Below, in pieces: positions 1 through 64,000 of a DNA stretch of 64,000 nt. The DNA lies in the NCBI GenBank assembly GCA_964291405.2, contig OZ219926.1, positions 3,872,001-3,936,000 on the forward strand. The letters run 5' to 3'. The notes beneath the pieces are model-generated. The model worked only from the letters and a program-made list of their open reading frames with translations. It was not told where the DNA came from and searched no databases. How positions within the stretch are numbered: the first letter of the stretch is position 1; every line of letters starts with the position of its first letter. A program made the position numbers and the translations under genes. The stretch is from Thermodesulfobacteriota bacterium. Its GTDB lineage: Bacteria > Desulfobacterota > Binatia > Bin18.

Positions 1-2
1 AG

Positions 3-1928
3 GTGGGGGATGAGACGGCGGTCACCGGTCAAATCGCCCGTATGGAACGGCGCTTTCTGGCCCGCCGCCGTCGCTGGGTGCTCGAAGCCGTTGTCCGAGA
101 CGAAACCGGTTTTCTCTTCCTGCTGTGGTATCACCAGCATCGCTATTTTCAGCAGCGCTATCAACTTGGTCAGCAGGTCCTGCTGTACGGCAAGGTCGAG
201 AAGGGCATGAAGGGCGGCAAGTGGATGATCCACCCGGACATGGAGCCGCTGGAAGAAGAAGACGAGACCGCCCGTGTCTTGCCCATTTACAATAAGACCA
301 CCGAAATGACGGTGGCTGCCATGCGCCGGGTCGTGCATGGTGCCGTTGACCGCTACGTCGATCAGGTCGCCAACGGCGTGCCACAGGAAATTTGTGATCG
401 CTTGAACCTGATGCCGCTCAATCACGCCCTGCGGCAGTTGCACTTCCCCCCGCTCGATACTGAGGTTGTTGAACTCAATGAGGCCGCCTCTCAGGCGCAC
501 CGGGCCGTGGTGTTCGATGAACTCTTTTATTTGCAACTGGGCATGGCCCTGCGCCGGCGCAATACCGTTCGGGAAGAGGGGTTGTCCATTGTGCCGGGAC
601 CGCTCGTCCAGCAGATATATAGTATCCTGCCGTTTCAATTGACCGCAGCCCAGGAGCGGGTGGTTGAGATGATTTTTCGGGATATGGCGGCTCCCCACCC
701 CATGAACCGCCTGGTCCAGGGAGATGTTGGCTCGGGCAAGACGATCGTAGCCTTCTTTGCGGCCCTGGCCGCCCTCGATAGCGGCTACCAGGTGGCTTTC
801 ATGGCTCCGACGGAGCTCTTAGCTGAGCAGCACTACCGGACGCTGACGCCGCTGGCTGAGCAACTCGGCCTGTCCATGACGCTGCTGACCGGAGAAATCC
901 GCCCGAAACGGAAACAAGAGATCTATGGTCTCCTGGAACGGGGCGAGGTCGAGGTCGCGGTTGGCACGCATGCCCTGATCCAGGAGGGCGTGCGCTTTCG
1001 GCATCTGGGTCTGGCCATCGTGGATGAGCAGCATCGCTTTGGGGTGATGCAGCGCGCCGCCCTGCGAAAACGCGGTGCGAACCCGGACATTCTGCTGCTG
1101 ACCGCAACCCCAATCCCCCGCACTCTGGCCCTGACCCTGTACGGCGACCTGGATGTCTCAGCTATTGATGAACGCCCGCCTGGCCGCAAGCCGATCACGA
1201 CCCATGTGTTCCATGAAGGCGAGCGAAAAAAAGCCTATCATCTCGTCAAAGACCAGCTCGAACGGGGCCATCAAGCCTATGTGGTCTATCCGCTGGTCGA
1301 GGAATCCGAGAAGTCCGACCTCAAGGCTGCGACCTCCATGGCTAAAGAGCTGGCCCAGACTTTCTTTGCCGACTATTCGGTCGGGCTCGTGCATGGCCGC
1401 ATGAAGGGCGGTGAAAAAGAAGCGGTTATGCAGCGCTTCAAGGCTGGCGAGCATCATTTGCTGGTTTCGACTACCGTCATTGAGGTCGGCATTGACGTGC
1501 CGAACGCGACCGTCATGGTGATTGAGCATGCCGAGCGCTTCGGTCTGGCACAGTTGCACCAGTTGCGCGGTCGAGTCGGACGCGGGCAGGCCGCCTCCTC
1601 GTGTTTGCTGCTGGCCCAGTACGCGCCGGGCGACGAGTCCCAGCGGCGTCTTCAGGTCATGACGGAAACCGATGACGGCTTCAAAATTGCCGAAGCTGAC
1701 TTGGCGTTTCGCGGGCCGGGCGAGTTTCTGGGCACACGCCAGTCCGGCATGCCCGACTTCCGGGTGGCCAATATCGTGCGTGACAGCAAACTGCTGGAAA
1801 CCGCGCGAGACGAAGCCCTGACCTGGCTCGAACGTGACCCCAATCTGACCACCCCCGAATCCCGCCGGCTACGCGCCGTCCTCGAAGACCGCTGGGCCGG
1901 CCGGCTGGAACTGGCCAGGGTGGGGTGA
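3..1928 (+). CDS. recG: ATP-dependent DNA helicase RecG (5' part lies outside the window)
   Basis: QGDVGSGKT Walker A, DEQH, TATPIPR, QLHQLRGRVGRG and RGPGEFLGTRQSG motifs. Confidence 0.97.
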   Translation: MGDETAVTGQIARMERRFLARRRRWVLEAVVRDETGFLFLLWYHQHRYFQQRYQLGQQVLLYGKVEKGMKGGKWMIHPDMEPLEEEDETARVLPIYNKTTEMTVAAMRRVVHGAVDRYVDQVANGVPQEICDRLNLMPLNHALRQLHFPPLDTEVVELNEAASQAHRAVVFDELFYLQLGMALRRRNTVREEGLSIVPGPLVQQIYSILPFQLTAAQERVVEMIFRDMAAPHPMNRLVQGDVGSGKTIVAFFAALAALDSGYQVAFMAPTELLAEQHYRTLTPLAEQLGLSMTLLTGEIRPKRKQEIYGLLERGEVEVAVGTHALIQEGVRFRHLGLAIVDEQHRFGVMQRAALRKRGANPDILLLTATPIPRTLALTLYGDLDVSAIDERPPGRKPITTHVFHEGERKKAYHLVKDQLERGHQAYVVYPLVEESEKSDLKAATSMAKELAQTFFADYSVGLVHGRMKGGEKEAVMQRFKAGEHHLLVSTTVIEVGIDVPNATVMVIEHAERFGLAQLHQLRGRVGRGQAASSCLLLAQYAPGDESQRRLQVMTETDDGFKIAEADLAFRGPGEFLGTRQSGMPDFRVANIVRDSKLLETARDEALTWLERDPNLTTPESRRLRAVLEDRWAGRLELARVG

Positions 1929-1948
1929 GCCTGACGCCGTTCCGCATT

Positions 1949-2557
1949 TCATTTTTTCGGCTTACCAGGGATCATTTCTAAAGACTCGATATCACGAGTG
2001 TTCAAATACACCCCACCCTGCGTTAAATCTCGTCGGATATGAAGGTCGTTGTCCACGAGATACGCTGGACGGAGGAGGAACTCATGATCTTCAGCCGCAG
2101 GGTCAAAAGAGTATTCCTTTACCCAGCCCAGGTAGAGTACGTCCTGCTTGGTACGAGCGAGTACCCAGAGGTCATCCTTGGGAGCATTGTCAACAACAAC
2201 ATGCCAGATAGCCTGGGGGTCAGGGGTTGGAAAGAAGTCAAGTTTGATACGGAGCCAATGCCCGGCGATAAGAATACCGCCCCAAATAGCCCCTCCACCG
2301 AGTAGAACTGCAATCATCATGGGCTGGATTTCGGAGCCCGAATCTGGGTTTAGGATGTCAGGGTCTTTACAGCCAAGCATATAAGCCGCAGTTGAGAGTC
2401 CTAAAAGTATTAGAAAGCTATGCAGGATGCTCCAGCCAATGGCCTCAAACCGAGACAGGGGCTTGGCCGGGTAGCGCACCCGATAAATCTGCATGGCGAG
2501 GAAACCAGGTAGCAAATAGAGAAGGAGGACGAGGGTATCGCCAAGAGGAATCTTCAT
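1949..2557 (-). CDS. Membrane protein with 3 TM helices and a C-terminal beta-rich (Sm-like) domain, DUF6338-like
   Basis: N-terminal LLYLLPGF, three hydrophobic segments, AIW motif, WV..TK....YLG, and C-terminal GVYLNTRDIESLEM. Confidence 0.75.
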   Translation of the reverse strand: MKIPLGDTLVLLLYLLPGFLAMQIYRVRYPAKPLSRFEAIGWSILHSFLILLGLSTAAYMLGCKDPDILNPDSGSEIQPMMIAVLLGGGAIWGGILIAGHWLRIKLDFFPTPDPQAIWHVVVDNAPKDDLWVLARTKQDVLYLGWVKEYSFDPAAEDHEFLLRPAYLVDNDLHIRRDLTQGGVYLNTRDIESLEMIPGKPKK

Positions 2558-2598
2558 AGTTCCAGTGGCTTCGGAGAAAGTCTGTTGTTGCTGGGTTG

Positions 2599-2796
2599 CT
2601 ACGAATCATCATTACCTGTTTTTTGCAGCGTCGCATCCGAGTTATCGCTCCCACTCGGTTGTTGTGAACCCTGGCCACTCGGTTGTTGTGGGTTCTGGAC
2701 TATAACCGGTGGGCTGGAATCTGGATCTTTATTGGTGTGTGTGTACGACCTCAAGAGATCGGGGTTGAAATTGGAATGATCATTGCGCTTCGGCAT
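2599..2796 (-). CDS. Small Pro/Gln/Ser-rich peptide (65 aa) upstream of the DUF6338-like gene
   Basis: Strong RBS GGAGGT-AAAT-ATG (ATG at 2796); internal QQPSG repeat; the frame continues past the TAG to a TGA overlapping the next gene's ATG (2557). Confidence 0.65.
   Translation of the reverse strand: MPKRNDHSNFNPDLLRSYTHTNKDPDSSPPVIVQNPQQPSGQGSQQPSGSDNSDATLQKTGNDDS
2651..2690. repeat. 16-bp direct repeat with a 24-bp period, encoding QQPSG twice
   Basis: ccactcggttgttgtg at 2651-2666 and 2675-2690. Confidence 0.85.
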
Positions 2797-2855
2797 ATTT
2801 ACCTCCAAATAGAAGTTAGTTAGCTAGATTCCTCTTACTATAGACGGACAACCGA

Positions 2856-5800
2856 ATGCAAACTGAGGCATCACCGGATCACCAAGGTATGAACATCAAC
2901 AATACTGTACAGGGCAGTCTGTTTGCCCGCGACTTTCTGACGGAATCCATCTCGCAGTTATCCGACTGGCAGGCTGTTGACGATGCGGCCCTGGACGAAT
3001 TTGAACGCGCGCTGCGGAGTATCTTCGACCCCTTCCCGACCGACCAGACCCCCAACGAGAGCCAGACCGAGGACGATCTGATCTGGCCGGTACTCGAAGC
3101 CTTGGACTGGACGGCCAGCCTGCGCCAGCAGAATCTCTCGTCGCGCGGTCGGGACGACGTGCCCGACGGTTTGCTCTTTGCCGACGAGGCGACCAAGGGC
3201 CGCGCCAACCGTTACCAGCAGGAATGGAGGCGTTACGAGTACGGCTCAGCCGTGGTCGAGTCCAAACGTTGGTAACGTCCGCTTGACCGGCGCTCCGACC
3301 GGCGGGGCGAGGAGACCGCGCCCTCGACCCAGATGTTGCGCTACATGCGACGGGTGGACGACCTGACGAACGGTGCGTTGCGCTGGGGCATGTTGATCAA
3401 TGGAGCCAAGTGGCGGCTGTACTGGGCTGGTGCGCGGTCCGTATCGGAACAGTTCTTCGAGCTTGACTTGGCGGCGGCCCTGAATCTGCCCGGCCATAAC
3501 GACGGCCTGTTCGCGCTGTCCGAGACCGACCGCCGGCACTGCCTCAAGCTGTTTTTGCTCTTCTTCCGGCGTAACGCCTTCCTGTCCGATCCTGCCACCG
3601 CAGATTCGCGCACGCTACACCAGCGCGTTCTCGATGAGGGCCGCGTTTACGAAGAACGGGTGTCCGCTGATTTGTCCGAGTTGGTTTTCAAACAGGTATT
3701 TCCCAAGTTGGCTCGGGCCATTTCCGAAGCTGCCCCGGACGCACCGTTGTCCGAGGTGCGTGACTCGGCCTTGATTCTGCTCTATCGGTTGCTGTTTATC
3801 CTGTATGCCGAAGACCGCGACCTGCTGCCGGTGCGGGATGAGCGCTACGACGATTACGGCCTGCGCGACAAGGTGCGGGGCGACATTGGGCGCCGTAAGA
3901 GCCAGGGCGATACCTTCTCAGCCAGCGCGGCCCGTTATTGGTCAATCATTGACGATCTGTGCCGAGCGATTGACCAAGGCGATACCTCGATTGGCCTGCC
4001 GCCCTATAACGGCGGTCTGTTCGACCGGCAACGCACGCCGCTGCTGACCACCGTCCGGTTGGGTGATGCGGTCATGGCCGACGTGATTGACGCGCTCTCG
4101 TTTGAGGTGACCGACCAGGGCCGGCGCTATATCAACTACCGTGATCTGAGCGTGCAGCAACTCGGTTCAATATACGAACGCCTGCTCGAATACGAAGTCG
4201 TCCGCGACGGCACCGCAATCAACGTGCAGCCTAATGTGTTCGCTCGCAAGGGCTTGGGCAGCTATTACACCCCGGACGATCTCGTAGAGGTGATTCTCAA
4301 GGAGACGGTCGGCCCGTTGGTCGAGTCCTGCACGGAGGCTTTTGCCAAGAGGGTAAGGCGCATTCGTCGGAGTCGCCGCGAGCCGAGCGCCGGACTTGCC
4401 GACCTCAGGCGGCTCGATCCTGCCGAGCGGCTCTTGGAACTGAAAATCTGTGATCCGGCCATGGGTTCCGGGCATTTTCTGGTCAGTCTGGTGGACTATC
4501 TGGCCGACAGCGTAATTGCCGCTCTTGCCGAGGCTCAGGCTACGGTTGAGAACTATGTTTCGCCGTTGACCGAGCGGATTGACGATATTCGCACCACCAT
4601 CCTGCATAATGCCAGCGAACGCGGCTGGACCATAGACGCGGAACAGCTTGACGACCGTCACATCATTCGCCGCATGGTGCTCAAGCGCTGCGTGTACGGC
4701 GTGGACAAAAACCCCATGGCCGTTGAACTGGCCAAGGTGTCGCTGTGGCTGCATACCTTTACCGTAGGGGCACCGCTGAGTTTTCTGGACCACCATTTGC
4801 GCTGCGGCAACAGTCTGTTCGGCTGCTGGGCGCGTCAGGGCATCGAGAAGATGAGTGCCGGTGAACCGGGCTGCGGACGCGGCCAACGCCATGCAGGTTG
4901 TTGAGCATCTGACGGATGCCGAGATTGCCGAGGCCCACCAGTCCGCCCAGACCTTTGCGCAGGTGGAAGCCATGACCGCGCCGCTCGACGCGTTTCTGTC
5001 GCTGCTGCACGCCCTGGACTGGCTGGATATCCGAAATCGTGACGACACGGCTGCGCTGCATGCTTTTTTCGAGGGCCGCCTGGGCGACCCGCTCGATATT
5101 GCACCGGGACAGTGCCCCGTCTCGACCGCCACACCCGACGGCGAACGGTTCGCCGGGCTGTTGGAACGGGCACGCACTCTCATGGCCGAAGAGCGCTTTC
5201 TGAACTGGCAGGCCGCATTTCCCGGTGTGTGGACAAATCTGAAGAATGTGGAGCCGGACGGCGGCTTTGACGCGGTCATCGGCAACCCGCCCTGGGACCG
5301 TATCAAGCTGCAACAGGTCGAATGGTTCGCGGCCCGCCGCCCCGAGATTGCCCTGGCCCAGCGCGCTGCGGACCGCAAGCGTATGATCGCTGCCTTGGAA
5401 AGGGAGGGCGATCCGCTGAGCCGCGATTTTGCCAAGGCGAGCGAACGAGCCGTCGCTGCCACGCGCATGGCGCGGGCGTGTGGCGATTACCCCTTGTTAT
5501 CGCGTGGCGACGTGAATCTCTATTCCCTGTTTGTCGAGCGGGCCATGACGCTGGTTAAGCCGACGGGCATGGTTGGCCTGCTCGTGCCGTCCGGCATTGC
5601 GTCGGACAAGACCGCCGCCGCGTTTTTTCAGGGCGTGGCAACGGAGGGGCGGTTGCGGGCGTTGTACGACTTCGAGAATCGTAGAACCAAGTTCAATGCA
5701 CCGCCGTTTTTCCCGGACGTGGATAGCCGTTTCAAGTTCTGTGCAATCGTGGCCAGCCCGACATCAACCAGCGAGCCTGCCCACTGCGCGTTCTTTTTGC

Positions 5801-6942
5801 AGGATGTCTCCGAACTCAACGACCCGGAGCGGCGTTTCCCGCTGACTGCTGAGGACTTCGCTCGTGTCAATCCGAATACCGGCACCGCACCCATCTTCCG
5901 CACCAGCCGTGACGCCAAGCTAACGACTGCAATCTACGAACGCCTGCCTGTGTTGGTAGATTGCTCTGGTGGCGAGGAAGTCAAGGCGTGGCCGGTACGA
6001 TACTCGACCATGTTTCACATGACGAACGATTCCGGCCTGTTCCGTACACGGGAAGAGTTGGAAGAAGGGGAGGGTGCATGGCCTATTGGTGGCAACCGTT
6101 TTGGTAGCCCAAGTGGGGAATGGGTACCGCTATACGAGGGAAAGATGGTGCAGGCGTTCGATCACCGGGCTGCGAAAGTGGTGGTTAATCCCGAAAATCA
6201 GCATCGACCGGCCCAGCCCGTGCCTGCTACCCTGGAGCAGCACCGAAACCCGGCCTGGTTGCCTGACCCGCAGTTTTGGGTGGCTACATCGGAGTGCGGC
6301 TACTCCCCGGAATCGGGTTGGGTTCTGGGCTTCAAGGAAATCACAGCCCCCACGAATGTCAGGACCTTTATCGCTGCGCTCCTGCCTGCGGTAGGTTTCG
6401 GGAACAAGGTACCAATCCTCAAATCGGAGACGGCGGACCGAACCGAATGGCTGTTGGCCGCCAATCTCAATGCAACGATTTTCGATTTCGCAGTACGGCA
6501 GAAAGTACAAGGCCAGACCTTGAACCTCTTCATCGTCGAACAGCTACCCGTCGTTCCGCCCGACCGCTACAACACCGTCCGTTTCGGCCCCAAGACCGCC
6601 GGCGAGATTGTCCGCGAGGCCGTGTTGGAACTCACCTACACGGCTCACGACATGGCCTCTTTTGCCCGTGACCTGGGCCATATTGATGAGACTGGCGAAG
6701 TAAATCCGCCGTTTGTGTGGGACGAAGAACGCCGGTTGCATCTGCGGGCCAAGCTCGACGCGGTGTTCTTTCATTTGTACGGCGTCACCGACCGCGATGA
6801 CGTGCGCTACATCTATTCCACCTTTCCCATTGTCGAACGCCAGGAAACGGCGACCTATGGCCGCTACCGCTCGCGTGATTTGTGTCTGGCGTGGCTGAAT
6901 GCCTTGGCGGCGGGAGAGCCGGACGCAGAGATTGATTTGTGA
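2856..6942 (+). pseudogene. Type IIG (Eco57I-like) fused restriction endonuclease/N6-adenine methyltransferase, disrupted
   Basis: N-terminal PDGLLF...VESKRW nuclease motif, CDPAMGSGHFL SAM-binding motif and VIGNPPW catalytic motif; in-frame TAA at 3273-3275 and a frameshift near 4855. Confidence 0.88.
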
Positions 6943-6973
6943 CGCAAGTGTCTCATGGTATGCTGTGGAACTG

Positions 6974-9900
6974 ATGGGTCATATGCAGGGCTACATCCAA
7001 CTTGATCGGAAATTTCTCGAGTTCGACGAACGGTTACAAGCTGGGGAAAGTGATGACTCTCTGTTTGCGTTTGACCTCTCATCTAAAATAGGGAAGTCCT
7101 GGTCGGACATACTGAAAAATCGTTGTACCGTTATTCTGGCCGAAGCGGGTTCTGGAAAAACTACGGAGTTACGTGCCCAGACGGAGCGTCTTCGTCGCGA
7201 GGGCCAATCGGCTTTTTTTTGCCGACTAGAAATACTGGCTGACGAGTCTTTTGAAGACGCCTTGGAGGCCGACACATCTCAGGATTTCCCGTCGTGGAGA
7301 GATAGCGACGCGCACGGCTATTTCTTCCTCGACTCGGTTGATGAGGCACGGCTTGCCAGTCCCGGCGCTTTTGAGACGGCTGTCATCCATTTCGCCAAAG
7401 TGGTCAGGCACTATATGCACCGCTCAACGGTCGTCATTTCGACTCGTCCCAATGCGTGGCAAGCTCAAGCTGACCCGGACATGCTCAAAAGACGATTAGC
7501 CCTCCCTGAAGAAGTTAAACCGGCAAGCAACGATACAAGGAATTATGATCTCAATAATGGAGGCCGACTTCCCACACGAGGGAGCAAAGGGGCCGAAACT
7601 ACTGGGATGGGGAAAAATTCGTTCGTCATAATGCAGATGTCGCCCTTGAATCAAAGCCAAATACAAATTTTTGCAGAGGCCAAAGGAATAACCGACATCA
7701 CCGCATTTATGGAAGCCATCAACCGCGCAGATGCGGACGTTTTTGCAACTCGGCCGGCGGACCTGCCCGGTCTCATTGATGCTTGGAAAAAGAAGGAACA
7801 CCTCGGGAACTATTCCGAAGTTGTCTTGAAAAATATTGAACTCAAATTGTCGGAAGAGAATCCCGTTCATGGGCCACAAGCCCCACTCTCGCAAGACCGT
7901 GCGCTTGAAGGTGCAAGAGTCCTGGCTGCCGCAGTGACCTTGACGACATGCACGTCAATTCTGCTTCCTGACGATCCTATTGAAGAGACCCTTCGTGAAA
8001 AATGCCTGGACCCTAAAGAAGTTCTGCCAGACTGGCAGTCTGCTGAGATTCGCGCCCTCCTCGGTCGTGCGCTGTTTGAAGAAGCGCTCTACGGTTCCGT
8101 TCGATTTCATCACCGGACCGCACGCGAGTATCTTACGGCATGTTGGTTTAAGAAGTTGCTTTCGCAACAAAAGAATCGCCGCAATATAGAATGCCTGTTC
8201 TTTGCCCGCCCCTATGGCGTCCTCCCCGAAATAGTTGCTCCTTCTCTCAAGCCGGTAGTCGGCTGGCTCGCCGTCTGGGACCCAGGAATTTGTACTCGTA
8301 CCTTGCACACCGACCCGAAAGTTTTGTTGGAATACGGAGACGCTTCGGCACTTGATATCAGGACCCGTGAAACCCTGTTGAGAGATTTTGCAAGCCGTTA
8401 CGAGAACCGTGATGACACTCCACTGAGCCTTCATGTTCGAGAAGTACGCCGTTTGGCGGATCACCGATTAGCCGGGGTCATACGTGATCTTCTCCAAAAA
8501 TATCGCAATCACGGCGACGTCAGAAGACTCTTGCTGCGTATCATTCGAGAAGAACGAATTCCTGATTGCGGGCAACTCGCCCACTCGTTGGCAATTGACC
8601 CCGAAATGGACGTTTACACGCGAAGTACCGCGGTACGGGCGGTCGGCTTGGCCGGAAACCCTGACGAGCAAAAACGGTTAGCCGAGGAAATTCTCGGTCA
8701 AGTTTCCAGTCTGGAGCAAGATATTGTGGGGGCAGCTATTGAAACGCTTTGGCCCAATGCCTTCACAGATCAAGATGTTTTGACGATTCTTGAAAAGACA
8801 CCTGTTCCTGAGCAGTTCGGGGCTGCCGAGTTGAAGTATGCAATCTCGCAAATGCCGGGGCGCATTTCGGACAGGAGCCGAGTCCAAAACCTTCTCGCCG
8901 CTGTGCTCAAACTCGTCTCACAGCCTCCCTGGCACCAAGACGAAATTTGCCGAATCTCGAAAAGATACGACTGGCTAGTAAACCTGCTCTGGGCTTTAGT
9001 GAAAAGGTTTAATTTCTTGCATGGCGCTCCAGAGACCGTTCCTGGGTTTCTATCGGCTATATCTTTGTGTGCTCGGTCCCATCATTATATTCGTCATTAT
9101 AGAGGCGATATGGATGATGAGATTGCTCAACTTCTTCATGGTAATGCCAAAATCAGACATGCGTTGTTCTGGTATAAGTATGAACAAGCCAGACAAGTGG
9201 AAGAGGAGCCTATTACTGATTATCGATTTATTTATGGATTCCCGCGTACAAGTGTCCTGGAGAAAGAGGATAGGGACTATTACCTTCAAGAACTTCGTGA
9301 GCGTTCGGACCCCGTAGAGAGACAGATCGTAATGTCTGTTCTGTTCGGGGTTTATAATGCCAGTAAAGATGTTGTCTTGCGCGAACGCATTAGGGATGCA
9401 GTGAGTGGTGCCCCGGACCTCGTAGCCGAATTCAACCGACTACTCACACCGTCCGCGCCCTCCGAAGCATACCTTGAGGCGCAAAGAGAGATTTCTGAAA
9501 GTCTCTTGCAAAGACAACAACAGGAAATAGAGGATGCCCAAGCACGTCAAGATTGGATTGAAAGATTGAAAGCCGACCCGAGTATGGTCGGCGACCTGTC
9601 CTTAGCTGCTGAGGGACAAGTCTGGAATAATACCTATGGGCTTCTACAGGAGATTGAAGAGAAAACCCATGCAGGTAATCGTCTAACAGCGTCCCAATGG
9701 GAACTTCTCATCCCTGAGTTTGGAGAGATCGTCGCCCAACGGTTCCGCGATTTCTGTCGAGATTTCTGGAGACGCTACACGCCGTCCGTGCGGTCCGAGA
9801 CCGCGGAGGGAAACCAGACGATAGCACCCGCTCTGATTGTTGGTACTAGCGGATTGGCTATGGAGGCCAACGGCGATGAGACATGGGCCGCCCAACTAAC

Positions 9901-11341
9901 CGATAATGAAGCGGAAATTGCGACGAGATACGCGCTTCGGGAACTGAATGATTTTCCAGATTGGTTCCCGGCTCTTCTGCAAGCGAAGCCTGAACCGGTC
10001 AGAAAGATGTTTCGGGAAGAGATTGAGTGGGAATGCAAAGCATTTCCTCCCGATAGCGTCCCACTCTATATTCTGGAAAAACTGCGCAACACCAGACTGC
10101 AAATGGGCAATGATCTGCGGGATGACATTACTGATATTCTGACGACTAAGACGAATATCCTGGTCAAGCCGCTAGAGAATGCTTTGGCTATTGTCCTGAA
10201 AGATTCTACGCTGTTACCCAAAACATTTCGGGATACTGTAGCTCGTCAGGCAGAAGAAGTTTCTTCCGAACAGCAAAAAGTGCTGTGGTTGTCAGCACTA
10301 CTCTGTCTGGATGCCGAGCACGCCCTCGATATCATGGAACCCTGGGTGAACAGTGGGACCAAGTGGGACGGAGAATGTCGAACGTCTCTTATTATCAATC
10401 ATCTCTGGGGACGCGATGCCGGGAGCTTCAATAGCGAACAGTGCAGCTATGAGCAGCTTGGTTGTCTTTCGCGACTGCTGGAAATTGTCCATTCCCATAT
10501 TCGGCTAGAGGAAGATATTGATCATGACGGTGCGTATTCTCCTGACCTCAGGGATAAAGCTCAGGACGCTCGTAGGCACCTCCTTAACTTGCTCTGTAGC
10601 ATTCCGGGAAAACTCACACGCGACACTCTAATTCGACTCTCAGAGTCCTCTCCACTTGAAAATTTCAAAGACCACTTACTCAATCTGGCCGACAGCCGTG
10701 CCGAAGCCGATGCGGATTTCAGCGCGTGGACTCCAAAGCAAGTCGCTGAATTCGGACGTGACGCAGAGCGGAGCCCGGAAACACAGAAGGAGCTTTTTGA
10801 AATTGCTGTGTCCCGCCTTGATGATATTAAGTTTGGTTTTGAAGAGGGTGATGATAGTGAAGCCAGCCTCTGGAGAAAGGCGGAGGATGAGCTTGAGTTG
10901 CGGCGTGCTATCGCGAACCGCTTGATGCTCGTCTCACGTAACAGGTACACAACCGGGTCGGAGGAGGAATTCGCCGATAAGAGTCGTACCGACATCCGTC
11001 TCCATAATCCCAAGGTAGATACGCGGATACCTATCGAAATCAAAATTGCCGGAAAGTGGAGCGCAAACCAGTTGCGCAAGCGCATGGAGAAGCAACTTGT
11101 AGGTCAATATCTCCGTGAAGCCTGTTACGGCGTATTCTTGTTGGTTAATCGGGGTGCGGAGGGTGACAAGAAGTATTGGCGACACCCCAAGAAACTCAGT
11201 TTTTCCACGCTCGTTCAATGGCTGAAAGACGAGAGCAGGACACTGCTGAACGAGCATGTCCAAGATGTAGAGGTAATTGGAATCGATCTGACGCGAAGAA
11301 CCGAGAAGGCTACCCAGAAAGCAAAGGAAGCAGGAGCGTAG
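6974..11341 (+). CDS. Large STAND/NACHT-type NTPase with C-terminal PD-(D/E)xK nuclease (Avs2/AVAST-like anti-phage protein)
   Basis: Walker A ILAEAGSGKT, Walker B FFLDSVDE, winged-helix F-H-H-R-T-x-x-E-Y-L motif, long helical middle region, C-terminal RTDI...IPIEIK; lower GC than flanking genes. Confidence 0.75.
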   Translation: MGHMQGYIQLDRKFLEFDERLQAGESDDSLFAFDLSSKIGKSWSDILKNRCTVILAEAGSGKTTELRAQTERLRREGQSAFFCRLEILADESFEDALEADTSQDFPSWRDSDAHGYFFLDSVDEARLASPGAFETAVIHFAKVVRHYMHRSTVVISTRPNAWQAQADPDMLKRRLALPEEVKPASNDTRNYDLNNGGRLPTRGSKGAETTGMGKNSFVIMQMSPLNQSQIQIFAEAKGITDITAFMEAINRADADVFATRPADLPGLIDAWKKKEHLGNYSEVVLKNIELKLSEENPVHGPQAPLSQDRALEGARVLAAAVTLTTCTSILLPDDPIEETLREKCLDPKEVLPDWQSAEIRALLGRALFEEALYGSVRFHHRTAREYLTACWFKKLLSQQKNRRNIECLFFARPYGVLPEIVAPSLKPVVGWLAVWDPGICTRTLHTDPKVLLEYGDASALDIRTRETLLRDFASRYENRDDTPLSLHVREVRRLADHRLAGVIRDLLQKYRNHGDVRRLLLRIIREERIPDCGQLAHSLAIDPEMDVYTRSTAVRAVGLAGNPDEQKRLAEEILGQVSSLEQDIVGAAIETLWPNAFTDQDVLTILEKTPVPEQFGAAELKYAISQMPGRISDRSRVQNLLAAVLKLVSQPPWHQDEICRISKRYDWLVNLLWALVKRFNFLHGAPETVPGFLSAISLCARSHHYIRHYRGDMDDEIAQLLHGNAKIRHALFWYKYEQARQVEEEPITDYRFIYGFPRTSVLEKEDRDYYLQELRERSDPVERQIVMSVLFGVYNASKDVVLRERIRDAVSGAPDLVAEFNRLLTPSAPSEAYLEAQREISESLLQRQQQEIEDAQARQDWIERLKADPSMVGDLSLAAEGQVWNNTYGLLQEIEEKTHAGNRLTASQWELLIPEFGEIVAQRFRDFCRDFWRRYTPSVRSETAEGNQTIAPALIVGTSGLAMEANGDETWAAQLTDNEAEIATRYALRELNDFPDWFPALLQAKPEPVRKMFREEIEWECKAFPPDSVPLYILEKLRNTRLQMGNDLRDDITDILTTKTNILVKPLENALAIVLKDSTLLPKTFRDTVARQAEEVSSEQQKVLWLSALLCLDAEHALDIMEPWVNSGTKWDGECRTSLIINHLWGRDAGSFNSEQCSYEQLGCLSRLLEIVHSHIRLEEDIDHDGAYSPDLRDKAQDARRHLLNLLCSIPGKLTRDTLIRLSESSPLENFKDHLLNLADSRAEADADFSAWTPKQVAEFGRDAERSPETQKELFEIAVSRLDDIKFGFEEGDDSEASLWRKAEDELELRRAIANRLMLVSRNRYTTGSEEEFADKSRTDIRLHNPKVDTRIPIEIKIAGKWSANQLRKRMEKQLVGQYLREACYGVFLLVNRGAEGDKKYWRHPKKLSFSTLVQWLKDESRTLLNEHVQDVEVIGIDLTRRTEKATQKAKEAGA

Positions 11342-11346
11342 ACATT

Positions 11347-11518
11347 ATGCGGAAGGCTAAAATAGATTCCCCTGCGACAAAGGCCGACTTGGCTGTTTTG
11401 GAAGCCCTGCCGTGACGAAGACATTGATACGAGCGATATCCCGAAGGGTACAGACTGGAGCGATGCCGTCCGGGGGAAGTTTTATCGTCCAGTGAAAAAG
11501 AAAAATCGGTCGGATTAG
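11347..11518 (+). pseudogene. BrnA-type antitoxin remnant (frameshifted, C-terminus lost)
   Basis: MRKAK...LEALP* followed in the +1 frame by DEDIDTSDIP..TDWSDAVRGKFYRPVKK, typical of the BrnA N-terminal half. Confidence 0.7.
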
Positions 11519-11538
11519 CGTAGCGTAATCCGACCGAT
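11505..11538. repeat. REP-like palindrome (13-bp perfect stem)
   Basis: atcggtcggatta-gcgtagcg-taatccgaccgat. Confidence 0.85.
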
Positions 11539-11560
11539 ACGGTCCGTCCGAACATGTCGG

Positions 11561-11650
11561 GTGACGAGACAGTGTGAAAGTGAGAGGGGTGTTCTCATTG
11601 CTGCCGGAGAAATCAGAACAATAGAATTTTGGCCTTAGAATTTTGGCCTT
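11561..11650 (+). pseudogene. 3' fragment of a second DUF6338-like gene, with a 14-bp tandem duplication
   Basis: Translates to ...ESERGVLIAAGEIRTIEFWP*, aligning to GVYLNTRDIESLEMIP of the 1949-2557 protein; agaattttggcctt duplicated at 11623-11650. Confidence 0.55.
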
Positions 11651-11671
11651 ACAATCCTCAGGGGGAAACCA

Positions 11672-11836
11672 ATGCGCAAGAATAATACATCTGCGGCTCC
11701 GCGTCCGTCCAACAAACAGAAGAAAAACGGCCTTCGGGTCGATTTCTCTCGCGGCTATCAACCTGTGGCGACCGAGCAGTCTCCAAAAAAACCGCCCACC
11801 AATCCGCCAAATCAAGGCACCGCCGGAAAGAAATGA
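11672..11836 (+). CDS. Small Pro/Lys-rich peptide (54 aa), not in the ORF track
   Basis: RBS-like GGGGGA upstream; MRKNNTSAAPRPSNKQKKNGLRVDFSRGYQPVATEQSPKKPPTNPPNQGTAGKK*. Confidence 0.65.
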   Translation: MRKNNTSAAPRPSNKQKKNGLRVDFSRGYQPVATEQSPKKPPTNPPNQGTAGKK

Positions 11837-12002
11837 CCTCGTGGGCGGATTCTTGCTTGCTGCCTATCGCTGTCGGCTGTCGAGGCCTGGATACCGCCCC
11901 CAGCAATTTGACCGGTTTCGGTAAATCCCCTATATCCTTAGCAGGAATTGAGGCCCTCGCGGAGATAAGCTGAACGGCCTGTCTTCCAAGAGGTGAGACA
12001 AC

Positions 12003-13217
12003 ATGGAATTCCCACGTATTAAACGGCTTCCGCCCTACCTCTTTGCCACCCTGGACAAGATGAAAATGGAGGCACGCTGGGCGGGGGAGGATATTATTGA
12101 TTTTGGGATGGGCAATCCCGACCACCCTTCTCCGCAACACGTTGTGGAGAAGTTGGTTGAGGCCGCGGCCAAGCCACAGAATCACCGTTATTCAACCTCA
12201 CGGGGGCTCTATAAGCTGCGTCTGGCGATTTGCGACTGGTATAAACGCCGCTTTGAAGTGGAGCTCGATCCCGATTCCGAATCCATTGTGACCATTGGGT
12301 CGAAAGAGGGCCTCTCCCATCTGGCGCTGTCGATTCTCGGTCCGGGTGATGTGGCCATCTGCCCGAGTCCGACCTATCCCATTCACCAGTATTCAATTGT
12401 GATGGCCAACGCCGATTTGCGGGTCGTTCCGCTCCGACCGGGGGAAGATTTCTTTACCTCGCTTCAGGAAACGGTCCAGCAGTGTTGGCCGCGGCCCAAG
12501 GTCCTGCTGCTGTGTTTTCCGCATAATCCGACAACGGCTGTTGTAGACCTTGAATTTTTTACGCGCGTCGTAGAATTCGCCCACGAGCATAAGTTGTTTG
12601 TCATTCACGACTTTGCCTACGCCGACCTCTTTTTTGACGGCTATACACCGCCGAGTTTCCTCCAGGTGCCTGGCGCAAAAGAGATCGGCGTCGAGTTTTT
12701 TACCCTGTCGAAATCCTACGATATGCCGGGTTGGCGGGTGGGCTTTGCCTGCGGTAATCCAGAGGCGATCATGGCCCTGGGTCGGCTCAAAAGCTATTTT
12801 GACTACGGTATTTTCCAGCCTATTCAAATCGCCGCGATTCATGCTCTGAACGGTCCCCAGGACTGCGTGGAAGACATGCGCCGGCGCTATCGTCTCCGCC
12901 GCGATGTCCTGATTGACGGCTTGGAGCGGATAGGCTGGCATATCCCCAAACCCAAAGGCACGATGTTCGTCTGGGCGCAAATCCCGGAGCCCCTGCGGGC
13001 CATGGGCTCCATGGCTTTTGCGGAATTTCTCCTGACGGAAGCCAAAGTCGCGGTATCCCCAGGGGTCGGTTTTGGGCCGTATGGAGAAGACTACGTCCGC
13101 TTTGCCTTGATTGAGAATGAGCATCGGACCCGGCAGGCCGTTCGCGGTATCCGTAAAGCCTTTGGCGGTGCCAGCGCTCCGGCCGAGCCGGCGGATAAAA
13201 AGCTTCGGGCGGTATAA
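12003..13217 (+). CDS. alaC: PLP-dependent class I/II aminotransferase (AlaC-like)
   Basis: [38 protein letters not shown]. Confidence 0.85.
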
Positions 13218-14533
13218 TGGCGGGGGAGGGGGTCAAACTCGGGCTTATCGGGTTGGGCACGGTCGGTTCCGGGGTGGTCCAACTCCTGGACCGGCAGCGC
13301 GAGGCGTTTGCTCGAAAAATAGGCGCACCCCTGCAACTCGTCCACGTTGCGAGTCGGAGCATAGACACAAAGCCGCACCCGCCTCTTCCCGGTGTGCGTT
13401 TATCGGCCGACCCGTGGAGCGTCGTGCAGGATGCCGAGGTCGATATTGTTTTGGAACTCATTGGTGGAACCGACCCCGCCCGCTCCCTCGTTTTGGAAGT
13501 GATGGCGCGGGGCAAATCCGTTGTGACGGCAAATAAAGCCCTGCTAGCTCTCCACGGCGATGAGATTTTTGCCGCAGCGGAAGCGCACGGGATCCGCTTG
13601 GGGTTTGAAGCCAGCGTGGCCGGCGGCATCCCGGTTATTCGGACGCTGCGGGAAGGTTTTGTCGCGGACCGCAACAAGGCGCTGTTCGGGATTGTGAACG
13701 GAACCTGTAATTACATTCTGGCGACGATGAGCGAGGACGGCGCCGAGTTTGCTCCCGTCCTCCGCAGAGCCCAGGAGTTGGGCTTGGCGGAAGCCGACCC
13801 CCGTATGGATGTCGATGGCATTGACGCTGCTCAGAAGCTGACGCTGCTCATCATGCTCGCCTTTGGCGTGCGGGTGCCGGTCGATGCCGTGTATACCGAA
13901 GGGATTCGGCAGCTCGACCAGATCGACATTGCCTTTGCGCGCGAGTTCGGCTATGCGATCAAGCTGTTGGCGATTGCCAAGGAAGAGTCCGGCGTGCTGG
14001 AAGCCCGAGTCCATCCGACTATGATCCCGCAGGACAGTCTGCTGGCGGGTGTGGGTGGCGCGTATAATGCCATCTTTACGCAGGGGGAAGCCCTCGGCTC
14101 TTCGCTCCAATTCGGACAAGGCGCGGGCAGCTTGCCGACTGCGGCGGCGGTCTTGTCTGACGTGGTTGATAGCGCGCGGGCGCAGACGAAGCAGCAACAG
14201 CCCCGGCCACCGCTCGGTTGTGCCTGGACGGAGCTGAAGCCGGCCGCTGTCCGGCCCATGGATGAACTGGTGAGTGAGTATTATCTGCGTTTCATGGCCG
14301 TCGACCGTCCTGGGGTGCTCACCCAGATCAGCGGGATTCTAGGCGACCAGGACATCAGCATTGCCTCGGTGATTCAGCGTGGACGGAGCGACGGTGATAA
14401 TACCGTGCCCTTGGTCATGCGGACGCATGCCGCGACGGAACGGAATTTGAAGACGGCGATGACATTAGTGGACCAATTGCCCATCGTGCAGGGCAAGTCC
14501 GTATATGTCCGTGTTGAGGAGAGCCTTGGCTAA
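13217..14533 (+). CDS. hom: Homoserine dehydrogenase with C-terminal ACT domain
   Basis: GLGTVG, VTANK, FEASVAGGIP, NGTCNYIL, EADP..DVDG.DAAQK, DRPGVL. Confidence 0.95.
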   Translation: MAGEGVKLGLIGLGTVGSGVVQLLDRQREAFARKIGAPLQLVHVASRSIDTKPHPPLPGVRLSADPWSVVQDAEVDIVLELIGGTDPARSLVLEVMARGKSVVTANKALLALHGDEIFAAAEAHGIRLGFEASVAGGIPVIRTLREGFVADRNKALFGIVNGTCNYILATMSEDGAEFAPVLRRAQELGLAEADPRMDVDGIDAAQKLTLLIMLAFGVRVPVDAVYTEGIRQLDQIDIAFAREFGYAIKLLAIAKEESGVLEARVHPTMIPQDSLLAGVGGAYNAIFTQGEALGSSLQFGQGAGSLPTAAAVLSDVVDSARAQTKQQQPRPPLGCAWTELKPAAVRPMDELVSEYYLRFMAVDRPGVLTQISGILGDQDISIASVIQRGRSDGDNTVPLVMRTHAATERNLKTAMTLVDQLPIVQGKSVYVRVEESLG

Positions 14534-14572
14534 CGCAGCAGTCCTGATGGAAAGAGTCGGTCAGAGACAGGT

Positions 14573-15994
14573 ATGACACACAGTGCGATGATAGATGCCC
14601 CTGCTCCTCCGCTGACGGCTCCGAACCCCTCGCCGTTTCGGGCCTGGTTTGGCTGTGCGGCCGGCTGCCCTGGTGAACATCCGCTCAACGAGATCCTGTA
14701 CTACTGCCCGACCTGCGGTGGGCTGCTGGACGTACAGCACGACATCGCCGCTCTCAAGACGCGAACGCCCCAAGAATGGCGACATTTGTTCGATGAGCGC
14801 TATCGACGCACACTCTACCCCTATGGCAGTGGGGTGTGGGGCAAAAAAGAAATGGTCTGTCCGGCTATTGACGATGCGAACATCGTTTCCACCTATGAGG
14901 GCGGCACCAATCTGTTCTGGGCCGAGCGACTCGGACGCCACATCGGTGTTGATGATCTATGGGTCAAACAGTGCGGCAACTCCCACACCGGGTCATTCAA
15001 GGACCTGGGCATGACCGTGCTCGTCTCTATGGTGAAGCAGATGATTGCCGACGGCGTGTCTATCCCTGCGGTTGCGTGCGCCTCAACCGGCGATACGTCG
15101 GCGGCCCTGGCTGCCTACTGCGCCGCGGCCGGCATCCCGGCTATTGTGATTCTGCCCCGTAATCGGGTGTCTACGGCGCAACTTATTCAGCCCATGGCAA
15201 ACGGGGCGCTGACCTTGTCGCTCGATACCGATTTTGATGGCTGTATGCGGGTCGTGCGCGAGCTGTGTACTAAGGAAAACATCTATCTGGCCAATTCGAT
15301 GAACAGCCTCCGGCTTGAGGGCCAGAAGACTATCTCGATTGAGATCGTTCAGCAGTTTGACTGGGAAGTCCCCGATGTGGTGATCGTCCCCGGCGGAAAT
15401 CTGGGTAACGTTACGGCAATCGGACGGGGCTTCCTGCTCATGCAGGAACTTAGGCTGATTGATCGCCTGCCCCGTCTGGTCTGTGCCCAGGCCGAACGCG
15501 CCAATCCGTTGTACAAGAGTTTTACCGCCGGCTTTGAAAAATATCGTCCAGTCAAAGCCAAAAAAACTCTGGCGTCAGCCATTCAGATCGGGAACCCGGT
15601 CAGTGTGCATAAGGCCATTCGGGTTCTCCAGACCTTCGATAGTATTGTTGAACAGGCCAGCGAGGAAGAGTTGGCCGAAGCGTCGGCCCTGGCAGATTTG
15701 ACCGGCCTGTTCAACTGTCCGCACACCGGGGTGGCGCTCGCCGTGCTGTTGAAACTGGCGCGCAGTGGGCAGATACGGTCACACGAACGGGTCGTGGTGA
15801 TATCCACTGCCCATGGGCTTAAGTTTACCGACTTTAAACGGCGTTACCATGAAGGGCGGTTGCGTGGGGTGGCCGCGCATTCCGCCAACAGGCCGATTGA
15901 ATCACCGGCCGATTATCACAGTGCCCGGGCCGCGATTTTCGGCGCGCTTGAGCGCAGGCAGGTATCTCCTGTTCACGGATTCCTAGATGGGTGA
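14573..15994 (+). CDS. thrC: Threonine synthase
   Basis: [33 protein letters not shown]; follows hom. Confidence 0.93.
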
Positions 15995-15999
15995 GAGGT

Positions 16000-17223
16000 A
16001 TGAAATACATCGTTCTTCAAGGTGATGGTATGGCGGACTGGCCGGTCGATGAACTCGGCGGGAAAACGCCTCTTGAGTACGCGCGGACGCCGCATATGGA
16101 CCATATTGCCTCTCACGGCATCTTTGGCCTCACCCAGACGATTCCCGAGGGCTATCCCTCGGGCAGCGATGTCGGAACCATGAGTCTGCTCGGCTATGAC
16201 CCGCGGCAATACCACACCGGCCGCTCGCCCATCGAAGCGGCCAGTATGGGGGTGGACTTGGGGCCGGAAGATATTGCGTTTCGGTGCAATCTGGTGACCC
16301 TGGGCCGTACAGCCGACGGAACCGAAACCATGCTTGACTTTGCGGCCGACCACATCCCCAGCGCTGATGCGGCCGAGTTGATTGGGACGCTTCAGCACGA
16401 GTTGGGCAGCGATGAGTTTTCCTTCTATCCTGGCGTGAGTTATCGGCACCTGCTGGTCTGGCACGGCGGCAAGGAAAAGATGGACACCACGCCACCGCAC
16501 GATATTACCGGTCAACCCGTCCAGAAGCACTGGCCTCAGGGAGATGGCAGCGAGCAACTGTGCTCGCTGATGCAGCGTGCCCGGGAGATCTGTGCCGAGC
16601 ATCCCGTCAATGCCAAGCGCCAGGCCGAGGGGCACAAGCCGGCCTCTTCGATCTGGCTGTGGGGGCAGGGCCGCCGTCCCGCCGTGCCGACGATTGACGA
16701 ACGCTTTGGTCTGAGTGGTTCGGTCATTTCCGCGGTTGATCTGGTCCGCGGTATCGGCGTTCTGGCCGGACTTGAGGTGATCCTGGTGCCCGGCGCGACC
16801 GGCTTTCTTGATACGAATTATCTCGGCAAAGCCGAATATGGTCTGGCCGCCCTGCGTGACAAAGATTTTCTCTTCCTGCACGTTGAGGCAACGGACGAAG
16901 CCGGTCATATGGGCGCGGCCGATAAAAAGGTCCAGGCGCTTGAGGATTTTGATGAGAAGGTCGTTGGGACTATCTTAGATGGTCTGGCCGCTTTCCCTGA
17001 GTGGACCATCCTGCTGATGCCCGACCACGCCACGCCCGTTGCGATCAAGACCCATTCGTCCGACCCCGTGCCGTTTGCCGTGCTCTCGTCCCATGACCGG
17101 CCGCCAGCGTCGCCAGCGGTGGGTTATAACGAGCCGTGTGCCAAAGCGACGAAGGTGTTTGTGGCTGAGGCCTGGCGTTTGATGGAGCACGTGATTCGCG
17201 GACAGGTGCGGGCCTTGGTATAG
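16000..17223 (+). CDS. apgM: Cofactor-independent phosphoglycerate mutase family protein (ApgM-like; proposed homoserine kinase subfamily)
   Basis: GDGMAD, KTPLE, GSDV, YRHL, TPPHDI, HVEATDEAGH, PDHATP. Confidence 0.85.
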   Translation: MKYIVLQGDGMADWPVDELGGKTPLEYARTPHMDHIASHGIFGLTQTIPEGYPSGSDVGTMSLLGYDPRQYHTGRSPIEAASMGVDLGPEDIAFRCNLVTLGRTADGTETMLDFAADHIPSADAAELIGTLQHELGSDEFSFYPGVSYRHLLVWHGGKEKMDTTPPHDITGQPVQKHWPQGDGSEQLCSLMQRAREICAEHPVNAKRQAEGHKPASSIWLWGQGRRPAVPTIDERFGLSGSVISAVDLVRGIGVLAGLEVILVPGATGFLDTNYLGKAEYGLAALRDKDFLFLHVEATDEAGHMGAADKKVQALEDFDEKVVGTILDGLAAFPEWTILLMPDHATPVAIKTHSSDPVPFAVLSSHDRPPASPAVGYNEPCAKATKVFVAEAWRLMEHVIRGQVRALV

Positions 17224-17255
17224 GTGGAACTCGGGAGAAACACAAGAGATTCGGC

Positions 17256-18212
17256 ATGGATCGGAACCTCGCGCTTGAGTTCGTTCGGGTGACAGAAGCC
17301 GCGGCTTTAGCCGCAGCGGCCCACATGGGGCGGGGAGATGAAGCGGTTGCCGACGCTGCTGCTGTGGGGGCTATGCACCGGCTGTTCCCTGATATCGAGT
17401 TCAGGGGTCACCTCGTTCTCGGCGAGGGAGATGAAGACTCGGTGCCCATGCTGTACGTCGACGAAATGCTCGGGACGGGGGCGGGCCCTGCCATTGAGGT
17501 CGCGGTCGATGCGCTTGAAGGGGCAACCACCTGTGCGCTCGGCGCGCCGAATGCGATTGTAGCCATTGCCGTTGCTGAAGAGGGCGGGTTTCTGCGTTGT
17601 CCTGCGGATGTGTACATGGAGAAGATGGCGGTCGGACCCTGGGGCCGGGGGGTGATTGATCTGGATAAATCGATGGGTGACAATCTTGCCGCCCTCGCAG
17701 CAGTGAAAGGGGTCAAACCGCAAAACCTGCGCGTGGTCATGCTTGACCGGCCGCGTCATACCAAGTTGCTGCACGAACTGCGTGATATCGACGTCCATGT
17801 CACCCTGATCAGCGACGGTGACCTGTCGGCGGCCTTAGCCACCACGCGGGAGGAGTCCGGGATTGACCTGTTGGTTGGGACGGGACGTGCCGCACAGGGT
17901 ATTCTCGCGGCGGCGGCCCTGCGGTGTTTGGGCGGGGAGATTCAGGCACGTTTCCAGCCGGGGAATGCGGCAGAATTTGAACAACTGCGTGAAAGTGGAG
18001 TGGACGATATTCGGAAAAAGTATACGGCCGAAGAACTCGCCCGAGGTAGCGTGGTCTTTGCCGCAACCGGGGTGACCACCGGGAACTATCTGCACGGGGT
18101 ACGGTTTTTTCCTGGGGGGGGCGAGTCGCATTCCGTGGTGATGCGCTCAAAGAGCCGGACCATCCGCTTTCTCAATACGTTTCACTACTTTGAGGAGCAG
18201 CCGGAGTATTAA
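17256..18212 (+). CDS. glpX: Class II fructose-1,6-bisphosphatase family protein (divergent active site)
   Basis: RVTEAAA, GEG, YMEK, LDRPRH, DGD and FAATGVT motifs. Confidence 0.85.
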   Translation: MDRNLALEFVRVTEAAALAAAAHMGRGDEAVADAAAVGAMHRLFPDIEFRGHLVLGEGDEDSVPMLYVDEMLGTGAGPAIEVAVDALEGATTCALGAPNAIVAIAVAEEGGFLRCPADVYMEKMAVGPWGRGVIDLDKSMGDNLAALAAVKGVKPQNLRVVMLDRPRHTKLLHELRDIDVHVTLISDGDLSAALATTREESGIDLLVGTGRAAQGILAAAALRCLGGEIQARFQPGNAAEFEQLRESGVDDIRKKYTAEELARGSVVFAATGVTTGNYLHGVRFFPGGGESHSVVMRSKSRTIRFLNTFHYFEEQPEY

Positions 18213-18213
18213 T

Positions 18214-18996
18214 ATGATGTATGAAAATATCGTATTTGAAAAAGAAGGGGCGATTGGCGTTCTGCTGATCAATCGCCCCAAGAGCCTGAATGCGCTGAAT
18301 CCCGCTACCCTGAATGAGATTGCTGACTGCCTGGACGCGGTACAGCAGGACACCGGGCTGCGTTGCCTTGTGATGACCGGTGCGGGCGACCGGGCTTTTG
18401 TTGCCGGGGCGGATATATCGGCAATGGTGTCGATGTCTCCCCTAGAGGGAAAAGCCTTTGCGGCCCTGGGACTCCGCGTGGCGCGGACGCTTGAGGAAAT
18501 GCCCATTCCCGTGATTGCCGCGATCAACGGCTTTGCCCTGGGCGGCGGCATAGAACTCGCCCTGGCCTGTGATATGATTATTGCCGTGGATACGGCCAAG
18601 TTCGGTCAGCCCGAAATCAATCTCGGGGTCATTCCTGGCTTTGGCGGCACCCAGCGCTTAGCGCGTCGAATTGGGCTACCGCTGGCCCGAGAACTGATCT
18701 ACTCTGGCGATATGATCGATGCCGAGGCAGCGGTCCGCTACGGCTTAGCCAATCGCGTCGTGCCTGCGGCCGAGTGTGTGAGTGAGGCCAAAGCCCTCGC
18801 CCATAAGCTGGCCACCAAGCCGCCCATCGCCATTCAGCAGGCAAAGGCGGCCATCAATGCCGGTATTGATATGGATATTGTCAATGGCTGTCGTTTTGAA
18901 ACCGAGGCCTTTGGGCTGACGTTTGCGACACAGGACAAGGCCGAAGGGATGGCGGCGTTTCTTGAAAAACGAGCGGCGAAGTTTTCTGGGAAATAA
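18214..18996 (+). CDS. Enoyl-CoA hydratase (crotonase)
   Basis: AFVAGADI, GFALGGGIELALACD, QPEINLGVIPGFGGTQRL. Confidence 0.92.
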   Translation: MMYENIVFEKEGAIGVLLINRPKSLNALNPATLNEIADCLDAVQQDTGLRCLVMTGAGDRAFVAGADISAMVSMSPLEGKAFAALGLRVARTLEEMPIPVIAAINGFALGGGIELALACDMIIAVDTAKFGQPEINLGVIPGFGGTQRLARRIGLPLARELIYSGDMIDAEAAVRYGLANRVVPAAECVSEAKALAHKLATKPPIAIQQAKAAINAGIDMDIVNGCRFETEAFGLTFATQDKAEGMAAFLEKRAAKFSGK

Positions 18997-19120
18997 GACG
19001 AGCGTGCCCCTATTCCGGGCGTGTTCGTCATGCTATGTAGCGTAAAATTCATTGCTCTCAAAAGGACTTGGGACATAAAGCGAATACGCTGGAGAGACAC
19101 TTGATTCTCTCGGAGGAAGC

Positions 19121-20752
19121 ATGAATAAGCAAGCGTGGTTGAATGAGAAATATCCTCAACAGGAGGAACGTTCGCAGCGGTTTTCGACCATATCCGACAT
19201 GGAGGTCGAGCCCGTCTATACGCCGGACGATCTCAATGGCTCCAATCTCGAAGGGATAGGCTATCCGGGTGAATACCCCTACACCCGTGGGGTTTACCCG
19301 AGTATGTATCGGGGTCGTTACTGGACCATGCGTCAGTTCGCCGGGTTTGGCACGCCTGAGGATACGAATCAACGCTTTAAGCTGCTCTTGTCCGAGGGTC
19401 AAACCGGCCTGTCAACCGCCTTTGATATGCCGGTGCTAATGGGCTATGACGCGGACCATCCGCGCTCCTTGGGCGAGGTTGGCCGGGAGGGCGTGTCGGT
19501 CTCGACCATAAAGGACATGGAGCGCCTGTTCCAGAATATTCCGCTCGATAAAGTCTCCACCTCGATGACGGTGAACTGCACGGCCAGTATTCTGCTCGCC
19601 ATGTATATTGCGGTTGCCGATAAGCAGGGCATCCCACGCAATCAGATTAGCGGGACGATCCAGAACGATATGCTCAAGGAGTATATCGCCCAAAAGGAGT
19701 GGATCTGCCCGCCCGAACCCGCCGTCCGCATTGTCACCGACATGATTGAATTCTGTGCCAAGGAGGTGCCGCGCTGGCACGCGGTCTCGATTTCGGGCTA
19801 TCACATCCGTGAGGCCGGATCGACTGCGGTCCAGGAACTGGCCTTTACCCTGGCCGACGGTATTGGCTATGTCCAAGCCGGCATAGAACGGGGCCTTGAT
19901 GTTGACGAGTTTGCCCCGCGGCTGTCTTTTTTCTTTGATATCCATAACGACTTTTTTGAAGAAATCGCCAAACTGCGAGCGGCACGCCGGATGTGGGCCA
20001 CGATCATGAAGGAGCGCTTTGGCGCAAAGAACCCCCGCTCCATGCTGCTGCGCACCCATTGCCAGACGGCCGGTGTCAGCCTGACTGCTCAGCAACCGGT
20101 CAATAACGTCGTGCGGGTGGCGATTCAGGCCCTGGCAGGTGTCCTAGGTGGTACTCAGTCGCTACATACCAATTCCATGGACGAGACCCTGGCCCTCCCG
20201 ACTGAAGAGTCGGTTACGGTCGCGCTACGCACCCAGCAAATTATTGCGGAAGAGAGCGGTGTCACCAACTTCGTCGATCCGCTGGGCGGCAGTTGGGCCA
20301 TAGAAGCCCTGACGGATCGTATGGAAAAAGAGGCGTTCGCCTATATCGACCGGATTGACGAACTCGGCGGTATTATCCGGGCGATCAATATCGGTTTTCC
20401 GCAAAAGGAAATAGCCGATGCGGCCTATCGCTATCAGCAACAGTTGGATGCCAGAGAAAAGGTGATCGTCGGGGTGAATTCGCACGCGGTTGAAGAAGAG
20501 CGACCGATGGAAATCCTCAAGATTGATCCGGAAGTGGAGCGCAGCCAGATTGCCCAGGTCACGCAGGTGAAACAAGAGCGTGACAAGGCTGCAGCCGAAG
20601 AGCAGCTTGGCCGGGTCCATGCCGCGGCGCGTAACGGACAGAACCTGATGCCGGTCCTGATTGATGCCGTCAAGGCCCACTGCACGGTGGGCGAAATCTC
20701 CGACGTCTACCGTGAGGTGTTTGGCGTCTATCAGGACCCTGCCTGGCTGTAA
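19121..20752 (+). CDS. icmA: B12-dependent acyl-CoA mutase large subunit, isobutyryl-CoA mutase type
   Basis: [40 protein letters not shown]; F and Q at the specificity positions. Confidence 0.8.
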
Positions 20753-20759
20753 AACAAAA

Positions 20760-20824
20760 GGGGTTGGGGACTGGGGATTAGGGGCTGGGGGAGAGCCAAC
20801 CCCTAACCCCCAACCCCTAATCCC
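20760..20824. repeat. Inverted heptamer-like G-rich/C-rich tandem repeat
   Basis: ggggttg gggactg gggatta ggggctg gggg ... cccctaa cccccaa cccctaa tccc. Confidence 0.8.
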
Positions 20825-20841
20825 TTCTTCTGGAGGTTAGT

Positions 20842-21255
20842 GTGTCCGAAGAAAAAATACTCCGCATCCTGGTTGCAAAAGCCGGACTCGACGGTCATGA
20901 CCGCGGCGCAAAGATTATTGCCCGCGCGCTCAGGGACGCCGGCTTTGAGGTGATCTACACCGGCTTACATCAGACGCCGGAAATGATTGCTGAGGCGGCC
21001 GTGCAGGAAGACGTCGACGCCGTTGGTTTAAGTATTCTTTCCGGTGCGCATATGACCTTATTCCCCGCTATTCTGGGTGCGCTCAAAGAACGTGGAGCCG
21101 ATGATGTCGCTGTTTTTGGTGGGGGGATCGTTCCGGAAGACGATATGCCCGGACTGACGAAAGTCGGCGTGAAAAAAGTGTTTACTCCCGGAGCCAGCAC
21201 CCAGGAAATCGTAGACTGGATCTGGGCCAATGTTGAACCGCGCTCCGGTCTCTAA
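20842..21255 (+). CDS. icmB: Cobalamin-binding small subunit of acyl-CoA mutase
   Basis: [18 protein letters not shown]12-binding motifs. Confidence 0.85.
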
Positions 21256-21287
21256 GCGGAGGGCCGAGCCTCGCTGCTAAGGGTATT

Positions 21288-21632
21288 ATGGTCAAACTGG
21301 TCGTCTGTGTAAAACGCAAGCCCGGTATGGGTGTCGAAGAGTTCCATGACTACTGGCGGACTCATCATGGGAGTCTGGTGAAGAGCGTCCCGGGGCTACG
21401 GCGGTATATTCGAAAATACGTCCAGAGTCACACGATCCCACAGGCGTACGAGAACGATGCCGCGCCCTTCGACGGTATTGCGGAACTGTGGTTTGACGAT
21501 CACGCTGCGGTGGAGGCTTTTTTAGCAGACCCGGACTACCTGGCCCAAGTGCGACCTGACGAACTGAAATTCTCAGACCACCCCAACCTCGTCTGGTTCG
21601 TGACCGAAGAGGTTGCCATGATTGACGACTAA
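21288..21632 (+). CDS. EthD family protein
   Basis: KRKPGM..EEF..YW...H, FDGIAELWF. Confidence 0.85.
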   Translation: MVKLVVCVKRKPGMGVEEFHDYWRTHHGSLVKSVPGLRRYIRKYVQSHTIPQAYENDAAPFDGIAELWFDDHAAVEAFLADPDYLAQVRPDELKFSDHPNLVWFVTEEVAMIDD

Positions 21633-21661
21633 TCACCTGTTTTCAGACGGCTCCCGCTGCT

Positions 21662-22915
21662 GTGGAGTGCTTTGACGTTATTATTATCGGCTCTGGTCCG
21701 GCCGGGACCGCTACCGCGCTCAATCTGTTGCGGGCCGACCCTGCGTTCGCTGGCAATATTCTCCTGCTCGACAAAGCCGTTCATCCCCGAGAGAAGATCT
21801 GTGCCGGCGGCCTCATCCCCCATACTCTCGATTGTCTCAACGCCCTAGATATCCCGCTGAGCGTTCCTCACGTCCAGGTCGATCAGGCCCGTGTCCAGGC
21901 CCTGCCCGGCCAAGAGGTCGTGTGTGAAGAAGGGGGGATGTGTTCCATTATTCGACGGAACGAGTTTGATTTTTTACTCGTGCGCACCGCTGCGGAGCGT
22001 GGGGCGGAAATCCGCCAGGGAGAAAAGGTCATCCAGCTGGTTCGAGAGCCGGGCGGCATTCGGGTGGTGACCGAAAAGACGACGTATCGCGCTCGGATTG
22101 TCGTCGGGGCTGACGGGTCCGGGAGCCGGGTGCGACGACAATTGATCGGGCAGACCCACCAGCCAGTCGGTAAGGCCATGATGTCTGACGTTCCGGTCTC
22201 GGAAACTGCCTGGGACGGCTTCATCCAGCAGCGCTACGACTTTAATTTTCTGCCCGTACAGGATGGGTTGCGTGGCTATCTGTGGGCCTTTCCCTGTCTG
22301 ATTGATCAGATTGCCCATGTGAACCTTGGTATTTATTCATTGGGCATCAATTCTCTCTCAAACGCGGCCCTCCAGGATTGTCTTAGTGCGGAAATCAACG
22401 CGTTTAGTACAGCGGCGGCATCAGAGAGTGAACGTGTCCAGCATCGCATGGTTAGTGGAGGACACGTTTACTCTTTCGGGCAAACCCGACGGCTGCGGGC
22501 TTTTCCCATTTATGGCTATGCTCCCGAACGGCCGCTTGCCGCCCCGCATGTCGTGCTCGTCGGCGATGCGGCAGGAGCCGAACCGCTGATGGGGGAAGGC
22601 ATTTCCTTTGCGTTTGAATACGGAGCCTTTGCCGCTCAGGCCATCCGCGAGGCACTACGGACCAAGGACTTCTCGTTTGATGCCTATACCCAGACGATCT
22701 CTCAGTCGTGGCTCGGCAAGAAGCTGACCCGGCTGGCCTTTGCCACCAAGCTTTTCTATGGTCGGACAGCCCGCTTGTGGTTTACGCTTGCGGCGCGGAG
22801 TACGCGTCTCCAATCTATTAGCTTGAAGTGGTATAATGGGGTGGATGGTTGGCATCAGCGGAGTGGATGGGATGCCGTCCGAGCGGTCATCAGACGATAT
22901 CCGCAGCAGCCGTAA
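21662..22915 (+). CDS. FAD-dependent oxidoreductase, geranylgeranyl reductase family
   Basis: IIGSGPAG, PREKICAGG, GADG, GYLWAFP, LVGDAAG..PLMGEGI. Confidence 0.85.
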   Translation: MECFDVIIIGSGPAGTATALNLLRADPAFAGNILLLDKAVHPREKICAGGLIPHTLDCLNALDIPLSVPHVQVDQARVQALPGQEVVCEEGGMCSIIRRNEFDFLLVRTAAERGAEIRQGEKVIQLVREPGGIRVVTEKTTYRARIVVGADGSGSRVRRQLIGQTHQPVGKAMMSDVPVSETAWDGFIQQRYDFNFLPVQDGLRGYLWAFPCLIDQIAHVNLGIYSLGINSLSNAALQDCLSAEINAFSTAAASESERVQHRMVSGGHVYSFGQTRRLRAFPIYGYAPERPLAAPHVVLVGDAAGAEPLMGEGISFAFEYGAFAAQAIREALRTKDFSFDAYTQTISQSWLGKKLTRLAFATKLFYGRTARLWFTLAARSTRLQSISLKWYNGVDGWHQRSGWDAVRAVIRRYPQQP

Positions 22916-22927
22916 GGAGGCAGGAGC

Positions 22928-23260
22928 GTGGCACGGCAGAAAAAGGCTCGACCGGCAGCACCGAAGCGTAAAACATCGCGGAAAAAAGGACGATGGCTGT
23001 GGCTCCCGAAACTCATGCTGCTCATGGCGTGTGTGGGATTAGTGGTGTTTATCGGCGTAATTTTTGTGATGGAAGAAGAACTGCGTCGGATTGGCCTGTT
23101 CGGTTCTGAGGAAGGGCAGGAGACGACCCACAGCCAAGTCCTCGCTCAACCGGCCCCTGAGAATAGCCAGGCCGACGTAGTCGAAGAAGTCACCCAAGAG
23201 GAACGTCAAGAATTAGAAGCCATTCTGCAGCAGGTGAAGGAAAAACACGGCAAAGAGTAA
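22928..23260 (+). CDS. Hypothetical bitopic membrane protein
   Basis: Basic N-terminus, one TM helix, acidic C-terminus; RBS AGGAG. Confidence 0.6.
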   Translation: MARQKKARPAAPKRKTSRKKGRWLWLPKLMLLMACVGLVVFIGVIFVMEEELRRIGLFGSEEGQETTHSQVLAQPAPENSQADVVEEVTQEERQELEAILQQVKEKHGKE

Positions 23261-23323
23261 ACGTGTCCTCCTCTAAATATACGATGCTGGACACATTTAC
23301 TCTTTCCACTCTGACCCGAAACG

Positions 23324-24151
23324 ATGGAATTTCTGGACGCTTATCAACGTGCTGTTGCGCTCCCGCAGGTGCCGCGGCGCATTATCTCGCTCGTTCCGAG
23401 TATCACCGAGACGGTGTTCGCGCTCGGGGCCGGTGAACGTGTTGTCGGTGTCACATCCTACTGTACCCATCCGCCCGATGGGGTGGCCGATGTGGCGCGC
23501 GTTGGCGGGACAAAAGACCCTGACCTTAACACGATTGAGCGCTTGGAGCCCGACCTCATTATTGTCAACGATGAGGAGAATCGGCAAGAGGATTTCAGCG
23601 CGCTGGAAAAACGGGGGTTGCCTCTGTATGTGACCGCTCCGCGCACGGTAGCAGAGGGGATACGGATGGTAGAACAGCTCGGTCCGCTCATTGGCTGCCA
23701 GGTGCAAGCCCGGGCGCTGGCGCGATCACTCTGGCAGCAATACGAGGAGAGCACGGCCGGGCTCAAAGAGGTCGAACGGCTCCGCGTATTTTGTCCTATC
23801 TGGCGCAAGCCTTGGATGTCGTTTAATCGCGAGACATATAGCGATGATATGCTGTGGCGGTGTGGCGGAGAGAATATCTTTCGCGCCAAGGACGAACGGT
23901 ATTTCTCCCTCTCCCTTGACGAAGTGGTTGCGGCCGACCCCCACCTCATTCTGCTCCCAAGCGAGCCCTATCCCTTTGCGGAAAAGCATTTCGTCCATCT
24001 CTCACCGCTCCAGGAGACCGCAGCTGGCCGCGGCGGTCACTTCTACTGCGTTGATGGCATGGCGTTGTGTTGGTATGGACCGCGCATCGCTCACGGTTTA
24101 ACCGAACTGTCCCGCTTATTTGCTTTTGTGCGGGACACAATGGACGATTAA
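23324..24151 (+). CDS. Helical-backbone metal/cobalamin-binding protein (BtuF-like), no signal peptide
   Basis: RIISLVPSITE, VGVT.YC..P, VGGTKDP, PDL, LPSEPYPF. Confidence 0.8.
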   Translation: MEFLDAYQRAVALPQVPRRIISLVPSITETVFALGAGERVVGVTSYCTHPPDGVADVARVGGTKDPDLNTIERLEPDLIIVNDEENRQEDFSALEKRGLPLYVTAPRTVAEGIRMVEQLGPLIGCQVQARALARSLWQQYEESTAGLKEVERLRVFCPIWRKPWMSFNRETYSDDMLWRCGGENIFRAKDERYFSLSLDEVVAADPHLILLPSEPYPFAEKHFVHLSPLQETAAGRGGHFYCVDGMALCWYGPRIAHGLTELSRLFAFVRDTMDD

Positions 24152-24342
24152 GCCGTTCCCGGTCGCACATCCACCCACGTCAGTAAAGTAAGGAACCCAT
24201 TCTGTGTCTCGGTTGGCACGGTCCTCGTATTGCCTGTGGCGAGGTTGGCGGAACCGTCCAAATTGTGTATGCTTGAGCGGGTAGCTACGGACGATTAAGC
24301 CGTTCCCGGTTTCACCTCCCCCAGCATCACCAAAGTAAGGAA
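24142..24342. repeat. Imperfect ~54-bp direct repeat, 147-bp period, upstream of dnaB
   Basis: ggacgattaagccgttcccggt at 24142 and 24289; aaagtaaggaa at 24185 and 24332. Confidence 0.85.
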
Positions 24343-24350
24343 TCCTTCCT

Positions 24351-25796
24351 GTGGCACGATCCTATTCAACGCCTGAAGATATCTTACGCAAGGTACCGCC
24401 ACAGAGTCCGGAGGCCGAAGAGGCTGTCTTGGGCGGGATTCTGCTGGATTCCCAGGCTTTGGATAAAGTGATTGAGATCCTGGGGCCGGATGACTTTTAT
24501 CGTCCGGTCAGCCAGAAAATTTTTCTGGCTATGATTACCTTGAGCGGGCGGGGCGAACCGATTGACCTGATCACATTAACCGATGCCCTCAGAACACACG
24601 ACGAATTACAGGAGGTCGGTGGAGCCACCTACATCGCTGAACTTGGTGACAGGGTGCCGAGTGCGGCCAATATTACTTACTATGCACGGATTGTCAGGGA
24701 AAAGGCTATCCTGCGCAGTTTGATCCACGTGGCCGGAGATATCGTTAGTCGGGCATATACCAGCCAGGAGGATATTGAGCAATTTCTTGATGATGCCGAG
24801 CGCTTAATCTTTGAGGTATCCGAGCAACGGATTCGTCCGGCCTTCTCCAAGGTCGGGGATATGATCATGGACACGATCAAGACCATCGAACAACTCTATG
24901 AACGCAAGGAGTTGGTGACTGGTATCCCAACCGGTTTTCTGGATCTCGATCAAAAAACGGCAGGGTTCCAGCCCGCAGACCTAGCGATTATCGCGGCACG
25001 CCCGAGCATGGGAAAAACCGCCTTTGTACTGAACATTGCCCAGTATGTGGCGGCACAGACCGAGACTCCGGTTGGGATATTCTCGCTCGAAATGTCGAAA
25101 GAACAACTGGTCATGCGGATGTTGTGTTCCGATGCCCGGGTGGATAATGCGAAGGTCCGCACCGGGTATTTGGGAGAACGGGACTTTCCCCGCTTGGCGA
25201 TGGCGGCCGGACGACTGGCGGAAGCCCCGATTTATATCGACGACACGCCCGGACAAAATGTGCTTGAAGTGCGAGCCAAAGCGCGGCGGTTGAAACACGA
25301 GGCCAATCTCGGCCTTGTGATTATTGATTATCTCCAGTTGATGCGTGGTCTGACCTCGGAGGAGAATCGGACCCAGGAGCTTGCGGAAATTTCACGCGGC
25401 CTGAAGGCCCTGGCCAAAGAGTTGAATATCCCCGTGGTCGCCCTCTCCCAGCTCAACCGCCAGGTCGAACTCCGCGGGGACAAACGGCCTATGATGTCGG
25501 ATATTCGCGAGTCGGGCGCAATTGAGCAGGATGCGGACGTCATTATGTTCATTTACCGAGATGAGTTCTACCACCCCGAGTCGGAAGAAGAAGGGACCGC
25601 GGAAATTATTATCGGCAAGCAACGCAATGGCCCCACGGGTACGGTCCGGCTGGCTTGGCGGAGCGAGTACACGCGATTTGACAACCTGATCGATACTCCT
25701 GCCCTTCCCGAACCCGAACCCGATACTCCTGCCCTTCCCGAACCCGATACTCGTACCCTTCCCGAACCCGACGAAGACTTGGTGGAGGAGGGGTAA
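24351..25796 (+). CDS. dnaB: Replicative DNA helicase DnaB
   Basis: PPQS.EAE, AARPSMGKT, FSLEM, IDYLQL, SQLNR, SGAIEQDAD, KQRNGP. Confidence 0.97.
   Translation: MARSYSTPEDILRKVPPQSPEAEEAVLGGILLDSQALDKVIEILGPDDFYRPVSQKIFLAMITLSGRGEPIDLITLTDALRTHDELQEVGGATYIAELGDRVPSAANITYYARIVREKAILRSLIHVAGDIVSRAYTSQEDIEQFLDDAERLIFEVSEQRIRPAFSKVGDMIMDTIKTIEQLYERKELVTGIPTGFLDLDQKTAGFQPADLAIIAARPSMGKTAFVLNIAQYVAAQTETPVGIFSLEMSKEQLVMRMLCSDARVDNAKVRTGYLGERDFPRLAMAAGRLAEAPIYIDDTPGQNVLEVRAKARRLKHEANLGLVIIDYLQLMRGLTSEENRTQELAEISRGLKALAKELNIPVVALSQLNRQVELRGDKRPMMSDIRESGAIEQDADVIMFIYRDEFYHPESEEEGTAEIIIGKQRNGPTGTVRLAWRSEYTRFDNLIDTPALPEPEPDTPALPEPDTRTLPEPDEDLVEEG
25691..25771 (+). repeat. Coding tandem repeat (24-30 bp units) in the dnaB tail
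   Basis: DTPALPEPEP-DTPALPEP-DTRTLPEP. Confidence 0.9.
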
Positions 25797-25852
25797 CACG
25801 CCTCTGGAGTGTCAGGAGTGGGAGTCTTATTCTCCCCGCCCGTTGTTTCCTT

Positions 25853-26491
25853 TTACCGTTCGGGGCTGTCGAGCTGCCGGAGGAGGGTTTTGACCCGATA
25901 TTGGATATCCGGGGCGAGAACAATATCGCTAATCAGCGCGACCGCGTCTGCGCCGGCCCGGAGGACTGCCGGCGCCCGCTCGGCCGTAATCCCGCCAATC
26001 GCCACAATAGGAATACGAACCTGCTGACGAATTTCTTGGAGTTGCTCAAGGCCGCGAGCAGTATAGCCGGTCGCTTTTGTTGTTGTGCCGAACAGCGGCC
26101 CAAATCCAATATAGTCGGCGCCCTCCTGTTCGGCGGTCAGCGCTTGCTGGACAGTGTGGGTTGAAACGCCGATAATCTTTTCGCATCCAAAGATCTTGCG
26201 CGCCGCAGCCAGTGGCAGGTCTTCCTGGCCGAGGTGAACGCCGTCAGCCTCAACTGCCAGGGCAATATCCACTCGATCATTGATGATGAGCGTACACTGA
26301 TAGTGTCGGCAAATGCGTTGGACTTCTGTGGCCAGGGCGACAAAATCTCGTGTCGGCTGCTGTTTGACGCGCAACTGGAGGAGGCGTACCCCCCCAGCAC
26401 ACAGATGGTCGGTCAGTCCCTGGAATGACAGCTCGGGCCGATTTAATGTGTCAGCCATGGCGTAGAACGGACTGGGAAAAGAGAAGGGCAT
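25853..26491 (-). CDS. thiE: Thiamine phosphate synthase
   Basis: QLRVK, IINDRVD, GVHLGQED, GVSTH, AIGGI. Confidence 0.95.
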   Translation of the reverse strand: MPFSFPSPFYAMADTLNRPELSFQGLTDHLCAGGVRLLQLRVKQQPTRDFVALATEVQRICRHYQCTLIINDRVDIALAVEADGVHLGQEDLPLAAARKIFGCEKIIGVSTHTVQQALTAEQEGADYIGFGPLFGTTTKATGYTARGLEQLQEIRQQVRIPIVAIGGITAERAPAVLRAGADAVALISDIVLAPDIQYRVKTLLRQLDSPER

Positions 26492-26503
26492 GTGAGGGAT
26501 CGC

Positions 26504-27931
26504 TCACTTTTTGACGGCTATTTTGAGGTCCGTCATTTTTTTGCGTAAGGTATTGCGATTAATCCCCAAAATCTCTGCGGCCTTGAGCTGATTCCCGCGG
26601 GTATGGTCCAGGACCAGTTCGATCAGCGGCTTTTCGACTTGGCTAATGACCACCGCGTGCAGGTCTCCGGTCTCGAGCAGGGTGGGTTGCTGAAGATAGG
26701 CCGTGAGTTGACGCTGGATGACCTCCTCGAACGAGAGTTCTGCAAGATCAACCGGCAGCGGAGTTCTCGTCTGTGGGAGCGAGAAATCTGCCGGCGTCAG
26801 TAACGGACTCGGGCTGAGGACGGCCGCTCGGAGGAGAGTGTTTTCCAACTCTCGCACATTCCCCGGCCAGGAATAATGGGTGAGCAGGGCTTGCGCCTCA
26901 GGAGTAATGCCTGTTGCCGAGGTCCCCACCTCCTGCGTAATCTTATCGAGAAAATAGGCGGTGAGTTCGGGAATATCCTCGCGCCGCTGGCGCAGTGGGG
27001 GCAGGGTGATCGGTACGACGCGAAGACGAAAATATAAATCTTCCCGAAAACGTTTTTCTTTAACTGCGGCTGCCAGGTCCTGATTGGTGGCCGCGATGAT
27101 GCGCACGTCCGCTTGGAGTGCTTGGCTTCCTCCGACGCGGGTGAACTCACGTTCCTGGAGGACGCGGAGCAGCTTTGCCTGAAGCGACGGGGGCATGTCG
27201 CCTATTTCATCCAGGAAGAGGGTCCCACCAGCGGCCTGTTCAAACTTCCCGGCATGCCGCTCAACCGCGCCGGTGAATGCCCCACGTTCGTGGCCGAACA
27301 GCTCGCTTTCAAGCAGATCGAGCGGAATGGCCGAACAGTTCACCCCAATAAAAGGCGCTCGCCAGCGGGCTGAGTAGTGGTGAATCACTTTCGCCACTAA
27401 CTCTTTGCCCGTCCCGCTTTCGCCCTGGAGGAGGACGGTTGCATCGCTGCGGACGATCCGTCCGATAGTTTTGTATACCTGCTGCATGGCCGCGCCGCTG
27501 CCGATGATCTGCTCATCGCGCCCCTGGATAGCCGGCAGTGGACGCTCCATATTGGCCGTGAGCCGCTTGGCTTCTATGACGTGGGAGACCAACGCGTGCA
27601 CATCATTGAGGTCGAACGGTTTTGGCAAATAGTCAAAGGCCCCATGTTTCATTGCCTCGATCGCATTGGTCAGCGTGGTTTGACCGGTCATGATGATGAT
27701 CGGGAGGTCGATCTGAGCGGCTTGCGTCTTCTGTAAGAGATCCAAACCGTTGAGTCCCGGCATGCGAATATCAACAAAGGCCAGATCGAACGCCTGTTCC
27801 TGCACGGCCGACCAGGCTTGAGAGCCTGTTGCGACTGCTTCGACGTGATAGCCCTGCTCGGTGAGCGTATCATGCAGAACCTGGCGGATGAGGTCTTCGT
27901 CGTCGGCAATGAGAATTGTTCCGTTCACCAC
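26504..27931 (-). CDS. Sigma54-dependent response regulator, NtrC family
   Basis: Receiver domain (ADDE, DIRMP), [15 protein letters not shown]-terminal [21 protein letters not shown]. Confidence 0.93.
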
Positions 27932-27937
27932 AGCATC

Positions 27938-29158
27938 CTATCCTGGCGGGACGGGTAAATACACGTGGAAGCCCGCCCCTTGTCCTGGGCTGCTTTCCAC
28001 CCGAATGGTCCCTCCGTGTTGAGCAATAATCTGTTGGCTGACCGGTAAACCCAAGCCTGTGCCCTGGCTCTTGGTGGTAAAAAACGGGGTGAACAAATGG
28101 GGGAGATGATCCGGGGTAATCCCCGGCCCGTTGTCAGCGAAAATAACGCACAGAAAACGACCGCCGGCGTGGTTGTCGTAAAGTGGTTGTTTTTCCAGAG
28201 CGTCTGGGGGCTGCGTTTGGGCAGGGGGAGCAACGCTTCCTGGCTGAAGGGGGACAGTCCGGTCAAGAGGCAAACGCATCAGATGAAAGTCTGTCGCCAT
28301 TTTTGTCGAAATACTGAGGACCCCACCACGTTGTCCGCGGAGGGCCTGCAAACTGTTTTTGATCAGGTTGCGAAAGACCTGAGAGAGGCGCGCCTCATCG
28401 CCGGACACGGGCGGCAAACTCGGGTCAAAATGAGTTTGGACGGTGGTTCCCCTGGCAGCCGCTTCTTGTTCAAGCAGCAGGACATCGGTGATCGTCTTGT
28501 GGATATTGACCGGCTGTGGATCAAAGTGGGGGCGCGCCGAGAGCTCAAGCAACTGCTCAAGCAGCGCGCTGAGGCGGTCAATCTCGTCCACCATGATAGT
28601 CGTGTATTTGACCGCGGACTGGTCGGTCTTGACCCGAGACTGGAGGAGTTGAGCCGCGCCGCGGATGCCCGCCAGGGGATTTTTGATTTCGTGCGCGAGT
28701 CCGGCAGCCACCACGCCAAGGGAGGTCAGTCGGTCATCCCGCTGTTGTTCCTCTTCCAGTTCTTTCTGGTGGCTCAGATCGTGTAAGACCAAGACAAGCC
28801 CCAGGGGACAGTCGTCCTGGTCGAAAATAGGAGAACAGGTGACACGGACCGGGACGACGCGGCGAAAACGGTCTCGCAACTCTCCCTCTCCTGCAGTCCG
28901 GCTATAGTCAGGTTCCTGCGCCCTCCGGATGAGGGTCACAATCCACGAATTTTCGTCGAAAACGTGGGCATACGAAACCCCCCGGACTTGGGTTTGGGCG
29001 ACACCGGTAAGGGATTCCGCGGCGGCATTAAAGAAGACGATATTGTGCCGGTTATCGATGATTGCCAAGCCTTCTTCGAGATATGTCGCAATATGTTCCC
29101 AATAGCTCGAGGGAAAATTTGAAGGAGATTGGCCGGAGGTGAGTCTTTGCTGCGTCAC
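27938..29158 (-). CDS. PAS sensor histidine kinase, NtrB-like
   Basis: PAS domain, AHEIKNPLAGIRGAAQLL, DNGPG, FTPFFTTK, GTGLGL. Confidence 0.92.
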   Translation of the reverse strand: MTQQRLTSGQSPSNFPSSYWEHIATYLEEGLAIIDNRHNIVFFNAAAESLTGVAQTQVRGVSYAHVFDENSWIVTLIRRAQEPDYSRTAGEGELRDRFRRVVPVRVTCSPIFDQDDCPLGLVLVLHDLSHQKELEEEQQRDDRLTSLGVVAAGLAHEIKNPLAGIRGAAQLLQSRVKTDQSAVKYTTIMVDEIDRLSALLEQLLELSARPHFDPQPVNIHKTITDVLLLEQEAAARGTTVQTHFDPSLPPVSGDEARLSQVFRNLIKNSLQALRGQRGGVLSISTKMATDFHLMRLPLDRTVPLQPGSVAPPAQTQPPDALEKQPLYDNHAGGRFLCVIFADNGPGITPDHLPHLFTPFFTTKSQGTGLGLPVSQQIIAQHGGTIRVESSPGQGAGFHVYLPVPPG

Positions 29159-29239
29159 TCAAGCTCCCATCTCAAACCTTGTTTTTCTTGTCAAGACGGG
29201 GTTGCCAAACAGCGCTAGCGCCAGCTATGCTGTTCTGAC

Positions 29240-29515
29240 ATGCGGGACCCAGAAGCACTCTGTCGCCATGTGAGTCAGGTTCTTGTGGAGGCATTGTGCA
29301 CGAAGGGTGCGATCCGCCTGAGTGGGCAACGGGCGGCGGTTGCGAACAAGGTTGAGAACGCGTTACTCGCGAACTTCCGCCAAGAAGCCGCCCTTGAAAA
29401 GGAAGCCGAGCGGTTAGCCGAAGCGCATATCCAGAAAACGCCAACGGTTGATCGCTATAAGGTCATCCAGCTCATTAAGCGACGCTTAGCCGAAGAGCGG
29501 GACTTTGCGCTATGA
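29240..29515 (+). CDS. DUF507-like protein
   Basis: Short helical ORF ending KRRLAEERDFAL; stop overlaps the next start. Confidence 0.65.
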   Translation: MRDPEALCRHVSQVLVEALCTKGAIRLSGQRAAVANKVENALLANFRQEAALEKEAERLAEAHIQKTPTVDRYKVIQLIKRRLAEERDFAL

Positions 29516-29781
29516 GCGATCTGTCCGACACCCGCGTTACCGCTCTGGCTCGTTCGGCTTTACGGGCCATTGCCGCAGAAGGCAAGATTGTCAATGAAAG
29601 AGGGGCATTGATCGAGAGTAAACGGATATTGAGCTCTTATTTTCAGCAGGGAGACGCAATCGATGCGGCGGTGCGGCGAAAGATTCATTCTCTGTCGAGA
29701 AAAGTCGCCCCAGGAAGTACGGAATGGGATGTCCTGTATCGTCGGTATTTTGAAGAGGAGTCCCGAAAGCGAAAATTCTGA
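29512..29781 (+). CDS. DUF507 family protein
   Basis: C-terminal VRRKI.SLSR...PGS.EWDVLYRRYFEEE. Confidence 0.8.
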   Translation: MSDLSDTRVTALARSALRAIAAEGKIVNERGALIESKRILSSYFQQGDAIDAAVRRKIHSLSRKVAPGSTEWDVLYRRYFEEESRKRKF

Positions 29782-29791
29782 GCGCTGACGG

Positions 29792-29819
29792 TTGACAACA
29801 CCAGAAGAGTGATTATTTT
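29792..29819 (+). promoter_or_regulatory. Putative sigma70 promoter of groESL
   Basis: TTGACA-N16-TATTTT upstream of groES. Confidence 0.4.
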
Positions 29820-29904
29820 CCCCCCAGCCTGAGCGGGGGTGGAATCCCTCCCATAGAGAAGATTCACAGTTAAGGAAACACGTCTGAGAGAAAGGAGACG
29901 AGGT

Positions 29905-31886
<1,982 letters not shown>

Positions 31887-31909
31887 TCTCCCTACGTTGC
31901 ACAATCGTC

Positions 31910-31941
31910 AAAAAAGGCCCTACAAAAGTAGGGCCTTTTTT
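31910..31941. terminator. Bidirectional intrinsic terminator between convergent groEL and npdG
   Basis: aaaaaaggccctac-aaaa-gtagggcctttttt. Confidence 0.9.
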
Positions 31942-31969
31942 ATTGCTGGGGTGGGGAAATCGGACGGGT

Positions 31970-32623
31970 CTAATCTTCGGACAGCCCGGTGATCCGAATC
32001 CCGGCGGAATGCACTTTGTTCCGGATATTTAAACGAATAAGCAGAGCGGTAATCGGCTCTATCAAACTGGCGGCGGCCAGCGGGCCAACGTCAACCGTGT
32101 GAATACCCAGCTTCTCTACTAGCTCAATCACCGTTGGTCTGGCGTCCTTATCTCCACAGACCAGGACATCACAGTCAATTTCAGCGTTGACGTCACGCAA
32201 GAGGTGAGCGGAAATGTTTTGTAACGCACACACGACCTGGACTTCGTCGCCGAGGATTTGTTTCGCTTCTTCTGTCGCAGAGCCTGCTTCCGGCATGACT
32301 ACCCGCCGGGCGTTATCCGGGTCGAGCGGGACCGACACGTCCACAAAGATCTTTCCCTTAAGCTGATCTTTCACGGACTCTACCGTCTTAACGTGGGCGG
32401 AGTACGGTACGGTGATAAACACCACGTCGGCTGCGGCCGCGGCCGTGACATTATCCGTTCCGCGCAGGAGGTCCCGACCGAGTTCCTGATTGAGTTCGCT
32501 TGCTACGCGTTCTCCCTTTTCCTGTTGGCGTGAGCCGATAATGACCTCTTCTCCCGCGAGCGCCCAGCGCAGGGCCAGACCGGGGCCTTGTTCTCCAGTT
32601 CCTCCCAAAATGGCAATCTTCAC
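31970..32623 (-). CDS. npdG: NADPH-dependent F420 reductase
   Basis: VKIAILGGTGEQG.GLALRW, IGSR, ITVPY, VPL, GIRITGL; GTG start chosen downstream of the ORF-track start. Confidence 0.88.
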   Translation of the reverse strand: MKIAILGGTGEQGPGLALRWALAGEEVIIGSRQQEKGERVASELNQELGRDLLRGTDNVTAAAAADVVFITVPYSAHVKTVESVKDQLKGKIFVDVSVPLDPDNARRVVMPEAGSATEEAKQILGDEVQVVCALQNISAHLLRDVNAEIDCDVLVCGDKDARPTVIELVEKLGIHTVDVGPLAAASLIEPITALLIRLNIRNKVHSAGIRITGLSED

Positions 32624-32657
32624 GCGTTCTCTCCTCTCTTTCCTGTAGCTTGATTTT

Positions 32658-34313
32658 TTATTGGCTTCCGCCAACTGAGGCCTTGATATACTTTTCCGTG
32701 ACCGGCGATAAGTCACGCGGCGACACCATAACCTCAATGATGACAAAAGACGAGGTCCGGTCGGCTTCCAATAACGTCTGGCGCAGCTCTTGGACTGTCG
32801 CGGCCCGTAACCCCTTGCCGCCCCACTCTTGGGCCAGCGTGGCATAGGGCCACGGCGGAATGGTGAGCAAGTCCTGCCGTTCGGAAACCGGCCGAAAAAT
32901 ACCCCAGCCTCCGTTATTCATGACCAGGACAATAGGATTGAGTTTGTGACGGGGCGCGTGCGAGATCTCCGAGCCTGTCATCTGAAAAGCTCCGTCCCCA
33001 CACAACACAATCGGCCGCTGACCGGTCCCCAATTGAGCGCCGAGTGCACCGGGGACGCCAAAGCCCATCGAGGCATAATACCCTTGGGCGAGATAGCCAC
33101 CGCCTTGGCCAATTTTAATATCCAGCCCGGCGAACAGCATATCGCCCGCCTCAGCCACAACCATATAGCCTTCGCGCCCATCAAGGAATGTGTTGACTTC
33201 CCATAACATATCCGAGACCTGGATCGCCCGATCATCTCCGGGTGGCTGCGGAGCGAGATTGTCATAATAGGTAATCTCTTCCCGATGCAGCCTCAGCGGA
33301 GCCTGCAATAAAGACTGGACGTAATCCTCAATGGTGACCTCGGTATAGGTATGAAAGCTGACATGCACCTTATTCTCCGCGGCCCAGATCGAGTGGTGAC
33401 GGTCGATGTACTGCGGCTGTGAGCCCAGATTCATATCGGTCAGGAGGGAGCCCAGGTGGAGCACCAGGTCGGACTCCTCAATCCGTTTGCGGATGGGCGC
33501 CGGCGAGATGGCCCCAATATGGACGCCCATATACTGGGGATGATCCATGGGGAAGGCGCCCTTGGCCAAAACGGTCGTCAGGCAGGGCCCGCCGATCTTT
33601 TCGACCAGGGTAATGATATCGGTCGTGAGATGATGCCGGAACGTTTCAATACCAATGATAACGGCCGGTTTGCGGGCCTGATTGAGACGGGTAGTTGTCT
33701 CCCGGACCGATTCCTCAACCTTTTGAGTGTCGGACGGAGTTCGAGAAAAGCTGCCGTCCCACCCTCTGATCCGTACAGGGACACCAATCTCCTGCTCAAC
33801 CATATCCTGATGGATCTCGATATAGCCCGGTTGCTGATGCCGCCAGATATTCTGGACCACTTCGTCAATATCCGTTGCCGCGGTCCGTGGGTCGTCAATG
33901 ATTTTTGCGGCGCAGGTAATCTCCTGAAAAATATGGAATTGGGACTCAATCTCTCTGGCCTGGTGATGGACTAACACCCCGAGTTTGCGTTTCTCCTCAC
34001 CCGGCCCACCGCTGATGACCAGGACCGGCACTCGCTCGGAATATGAGCCAGCGACGCTATTCACAACATTATGTCCCCCGGCTCCATAGGTCACACACAG
34101 GACACCGATTTTTCCGGTGGCCCGCGCGTATCCATCGACGGCGAAGCCGGCACCCGGCTCATGCGAAGAGGTAATGACTCGTATATCGTGGGGCTGGCCG
34201 AACTTCATGAAAAGCTGAATGACCAGATCACCAGGAATCCCAAACAGGTGGGTCAGGCCAATCCTGCGCAAATACGCGACAAGATAATTCCCAAGTTGCA
34301 TCCGCGCTTCCAT
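32658..34313 (-). CDS. ThDP-dependent 2-oxo-acid (indolepyruvate/phenylpyruvate) decarboxylase
   Basis: FGIPGD, HEPGAGFA.DGYAR, VTYGAG, GDGAFQMTG...NN. Confidence 0.88.
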   Translation of the reverse strand: MEARMQLGNYLVAYLRRIGLTHLFGIPGDLVIQLFMKFGQPHDIRVITSSHEPGAGFAVDGYARATGKIGVLCVTYGAGGHNVVNSVAGSYSERVPVLVISGGPGEEKRKLGVLVHHQAREIESQFHIFQEITCAAKIIDDPRTAATDIDEVVQNIWRHQQPGYIEIHQDMVEQEIGVPVRIRGWDGSFSRTPSDTQKVEESVRETTTRLNQARKPAVIIGIETFRHHLTTDIITLVEKIGGPCLTTVLAKGAFPMDHPQYMGVHIGAISPAPIRKRIEESDLVLHLGSLLTDMNLGSQPQYIDRHHSIWAAENKVHVSFHTYTEVTIEDYVQSLLQAPLRLHREEITYYDNLAPQPPGDDRAIQVSDMLWEVNTFLDGREGYMVVAEAGDMLFAGLDIKIGQGGGYLAQGYYASMGFGVPGALGAQLGTGQRPIVLCGDGAFQMTGSEISHAPRHKLNPIVLVMNNGGWGIFRPVSERQDLLTIPPWPYATLAQEWGGKGLRAATVQELRQTLLEADRTSSFVIIEVMVSPRDLSPVTEKYIKASVGGSQ

Positions 34314-34380
34314 ACGCCCTCCCTGTGGATAGTGTAGCAGATTCCCGGCAAGAAAGGGTAATAACATACTTGCTGACTAG

Positions 34381-34918
<538 letters not shown>

Positions 34919-34938
34919 CCGGCGCCCGAACCACTTCG

Positions 34939-35151
34939 ATGCCGACCCTAGACTTCAAAGGCAAGCAGATCGTCTATGCCCATCACCTGACCGTTCCTTC
35001 CAGAACACTGGAGGCGGACGCCGAAAAGTCGCTCCCATCCAAAGACCACCACCAGCCCTCCCTTGACGACAACCTGATTATTCACGGCGACAACCTGCAC
35101 GCCCTCAAAGCGCTCATGCCGCGCTACGCCGGACGGGTGCACTGCATCTCT
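34939..35151 (+). pseudogene. 5' fragment of a type III R-M Mod (beta-class) methyltransferase
   Basis: MPTLDFKGK...DNLIIHGDNLHALKALMPRYAGRVHCI, cut just before the expected DPPY motif. Confidence 0.8.
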
Positions 35152-35304
35152 ATCTACACGGTGCGCTTTACCGAGCGGATTTATGTCCTGCACATGTTCC
35201 AAAAGAAAGCCAAGCAGGGAATCAAAACGCCAAAATAGGATATTGACCTCATAAAGCAACGACTCAAGGAAGCTGAGGCGTTACAGAAGGCAGGCGGAAA
35301 ATGA
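35152..35304 (+). pseudogene. 3' fragment of a HigB/RelE (Gp49-like) toxin with an internal amber stop
   Basis: IYTVRFTERIYVLHMFQKKAKQGIKTPK*DIDLIKQRLK; terminal TGA overlaps the antitoxin ATG. Confidence 0.8.
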
Positions 35305-35654
35305 CACGAACAAAGAGGTCAACGAACCCCACTGAATATGAGGAGAGTAGCGGCAATATATTTGCGGACATTGGTCTGCCCAACACAGAGGAACATTTGG
35401 CGAAGGCGGAACTCGCCTTTCAAATCTGTCAGATCATCCGGGAACGGAAGCTCACTCAGGTCAAAGCCGCCAAGCTGCTCGGTATCAAACAGCCGAATGT
35501 CTCTGCACTCATGAAAGGCCATTTGGATGGGTTCTCGGCTGAACGCTTGTTTCGCTTTCTCAATAAGCTGGATAAGTCGATCGAAATTGTCGTCAGGGAC
35601 AAGCCGCGTCAGTCCAAGCAGGCCGATGTACGTGTGGTGGTCGATGCTGCGTAG
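35301..35654 (+). CDS. XRE/HigA-like HTH antitoxin
   Basis: SSGNIFADIG, LTQ.KAA.LLGI.QP.VS.L, FS.ERL. Confidence 0.87.
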   Translation: MTRTKRSTNPTEYEESSGNIFADIGLPNTEEHLAKAELAFQICQIIRERKLTQVKAAKLLGIKQPNVSALMKGHLDGFSAERLFRFLNKLDKSIEIVVRDKPRQSKQADVRVVVDAA

Positions 35655-35773
35655 TGGTTTCTCCTGAGGAGGGCATGTAATGCCACGTCTGTTTGCAAGC
35701 GGAGAGGCGGAATGGCATCCAGCCCCGCCGTCCCGTCCCGGTTGGTTTCCACTCCGCTCACCGCCCGACTGAC

Positions 35774-35827
35774 TGGGAGTGCAGGCTTCCAGCCTGCTTC
35801 GGGGCGGGCAAGATGCCCGCGCTCCCA
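35774..35827. repeat. REP-like double hairpin
   Basis: tgggag-tgcaggcttccagcctgc...gcgggcaagatgcccgc-gctccca. Confidence 0.75.
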
Positions 35828-36251
35828 AGGAGGCCGGACGAAGCGGGGTGTCTCCGTCTCCTTACATCTTCCTCAAGCGGCCCTCAGGATCGACCCTCAG
35901 ATTTCATAAAACGTGAAATTTCATCCTGGATGAAAACCCGATCCGCACCCCCAATCCCCGCTGGATGCAGCCCCCAATCACCCCGCACAACGACCCCTCC
36001 TAACCCTTCCTGAAGCCCCATTTAAGGGGCCATTAAGACCCGAGATTGATATCAAAAACAGGTGAAATGAAGGTGAAATCGCGTGAAATTTTCAAGAACC
36101 TGGAGAAATGCCCTAAGTCCCGATGAATAAATGATTTTCGCCCGATTTTGGGCATTTCTCGCGTGAAATTTATCCAGTTTTTGAGGCAAAATGGTCCTTG
36201 AGTTTTGCAAAATTTTGGCCCTTGCGTTCTGCAATTTCACAGGAACGGCGC

Positions 36252-37154
36252 TTAGCCGAAAAACTCCTCGACATTACCGGAAACGACCGGCACACTCTGG
36301 ACGGCATTATTCCGAAAGACCCGGAACAGAACGGTCTCGCCAGCGGGTCGGCTCCAGAGTCGTTCATAAAAGGCGCGTCGGTCGGCTATTTCTTGCTCGT
36401 CGATAGCGAGAATTACATCCCCGGCTTTCAGCCCTGATTTGGCCCCTGGACCCTCGGGTAACAGGCCCGCGATAACAAGGTGTTCTTTGACCGTATATGA
36501 ATACATGCCGATCCAGGCGCGTGAGGGCCGGGTGACCCGCCGTCCATAGCGCAGGAGTTCGTCTCGATGTTCGGTGAAGTGTTCAACCGGAATAGCCAGA
36601 GAGAATTTTCCAATTTCATTGAGATTGAGGGAGACGACACCGACCATACGGCCGTGCATGTCGAACATGGGACCGCCGCCTAAGCCCGGATTCATAGCCG
36701 TACTCGTCAACGCTCGCTCCAGGCTATACTCCCAGTAGGCATCAAACTGGGAAACCGAGGTGAGTCCGCCGCCATTCACCCGTCGGCCGTTTTCTTCTCC
36801 CGCACTGGCGACCAGGAAAATCTCATCCCCCGCGTTCAGCGCGGTGGAAGGCTGAAGGGGGACAGCGGGAAAACCGGTTTGAGATATCTTTAACACGGCA
36901 ATACCGCTCGCAAAATCCTGCGCAACCACCTCAGCTTCGAGTTGGGTGTTATCAATCATGCTGACCTGAACCTGAGACGCACCAATAACGATGTAATTGA
37001 CGGTCAGAATATAGCCGTCCGGACTCACCACTGCCCCGGACCCCATACGCTCAGTGCCTAACAGTTGGGCAGAATGGTGCTGTGAGGGAACGGTGACCTG
37101 AATGGCAACCGTCGAAGGAACCACTTGTTCAATAAGCCTGACCGAAGCGTTCAC
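36252..37154 (-). CDS. HtrA-like S1C trypsin-fold + PDZ protein lacking the catalytic triad
   Basis: GSGAVV..DGYILTVNYIV, MNPGLGGGPM, C-terminal PDZ (GL..GDVI). Confidence 0.85.
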   Translation of the reverse strand: MNASVRLIEQVVPSTVAIQVTVPSQHHSAQLLGTERMGSGAVVSPDGYILTVNYIVIGASQVQVSMIDNTQLEAEVVAQDFASGIAVLKISQTGFPAVPLQPSTALNAGDEIFLVASAGEENGRRVNGGGLTSVSQFDAYWEYSLERALTSTAMNPGLGGGPMFDMHGRMVGVVSLNLNEIGKFSLAIPVEHFTEHRDELLRYGRRVTRPSRAWIGMYSYTVKEHLVIAGLLPEGPGAKSGLKAGDVILAIDEQEIADRRAFYERLWSRPAGETVLFRVFRNNAVQSVPVVSGNVEEFFG

Positions 37155-37349
37155 GCTGTCCCCTTTGAGTCTGCGGAGTCAACAATAACTAATGCCTCAC
37201 CTGTATGAAAGCAACCCCTCAAGACTCTGGCCTGCCGCCGCCTGCCCGAGCGGCCCTGCGTGTGCTAATATCCCGTACTTTTCAGGCACGTTCGCTTTGG
37301 CCATTATGGCGAGGCGCGGACACGACTGACCAGAAGGGGTAACCGTACC

Positions 37350-39539
37350 GTGATGAAACGTTCGACCGAGCCGCACACATCGACCCTGTCCGAGTATGAA
37401 TCAAAGCGTGTGATTGCCGGATACGGGGGTGTGATTTCTCGAGAAGTTCTTGTCCAGGACCCGTCCGAGGCAGGTCGTGCGGCAGCGGGGATTGGTTTTC
37501 CGGTTGTGGTGAAACTGTGCGGAGCGCGTATTGCTCACAAGACCGAACGTGACCTCGTCCGCCTCGGTCTTGATACGACCCAGGCTGTTGAGCGGGCGGC
37601 GCACGAGCTGTGGGCGCGACGTCGGGATGAAGATGGAGAAGTCAGTCTGCTCGTTGCTGAGATGGTTGCCGGGCAGAGAGAGTTGATCGCCGGTATGGTC
37701 CGTGACCCTCAATTCGGTCCGTGCGTCCTCCTGGGCCTTGGCGGCGTTCTGACCGAAGCGCTCGGCGATGTGGTCTTTGCCCTGGCACCGCTCTCTCACA
37801 CTCAAGCGAGAGCCATGGTTGAGGGGATGCGGTTCGAACATCTCGTTACCCAACCGTTTCGGGGCGAGGAGCCGGTTGATCTCGATGCCCTGGCCGATCT
37901 CCTGGTTGGGCTGGGCCGCCTGGCCGTCGAGCGACCTGACATTGAGAGCGTGGACGTGAACCCCCTGATCGTTGTCAACGGAAAACCCATTGCGGTTGAT
38001 GCCCTGGTCGTCACGAATCCGACGCCCCGCACCAGACCCACGGTTCAGCGGCGGGCCCCTGAAGATACCCTTAAACGCTTCCGCCCCCTGTTTCACCCGC
38101 GTGGTGTGATCGTTGCCGGGGCGTCCTCCCATCCAGGGAAATTCGGGTTTGTCTCTTTGCACAACCTCAGACGCTTCGGTTATCAAGGCGAAATCTTTCC
38201 AGTCAATCGTGACGGCGCGGAGATTCTCGGCCAACCCACCTATCGGACTGTAGAGGAGATTCCGCCGAATAAGGCCGACCTTGTCTTTGTGTGCACACCT
38301 GTTGCGGCCAATATCGAACTGCTGCGTTCCTGTGCCAAGATCGGCGTGCGGGCCGCCTTTGTCGCCAGTGGGGGCTATCGGGAGGCTGGAGAGGAGGGCC
38401 GCCGCCTGGAAAACGAACTGGTCGAAACCGCCGAGGAGCTTGGCCTGCTGCTGGCCGGGCCGAACGGCCAAGGGGTGATCTCGACGCCGGTATCGATGTG
38501 TGCCCAAATTGTAGCGCCGTATCCTCCGGCGGGCCGCCTGTCCGTTGTAAGTCAGAGCGGGAACCTGCTATCTGCCTTCCTGAACTACTCCGTCCAGACC
38601 GGAGTCGGCGTAAGTAAGGCTGTTTCTGCCGGTAACTCCGCCTACACGAATATCGCTGATTATCTGGAATATTTTGCGGCCGACCCGGAAACTGACGTCG
38701 TTCTTGCTTATCTCGAGGGCGTACCTGACGGTCCTCATTTCATTGACGCAGTCCGCGGTCTCACCCGGCGCAAGCCGTTGGTGTTGGTGAAAGGCGGCGC
38801 TGCGGCAGAGGGGCAGCGGGCGGCCTTATCGCATACCGGTTCGCTGGCGACGGACGACCGTGTCTTTGACGGGCTGTGCCGTCAGTTTGGCATATTGCGG
38901 GCGCCGACGATCGAGCATGCCTTTGAGTGGGCGGCGACCCTGGCGACCCAGCCGCTCCCGCAAGGCAGACGAGTCGTGGTCTTTACCACCGTTGGCGGCT
39001 GGGGGGTCCTGACCGCGGATGCCTGCGCCCAGGTCGGGCTCGACCTTATCCCCCTCCCCCAGGGCCTTATAGAGACGATTAGTACCCTGGTCCCGGCCCG
39101 CTGGAGCCACAATAATCCGATTGATCTGGCGGGCGGCGAGACTCGGGATACGGTTCCTCAAGTCCTTGACCTCGTCTGTGGCCACCCCGAGGTCGATGCG
39201 GTGCTGCATCTTGGTCTGGGTATCCAGGCCGCAACTGCTCACGGCTTTAAGGGTGGTGCATTCTATCCGGACTACGGCTTGGAGCGCATGGCCGGATTCC
39301 ATGAAAACCAAGAGCGACGCTATGCCGCAGCCGCGGCCGCAGCTTCAGGCCGGCATCAAAAACCCGTCCTCACGACCACCGAACTCGTCTATACTGCTGC
39401 GGAGTACGGTAATGTCGGCCCCCTCGCCGTCCGTGAAGCCGGGCGTGTGTGTTACCCAAGCGCCCACCGGGCGGTTGCCGCGCTCCGGGCTGCGATAGAG
39501 TATGCGGAATTTCGCCGGCGTTATGATACGACTGAATGA
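37350..39539 (+). CDS. NDP-forming acyl-CoA synthetase (acetate-CoA ligase family), ATP-grasp domain N-terminal
   Basis: HKTE, RDPQFGP, DVNPL, then GAS..PGK.G, GPN, SQSG, SHTGSL, NPID. Confidence 0.88.
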   Translation: MMKRSTEPHTSTLSEYESKRVIAGYGGVISREVLVQDPSEAGRAAAGIGFPVVVKLCGARIAHKTERDLVRLGLDTTQAVERAAHELWARRRDEDGEVSLLVAEMVAGQRELIAGMVRDPQFGPCVLLGLGGVLTEALGDVVFALAPLSHTQARAMVEGMRFEHLVTQPFRGEEPVDLDALADLLVGLGRLAVERPDIESVDVNPLIVVNGKPIAVDALVVTNPTPRTRPTVQRRAPEDTLKRFRPLFHPRGVIVAGASSHPGKFGFVSLHNLRRFGYQGEIFPVNRDGAEILGQPTYRTVEEIPPNKADLVFVCTPVAANIELLRSCAKIGVRAAFVASGGYREAGEEGRRLENELVETAEELGLLLAGPNGQGVISTPVSMCAQIVAPYPPAGRLSVVSQSGNLLSAFLNYSVQTGVGVSKAVSAGNSAYTNIADYLEYFAADPETDVVLAYLEGVPDGPHFIDAVRGLTRRKPLVLVKGGAAAEGQRAALSHTGSLATDDRVFDGLCRQFGILRAPTIEHAFEWAATLATQPLPQGRRVVVFTTVGGWGVLTADACAQVGLDLIPLPQGLIETISTLVPARWSHNNPIDLAGGETRDTVPQVLDLVCGHPEVDAVLHLGLGIQAATAHGFKGGAFYPDYGLERMAGFHENQERRYAAAAAAASGRHQKPVLTTTELVYTAAEYGNVGPLAVREAGRVCYPSAHRAVAALRAAIEYAEFRRRYDTTE

Positions 39540-39569
39540 CAAGCCGGAAAGAAGACACGGGAGGGAAGC

Positions 39570-40670
39570 ATGAGACCTGACTACACCGTCATTGATGCCG
39601 ATGGGCATGTCGATGAGAAGGCCGTCAATTGGGTTGACTTACTGCCCGAGCGCTATCACAAGGACGCGCCCTGTTGGGTGAGCTACCCCGACGGTCGCAA
39701 GCATCTGGTGGTTGAGGGCAAAATGTGGCCCAGTCGGCGTGATTTCTACGGCCGACTCGGCATGTGGCCCGAGCCCAAGAAGCCGGACCACCAATGGGGC
39801 TGGGATCGCGTGGGGATGCAGGACCCGCACAAGCGTATCCCCGATATGGACCTCGAAGGAATCGACATTGCCGTCCTGTTCGGGACCTTTATCGGTCTCG
39901 GCGCCGCCGCGTCAATTGAAGACCCCGGCCTGGGTATGGCCGTCTCCGTCGCCTATAACAACTGGCTGGCCGAATACTGCAAACCCTACGCGGACCGCCT
40001 TAAAGGCATCGCCATGATTCCCATGCAGGATCCCGAGGCGGCGCGGGGCGAAATCAGACGGACGGTCGAGCAACTGGGCATGGTCGGTGTCCAGGTCCTG
40101 ACGAATTTCGGTGGCAAGCTCCTGCACGAAGCCGAGTTCGACCCGATTTGGGAAGAAGCCCAGGGACTAGGAGTCCCCATTTGTGCGCATATCATCTCAA
40201 CCAACTCCGCAGGTGTCGATCGCTTTGATCGCTACGTGTTCAAGCACGCCTTTTATTCGCTCGACACCATGCTGGCCGTTGCCTCGTTTGCCTCCGGGGG
40301 AATCTTGGAACGATTCCCGAAGCTGAAAGTGGCCTTTATGGAAGCCGGCGCCGGCTGGGTCCCATGGATGATGGATCGGCTCCACGAGCACTATGAGCTG
40401 CTGCCGCAGCAAATGCCCTGGCAGCAGCGCAGCCCTGAGGACTGGATTACGAGCGAGAACTGTTTTTTCGCGGTCGAGCCGGACGAAAAGACCATTCCGT
40501 TCGTGGCCCAGCTGATCGGAGAAGAGCGCCTGATCTACGCCTCGGACTACTCGCACTGGGACTGTATGTGCCCGGATTCGGTCAAAGCCATCTATGAGCG
40601 GACGGATATATCGGACGGGCTGAAGAAGAAAATCCTGAGTGAGAATGCCGCACGCTTATTCAACCTCTAA
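39570..40670 (+). CDS. Amidohydrolase_2 family protein
   Basis: IDADGH, DMDLEGID, YNNWL, EAGAGW, ASDYSHWD. Confidence 0.88.
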   Translation: MRPDYTVIDADGHVDEKAVNWVDLLPERYHKDAPCWVSYPDGRKHLVVEGKMWPSRRDFYGRLGMWPEPKKPDHQWGWDRVGMQDPHKRIPDMDLEGIDIAVLFGTFIGLGAAASIEDPGLGMAVSVAYNNWLAEYCKPYADRLKGIAMIPMQDPEAARGEIRRTVEQLGMVGVQVLTNFGGKLLHEAEFDPIWEEAQGLGVPICAHIISTNSAGVDRFDRYVFKHAFYSLDTMLAVASFASGGILERFPKLKVAFMEAGAGWVPWMMDRLHEHYELLPQQMPWQQRSPEDWITSENCFFAVEPDEKTIPFVAQLIGEERLIYASDYSHWDCMCPDSVKAIYERTDISDGLKKKILSENAARLFNL

Positions 40671-40684
40671 ACGCGGGTGACCCT

Positions 40685-41644
40685 ATGCATGACTACATCA
40701 CTCCCGCAGGCTGGCGAACAGGGATCGAGGAGGTTGCGCCGAAAGTCTACGCCTATATTCAGGCGTATGGGGAACTGGGCGTCAGTAATGCCGGCCTGCT
40801 ACTGGACCGTGAAGGAATCATGGCGATTGATGCCCTCATGGTTCCGTCCATGACTACCCGCTTTCTCGGGGCGATTAAGAAAGTGACGAGACGACCGGTC
40901 TCCCGGCTGATCAACACCCACCATCACGTCGATCACAGCGGCGGAAATTTTCTTTTTCGCGACGCCCAGGTCATCAGCCACACCTTCTGTCGTGACGAAC
41001 AGCTCCGGGAGGGCATACCTGTTAAACAGCTCCAGCAGCGCATTCCGCGCTTTGCCAAGGAGTTCTCCAAGCTCAAACCCAGGGTCCCGGACCTGACCTT
41101 TGAAGACCGGCTGGTCTTCCACCAGTCCGGACGCGACGTGGAACTGCGCCATCTCGGGCCGGCCCACACCTTTGGCGACGCCTTTGTCTATTTGCCCAAA
41201 GACAAGATTCTATTTGCCGGGGACCTGGCTTTTTACTATGTCACGCCCCTGGCCTTTCAAGGTCATGTCGGCAATTGGATCAAGGTTGCCGATCGGATTT
41301 TGAAGCTGGACGTGGACCTCATCGTGCCGGGGCACGGTCCGCTTGGCGGTAAAAAAGAACTGCGCGAAATGCGATCCTACCTCATGCTCATCCGGCGCGA
41401 GGCCAAGAAACGCTTTCAGCTCGGTATGAGCCCCGAAGAAGCCGCCCGCGACGTGAAGCTTGGCATCTACGCTCGCTGGCGCGAGCCCGAGCGGATTCTG
41501 CCCAACATCATGCGGCTCTACCAGGAGTTCCAGAACGAACTCGACCGCCCCATCGACCGGCAGCGTATGATGGACGGCATGCGCCAGCTTCGGGCCGAAC
41601 GCCACGGCCACGCCGCGGGTGAGCCGGATTGGTGCTGTACCTAA
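40685..41644 (+). CDS. Metallo-beta-lactamase fold protein (cyclase-like)
   Basis: NTHHHVDHSGGN, AHTFGD, FAGD, VPGHG. Confidence 0.88.
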   Translation: MHDYITPAGWRTGIEEVAPKVYAYIQAYGELGVSNAGLLLDREGIMAIDALMVPSMTTRFLGAIKKVTRRPVSRLINTHHHVDHSGGNFLFRDAQVISHTFCRDEQLREGIPVKQLQQRIPRFAKEFSKLKPRVPDLTFEDRLVFHQSGRDVELRHLGPAHTFGDAFVYLPKDKILFAGDLAFYYVTPLAFQGHVGNWIKVADRILKLDVDLIVPGHGPLGGKKELREMRSYLMLIRREAKKRFQLGMSPEEAARDVKLGIYARWREPERILPNIMRLYQEFQNELDRPIDRQRMMDGMRQLRAERHGHAAGEPDWCCT

Positions 41645-43095
41645 GCAGCTTCTTCCTCTACCAGTGCCCGCGCCTGTGATTCCACCACCGTTCCCTTAAA
41701 GAAGTCCGGGTTGACGGCGCTCCAGAAGCGGACGGGATTTCCGAACACAAAATCCTTGAAATTCTCGTCCGTCATCACCCCGTCTTCGACGTTTTCATAC
41801 GCCTCGGGCAACACCCCAGCCATGTCCGGCACATCGAAGTGGCCGATGTCCGAGCCAAACAGTGCGTTGATCTTGGCCCCATACGGATTGACTTTGGTGT
41901 TGAAGGCCCAGGCGTTCATCGGGTCGTCGGCCTCGCAGCCGAAGTAGAAATTCGGCACAAACAGGTCGCGGATGTCTTCGGCCCGCTCGATCCCGCAGGG
42001 CGCAAAATCGTCCAGTTTTTCCGGCTCCTTGGTGAGCAGGCCGAGATGGGCCTGCGTCGCCTTCTGCCCCAGCTTTTCCACCGCCGCGGGCGAAGCATAT
42101 TTCTGAAACAAGTCAACCAGCATTTCCTGGTTCAGATTGGCGGGATTCACATTATCCAGCGCTTTGGGGTTGCGGATTTTCCAGTGCCCGATGAGGTCGC
42201 TATACAGGCCGCAGGCCCAACCCACACCGCCCTCTAAAAAGGCAAAGCGCAGTTCCGGGAAACGCCGCGTCACGCCGTTCATGAAGATGGATTTGCAGAC
42301 CGCCTCTCCGGCCTGGGCAAAATGGCCGATGTGGTTGTACACAAAATTGGAAATCGAGGCCCGCATGCCAATGCCTGACGAGGCCGAGTGAAAGCTGGGC
42401 GGGATGCCCACTTCGAGGCATTTCGCCCAGACCGGGTCATAATCATGCGCGCTATCTATGCCCAGGGTGTCGTGCCAGATTGCATAACGGCCAGCCTCGG
42501 GCGCCTTGCGTGCCACCGCCGGAACCTGACGCCGGATGAGGCTTGACAGCATGGCCACCTTAAAGCCCTTGCTCTTGATGAAATCCAGCTCTTCAAGCGC
42601 CTCCTCCGGGGTAAACATGGGCACCACCGCGGCAGGAGTCAGGCGATCTTCCAGGCCGGCGAACTGATCGGCTGTATACATATTAAACGCACGACAGGCC
42701 GCCCGCCGCACTTCATTATCGCGCAGAAACGGCGCGAACAGCGCGCCTCCGGTCGGGTAGATCACCCCAAAGTCGATGCCAAGCTCATCCAGCCGCTCAT
42801 ATAGCAGCTTGGGCAGCATCGCGGTCGCACGGTCACGCGTATTCTTGGTCGGCACTCCCCACCAGGCCGGCTGGAGCATCCGTCGATCACGGCGTTCCTC
42901 TTCCGAGAGTCCCGCCCATTTCTTATTGCCGAACTGGTTGGCAACCTTGCCATAGCGCTCGGCCACACGTTCTCCCGCGACCTCGTGTAAATAGTCCATA
43001 GCCGCAGGCTCAAACTCGATCCAGTGACCGTCCGAGTCAATGACCGGATGGCTCAGTTGTGAATGAATATGCTCGGCTTTCTGGTGTGACGACAT
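41641..43095 (-). CDS. Amidohydrolase family protein
   Basis: IDSDGH, FLEGGVGW, FGCEADD, FGSDIGHFD. Confidence 0.87.
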   Translation of the reverse strand: MSSHQKAEHIHSQLSHPVIDSDGHWIEFEPAAMDYLHEVAGERVAERYGKVANQFGNKKWAGLSEEERRDRRMLQPAWWGVPTKNTRDRATAMLPKLLYERLDELGIDFGVIYPTGGALFAPFLRDNEVRRAACRAFNMYTADQFAGLEDRLTPAAVVPMFTPEEALEELDFIKSKGFKVAMLSSLIRRQVPAVARKAPEAGRYAIWHDTLGIDSAHDYDPVWAKCLEVGIPPSFHSASSGIGMRASISNFVYNHIGHFAQAGEAVCKSIFMNGVTRRFPELRFAFLEGGVGWACGLYSDLIGHWKIRNPKALDNVNPANLNQEMLVDLFQKYASPAAVEKLGQKATQAHLGLLTKEPEKLDDFAPCGIERAEDIRDLFVPNFYFGCEADDPMNAWAFNTKVNPYGAKINALFGSDIGHFDVPDMAGVLPEAYENVEDGVMTDENFKDFVFGNPVRFWSAVNPDFFKGTVVESQARALVEEEAA

Positions 43096-43428
43096 GGGCT
43101 CCCTCCTTGGCGCAGCGGAAAATGCAATATGATCGAATTGTTCTGGGGTGTGTTGTAGCAGGATCGGGGGGAGGGGAAAATATCTCTTCCCATTCTGTGT
43201 CTCTACCCGCCATTGACATTCACTCTCCTATTAGGCAGCGTTCGCCCATTTACTGCCAGCAATGTACTCGTTGAGTCGGGTTGCCTGCTGAATATAAGAA
43301 CCACCATACTGCTTGGGAGTCATGACCCGCGCCGTGGTGAATATGCAGGACTCACTCCATTCACTGTTGTGCCGTAGATACGGCCCGGCAGTCCTGCTGG
43401 AACTTGAGAGGTGTAAGGAGGAAACGGA

Positions 43429-43722
43429 ATGTATCGTCTCGGCTTGTGTCTCTGTGTACTTGTCCTGTGGGTGGCTCCTGCCGCTGCTTGTATGTTCGAT
43501 ACGGATTGTAAGCCTGGCTCAAAATGTGTGAAAGCCAGTGGCTCGCTGTACGGGTATTGCGTGGGCGGTTTATTCCCCGGAAACGACAATGATCGCCAAC
43601 CCGCAAGAAACCCGCTCGATTTCACTGGAAAGCAGGGAAACACATGTCAGTTTGACACGGATTGCGGCCCCGGTAACCAGTGTGTCAAAGGCGCGGGGAG
43701 CATTTATGGAACGTGCTTGTAG
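43429..43722 (+). CDS. Small secreted Cys-rich protein with two C-x5-C-x5-C-x10-C repeats
   Basis: Signal peptide ending APAAA; CMFDTDCKPGSKCVKASGSLYGYC and CQFDTDCGPGNQCVKGAGSIYGTC; RBS AAGGAGG. Confidence 0.8.
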   Translation: MYRLGLCLCVLVLWVAPAAACMFDTDCKPGSKCVKASGSLYGYCVGGLFPGNDNDRQPARNPLDFTGKQGNTCQFDTDCGPGNQCVKGAGSIYGTCL

Positions 43723-43747
43723 ACACACTAAAATGAAGGGGAGGACT

Positions 43748-44143
43748 ATGATCGATTGAAAAGGAATACTGCTCCTGGGATGTCTGTTGTTCCAAGCGTG
43801 CTCGGTAGGCATGGCGATGTCAGGCCGGCCCGACCCCAACACCGGGGCGCTCCACGTTGGGTAGGCACGGGATGAAGTGCTGTTGCATCTCGGGCAGCCC
43901 ACGAAAACGTTGGCTATTGCCACAGGCCGGACGGATGAGTTCCATTTGCAACGCGGGAATCAGGCGTCAACAGGGCGGACTATGGGTCATGCAGTGATGG
44001 ATGTCCTGACGCTTGGAGCGTGGAAGATTATAGGAACGCCAGTTGAGGGATTCATGGGTGAAACATTTACGCTATCCATCTCGTATGATGAAGCGGAGAA
44101 GGTGACGAAAATTACGAGTACGCCAGGAACACAAGAGTTCTAA
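43748..44143 (+). pseudogene. Lipoprotein gene with two in-frame stops
   Basis: RBS GGAGGA; MID*KGILLLGCLLFQACSVG (lipobox-like)...HVG*ARDEV; TGA at 43757 and TAG at 43862. Confidence 0.7.
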
Positions 44144-44345
44144 ATTCTGCTCTTCATCAAACGAAAGCGGGAGGGGTTCGTTCTTCTTGGGAAAGGCATA
44201 ATGCAAATTTCGCTGAAAAGCGCCCCAATTCGGGGCCGCACGCATCAAAGCCGTGACGGTTGCTAGGCGCTCTTTCAGCCTTGGATGCCTAAGCCCAGGA
44301 GTGAACAACTGGTGATACTTGTTTTTCCGGCTTCCGTGGGTCTGA
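44140..44345 (-). pseudogene. 3' remnant of a P63C-domain-like phage protein
   Basis: GSRKNKYHQLFT....HPRLKERL..VTALMRAA.NW..F...L..AFPK. Confidence 0.6.
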
Positions 44346-44374
44346 GATGAGAAATATGTTGCCTGATGGGAGGG

Positions 44375-45133
44375 CTAATCTCTACCCAGCATAACAAGTT
44401 TTGAGCCGTTCGGTAGAAGCGCTACGATGCCCCCCTCTCTTTTGATTCTTAAGTCTTTGAGCTTTTCTTCCTGCTCTCTAAGGTGTTTCTGATTCCCTCT
44501 ACAGAGTGTTTTGATCGTTTTCTCGTAAATACGATCCAGCAAGCTGATTACAGCTTTAAGATGCTGATCAAGGTTCTCTTGAAGATCCACCCCCTCAACC
44601 TTCTTGGTTGTCTGATTGAAAAACTGAAATCTGAAACCCGAAAGCGATACTTCTGCTGGGGCGTATGACTCGGTCTGATTTGGTTTCCTGTCCTTGGAAA
44701 AATTAATACTGTGTGCACCAAATTTGTTCCGAATCTCTCGAATCCTAAGCGAGCGAATTTGGGCTTCTATTTTCTGAAGATCGGGAGTATTTGTCAGCTT
44801 ATAGAGTTTCAGTAGAGCTTCCTGCTGCATGTAAGTGGCGTTTAGAACTCCGTAGAGTCGGAGATATTTTTCTCCTATATCGTAGTATCTCGTCGGGCCA
44901 TCGAGACCAAAACAGAGGAAATTTTTAAGCGCGGCACTTGTGTCGCCGATGATGTCCATTGCGCTACAAAGAAAATTCCAATCATCGTCTTTGTTCAGTC
45001 TCAGCGTTTCTTTGATACTCTCTTTGCTGGGAAGAACTTTCTCGTTGATCAAACCGCGAAAGGCGTGACTGTACTCATCTAGAACTTTAACATCATCTAG
45101 GTTTTCTTGAGAGTTGAGATTGTTGTGAAGCAT
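44375..45133 (-). CDS. Low-GC helical protein with a HEPN-like RNxxxxH motif
   Basis: YLRLYGVL....QQ, IREIRNKFGAH; AT-rich relative to flanks. Confidence 0.6.
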   Translation of the reverse strand: MLHNNLNSQENLDDVKVLDEYSHAFRGLINEKVLPSKESIKETLRLNKDDDWNFLCSAMDIIGDTSAALKNFLCFGLDGPTRYYDIGEKYLRLYGVLNATYMQQEALLKLYKLTNTPDLQKIEAQIRSLRIREIRNKFGAHSINFSKDRKPNQTESYAPAEVSLSGFRFQFFNQTTKKVEGVDLQENLDQHLKAVISLLDRIYEKTIKTLCRGNQKHLREQEEKLKDLRIKREGGIVALLPNGSKLVMLGRD

Positions 45134-45400
45134 TGATTCTTTACATACCCGATTTTTAGACGTGGGTGTACAGCTTCCCGAAACACTCTGTCGCCACGAA
45201 GCGCCCAGACTTGTTGTGTTTACTGGTAGCTTCCACACTGGAACATCCGTCTACTGGCTGCGCAGAGACCCCACCAAACCACAATTCCTCCATGTTCCAA
45301 AAATTTCCGGCCTTCGTGGCAATCTCTTTACCTTTGTTTTCTGCTTGCATACTATGGTTCGCATTAAATGTGTTCTCATTGAGAAAAGAGATGGCGGAGC

Positions 45401-45746
45401 GTGAGGCGGACAGTACAACCCAAAGAGGTTCTGATCTATGCTGATGAAGCAGGTCACGAACCGTTTACGGCTTGGCTGAATCAGCTACGTGACCGCGCCG
45501 GTCGCCAGCATATTCTGGCTCGATTGCGTCGCTTAGAACAGGGTAACTTTGGTGACTGTAAAGCTCTCGGTGAGGGGGGTGTATGAACTCCGCGTATTCT
45601 TTGGTCCTGGCTACCGAGTGTATTTCGGGGAAGATAGTAATACTATTGTAGTGCTTCTCACCGGAGGCGATAAACGCAGCCAAGCCAGAGATGTCGCAAA
45701 CGCGAAAAAGTGTTGGAAAGAATATCAGAGCCATGCGAAAGCTTAG
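45401..45746 (+). pseudogene. RelE/ParE-type addiction-module toxin (HI1419-like), frameshifted in a G run
   Basis: PF..WL..LRD, RL.RLEQGNFGDCK in frame 1; VYELRVFFGPGYRVYF, LLTGGDK in frame 2; G6 at 45574-45579. Confidence 0.85.
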
Positions 45747-46053
45747 AACTCTAGACGCGGTAGAAGCAGACTACCTCCGAGACCATCCTGAGGAGATGGA
45801 AGAGTATATGTCTGTCATCTTTGACGAGTACGCTCGTGATGGGAACACCGGCGCGTTGCTAGCGTCGTTGCGAACTATGAGCAAGGTCAAAGGTATCACA
45901 ATGACTGCACGGGAAGCCGGCCTGTCCCGAAAGGGATTACAAAAGGCACTCTCAGAAAAGGGGAATCCGAAGTTTGAAAGCATCAACGCCATTATGCACG
46001 CCCTCGGTTACAGGCTCAGTCCGCGGAAGCTCGATATGACAGCAGCAAAATAG
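45733..46053 (+). CDS. Addiction-module antidote HTH protein (HI1420-like)
   Basis: AREAGLSR.GL.KALS..GNP.F..I..IM.ALG. Confidence 0.85.
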   Translation: MRKLRTLDAVEADYLRDHPEEMEEYMSVIFDEYARDGNTGALLASLRTMSKVKGITMTAREAGLSRKGLQKALSEKGNPKFESINAIMHALGYRLSPRKLDMTAAK

Positions 46054-46144
46054 CGCGATGAAGCGTCGCCGGTGACACCCTCTCAAGAGAGCTCTCTGCT
46101 TTAACAACAAAATCGCGGTACTCACTGGCGCAGGAAACGACCCT

Positions 46145-47368
46145 TCAAGAGAGTAACAGTCCGAGAGGAATCACGAACAGCCCCTTCTCCAGCGCAAATG
46201 CCTCAGTGCCATTATAGGCAAGAATGCCGACGGGGGCGCCTGGCGTTTTTGCTTGAAAGGCTCGCAGGCCAGCCAAATCGTTTTTTCCAAACCGGCTGGC
46301 GGCTTTGACCTCAACGGCAACGCAGCGGCGTTTGTGAGAAATGATAAAATCGACTTCGTGGCGCCCCTGTATGCCCCAGAAGCTTAACTCTGCATCTGGA
46401 AGATGGGCGCCGAGGATGCCACATAGATTCTGGTAGACATAGGTTTCATACACGGCTCCCCGTAAGGGTTCGTCGGCTGCGACACTAAGGTCTGAGGTTG
46501 CGGTTAAATGACAGGCCAGGCCTGAATCCGTGAGAAATATCTTTGGTGATTTCAACAAACGAGTTGCGCGACTGCGTATATACGGCAGAAGACGGCCAAG
46601 GATAAAAGACGTTTCCAGCAGGCCCAGATACCGCACCGTTGTACTGACCGGGAGCTTTGCATCGCGGGCAATTTCGCTCTGATTCAGAATCTGACCGGTT
46701 CGAGCTGCTGTCAGGCGTAGGAGCGTTCGAAACGTCACGAGGTCGGCAACCTGAGCCAAGTCCCGCACGTCGCGCTCAAGATAGGTTTGCTCATAGCCCA
46801 GCAGCCACAGGTCTCGATCAATATTTTCGCCAACGACGACGGACGGCATACCGCCATACAGGACTTCTCTGTCCGTTAGAACCGACAGCGACGGAGCAGG
46901 AGGAAGTTGCAGCTCTTTCAAGAAAGCGACAAGGAACGGCGCCTGCGTCGCGCCACGTCGTTCGCGCCGGGTGAAAGGCTGCAAGGGAAGCGAAATCGCC
47001 CGCCCGGCAAGGGACTCGCCCACCCCTTTGAGTAAAGAGAGATTGGCGGAACCGCTTAATACAAACCGGCCAGGCGTGCGCTGCTGATCGACCGCACGCT
47101 TGATGGCAACCAGCAGTTGCGGACACCGCTGCACCTCGTCAATTGTAACGGGCTCTTGCCCGCGAATGAGACTCTCAGGATCAAGCCGAGCCGCCTCCAG
47201 GGCGGCAAAATCATCCAGAGTGACATACCGCCGTCCCTCAAAGGCGATATCCTCCTGAAGAAAGGTCGTCTTCCCCGCCTGCCGCAATCCTGTGATAACG
47301 ACAACGGGGAATGTTTTGAGTGCCCGCCGGACGAGGGAAGATAGTTCTCGCTGATAGTATGTTGTCAT
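46145..47368 (-). CDS. AAA_14 ATPase with DUF4143 and C-terminal nuclease-like domain
   Basis: ITGLRQAGKTT, IDEVQ, LSGS, ESLAGR, YGGMP, TYLERD, EVDF...AVEVK. Confidence 0.88.
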   Translation of the reverse strand: MTTYYQRELSSLVRRALKTFPVVVITGLRQAGKTTFLQEDIAFEGRRYVTLDDFAALEAARLDPESLIRGQEPVTIDEVQRCPQLLVAIKRAVDQQRTPGRFVLSGSANLSLLKGVGESLAGRAISLPLQPFTRRERRGATQAPFLVAFLKELQLPPAPSLSVLTDREVLYGGMPSVVVGENIDRDLWLLGYEQTYLERDVRDLAQVADLVTFRTLLRLTAARTGQILNQSEIARDAKLPVSTTVRYLGLLETSFILGRLLPYIRSRATRLLKSPKIFLTDSGLACHLTATSDLSVAADEPLRGAVYETYVYQNLCGILGAHLPDAELSFWGIQGRHEVDFIISHKRRCVAVEVKAASRFGKNDLAGLRAFQAKTPGAPVGILAYNGTEAFALEKGLFVIPLGLLLS

Positions 47369-47652
47369 AATTAACTATATGATAGTGGTAAAATGACATG
47401 AGTGGAAGGTAGAAATACTCTTTTTCCTTAGTGCAGGTCTACCTGTATCGTTTCCACAGTGCGTCCTGGAGGCCTAATTCCTCCACCTTCCTTATCTATA
47501 GAACGGCTCGATTTGTTGCGTTTGGTAGAAGCTTCTCTTATGCATTGTATTGTATCTGAGAGGGATTTTCCGCATGGGACGAGTGACACTTCGTGGTCAG
47601 ACCTACGTTCCGCACTCGTCATCGCTTTCGGCCTAGGACAAGGAAATACCGT

Positions 47653-48567
47653 ATGAACGACATCCGTTTTGACAACAAAGTCGCCGTCATTACCGGCGCG
47701 GGTAATGGTCTGGGGAAAAGCCACGCCCTCTTCCTCGCTTCGCGTGGGGCGAGGGTGGTGGTGAATGATCTTGGGGGAACGGTTGCGGGCACCGGGGGCT
47801 CGCGGGCGGTGGCTGATACGGTTGTGGAGGAGATTACAGCCGCGGGTGGGGAGGCGGTGGCGAACTACGATACGGTTGCTACCGAAGAAGGTGGGAAGCG
47901 TGTCATCCAAACGGCGCTGGATACCTTTGGTACGGTGGACATCCTGATTAACAACGCGGGAAACGTGCGGGATAAAAGCTTTGCCAAAATGAACCTGGAC
48001 GATTTTCGGTCTCTGATTGATGTGCATCTCATGGGGGCGGTCTATTGTACCCACGCGGCCTGGCCCATTATGCGAGAAAAGGGTTTTGGCCGTGTGGTGA
48101 TGACCACGTCATCCGCCGGCCTATACGGCAATCATGGTCATACCAACTATGGGACGGCGAAAATGGCGCTGATTGGGCTCATGAACTCTCTCAAGGAAGA
48201 GGGCCGACGCTATAATATCACCGTCAACGCGATTGCCCCTATTGCGCTGACGCGTATGTCCGAACCGGCCACCACCCCGCAATACGCCCCGTTGATGAAA
48301 CCCGAGTTTGTCACTGCCGCGGTCGCCTGGCTGTGTGCGCCTGACAACACGGACTCCGGACATATTATCCAGGCCGGGGTAGGCTATTACGCTAAGATAG
48401 AAGTCCGGGAAGCGACCGGGGTGCTGTTTGACTCCGAGACGATTCCACAGCCGGAACAGATTCGTGATCGGTATCCGGAGATTGCGGACATGGGCGGGGC
48501 TGTACCGTATGAGAATGCCTCAGCTGTGATTCGTAAAGTTTTCAAGATGGTCAAGCCGAAGGGGTAG
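47653..48567 (+). CDS. Short-chain dehydrogenase (MFE-2/HSD17B4-like)
   Basis: TGAGNGLG, VVVNDLG, NNAG, YGTAK. Confidence 0.9.
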   Translation: MNDIRFDNKVAVITGAGNGLGKSHALFLASRGARVVVNDLGGTVAGTGGSRAVADTVVEEITAAGGEAVANYDTVATEEGGKRVIQTALDTFGTVDILINNAGNVRDKSFAKMNLDDFRSLIDVHLMGAVYCTHAAWPIMREKGFGRVVMTTSSAGLYGNHGHTNYGTAKMALIGLMNSLKEEGRRYNITVNAIAPIALTRMSEPATTPQYAPLMKPEFVTAAVAWLCAPDNTDSGHIIQAGVGYYAKIEVREATGVLFDSETIPQPEQIRDRYPEIADMGGAVPYENASAVIRKVFKMVKPKG

Positions 48568-48582
48568 GGGGAATCGTTCGTC

Positions 48583-49512
48583 CTAGAAGTCCTCAACCAA
48601 GACCGTACTTAAATACCGCTCAGCCGAGCTGGCCAGAATAACAACTAGCATCTTCCCGGCATTTTCGGGACGGGCAGCGACCTGGAGTGCGGCCCAGACT
48701 GTGGCGCCGCTGCTGATGCCGGCAGGAATGCCCTCGTGCCTGGCAAGTCGGCGCGCCGTGGCGAGCGCGTCTTCATCACGAACGGTGATAATTTCATCGA
48801 TAATACCGGTATTCAGAATAGCCGGGACGAACCCCGCGCCGATCCCTTGAATCTGGGTAGGTCCGGGCTGGCTGCCCGAGAGTACTGCTGAACTGGCTGG
48901 CTCGACGGCGATAGCCTGGAAACTCGGTTTGAGAGGCTTAATCACCTCGGACACCCCAGTGATGGTCCCGCCCGTTCCTACACCGCTGATAAAGATATCG
49001 ACCTGGCCGTCGGTGTCCTCCCAGATCTCGTGGGCCGTGGTCTGGCGATGGATGTCCGGGTTGGCCGGATTCTCAAACTGCTGTGGAATAAAGGCGTGAG
49101 GGATGCTTGCGGCGAGTTCCTCGGCTTTGCGAATCGCACCGGGCATCCCTTCGCGGGCAGGGGTGAGGACTAATTCCGCTCCAAGGAAACGTAACAGATT
49201 GCGCCGCTCTATGCTCATGGAGTCAGGCATGGTCAGGATGATCCGATAGCCCCGGGCTGCGGCAACAAAGGCGAGAGCGATGCCGGTATTGCCACTGGTC
49301 GGTTCAATGATGACACTCTCTGCATTGAGCTTGCCGGCCTGTTCCGCGGCCGCAATCATATTGGAGCCAATCCGATCTTTCACGCTGCCCAGGGGATTGA
49401 AGAACTCCAGCTTGGCATACACCTCCGCTTCCATACCCTGGGTGAGGCGATTGAGCCGCACTAAGGGCGTATGACCAATGGTTGCGGTGATGTCGTGAAA
49501 CAAACGAGCCAT
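48583..49512 (-). CDS. cysK: Cysteine synthase A
   Basis: [39 protein letters not shown]. Confidence 0.95.
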
Positions 49513-49590
49513 CCTGATTGCCGTGGCTGACTTGCTGCTCGGTGCCGACGAAGAGGGCTAGTCAGCAAGGCCGGATGCCCGTCCTCTGCT

Positions 49591-49983
49591 TCACTTCTTG
49601 AGCTGAAGCGAGAGGGAGTTCATGCAGTAGCGCTGTCCGGTTGGTGGTGGCCCATCGTCAAAGACATGGCCGAGGTGGGCGTCGCAGGTGTTGCACAGCA
49701 CTTCGATTCGGATCATGCCGTGGCTATGGTCCGATTCCAGGCGCACGCTGCCCGGCTGCACTGGTTCCCAGAAGCTGGGCCAACCACTGCCCGACTCGTA
49801 TTTGGTGGATGAGTTAAACAGGTCGGTGCCGCAACACACGCACTGATAAATACCCTCATCCTTGCAATTGTTGTATTCGCCCGAGAACGGCCGCTCGGTC
49901 GCTTTCATCCGACAGACGGCAAACTGCTCGGGAGTGAGCTGTGCGCGCCATTCCTCTTCGGTCTTCTCGACTTTATCGCCCAT
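49591..49983 (-). CDS. msrB: Methionine-R-sulfoxide reductase
   Basis: [32 protein letters not shown]. Confidence 0.96.
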
Positions 49984-50083
49984 AGTGTACGCTCCCTCCT
50001 TGGTCTGTACTCTTTACTCCCGTCTGATAACTTCACCTATATACAGCGAGAAACACCCGTCGAAAAGAGTGCGGAGGAGCACC

Positions 50084-51007
50084 ATGAGTGGCGTAAAAAT
50101 CGGTATCGGCTTTGGACAGTGGAAGTATGGCTTACCCGACCCCGAACTCCTGTGCAGCAGCGCAGAATCGGCAGAGGCCGCCGGGCTTGATTCGTTATGG
50201 TTGTCCGATCATATCGTGACCGTCAACCCCACGCTGGACATCTCCTGTCTGTTCGCCATGATCGCCGGTCGTACCTCCCGCCTGAAAATGGGACCGAGCG
50301 TCTTTACCCTGCCGGCGCGCCATCCGGTCCAGGTGGCCAAGACCTATGCCACCCTCGACTATCTTTCAAACGGGCGGATGATCATGGCCGTCGGGAGCGG
50401 TAACGATCCGCGCGATTTAGTTGCGTGTGGGGTGCCACCCCAAGCCCGCGGCCGTCGCCTCGAAGAAGGGATCGAGATCCTGCGCAAGCTGTGGACCGAG
50501 TCGCACGTCACGCATCACGGGGAGTTCTACGATTTTGAGGATGTGACGATTGAGCCCAAACCAAAGCAGGGCGCGCTCGATATCTGGATTGGCGGCAGGA
50601 GTGACGCGATTCTCAAACGCGTCGTCCGTCTCGGGGACGGCTGGTTCCCTGCACTGACTTCACCCCCCGAGTTTCAGCGCGATATGGAAAAGCTCAGGGT
50701 GTATGGGGAAGAGTACGGACGGACGATTGATCCGCGCGAGGCTGGAGTGCTGCTCTTCACTCATGTGTGTGACGACCGAGCCGCTGCCATGAAAACGGTC
50801 GAGCCGTTCTTCCACGGCCTGCGGGTCGATCCGGAGGCCATCATGCGGCGTTCGCTGATCGGCTCGGCCCAGGAGTGTGTGGAGCAGCTCGAGCGCTTTG
50901 TCGAAGTCGGTTGCGATAAATTCGTGCTCCGGCCGATCTGCCCGCCAACTGACATCCCGTCCCAACTCGAACACTATGGACAAGACATCCTGCCCCATTT
51001 TGTGTAG
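50084..51007 (+). CDS. LLM-class (probably F420-dependent) oxidoreductase
   Basis: AE..G.DSLWLSDH, RHP...AK..ATLD.LSNGR, IWIGG, GDGW. Confidence 0.85.
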   Translation: MSGVKIGIGFGQWKYGLPDPELLCSSAESAEAAGLDSLWLSDHIVTVNPTLDISCLFAMIAGRTSRLKMGPSVFTLPARHPVQVAKTYATLDYLSNGRMIMAVGSGNDPRDLVACGVPPQARGRRLEEGIEILRKLWTESHVTHHGEFYDFEDVTIEPKPKQGALDIWIGGRSDAILKRVVRLGDGWFPALTSPPEFQRDMEKLRVYGEEYGRTIDPREAGVLLFTHVCDDRAAAMKTVEPFFHGLRVDPEAIMRRSLIGSAQECVEQLERFVEVGCDKFVLRPICPPTDIPSQLEHYGQDILPHFV

Positions 51008-51037
51008 CGGCCGCCGGAAGCACGGGATCGCAGGGTT

Positions 51038-52090
51038 ATGATTAAGGCCAAGGCTGAAGTCGAACAGCTTGAGCCCTATGTTGCCCCGCTTGAAGGGCGG
51101 CGGCCAATGCTGCGCCTCGACTTTAACGAAAACACGCTCGGCCCGAGCCCGAAAGTGGTTGAGGCCATTCGCCGCCTCCCGCCTAATGCCTATGCGACCT
51201 ATCCTGAATATGCTGGCCTGAATGAGGCTTATGCGGCGTCCATCAACGTCCCGGCCCAATACGTTGAAGCTTTTAACGGGGTGGACGCGGCCATTCACAC
51301 CATTTTTGATGTCTACGGCGAAAAGAGGAGCACCTTTCTGACAACCGCGCCGACCTTTGGCTATTACAAGCCGTGCGCGCTTCAGCACGGCATGCAGCAG
51401 GATGAGGTCCTGTATCCCGCTGACCTGAGCTTCCCGCTTGAGCCTATGCGTGAGCGGCTCACGCATACGCCTCGGCTATGTTTTATCTGTAATCCCAATA
51501 ATCCAACCGGCACGCTGCTCGAACCGCAGACCTTGCTGGAGTTGGCCCGCACCGCGCCCGACACCTTGGTTGTGGTAGACGAGTTATACGCGGATTTCAC
51601 AAAGAAGTCGGTCCTGCCGGCCGCCCTTGAGTTGGACAACGTCGTGGTGCTTCAGTCCCTGTCCAAATCTGCGGGCCTGGCCGCATTGCGCTTAGGCTTT
51701 GCCATTGGCCAGCCCGAGGTGGTGAGTCGGCTCAGCCGCGTCACTGGCCCCTATGATATTAACGCCTTTGCGGTGATTGCTGGAAGAGCCGCGCTTGCCG
51801 ACCGTGCCTATGTCGAACAGTACGTCCAGCAGGTCCACGCTGCCAGGGAGTGGGTGACGCAACAGCTCCGGCGTTTGGGCGTGCGATATTTTGGACAGGG
51901 CGGCAACTATCTGCTCGTCTGGCCGCCGCAAGAGTGCGAGGTGGTTGAAAGCGCACTGCGCGAGCAAGGCATCCTAGTCCGTAATATGCAGGGCAAGCCC
52001 GTGATTGACGGCAGCTTTCGGCTGAGTCTCGGTACGCTCGAACAGATGCAGCGGTTCATGCAGGCGTTTACCGAGATCGTCGAGTCGTAG
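51038..52090 (+). CDS. hisC: Histidinol-phosphate aminotransferase
   Basis: LDFNEN, CNPNNPTG, VDELY, SLSKSAGLAALRLG. Confidence 0.82.
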   Translation: MIKAKAEVEQLEPYVAPLEGRRPMLRLDFNENTLGPSPKVVEAIRRLPPNAYATYPEYAGLNEAYAASINVPAQYVEAFNGVDAAIHTIFDVYGEKRSTFLTTAPTFGYYKPCALQHGMQQDEVLYPADLSFPLEPMRERLTHTPRLCFICNPNNPTGTLLEPQTLLELARTAPDTLVVVDELYADFTKKSVLPAALELDNVVVLQSLSKSAGLAALRLGFAIGQPEVVSRLSRVTGPYDINAFAVIAGRAALADRAYVEQYVQQVHAAREWVTQQLRRLGVRYFGQGGNYLLVWPPQECEVVESALREQGILVRNMQGKPVIDGSFRLSLGTLEQMQRFMQAFTEIVES

Positions 52091-52246
52091 CACGGGGGAA
52101 ACGCCCTAAATACCCTCGCCGTTCTGATGGAAGCTCACGCCGGTATTCGCGCTCAAAGCGGCCGCTCTCCAGAGCGCAGTACATGCTGCACTCTTTGATC
52201 GCTCCATTTCAGCGAATCTGCGTCAGGTTTGACTGGTGAAGAGTGT

Positions 52247-54064
52247 CTAGGCCGTGCACTCGCCTTCGCCGCGTTCAAGTTTATAGACCCGATTCTGGTT
52301 CCAATCGATAAACTCGTGTATATGCTCATCGTCAAATGTCACCGGAAGTGATAGATCTGTGATCAGGTTCTCAAATGAGTCGGCTCCCACACGCTCGACG
52401 AAGGCAGCGAACGCCTCGCCCGCACGACGATACGTCTGATAATACTGGACGAATCGTTCGACCGCCTCGGGGACCCGTTTGGACGGAACACGGACATCCA
52501 GGCGTTGACCCATAAGGACCTGGCCTCCATCGTATTGGCCGCCCAGCATGACGATATAGGCCGGGACCTGATGCTTGTCGAACTTCATGGCCGCACCGTA
52601 AAAGCCGATATCGGCAATATGGTGGCGTCCACAGCCGTTGGGACAGCCACTGATCTTGATATGGATTTTTTTGGTGAGCGAATCATCGATGGCGAGGGCT
52701 TCAGCTCGCCGTTGGATTGCCTGCGCCAGACCCATGGAGTTCGTAATGCCGAGCTTGCAACTGTCAGTCCCAGGACAACTCACGACGTCATTGATCTGAT
52801 GCGCCCCGGCATCGCCCAGACCGATTGCCTGCAAGCGCCTCCACACATCATACAAGCTCTCGTTCCGAACCCAACGCAGCACCACGTTCTGTTCGTCCGA
52901 TGTCCGCGCGTGGCCTCCGGTGAACTCGCGCATGATCTGCGCCACACCGCGGAACTGTTCCGGCGTCAGATTCCCCTGAGCGATCTTCACTGCTGCGGTC
53001 GAAAAGCCATCCTGGCGTTGCGGCTGCACATTGGCTGCGGCCCAGCGGGCGAACTCCTGATGGTCGCCGTTCGGGCTGCCGGGATTGATGGGCGCACGCG
53101 GGGCTCGCTCTCCTTCGTTGTCATTCCATTGCAGGGGCTCGGGGTCAAAGTTGCGCTCGTTGACCCAGTCGCCTCGCATTTCCGCATCAACGAGCGCGCG
53201 AAACGCCTCCAGGCCAATCCGGTCGATAAAGAATTTGATCCGGGCGCGGGCGCGGTTTTTGCGCAACTCGTCTTGTCGGTCAAAAATGCGGATAACCGCT
53301 TCCGCGACTCTGAGATAGTCGTTGAGCCCAACAAAGTTGTACAACACGCGACCCACCCTGGGCAGAATCGATGTCCCCCCGCCAGTATAGACGCGAAAGC
53401 CCTTGCAGTTGTCTTTGAGGCGAGGAATAAAGCCTAGGTCGTGGATACCCGTCACTGCACGGTCTTTCTCGGTACTGGAGAAGGCGATCTTGAATTTTCG
53501 GGGAAGAGCCTGAGTCAGTTCGTTCCGAATAAAATAGCGGACCAGTACGCCCACGTATGGGGTAGGGTCAAATGTTTCGTCCGGGTCGACACCGGCAAAG
53601 GGATCACACACCACATTCCGGACCGTATTGCCGCACGCCTCCCGCGTCGACAAACCGGCGTCACCAAGCCTTCGCAGTATCCGTGCGGCTTCCAACAGTG
53701 GAATGAAATGGAACTGGACATTTTGCCGGGTCGTGATGTGGCCTTTTTTGAGCGGTGCATAGGTTTCGGCGATCTCGGCAAAGGTGTCGAACTGATCCGG
53801 CGTGAATCCACCAAAGGGGAGCTTGACCCGGATCATCTGGACGTCCGGCTGCCGTTGTCCATAGACGCCCTGGCGGAGCCGGAAACCCATAAATGTCTGA
53901 CGGCCTGTCTCTCCATCAAGGAACTTTTGCGCTTCAGCATCAAAATCGTCGAATTCCCTTTCGAGAATGGGGATGACACGGCCGGGAATATGTGGGTGCA
54001 TTTCAGGGTTCTCAAGCGTGCCTACACGTCCCCTCTGGTCGCCTGCTGTCGTAGATGTATTCAT
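52247..54064 (-). CDS. Ferredoxin-type sulfite/nitrite reductase (siroheme, 4Fe-4S)
   Basis: GVYGQR, TTRQNVQ, LPRKFK, CPGTDSC, SGCPNGC. Confidence 0.9.
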   Translation of the reverse strand: MNTSTTAGDQRGRVGTLENPEMHPHIPGRVIPILEREFDDFDAEAQKFLDGETGRQTFMGFRLRQGVYGQRQPDVQMIRVKLPFGGFTPDQFDTFAEIAETYAPLKKGHITTRQNVQFHFIPLLEAARILRRLGDAGLSTREACGNTVRNVVCDPFAGVDPDETFDPTPYVGVLVRYFIRNELTQALPRKFKIAFSSTEKDRAVTGIHDLGFIPRLKDNCKGFRVYTGGGTSILPRVGRVLYNFVGLNDYLRVAEAVIRIFDRQDELRKNRARARIKFFIDRIGLEAFRALVDAEMRGDWVNERNFDPEPLQWNDNEGERAPRAPINPGSPNGDHQEFARWAAANVQPQRQDGFSTAAVKIAQGNLTPEQFRGVAQIMREFTGGHARTSDEQNVVLRWVRNESLYDVWRRLQAIGLGDAGAHQINDVVSCPGTDSCKLGITNSMGLAQAIQRRAEALAIDDSLTKKIHIKISGCPNGCGRHHIADIGFYGAAMKFDKHQVPAYIVMLGGQYDGGQVLMGQRLDVRVPSKRVPEAVERFVQYYQTYRRAGEAFAAFVERVGADSFENLITDLSLPVTFDDEHIHEFIDWNQNRVYKLERGEGECTA

Positions 54065-54104
54065 AGTTCGGTCCCCTCGGAGTCAGTTGCTAGGTATAAG
54101 GTTA

Positions 54105-54245
54105 AATATCTACTAAATCTATGGATTTTATAGATTTTAAAGTTTATTTATAAATATTCGTCCCTCCCTGTCAAGCACCTTGCGAGTGAAAACTCTGTAA
54201 ACACACGGGGATTGACCGAGAGAGTCATTGTCTACTAAATAAATA
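54105..54245. promoter_or_regulatory. Divergent AT-rich promoter with candidate Rrf2 operator sites
   Basis: tctactaaat at 54109 and 54231; palindrome aaatctat-N7-atagattt at 54115-54137. Confidence 0.55.
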
Positions 54246-54252
54246 GGGGTTT

Positions 54253-54717
54253 ATGAAAATCTCGAAGAAAAGCGAATATGCTCTCAGAGCACTTGCCTGC
54301 CTGGGGGCGCCGGGTGCCCCTGAGGTGTTGTCTATTCAGGAGATTGCCCGTCGAGAGCGCATTCCCAAGAAGTTTCTGGAACAAGTGCTGCTCGCCCTCA
54401 AGCGAGTAGGGCTTGTCCAGAGTACGCGTGGCAAGGCCGGAGGGTATACCTTATCAGGCGACCCGCAGGCCATTTCATTACAGACGGTTGTCTGGGCGGT
54501 GGACGGTCCACTGGCCCTCTTACCCTGTGTAGCCGACGCAAACCCGGTCAAATGTGCGGACTGTGCCACTCTCGAATATTGCTGGCTGCGCGGTATTATG
54601 CTGGAAGTCGGTGAGTCCATCGCCGCCGCCTTTGCTCGAGTGAGTGTGGCGGAGATGTGTCAACGGGCGGAAGCCAGTCGCCGCCACGAGTCGCACGTGC
54701 CGATGTATGATATCTAG
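54253..54717 (+). CDS. Rrf2 family transcriptional regulator (CymR/IscR-like)
   Basis: YALRAL, EIA....IP..FLEQ, S.RG..GGY, AVDG, four C-terminal Cys. Confidence 0.92.
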   Translation: MKISKKSEYALRALACLGAPGAPEVLSIQEIARRERIPKKFLEQVLLALKRVGLVQSTRGKAGGYTLSGDPQAISLQTVVWAVDGPLALLPCVADANPVKCADCATLEYCWLRGIMLEVGESIAAAFARVSVAEMCQRAEASRRHESHVPMYDI

Positions 54718-54759
54718 AGACGCGGTTGGGAGAGGTGCCCGCTCGCTGGACAGAAAGGC

Positions 54760-54788
54760 TTGACGTAGACCCGCAGTCTTTTTAGGGT
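54760..54788 (+). promoter_or_regulatory. Putative sigma70 promoter for the GST gene
   Basis: TTGACG-N17-TAGGGT. Confidence 0.4.
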
Positions 54789-54832
54789 CAGTATGTAAAG
54801 AGATTTGCGCGCAATACGAAGAGGAGCCCGGT

Positions 54833-55456
54833 ATGACTATCAAGAGAAAGCTGTTCGACTATCTGCCTTGACCGTTCGCCATGAGGACAAGGATTGTTCT
54901 CAAAGAAAAGGCGCTCGACTTTGATCGCATTCTGATCGACCTGCCGAGCAAAGAACAAAAAGAGCCGTGGTTTCTTTCGATTAACCCGTATGGGAAGGTT
55001 CCGGTGCTTACCGAAGAAGGTGCCTGGGTTTACGAGTCGGCCATCTGTAACGAGTATTTAGAAGACAAATACCCCACGCCGGCACTCTCCCCGTCGGCGC
55101 CGGCCGCCAAGGCTGAAATGCGGCTGCTCATCGAACTGTGTAACAGCCAGTTCGTGCCGCCGATTATCCGTCTGCTCTACACCAGCCGGAAACCCAAAGC
55201 CGAGCAAGACCCGGCACGCATGGCCCGGAATACCGACCAGCTCAACGCGCTCTTTCCGCAACTCGAAGAACAGCTCCAGAATCAAGACTATCTCATGGGC
55301 GACTATAGCCTGGCCGATCTTACCTTTACCCCGTTTCTTGGGTTGTGTGACAAATTAGGCATCGACCTCAGTCCATTTCCACACGTCGCGGCCTGGGCCG
55401 AGCGGTTGAAGAGCCGGCCGAGTTACGAAGAGGTCCGGATTGGTCTGACCGGTTAG
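54833..55456 (+). CDS. Glutathione S-transferase family protein, probable selenoprotein (Sec at codon 13)
   Basis: RBS GAGGAG then ATG at 54833; MTIKRKLFDYLP-UGA-PFAMRTRIVL; NPYGKVP, ESAI.NEYL, SLADL. Confidence 0.85.
54877..54913 (+). promoter_or_regulatory. Candidate bacterial SECIS hairpin
   Basis: tgaggacaa-GGA-ttgttctca (9 bp, one G-U) starting 11 nt after the UGA; lower CGCC/GGCG pairing. Confidence 0.7.
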
Positions 55457-55619
55457 CCCACTTCTCCCTCTTTTTCTCGGGCGGCACATCTCGGGAGCGG
55501 TGGAGCCGCCGTCCCTGTGGGCGTGGGGGCGTGGTGCGAAGCCGGGCTGGATTTTTCCTGCTGCCTCGCCGGGAGCAAGCGCTACGAAAGCCGAGCGAAC
55601 TCCGGAACACAGAGTCCGA

Positions 55620-57239
55620 ATGAAAAAACGGGTTATCATCAGCATGGCGACACGTCTGGTCTGGGGAGTCTGTCTGCCGCTGCTCTTTTGCCTCGCTCCT
55701 GCCTCTGCTCAACCCGCTAAGGTGTTTGTGAACTCGGCCGTACTCGCCATCGGTGAACGGCCCGTCCTGCTGGACCTCAAAAGCCAGCGTATTATCAGCC
55801 GTGGCGAGAATTTTGAGCCCGACCTGAGTCCCCGCCCCGGAGCCGAGCCGCGGAAGGTGTCAGAATTTCGTTACGTACTCTTCCGAGACTTGGAGAAGGG
55901 CCGCGTGCGCTATGAGTGGGAGCGTACGCTGGTCTATCCCTTCCAGGAAACCTGGGCCTACACCGAGATCATGAACGGACTCGACGGAGCCATACTCGGC
56001 TGCGACGGCTTTGAGAGTCCCTGCCGCCGGGCCATGTCGGCCTCCCGTATTGCCGCCCGCCACAAAGAGCTGCGGCGCTCGCCCGTCTCCATCCTGATTC
56101 ATGCCCTGAGTCGTGCGGGTTCTTTTCTGCGTCTGATGGATCAAACGATTCATGGCCGCCGCCAGGTGGTTGTCTCGTTTAATGACAATACCCAACTTGT
56201 TCTGTTAGCCATCGACTCGGAAACACGCCTGCTGACCAAGGTCGTCTTTGTCGAAGACGACCCCTTGTACGGCGATGTGCAGAACGAGGTGTTTTTTTCT
56301 GACTGGCGCCAAGTCGGGAAGCTCAAACTCCCGTTCGAGCGCATCTATCGGGTCGACGGCCAGACCATCATGGTCGAACACGTTGAAGCCATTCAGAACG
56401 ATGTCGACCTGTCGCGCGTCGACTTTACCATTCCGGAAGAGATCGAGCACCCGGAAGAGTGGGACGGAGCGCGCGGAGAGCAGAGTTCGCACTGGGTGCT
56501 GCGTCAGATTGCGCAGGGCCACCCGGTCGATACGCCCGATTCAACGCTCGCGTTGCGTGACTTGGCCCCAGGCGTGATGCACATTGTCGGGGGCAGATAT
56601 CAGAGCCTGGCGGTTGAGATGGGTGAGTACCTGATTGTGGTTGAGGCCCCCCAGGACGACACGCACTCACGCGCCGTGCTGGACACCTTACGTCAGCGAT
56701 TTCCAACCAAGCCGGTCCGTTTTGTCGTGAATACCCATTTTCATAGCGAGCACGCGGGGGGACTGCGGACCTATGTGGCTGCCGATACCATTGTGGTGAC
56801 CAGTGCGTTGAACGTTCCACTCTTCCAGGATGTCTTTCGCGCTCTGCACACCCAAGTCCCGGACAGCCTCCAGCGTCGCCCGAGAATTGCGGTGATTGAA
56901 GCGGTCAGGAATGAACGCAAGTTTTTCGTGGATGAAAATCGGGTGGTGATTGTCTACCCGATTGAGACCGTTCATGTAGACGGCATGTTGATCGTCTATC
57001 TGCCTGAGGAACGCCTGCTTTTTGTGGCCGACCTGTTTACGCCGGGAGCCGTCCGACAGGTTGCCGATTGGGCTCGGGACCTCCTCAACGCCATTGAGAG
57101 CTACGACCTCGCAGTCGAGAGCATTGTCGGCAGCCGGGGAGGAGTCGGGACGCTGGATGAGTTGCGCCGCGTTGTTCGTGATCAGAATCGGTTGAGCCAA
57201 GAACGTGGGCCGCTACGAGCCACCGAAGATGACAGTTGA
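55620..57239 (+). CDS. Secreted protein with C-terminal MBL-fold domain (degenerate metal site)
   Basis: Signal peptide ending APASA; VVEAP, NTHFHSEHAGG, ADLF. Confidence 0.8.
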   Translation: MKKRVIISMATRLVWGVCLPLLFCLAPASAQPAKVFVNSAVLAIGERPVLLDLKSQRIISRGENFEPDLSPRPGAEPRKVSEFRYVLFRDLEKGRVRYEWERTLVYPFQETWAYTEIMNGLDGAILGCDGFESPCRRAMSASRIAARHKELRRSPVSILIHALSRAGSFLRLMDQTIHGRRQVVVSFNDNTQLVLLAIDSETRLLTKVVFVEDDPLYGDVQNEVFFSDWRQVGKLKLPFERIYRVDGQTIMVEHVEAIQNDVDLSRVDFTIPEEIEHPEEWDGARGEQSSHWVLRQIAQGHPVDTPDSTLALRDLAPGVMHIVGGRYQSLAVEMGEYLIVVEAPQDDTHSRAVLDTLRQRFPTKPVRFVVNTHFHSEHAGGLRTYVAADTIVVTSALNVPLFQDVFRALHTQVPDSLQRRPRIAVIEAVRNERKFFVDENRVVIVYPIETVHVDGMLIVYLPEERLLFVADLFTPGAVRQVADWARDLLNAIESYDLAVESIVGSRGGVGTLDELRRVVRDQNRLSQERGPLRATEDDS

Positions 57240-57764
57240 AAACGATTCCCTCATAACGGACCGACAGGCGGAACAAGATCGGGTCTGGATGCACGCCGCC
57301 CCGAAGCCGCCCTGGCCGAAGCCGCAGACGAGGTGCCCATTGGTGCGGTCGTCGTCCTGGAAGGGCAAATCATCGGCAGAGGCCATAATACGCCTATTTC
57401 AACCACCGACCCGACGGCTCACGCGGAAATCCAGGCCGTGCGACACGCCGCGCAGCAGATGAAGAATTACCGGCTGGTAGACGCGACGCTGTACACAACC
57501 GTAGAGCCCTGTCTCATGTGTATGGGGGCGTTAGTGTCTGCACGAATAAAACGCCTCGTCTTCGGCTGTTTTGATCCTAAAGCCGGCGCCGCGGGGTCGC
57601 TGTATAATATTGCCCTGGATACCCGTCTGAATCATCGCCTGGACATCACGAGTGGGGTCTGTGAAGAGGAGTGTCGGACGCTACTCCAACGCTTCTTCCA
57701 AGAGAAACGGCAGCGCGCCACAAGGACTGACCCGTCTTTGCGCCCGTCCGGAAATCGCCTATAG
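57229..57764 (+). pseudogene. tadA: tRNA adenosine(34) deaminase with an apparent frameshift near 57300
   Basis: D.VWMHAA in one frame; EVPIGAV, DPTAHAE, TVEPC.MC, DPKAGAAGS in another. Confidence 0.8.
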
Positions 57765-57790
57765 TGAGGGGCGAGCTTCGCTCAGGAGTC

Positions 57791-57880
57791 GGAGAGGTGG
57801 CAGAGTCCGGTTGATCGCGCACGACTCGAAATCGTGTATACCTTCGGGTATCGAGGGTTCGAATCCCTCCCTCTCCGCCA
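57791..57880 (+). tRNA. tRNA-Ser(CGA)
   Basis: Acceptor GGAGAGG/CCTCTCC+GCCA, anticodon arm cacga-ctCGAaa-tcgtg, long variable arm, GTTCGAATC. Confidence 0.96.
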
Positions 57881-58051
57881 TAACCTTAATATAAGTATCT
57901 GAAATATATAGACTTTTATAAAATCTACCTTATTATCCCCTTCATTTCTCTCACCATTTTTATATAGTATAGAGGGGAACATCTCGGACCTGCTGAGACA
58001 TCTCGCGCCCGGTCTCCTTGCCGCCGACGGGCAACACCAGGGGCACCACTC

Positions 58052-59860
58052 ATGAAGATTGTCGACGAACAGCGCGGCACGCGCGGTTTTCAAACGGATG
58101 TGGCCATGCGCGACGGGGTCACACTCAACACCTTTGTGTTTCTGCCGGCCAAAGGTGGTCCGCGCTTTCCCGTCATCGTGCACCGCACGCCCTACGGCAT
58201 CACGACTCCAGCGGGCGAGGCGGTGACCGACCCGGCCCAGGGCTGGTTGCCCAGTGCGGTCGCACCGCTGTACGGCCCCATCCTGCGCGGCTGGCAGGCC
58301 ATCGTCGACCACGGCTATGTGGCCGTGTATCAGGATACGCGCGGCCGCTACGCCTCCCAGGGTGAGGACCGCGTCTACGCCGACGATGCCGCCGACGGGT
58401 ACGACACGCTGGAGTGGATCGCGAGACAGCCCTGGACCAATCAGCGGGTGGGTGTCTCGGGCTCCTCTGCGGCAGCCACCACTGCATTAGCCGCTGCCAG
58501 CACCGGGCACCCGTCGCTGCGGGCCTTTTTTGCCCAGGTCGGCGCGTCCAGTATCTATGACGATGTCGTGTACGAAGGGCAGGCGATCGAGCTGGAACGG
58601 CTGTGGCTGTGGGTGGCGAAGAACATTCCCGGCTTGTCATCCTCCCATCGGCACGCCGCCATGCGCCGCGCGGATACGACCGAGGCCATGATGGTAGCCG
58701 CCCGCGACTCGGCCGGCGCCTGCTACGACCGGCTGGTAGCCGCCAGCCACGACACGCCGCCGTTCACTGATTGCCCGGACTGGCTGCGCTTGCCGTTGAC
58801 GAATCACCCGGACTTCACCGTCTGGCAGCCGTTCCTGAACGAGATCCTCACCCATCCGGCGCCTGACGCGTTCCGGACGGCGCACGATTTCCGCCGCGCC
58901 ATTACTATTCCCGGCTTTCACGCCACCACCTGGTACGACATCTTTCTGACCAGCGTGATGGCGGCATTTCAGGAGATTCAGGCGCGCACGGGGACGCAAA
59001 AACTGTGGATCGGCCCCAACGCGCACCATTTCATCTATCAAACCAACTGCTGGCCCCGCGACCCTTATTTCGAGTGGTTCGGCCACTATCTGAAGGACGA
59101 GCCATCTGATTTGATCGACGAAGCGGCCGTCTTCTATTCGCCCCGGGCGTGGGTCGAGGCGACAGAGAGCTACCGGCCCGATGATTGGCGACGTACGGAG
59201 ACCTGGCCGCCGGCCGGCGCGAGAACGCAGCGCGTATTCCTGACGGGCGACGGCCGCCTCGACGCGGCCCCGGCTGGGGGCTCACGGCGGTATATCTACG
59301 ATCCGCGCCAGCCGAACCCCACACTCGGCGGGCGCAACATGCTGATCACTGTCGGCCAAGTGGACCAACGCCCGGTCCAGGCCCGGCGGCACTACGGCCT
59401 GATGTATACCGGGGAGAAGCTGGACCGTGACCTGACGCTGGCGGGTGCGGTGCGGGTCACGCTCCATGTGAGTTCTGACTGCCCCGACACCGACTTTATT
59501 GCCAAGCTCATCGAAGTCACACCGGACGGGCGTACGCTGTTGCTCATGGATGGGGTGACCCGCGCCCTGTATCGGGAGTCGATCCTCGACCCGGCCAACA
59601 ATCATCCACAGCCTCTCGAACCCGGAACGGTCTATCCCGTCACGATCAACTTGGCCGAAATCCACCATACGGTTCGCGCCGGCAGCCGCCTGCAGGTCGA
59701 CATCGTCAGCAGTAATTTCCCGCGCCGCGCCCGCAACACGAACAGCGGCCACCCTGTCCTCGCGAACGACAGCGAGGCCGATATCCGTGTGGCGACCAAC
59801 ACGGTCTATCACGCCGCCACGACGCCATCCTTCGTAGAGATGTCGGTGTTGGTGAATTAG
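58052..59860 (+). CDS. CocE/NonD family hydrolase
   Basis: MRDGV.L, RTPYG, QDTRGR..S.G, DGYDTLEWI..QPW, WYD, SSNFPR..RN.N. Confidence 0.9.
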   Translation: MKIVDEQRGTRGFQTDVAMRDGVTLNTFVFLPAKGGPRFPVIVHRTPYGITTPAGEAVTDPAQGWLPSAVAPLYGPILRGWQAIVDHGYVAVYQDTRGRYASQGEDRVYADDAADGYDTLEWIARQPWTNQRVGVSGSSAAATTALAAASTGHPSLRAFFAQVGASSIYDDVVYEGQAIELERLWLWVAKNIPGLSSSHRHAAMRRADTTEAMMVAARDSAGACYDRLVAASHDTPPFTDCPDWLRLPLTNHPDFTVWQPFLNEILTHPAPDAFRTAHDFRRAITIPGFHATTWYDIFLTSVMAAFQEIQARTGTQKLWIGPNAHHFIYQTNCWPRDPYFEWFGHYLKDEPSDLIDEAAVFYSPRAWVEATESYRPDDWRRTETWPPAGARTQRVFLTGDGRLDAAPAGGSRRYIYDPRQPNPTLGGRNMLITVGQVDQRPVQARRHYGLMYTGEKLDRDLTLAGAVRVTLHVSSDCPDTDFIAKLIEVTPDGRTLLLMDGVTRALYRESILDPANNHPQPLEPGTVYPVTINLAEIHHTVRAGSRLQVDIVSSNFPRRARNTNSGHPVLANDSEADIRVATNTVYHAATTPSFVEMSVLVN

Positions 59861-60022
59861 GGCGACGTCGGAGGGATGGACGCCGAGCCCCAGGGCTGCG
59901 TGGGAGTGGGGAGCAAGACAACTGGCCTGGTATCGCCGTACTCACGACGGGCAGAATCCGTGCGATAACAAGACCCGGCGCACCGGCTAGAGATTCTGAG
60001 CGCCGCCGCCAGGGCGGTAGAC

Positions 60023-60169
60023 CTAGAGCAAATTACGATTCTGTGTAGCCGCCCGTCATTCCTGCGAAAGCAGGAATCCAGCCCCGCCCCCCGCCCTCTG
60101 GATGCCGGATCACGTCCGGTATGACGAAGGTGGAGCGATGTGGCTACAACTTATCGTAAACTGCACTAG
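60023..60169. mobile_element. MITE-like nested palindrome with CTAG ends and an internal RPE/dRS3-like repeat
   Basis: 28-bp imperfect terminal inverted repeats (21/28 identical); internal cgtcattcctgcgaaagcaggaatccag...ctggatgccggatcacgtccggtatgacg. Confidence 0.65.
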
Positions 60170-60294
60170 TGGTCGTGCCCTGCCGCCCGGCCGTCTACGA
60201 TCTGTGAACCGTCAACACCACCATCGACCTTGTCCGCGTGTGTCCTCGCCTACCATATCGCTCCTCCGTTTGTTCTGTGGTATGGTCACTAACG

Positions 60295-61578
60295 ATGGAT
60301 ATCGGACTTGGTATTGCCCTGCTGGCCGGCTTCCTGTCTTTTGCCTCGCCGTGCGTCCTGCCCATCGTGCCGGGCTATCTGACCTTTATTACCGGGATGA
60401 GTTTCGAGCAACTCACCGCCCGCCAGCGCTCGGCGCAACTGATGACCAGTGCGCTAATCAAGAGCATACCCTTTGTGTTGGGTTTCTCTCTGGTGTTCAT
60501 TGCCCTTGGCGCCTCGGCTTCTGCGGTGAGTGGACTGCTCAGATCAAACCTGGGCATCCTCAAAGGCGTCGCCGGACTTGGCATTATGGTCCTGGGCCTG
60601 CATCTGGCCGGGGTCTTACCCATCCCGGCCTTACTCCGCCAGCGCAGCTTTTCCAAAGAGCCCGCCGAGCCTGGGATGATCCGGGCTTTTGTGGCTGGGC
60701 TGTTTTTTGCCTTTGGCTGGACGCCGTGCGTTGGCCCTATTCTGGCCGGCATTCTGGCGATTGCCGCCACGACCGAAACGCTCAGTCACGGGGTCCTCCT
60801 GCTGGCGGTGTATTCGCTTGGACTCGGCATCCCGTTTATGCTCTCGGCCGCTTTCCTGAACGGCTTTCTGTCGCTCTTCCAAGGGATGAAGAGCTATCTG
60901 CGGCAAATGGAAGTGACGGCTGGCATGCTGCTCGTCCTGGTCGGTTTGCTCATCTTTACCGATAAGCTCGCCTGGGTCTCGTCGCGGTTGACTTTTTTGA
61001 ACCCGGAAGAGCTCCTCGTCAGCGAGGTCCAAGAAGCGGGTGCTTCCACACCGGTGGCGTCTGACGCGCTGCCGACGCCGAGCAGATACGGCGATTATAA
61101 TTTTACCCTGACGACCATTGATGGCGACCGGGTGAGTTTGTCCGACTATGAGGGAAAAGTGGTCCTGGTCAATTTCTGGGCGACCTGGTGCGGCCCGTGC
61201 GTCATCGAAACGCCGGCCTTGGTCCGCATGTATCACAAGTATAAACGCCACGGATTTGCCGTGATTGGAGTGGCCTTGCAGAGCGAAGAAGACGGGGTGC
61301 GGGATTTTGTCCGAAAATACAATATCCCGTACGCCATTGGCCGCGACCCATCGGACGAGATCGGTCTGCGCTATCAGGTGTTTGCCCTGCCCAGCAGTTT
61401 CCTCTTTGCCCCTGACGGTACGGTACAGCGTGCGTTTACCGGCTATGTCGCCGAAGCTGTCCTGGACCGTGAACTCGAAAAAACCTTCCGGGCCAGTCCG
61501 ACGCGACAACAGACGCCTCAGGTTGAAGCGATTGTCTATCCGCTCGACGCTCCGGGTAGGGAGGAGAGGAAGCCATGA
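60295..61578 (+). CDS. CcdA/DsbD membrane domain fused to a TlpA-like thioredoxin
   Basis: AGFLSF.SPCVLP, GWTPCVGPIL, VNFWATWCGPC. Confidence 0.9.
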   Translation: MDIGLGIALLAGFLSFASPCVLPIVPGYLTFITGMSFEQLTARQRSAQLMTSALIKSIPFVLGFSLVFIALGASASAVSGLLRSNLGILKGVAGLGIMVLGLHLAGVLPIPALLRQRSFSKEPAEPGMIRAFVAGLFFAFGWTPCVGPILAGILAIAATTETLSHGVLLLAVYSLGLGIPFMLSAAFLNGFLSLFQGMKSYLRQMEVTAGMLLVLVGLLIFTDKLAWVSSRLTFLNPEELLVSEVQEAGASTPVASDALPTPSRYGDYNFTLTTIDGDRVSLSDYEGKVVLVNFWATWCGPCVIETPALVRMYHKYKRHGFAVIGVALQSEEDGVRDFVRKYNIPYAIGRDPSDEIGLRYQVFALPSSFLFAPDGTVQRAFTGYVAEAVLDRELEKTFRASPTRQQTPQVEAIVYPLDAPGREERKP

Positions 61579-62018
61579 TTCAAAGTATTTTTCATATCAA
61601 CATCAACGTCTCCGACTTTGAACGTTCGCTCGCGTTCTATAAAATGCTGGGCTTTCGGGTCGTCAACGATCTTGGGACCGGCAGCAGCCCGCAACTGGAC
61701 GCCGGCCTGCAGATTCCGAACGGACAGGCGCGAGCCGTGCTCCTGATGCTGGGCGATAACCCCCATGCGACGCGCATCGATCTGATCGAATGGAAGCAGC
61801 CCAAGACGGACGGGACTCCCTATCCCCATCTCGCCCATGCGGGTATCGCTCGTATTGCCCTGAAAACGAAAAACCTGATGCAGGAGTACGAAGACCTCAA
61901 AGCCAAGGGGGTCGAATTCCTCTCGCCACCCCAGGAGACTATTCTCGGTGGTGGGATGACCCGTTTTGTGTGCTTCCACGATCCTGATGGAACCGTGTTG
62001 GAACTGATCGAGTTTTAA
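61575..62018 (+). CDS. VOC/glyoxalase family protein
   Basis: HININVSD.ERS..FY, DPDG..LELIE. Confidence 0.88.
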   Translation: MIQSIFHININVSDFERSLAFYKMLGFRVVNDLGTGSSPQLDAGLQIPNGQARAVLLMLGDNPHATRIDLIEWKQPKTDGTPYPHLAHAGIARIALKTKNLMQEYEDLKAKGVEFLSPPQETILGGGMTRFVCFHDPDGTVLELIEF

Positions 62019-62048
62019 TCAGAGCGGCTGCACGGAATCAAAAACGCG

Positions 62049-62483
62049 ATGGACAGCAGCACAACACCGGCTCAGGGTGGGTTTCGTCATGCTGTTGGCT
62101 CTCTGGCGAGCGATTCGGGTCGGGTTGAACTCCGGGCCGGTCAGCATGCCTGGGCGCTTGATGAGCCCAAAGCCTTAGGGGGCAATGGAGCGGCCCCCGA
62201 TCCGATCACGGCCTTCCTGGGCAGCCTATGTGGCTGTCTGCTGATGTCCCTTGAGATCACGGCGCGGGCGCGTCAAGTGCCGCTTGCCGGGGCGTCGGTT
62301 TCCGCCAGGTCGAACACAAAAGGGTTCGTGAAAACCATAGACGTTGACCTGACCGTGCGTAGTGCTGCGTCTGAAGAGACGGTCCGAACTGTGGTCACCC
62401 GAGCGGAAAAGGGCTGTTATGTGCGCGGGCTCTTGAAAGACAGTATTGCCTATTCCCTCAATGTTACCGTCCTGTCTGCCTAG
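62049..62483 (+). CDS. OsmC family protein
   Basis: DEP..LGG....P.P, LGSL.GC, AEKGCYV. Confidence 0.85.
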   Translation: MDSSTTPAQGGFRHAVGSLASDSGRVELRAGQHAWALDEPKALGGNGAAPDPITAFLGSLCGCLLMSLEITARARQVPLAGASVSARSNTKGFVKTIDVDLTVRSAASEETVRTVVTRAEKGCYVRGLLKDSIAYSLNVTVLSA

Positions 62484-62484
62484 G

Positions 62485-63210
62485 ATGCGAATCCCTCGCT
62501 TCTCCTGTGCTCTGGTTCTTTGTCGCTGGGGCTCAGTCTGCTGTGCGTGTATTGTCTGGTTATCGAGTGTTGGTGTAACTTTTGCGGCCTGTGACGAGCA
62601 CCTGAAAGAGGTCGAGCGGAGCGTTGGTCTGCTTTTGCATGGGCTGCGGACGACTCAGGGAACGGTTCGCGAGGTCGAATCGAAGACCCAGGGGCAGGAG
62701 GCCATCTACCAGAACTTACGCCTCCATCCTCCCGAGGAATACGATCCGGCATTGGCTCGACAGATTGGAAAAATCCGTCGGACCATCGTGCGTCCCAAGC
62801 GCACCCTGCTTGTACAACTGAAAGAACAACACGCAGCGACGCGCCGGCAGTGGGAGCAGGATATACGACTGGCCCATGAGCGGTTTCTTGAAGCCGAGGC
62901 CGCGTATCGAAAAAGGCTGCTCACGCAGGAGGCGTTCTGCCAGGCTCGCGAGGTCTATGCCGAGGCGCTGTCCCGCTATCGGGGTGGGCTGGAACAATAT
63001 CGAACCGGACTTACTCTGTACACGGACGCCTTGAACACCTACCGTGAACAATTCGTCGTCCCGTGCATTCGTGGCTACACCGAGCCTGCTCTCTGGCAGG
63101 CCCTCATCACCAGGTTTGAACAGGACGATTTCTTACAAGAACTTCTGAACGCTCTGACCGCAAACGCGATTCGCAGCCTCCCGCCGGAGGCGCCTCCGGA
63201 TGTAAGCTGA
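62485..63210 (+). CDS. Hypothetical secreted helical protein
   Basis: Hydrophobic N-terminus and long amphipathic helices; fills the gap in a co-oriented gene run. Confidence 0.55.
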   Translation: MRIPRFSCALVLCRWGSVCCACIVWLSSVGVTFAACDEHLKEVERSVGLLLHGLRTTQGTVREVESKTQGQEAIYQNLRLHPPEEYDPALARQIGKIRRTIVRPKRTLLVQLKEQHAATRRQWEQDIRLAHERFLEAEAAYRKRLLTQEAFCQAREVYAEALSRYRGGLEQYRTGLTLYTDALNTYREQFVVPCIRGYTEPALWQALITRFEQDDFLQELLNALTANAIRSLPPEAPPDVS

Positions 63211-63243
63211 CGGATACGCAAGCGCCTATTACCAAGGATAATC

Positions 63244-63804
63244 ATGCCTACGACTCCTGCGACGCTGTATCTCATTCGCCACGGGCAGGCCAGCGCCGGC
63301 TTTGATCAAGCCTATGACCCAGGCCTCGATGCCACTGGCCTGGCCCAAGCCGAAGCCATAGCGAACGAGTTGGAATCGCTGGGACCGCTGCCTATCGTCA
63401 CCAGCCCGCTCCAGCGCACGCGCCAGACCGCCGCGGCGTTTGAGAAACGCTGGAAAGTCCAGGCCCGAATTGAACCGGCGGTGGCGGAGATCCCTTCTCC
63501 CACGAAGGATCTGCAAGCCCGCGCAGATTGGCTCAGACAGGCTATGCGGGGCCGTTGGAGTGAGCTTGCGCCCCAGTATCAGGAGTGGCGGGATCAGGTC
63601 GTTGCCGCCCTGGTTGCCCTCAAGACCACAACCGTCGTCACCTCCCACTTTATTGCCATTAACGTGGCGGTCGGCGCGGCCACTCAGGACGGTCGGGTGA
63701 TCTGCTTTGAACCGGATAACTGCTCGTGTACCCGTCTGGAAGTGCGCGATGGCCGACTCCGTCTAGTCGAACTGGGCCGCCAGCGAGAGACCCGGATTCT
63801 CTAA
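63244..63804 (+). CDS. Histidine phosphatase family protein
   Basis: YLIRHG, L...G..QA, TSPL.R..QTA, VTSH. Confidence 0.88.
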   Translation: MPTTPATLYLIRHGQASAGFDQAYDPGLDATGLAQAEAIANELESLGPLPIVTSPLQRTRQTAAAFEKRWKVQARIEPAVAEIPSPTKDLQARADWLRQAMRGRWSELAPQYQEWRDQVVAALVALKTTTVVTSHFIAINVAVGAATQDGRVICFEPDNCSCTRLEVRDGRLRLVELGRQRETRIL

Positions 63805-63895
63805 TCTCGGGCCGCTCCGGCCTTGCGTTCTGCCTGCGGGAGTGTTTGAAACAGGTCGAAAACCGTACGCCCGAACGTTTCCGGGGAGGAAAGTT

Positions 63896-64000
63896 ATGAC
63901 AACACCCGAAGCTGAAATGATGCTGACGCCGCGCACGTCGCTCACCACCGAAACCGCGCCGGTGCTGGACCAGCATCGCTTTGATGAAGCTGCCCTTGAA
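63896..64000 (+). CDS. 5' start of a probable phosphotransferase (APH-like) family protein, runs off the window
   Basis: RBS GGAGGA; MTTPEAEMM...VLDQHRFDEAAL. Confidence 0.45.
   Translation, partial: MTTPEAEMMLTPRTSLTTETAPVLDQHRFDEAALE

Follow-up and report, generated by a model that had tools for sequence, protein, structure and literature searches.

At the edge of a variable region in the genome of a Thermodesulfobacteriota bacterium, a gene for a small proline-rich peptide lies directly upstream of a gene for a small membrane protein. The question raised by this arrangement is whether the two genes form a genuine module and, if so, what that module does beside the restriction and anti-phage genes that adjoin it. 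The locus was studied within a window of 64,000 nucleotides, by which is meant the whole stretch of DNA that was analysed, and its features are collected in Table 1.

Table 1. Features of the peptide-DUF6338 locus and its neighbours, in window coordinates.
Feature	Position	Strand	Basis
Conserved 641-aa gene read as recG, convergent on DUF6338	3..1928	+	ORF; weak helicase-type PADLOC matches
DUF6338 gene, 202 aa, intact	1949..2557	-	ORF; Pfam PF19865
Predicted cytoplasmic Sm-like domain, codons for residues 109-201 (one helix, then bent beta strands)	1955..2233	-	Model; structural matches
Three predicted membrane helices (residues 8-28, 36-61, 79-105; codons for 8-105)	2243..2536	-	AlphaFold model
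Spacer between peptide and DUF6338 genes, 41 nt	2558..2598	-	Sequence
Gene for 65-aa disordered proline/serine/glutamine-rich peptide (ATG 2794-2796, stop 2599-2601)	2599..2796	-	ORF
In-frame duplication in low-complexity tail of peptide (two 16-nt copies, 24 nt apart)	2651..2690	-	Repeat search
Conserved core, peptide residues 16-30, R-S-Y-T-H-T-N-K-D-P-D-S-S-P-P	2707..2751	-	Alignments; motif scan
Shine-Dalgarno GGAGG (CCTCC on the + strand), 5 nt before peptide ATG	2802..2806	-	Sequence
Type IIG restriction-methylase gene, divergent, degraded	2889..6942	+	PADLOC REase_MTase_IIG/DrmMI; orthologue comparison
NACHT antiphage gene HyoA, intact	6899..11341	+	NCBIfam NF058534

The membrane protein is a member of the family DUF6338. 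The Pfam search that the first-pass annotation had proposed matched PF19865 at an E value of 3e-15 (56.8 bits against a cut-off of 26.5, profile positions 8-202 of 205), an assignment reproduced in a genome search, and DUF6338 is the sole Pfam family for this protein, the Pfam LSM models giving no sequence match at E <= 0.1. Both ORFs lie at the positions given in the first-pass annotation, and the 202-aa ORF includes the soluble-domain sequence quoted there. All invariant columns of the branch alignment are kept in the window's protein, for which 50 homologues at 36-100% identity were found. The family as a whole is large, comprising 4487 clusters at 50% identity from many phyla in a profile search at E <= 0.001.

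Three transmembrane helices followed by an Sm-like domain had been proposed from the sequence, and structure prediction agrees. In the AlphaFold model (mean pLDDT 79.4, with values of 78-93 across residues 131-190), three membrane helices, the third of them glycine-rich, precede a domain made up of a helix at residues 114-124 and strands between residues 130 and 197. The best Foldseek matches to this model are all archaeal Sm proteins, with TM scores of 0.70-0.76 on the target, and the best VIA-align match is 1loj_A (Z 9.0, over model residues 109-198); nearly all of the best 50 VIA-align matches are Sm, LSm or Hfq proteins, the best of them scoring Z 9.0-6.3. As modelled, residues 109-201 have an Sm/LSm fold. 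The positive-inside rule is an established basis for assigning membrane topology, and because basic loops follow helices 1 and 3 the protein is predicted to run N-out, C-in, so that the Sm-like domain should face the cytoplasm. When the family profile was run against PDB sequences, the only matches were two chance-level 31-residue photosystem chains and no channel, while the ESM Atlas returned DUF6338 clusters only, plus one unnamed look-alike cluster that is half viral.

The upstream gene likewise fits its initial description as encoding a small disordered peptide with a strong ribosome-binding site. The model of its product is without secondary structure (pTM 0.14), pLDDT being highest at the core motif, and GGAGG-type sites precede the peptide ORF in related loci too. 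DUF6338 genes, by comparison, often start with GTG or TTG and have no clear ribosome site, and in the window the spacer holds neither a terminator nor a clear ribosome site for DUF6338. A scan of positions 1850-3050 for promoters and terminators detected nothing that resembles a promoter and a single terminator-like site, at chance level, inside the gene, and Tandem Repeats Finder found nothing in the peptide gene. Public sequencing runs add two observations: run X3 contains a strain variant with an in-frame 12-nt insertion after position 2684, in the peptide tail, and an RNA library yields one 192-nt contig on 2298-2486, too little for a claim of transcription, with gaps in cover that are uninformative. 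Across the peptide family the core follows the pattern [KR]-S-x-T-H-x-x-P-x-P-x-x-x-P-P. All synonymous codons are used for its invariant serine, histidine and two prolines, and selection on the peptide acts on its amino acids.

That the two genes belong together is evident from the flanks of DUF6338 homologues, which were scanned for short ORFs as the first-pass annotation had suggested. In the window's branch, a same-strand ORF with the motif [KR]-S-x-T-H-x-x-P-x-P lies upstream of the DUF6338 gene at 11 of 11 genome loci and at 22 of 22 usable metagenome loci, the latter representing 15 distinct sequences, and the upstream ORF is also present at the single locus in genome G065. A profile of the peptide matches two of 61 related genomes, exactly those that carry the window's DUF6338 branch, and each match is directly upstream; the window peptide is the sole match to this profile in its whole genome. 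An automatic screen for adjacent small polar proline-rich ORFs was positive for 14 of 22 DUF6338 genes versus about 8 of about 225 other genes, and across the full window for one gene of 46, the DUF6338 gene itself. Other DUF6338 branches have a proline-rich ORF directly downstream (11 of 11 evaluable loci), as do 13 of 14 gammaproteobacterial loci and the one DUF6338 gene on a Paludisphaera RefSeq plasmid, where the ORF is unannotated. Stop and start codons in these downstream-ORF branches often overlap by 4-14 nt.

So regular a pairing far exceeds what chance would give, and the claim of a two-gene module proved genuine. The peptide and DUF6338 genes are one operon, one branch of a widespread, horizontally mobile cassette, and the small protein is soluble, disordered, proline-rich and always encoded beside the DUF6338 gene. 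The peptide motif also forms a C-terminal tail in 3 of the 12 longer family members inspected; frameshift errors in assembled metagenomes could account for these fusions. Prediction of the peptide-protein complex gave scores of 0.54, 0.29 and 0.28, and their median of 0.29, against a mark of 0.32, counts neither for nor against binding.

The same loci bear on whether the small ORF encodes a working protein at all. It could instead be a regulatory leader whose translation, for example by stalling at proline runs, tunes the membrane gene. Its upstream position in the window's branch, where a strong ribosome site contrasts with the weak one of DUF6338, would suit such a role, as would the long proline runs of other branches and, at four gammaproteobacterial loci, a conserved hairpin with compensatory changes between the peptide stop and a GTG start. 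However, in most of the family the membrane gene comes first and the ORF second, the motif lies near the peptide N-terminus, some 130 nt from the next start, and it is the amino acids that are conserved; fused forms exist, and stable peptides were detected by mass spectrometry in Pseudomonas stutzeri (PMC10433244). A leader function was therefore rejected as highly improbable. Equally hard to credit is an exported or modified product of bacteriocin or RiPP type, with DUF6338 as exporter or immunity protein. The same report remarks on the presence of DUF6338 in biosynthetic gene clusters as well, and on the antimicrobial activity that proline-rich peptides can have (PMC10433244). The peptide, however, has no signal peptide, cysteines or leader-type cleavage motif, no modifying enzyme or ABC exporter recurs beside the cassette, and the predicted location of peptide and Sm-like domain alike is the cytoplasm; this candidate too was rejected.

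The first-pass annotation had placed the cassette at the edge of a defence island, back-to-back with a restriction-modification (R-M) gene and a STAND nuclease. The edge stands: the cassette occupies a variable hotspot, with a recG-like flank that is also present in same-genus loci and marks one side (the 641-aa gene is presumably recG), and a type IIG gene and HyoA on the other. Both named neighbours do adjoin, with the amendment that the R-M gene, of type IIG, is broken: compared with an intact 1376-aa orthologue it is interrupted by one in-frame TAA near 3273-3275 and shifts frame near 4855-4904. A further amendment is that the STAND protein is the NACHT protein HyoA (NF058534, 1357.7 bits against a cut-off of 1200), for which a nuclease domain was not borne out. 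A literature search on HyoA returned nothing relevant.

Adjacency to defence genes recurs at other loci. PD-Lambda-1 (E 8e-165) is directly downstream of the cassette at L002, a type II methyltransferase and an EcoO109I endonuclease are directly upstream at L011, and HEC-01 is 4 kb away at L042. At L039 the cassette lies between HmaA (8e-193) and HmaB/HmaC, with gaps of less than 20 nt and a TIR protein nearby. Within the window's genus, 6 of 10 DUF6338 loci adjoin the same type IIG R-M gene, and in four of the six the cassette follows it on the same strand about 100 nt downstream; the defence neighbours at all these loci were counted without a matched background control. Chosen neighbours were scanned directly, L003-L008 excepted, and a PADLOC tally of 137 proteins, dominated by type IIG pieces, gives matches that are not assignable to single loci.

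Such linkage might mean that the cassette guards, or is accessory to, defences based on DNA modification (type IIG, type II R-M or Hma), its effector silenced by the partner system and freed when a phage disables restriction; PrrC inside the EcoprrI R-M locus would be a parallel. The insertion at L039, the R-M pair beside L011 and the type IIG neighbours speak for this reading. Against it, at least eight same-genus genomes have all or part of the type IIG gene but no DUF6338, methylases are missing from the surroundings of many DUF6338 loci, and in the window itself an intact cassette adjoins a degraded R-M gene. A guard or accessory role is rather improbable.

The distribution of the cassette is that of a mobile element. 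Its GC content is 0.50-0.52, against about 0.60 in the flanks, and DUF6338 is present in 10 of 61, 9 of 301 and 25 of 400 genomes (10, 6 and 15, respectively, over the Pfam cut-off). Even within one genus its occurrence is very patchy (7 of 27), and a single recG-side hotspot in that genus is the site of two different DUF6338 branches. Copies also decay, one DUF6338 paralogue in the source genome being frameshifted and the L011 copy interrupted by an insertion sequence. Searches of phage and plasmid collections and of viral contigs returned no member of the window's branch, and a plasmid search with a gammaproteobacterial DUF6338 member gave one match.

These data have to be set against a more ordinary explanation, in which the pair is a constitutive membrane complex acting in envelope stress, membrane organisation or the tethering of RNA or protein through the Sm-like domain, with the peptide as a stoichiometric subunit and proximity to defence genes reflecting no more than shared variable hotspots. 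Tight coupling and occasional fusion suit a stable complex. Loci L003-L006 and L008 lie among plain metabolic genes, with no recognisable defence gene nearby among the 25 of 141 families listed in the 137-protein PADLOC tally, which is the source for these loci. Neither cassette protein matches any family in PADLOC-DB 2.0.0 at E <= 0.1 or any NCBIfam or PHROGs model, and the P. stutzeri peptides are well expressed in standard growth (PMC10433244). Low GC content and very patchy occurrence within a genus argue otherwise, as do the replacement of one DUF6338 branch by another at a single hotspot, the placement of cassettes inside an Hma operon, beside R-M genes or beside PD-Lambda-1, and the decaying copies; such a pattern is seldom seen in housekeeping genes. 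A constitutive complex is an unlikely explanation, though one of real weight.

Its conservation, its mobility and its frequent place among anti-phage genes make this two-gene cassette a good candidate for a conflict system not yet described. On the preferred reading, which is tentative and has somewhat less than an even chance, the membrane protein would be a ring-forming effector under the control of the peptide, much as a toxin is under that of its antitoxin; the ring, the pore and the binding of the peptide are all inferred. The peptide core ([KR]-S-x-T-H-x-x-P-x-P, then P-P) would dock on the aromatic-rich Sm-like domain and set its assembly, which may proceed ring-wise as in Sm proteins, and hence the meeting of the glycine-rich third helices in the membrane. 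As long as this well-translated peptide is abundant, it would keep the membrane protein inactive; were it to run out, for example because host translation is blocked or because proteolysis removes it when a phage attacks, the membrane protein would assemble and damage the membrane. In its effect the pair would resemble toxin-antitoxin or abortive-infection modules, and it might back up neighbouring DNA-modification defences as a second line.

A bolder version of this toxin-antitoxin-like proposal, speculative and rather unlikely, would make the pair a new class of peptide-gated membrane effector. Here the Sm-like ring would gather the glycine-rich helices into a channel, a miniature MscS-like design, and the disordered peptide would keep that ring capped or locked for as long as it is supplied, which infection would bring to an end. 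The cassette would then be an undescribed abortive-infection system riding with restriction and Hma loci, and thousands of unannotated mini-genes in bacteria at large would be its switches.

Whichever role applies, DUF6338 is a large family spread across many phyla whose obligatory mini-gene partner is usually missed by annotation. As a defence or toxin-antitoxin module, it would bring a novel design of effector together with a novel type of peptide switch, and would explain a recurrent passenger of R-M and Hma loci; if it is neither, it is still a conserved membrane complex worth naming.

The combination of a membrane-anchored Sm-like domain with a proline-rich disordered peptide matches no characterised system, and literature searches on Sm-like transmembrane anti-phage proteins and on proline-rich small proteins in defence islands gave nothing relevant or new. 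In the model, the soluble domain begins with a helix, after which comes a five-stranded, strongly bent sheet, as in Sm, LSm and Hfq proteins; it differs from them in being anchored in the membrane by three helices and paired with a peptide. MscS, a heptameric mechanosensitive channel, combines three membrane helices with a subsequent beta domain that is classed as Sm-like. The likeness to DUF6338 would lie in three N-out/C-in helices, a glycine-rich third helix and an Sm-like cytoplasmic beta domain, whereas DUF6338 lacks the C-terminal alpha/beta domain of MscS and has a peptide partner. Pfam gives no MS_channel match and MscS is absent among the best 50 structural matches, so kinship with MscS is an analogy, without support from sequence or from the structural matches listed. 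A comparison with class I holins (three helices, N-out, C-in) found no PHROG match at E <= 1, no phage record and, in the window, no lysis-gene context; the half-viral Atlas look-alike cluster belongs to the same comparison.

Two comparisons concern genetic organisation. Type II and fused toxin-antitoxin modules, CapRel and similar systems among them, serve in phage defence. The cassette is like them in its small, tightly coupled genes, one product of which is disordered and highly translated, and in its variable gene order, fusions, mobility and presence in defence hotspots; unlike them, it has no homology to known toxin or antitoxin families, and the toxin that it would encode is membrane-bound and carries an Sm-like domain. 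PrrC, an anticodon nuclease of the cytoplasm, is encoded inside the EcoprrI type I R-M locus and is not known to have a peptide partner. The DUF6338 cassettes at L032-L035, L039 and L011 similarly place a non-restriction effector gene inside or against an R-M operon, but the cassette also occurs far from any R-M gene.

The closest precedent is an operon of P. stutzeri. Literature searches on DUF6338 found the pair mentioned only in passing, in PMC10433244, and those on PF19865 and phrog_12870 found nothing. That paper describes three previously unannotated proline-rich small proteins of less than 50 aa, detected by proteomics with 44-114 spectra each, in a predicted operon with the DUF6338 gene Pstu14405_RS12030; it gives no function and calls the peptides specific to P. 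stutzeri (PMC10433244). Their abundance in ordinary growth fits an excess inhibitor and equally fits a housekeeping partner. The P. stutzeri operon and the window cassette share a DUF6338 membrane gene with one or more adjacent proline-rich small proteins, and differ in the number of peptides, three in P. stutzeri against a single one in the window's branch, which lies upstream and has an apparently different core motif. Across the loci surveyed here, the proline-rich partner proves to be a family-wide feature of DUF6338 rather than one specific to P. stutzeri.

The first-pass annotation had described a peptide ORF with a strong ribosome-binding site directly upstream of a membrane-protein gene, and this arrangement holds: GGAGG lies 5 nt ahead of the peptide's ATG, and the two genes are separated by a 41-nt gap in which a terminator scan detected no terminator-like site. 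The family that it named is also borne out, the 202-aa protein matching Pfam DUF6338 (PF19865) at 56.8 bits against a cut-off of 26.5 (E 3e-15) over profile positions 8-202 of 205; the protein has no match in PADLOC, NCBIfam or PHROGs, and the 65-aa peptide none in these or in Pfam. The peptide tail bears an in-frame duplication at 2651-2690, a 16-nt unit present twice at a spacing of 24 nt. Strain variants in the public sequencing run X3 include an in-frame 12-nt insertion at 2684, within the peptide gene, and one contig of that run has the peptide region 2619-2796 wholly replaced.

Features of the variable region that contains the gene pair
Feature	Position	Strand	Remarks
Conserved 641-aa gene	3-1928	+	Converges with the cassette
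DUF6338 gene	1949-2557	-	ORF, 202 aa
Peptide gene	2599-2796	-	ORF, 65 aa, ATG start
Type IIG restriction-methylase gene	2889-6942	+	Divergent from the cassette; degraded
NACHT gene, antiphage protein HyoA	6899-11341	+	NCBIfam 1357.7 bits; intact, 1480 aa
152-aa ORF	11357-11815	-	Between HyoA and conserved aminotransferase gene, at far edge of the variable region

A genome scan using one genome per species yielded 11 loci encoding close relatives (52-63% identity) in Nitrospirales, Binatia and Gammaproteobacteria assemblies, and in all 11 a same-strand ORF of about 59-77 aa lies just upstream of the DUF6338 gene. These peptides share a core, [KR]-S-[FYIL]-T-H-x-N-P-x-P-x-T-x-P-P, followed by a variable polar tail, and 10 of the 11 upstream regions have a GGAGG-type site, the eleventh being confirmed in a sister locus (AGGAGG). 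A metagenome scan gave 26 loci, and once four with a contig-edge start or a fragment are left out (L063, L066, L067, L068), each of the remaining 22 has an ORF upstream in which T-H and P-x-P keep their register (15 distinct sequences, in one of which K replaces the S of the core), so that the short ORF sought in the flanks of homologues is there in every usable locus of both scans. A further member in the genome G065 has the same arrangement. Searched with the peptide profile, the window's genome returns a single place, the ORF at 2599-2796, and 61 related genomes return two, each directly upstream of a DUF6338 gene; these two are the only DUF6338 genes of the window's branch in the 61 genomes. 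An ORF so placed might be a mere leader ORF, a reading that we consider very improbable: in an alignment of 18 peptides the invariant residues (S, H and two P) use every synonymous codon open to them, and selection therefore acts on the protein.

Four gammaproteobacterial loci (L007, L008, L009, L011) keep a short hairpin, TCCTGA...TCAGGA, which follows the peptide stop codon and lies about 20-45 nt before the GTG that starts DUF6338. The L011 copy shows compensatory changes, and a possible role of the hairpin is to couple the membrane gene's translation or to limit it. Most public runs containing the window stretch, and several close relatives, carry sponge-metagenome labels, which suggests that the cassette has been exchanged among sponge-associated bacteria of different phyla.

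Elsewhere in the family the gene order is changed. In other DUF6338 branches of the same genus and phylum, a proline-rich ORF of 43-69 aa comes immediately downstream on the strand of the DUF6338 gene and often overlaps its stop codon by 4-14 nt; this ORF is present in all 11 evaluable loci (L013-L019, L021, L023, L026, L027; L025, at a contig edge, is left out of the count). L022, which lacks a proline-rich ORF, is a doubtful member, matching at 28.5 bits, just above the cut-off, over the helical part only. Above the cut-off, 15 of 400 gammaproteobacterial genomes have DUF6338, and the downstream ORF is present in 13 of 14 new loci from this group, in many of them containing runs of at least eight prolines; the partial match L082 is without it. 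On plasmid PALBO2 of Paludisphaera borealis (L095) the downstream proline-rich ORF, 49 aa long and unannotated in the record, occupies 6692-6841. In the stretch 2472-6717 of this plasmid DUF6338 is preceded, on its own strand, by genes for an ATP-binding protein and an S8 peptidase; an integrase and a ParDE pair are close by. In the downstream peptides a basic residue is followed by G or S, by an aromatic or aliphatic residue and finally by P...PP; judged by eye, this layout is similar to the core motif in the window's branch. The window's genome itself holds a second copy from another branch (L013, G000:C3:2954773-2955204), frameshifted to 155 aa relative to an intact 226-aa orthologue in L019, and its downstream peptide ORF is intact, 51 aa long, proline-rich and ending in a run of seven prolines.

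The family is large (4487 representative clusters at E <= 0.001 in a profile search), and among 12 longer proteins chosen from the 150 top matches of a profile search, 3 (P0154, P0182, P0194) end in a C-terminal tail with a peptide-type motif, for which either genuine fusion or frameshifts in the assemblies may account. As a control, genes were screened automatically for a neighbouring polar ORF in intergenic sequence with a proline content of 10% or more. The screen was positive for 14 of 22 DUF6338 genes; the figure for the other genes of these loci was about 8 of about 225, and over the full window it was 1 of 46. Beside the DUF6338 genes that it missed, peptides are visible by eye, each failing one threshold.

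An AlphaFold model of the DUF6338 protein (25-row alignment, mean pLDDT 79.4) has three long helices at 8-28, 36-61 and 79-105, followed by a short helix (114-124) and, within the stretch 130-197, bent strands. Foldseek returned nothing from the PDB at E <= 0.001, and every one of its best rows is an Sm protein, archaeal or spliceosomal (E 1.5e-3, probability 1.00, target TM 0.70-0.76). An independent all-against-all aligner placed SmAP1 (1loj_A) at Z 9.0 over 76 residues (rmsd 3.4), and nearly all of its 50 best rows, spanning model residues 109-201, are Sm, LSm or Hfq. Models that lack a clear match often reach a best Z of 7-8, as the aligner itself warns, and the consistency of its hits therefore argues more strongly than the score. 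The Sm-like domain that the first-pass annotation had seen is thus supported as a predicted fold, and not as sequence membership, the protein falling outside the LSM families of Pfam. By the positive-inside rule, the basic loops that follow helices 1 and 3 point to an N-out, C-in topology, and the Sm-like domain would therefore be cytoplasmic. The peptide model is without secondary structure (pTM 0.14), its best-scored stretch being the conserved motif. That the pair is an exported peptide with its immunity protein seems highly improbable.

The cassette lies in a region of changing content. GC is 0.50-0.52 across it, versus about 0.60 in the flanks, and 0.44-0.53 in the HyoA gene. Across the genus, the site between the recG-like gene (the 641-aa gene of the window, which we take to be recG) and the aminotransferase gene has alternative cargo; related genome G007 shares the window's arrangement, and G001, G006, G017 and G025 have a different DUF6338 branch, with downstream peptide, on the same strand as the R-M gene and about 100 nt past it. 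The R-M gene and STAND nuclease reported beside the pair are both present as neighbours, the former degraded and the latter a NACHT protein, HyoA, with no nuclease domain shown. Compared with an intact 1376-aa orthologue, the type IIG gene is interrupted in frame by a TAA near 3273-3275 and shifts frame near 4855-4904; intact orthologues in the genus have 1364-1376 aa, and the G006 copy is also split in two. A literature search on HyoA found no paper. Since the R-M gene, whole or partial, occurs without DUF6338 in at least 8 genomes of the genus and shares the site with it in others, the cassette is independent of the R-M gene yet often beside it. DUF6338 is patchily distributed, with matches in 10 of 61, 9 of 301 and 25 of 400 genomes (10, 6 and 15 above the Pfam cut-off).

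Defence neighbours are frequent, as counted from single loci rather than as a background-matched rate. PD-Lambda-1 (8e-165) is directly downstream in L002; a type II methylase and an EcoO109I endonuclease are directly upstream in L011, with a STAND-type ATPase near; in L039 the cassette sits between HmaA (8e-193) and HmaB/HmaC with gaps below 20 nt, a TIR protein adjoining; HEC-01 lies at 4 kb in L042; and a NucS-like nuclease domain adjoins in L009. A coarse tally of L003-L006 and L008 gave no recognisable defence gene. In L011 (6177-8340) an insertion sequence with transposase-like ORFs splits DUF6338 after residue 93, and the upstream peptide gene is intact despite this. That the cassette is a guard attached to DNA-modification defences is, on balance, unlikely.

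An obligate gene pair, an Sm-like membrane protein and a disordered partner carrying a single short conserved motif, with tight translational coupling or strong peptide translation, with mobility and with frequent defence neighbours, form the observed basis for a proposed working. The peptide motif would dock on the Sm-like domain, in which tryptophans and a tyrosine conserved in the branch alignment would be well suited to a ligand rich in proline; by docking, the peptide would control the assembly of a ring and hence the packing of the glycine-rich third helices, and loss of the peptide would free a membrane-damaging assembly, as in a toxin-antitoxin or abortive-infection module. Such a peptide-controlled, membrane-damaging Sm-like assembly is a tentative reading, somewhat short of probable; an ordinary membrane complex we hold to be rather unlikely.

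No characterised system resembles the DUF6338-peptide pair; the DUF6338 protein belongs neither to the MscS sequence family nor to any PADLOC system, and the parallels with MscS and with PrrC are analogies. The literature search found DUF6338 mentioned in passing only, in a digest-free mass spectrometry study of P. stutzeri (PMC10433244). That study describes three novel proline-rich proteins of <50 aa, with 44-114 spectra each, whose genes are predicted to share an operon with a DUF6338 gene, and its authors thought them confined to P. stutzeri (PMC10433244). L014 (= L032), with two peptide ORFs downstream of DUF6338, one a truncated copy of 30 aa and the other a full copy of 54 aa, is reminiscent of these three small proteins.
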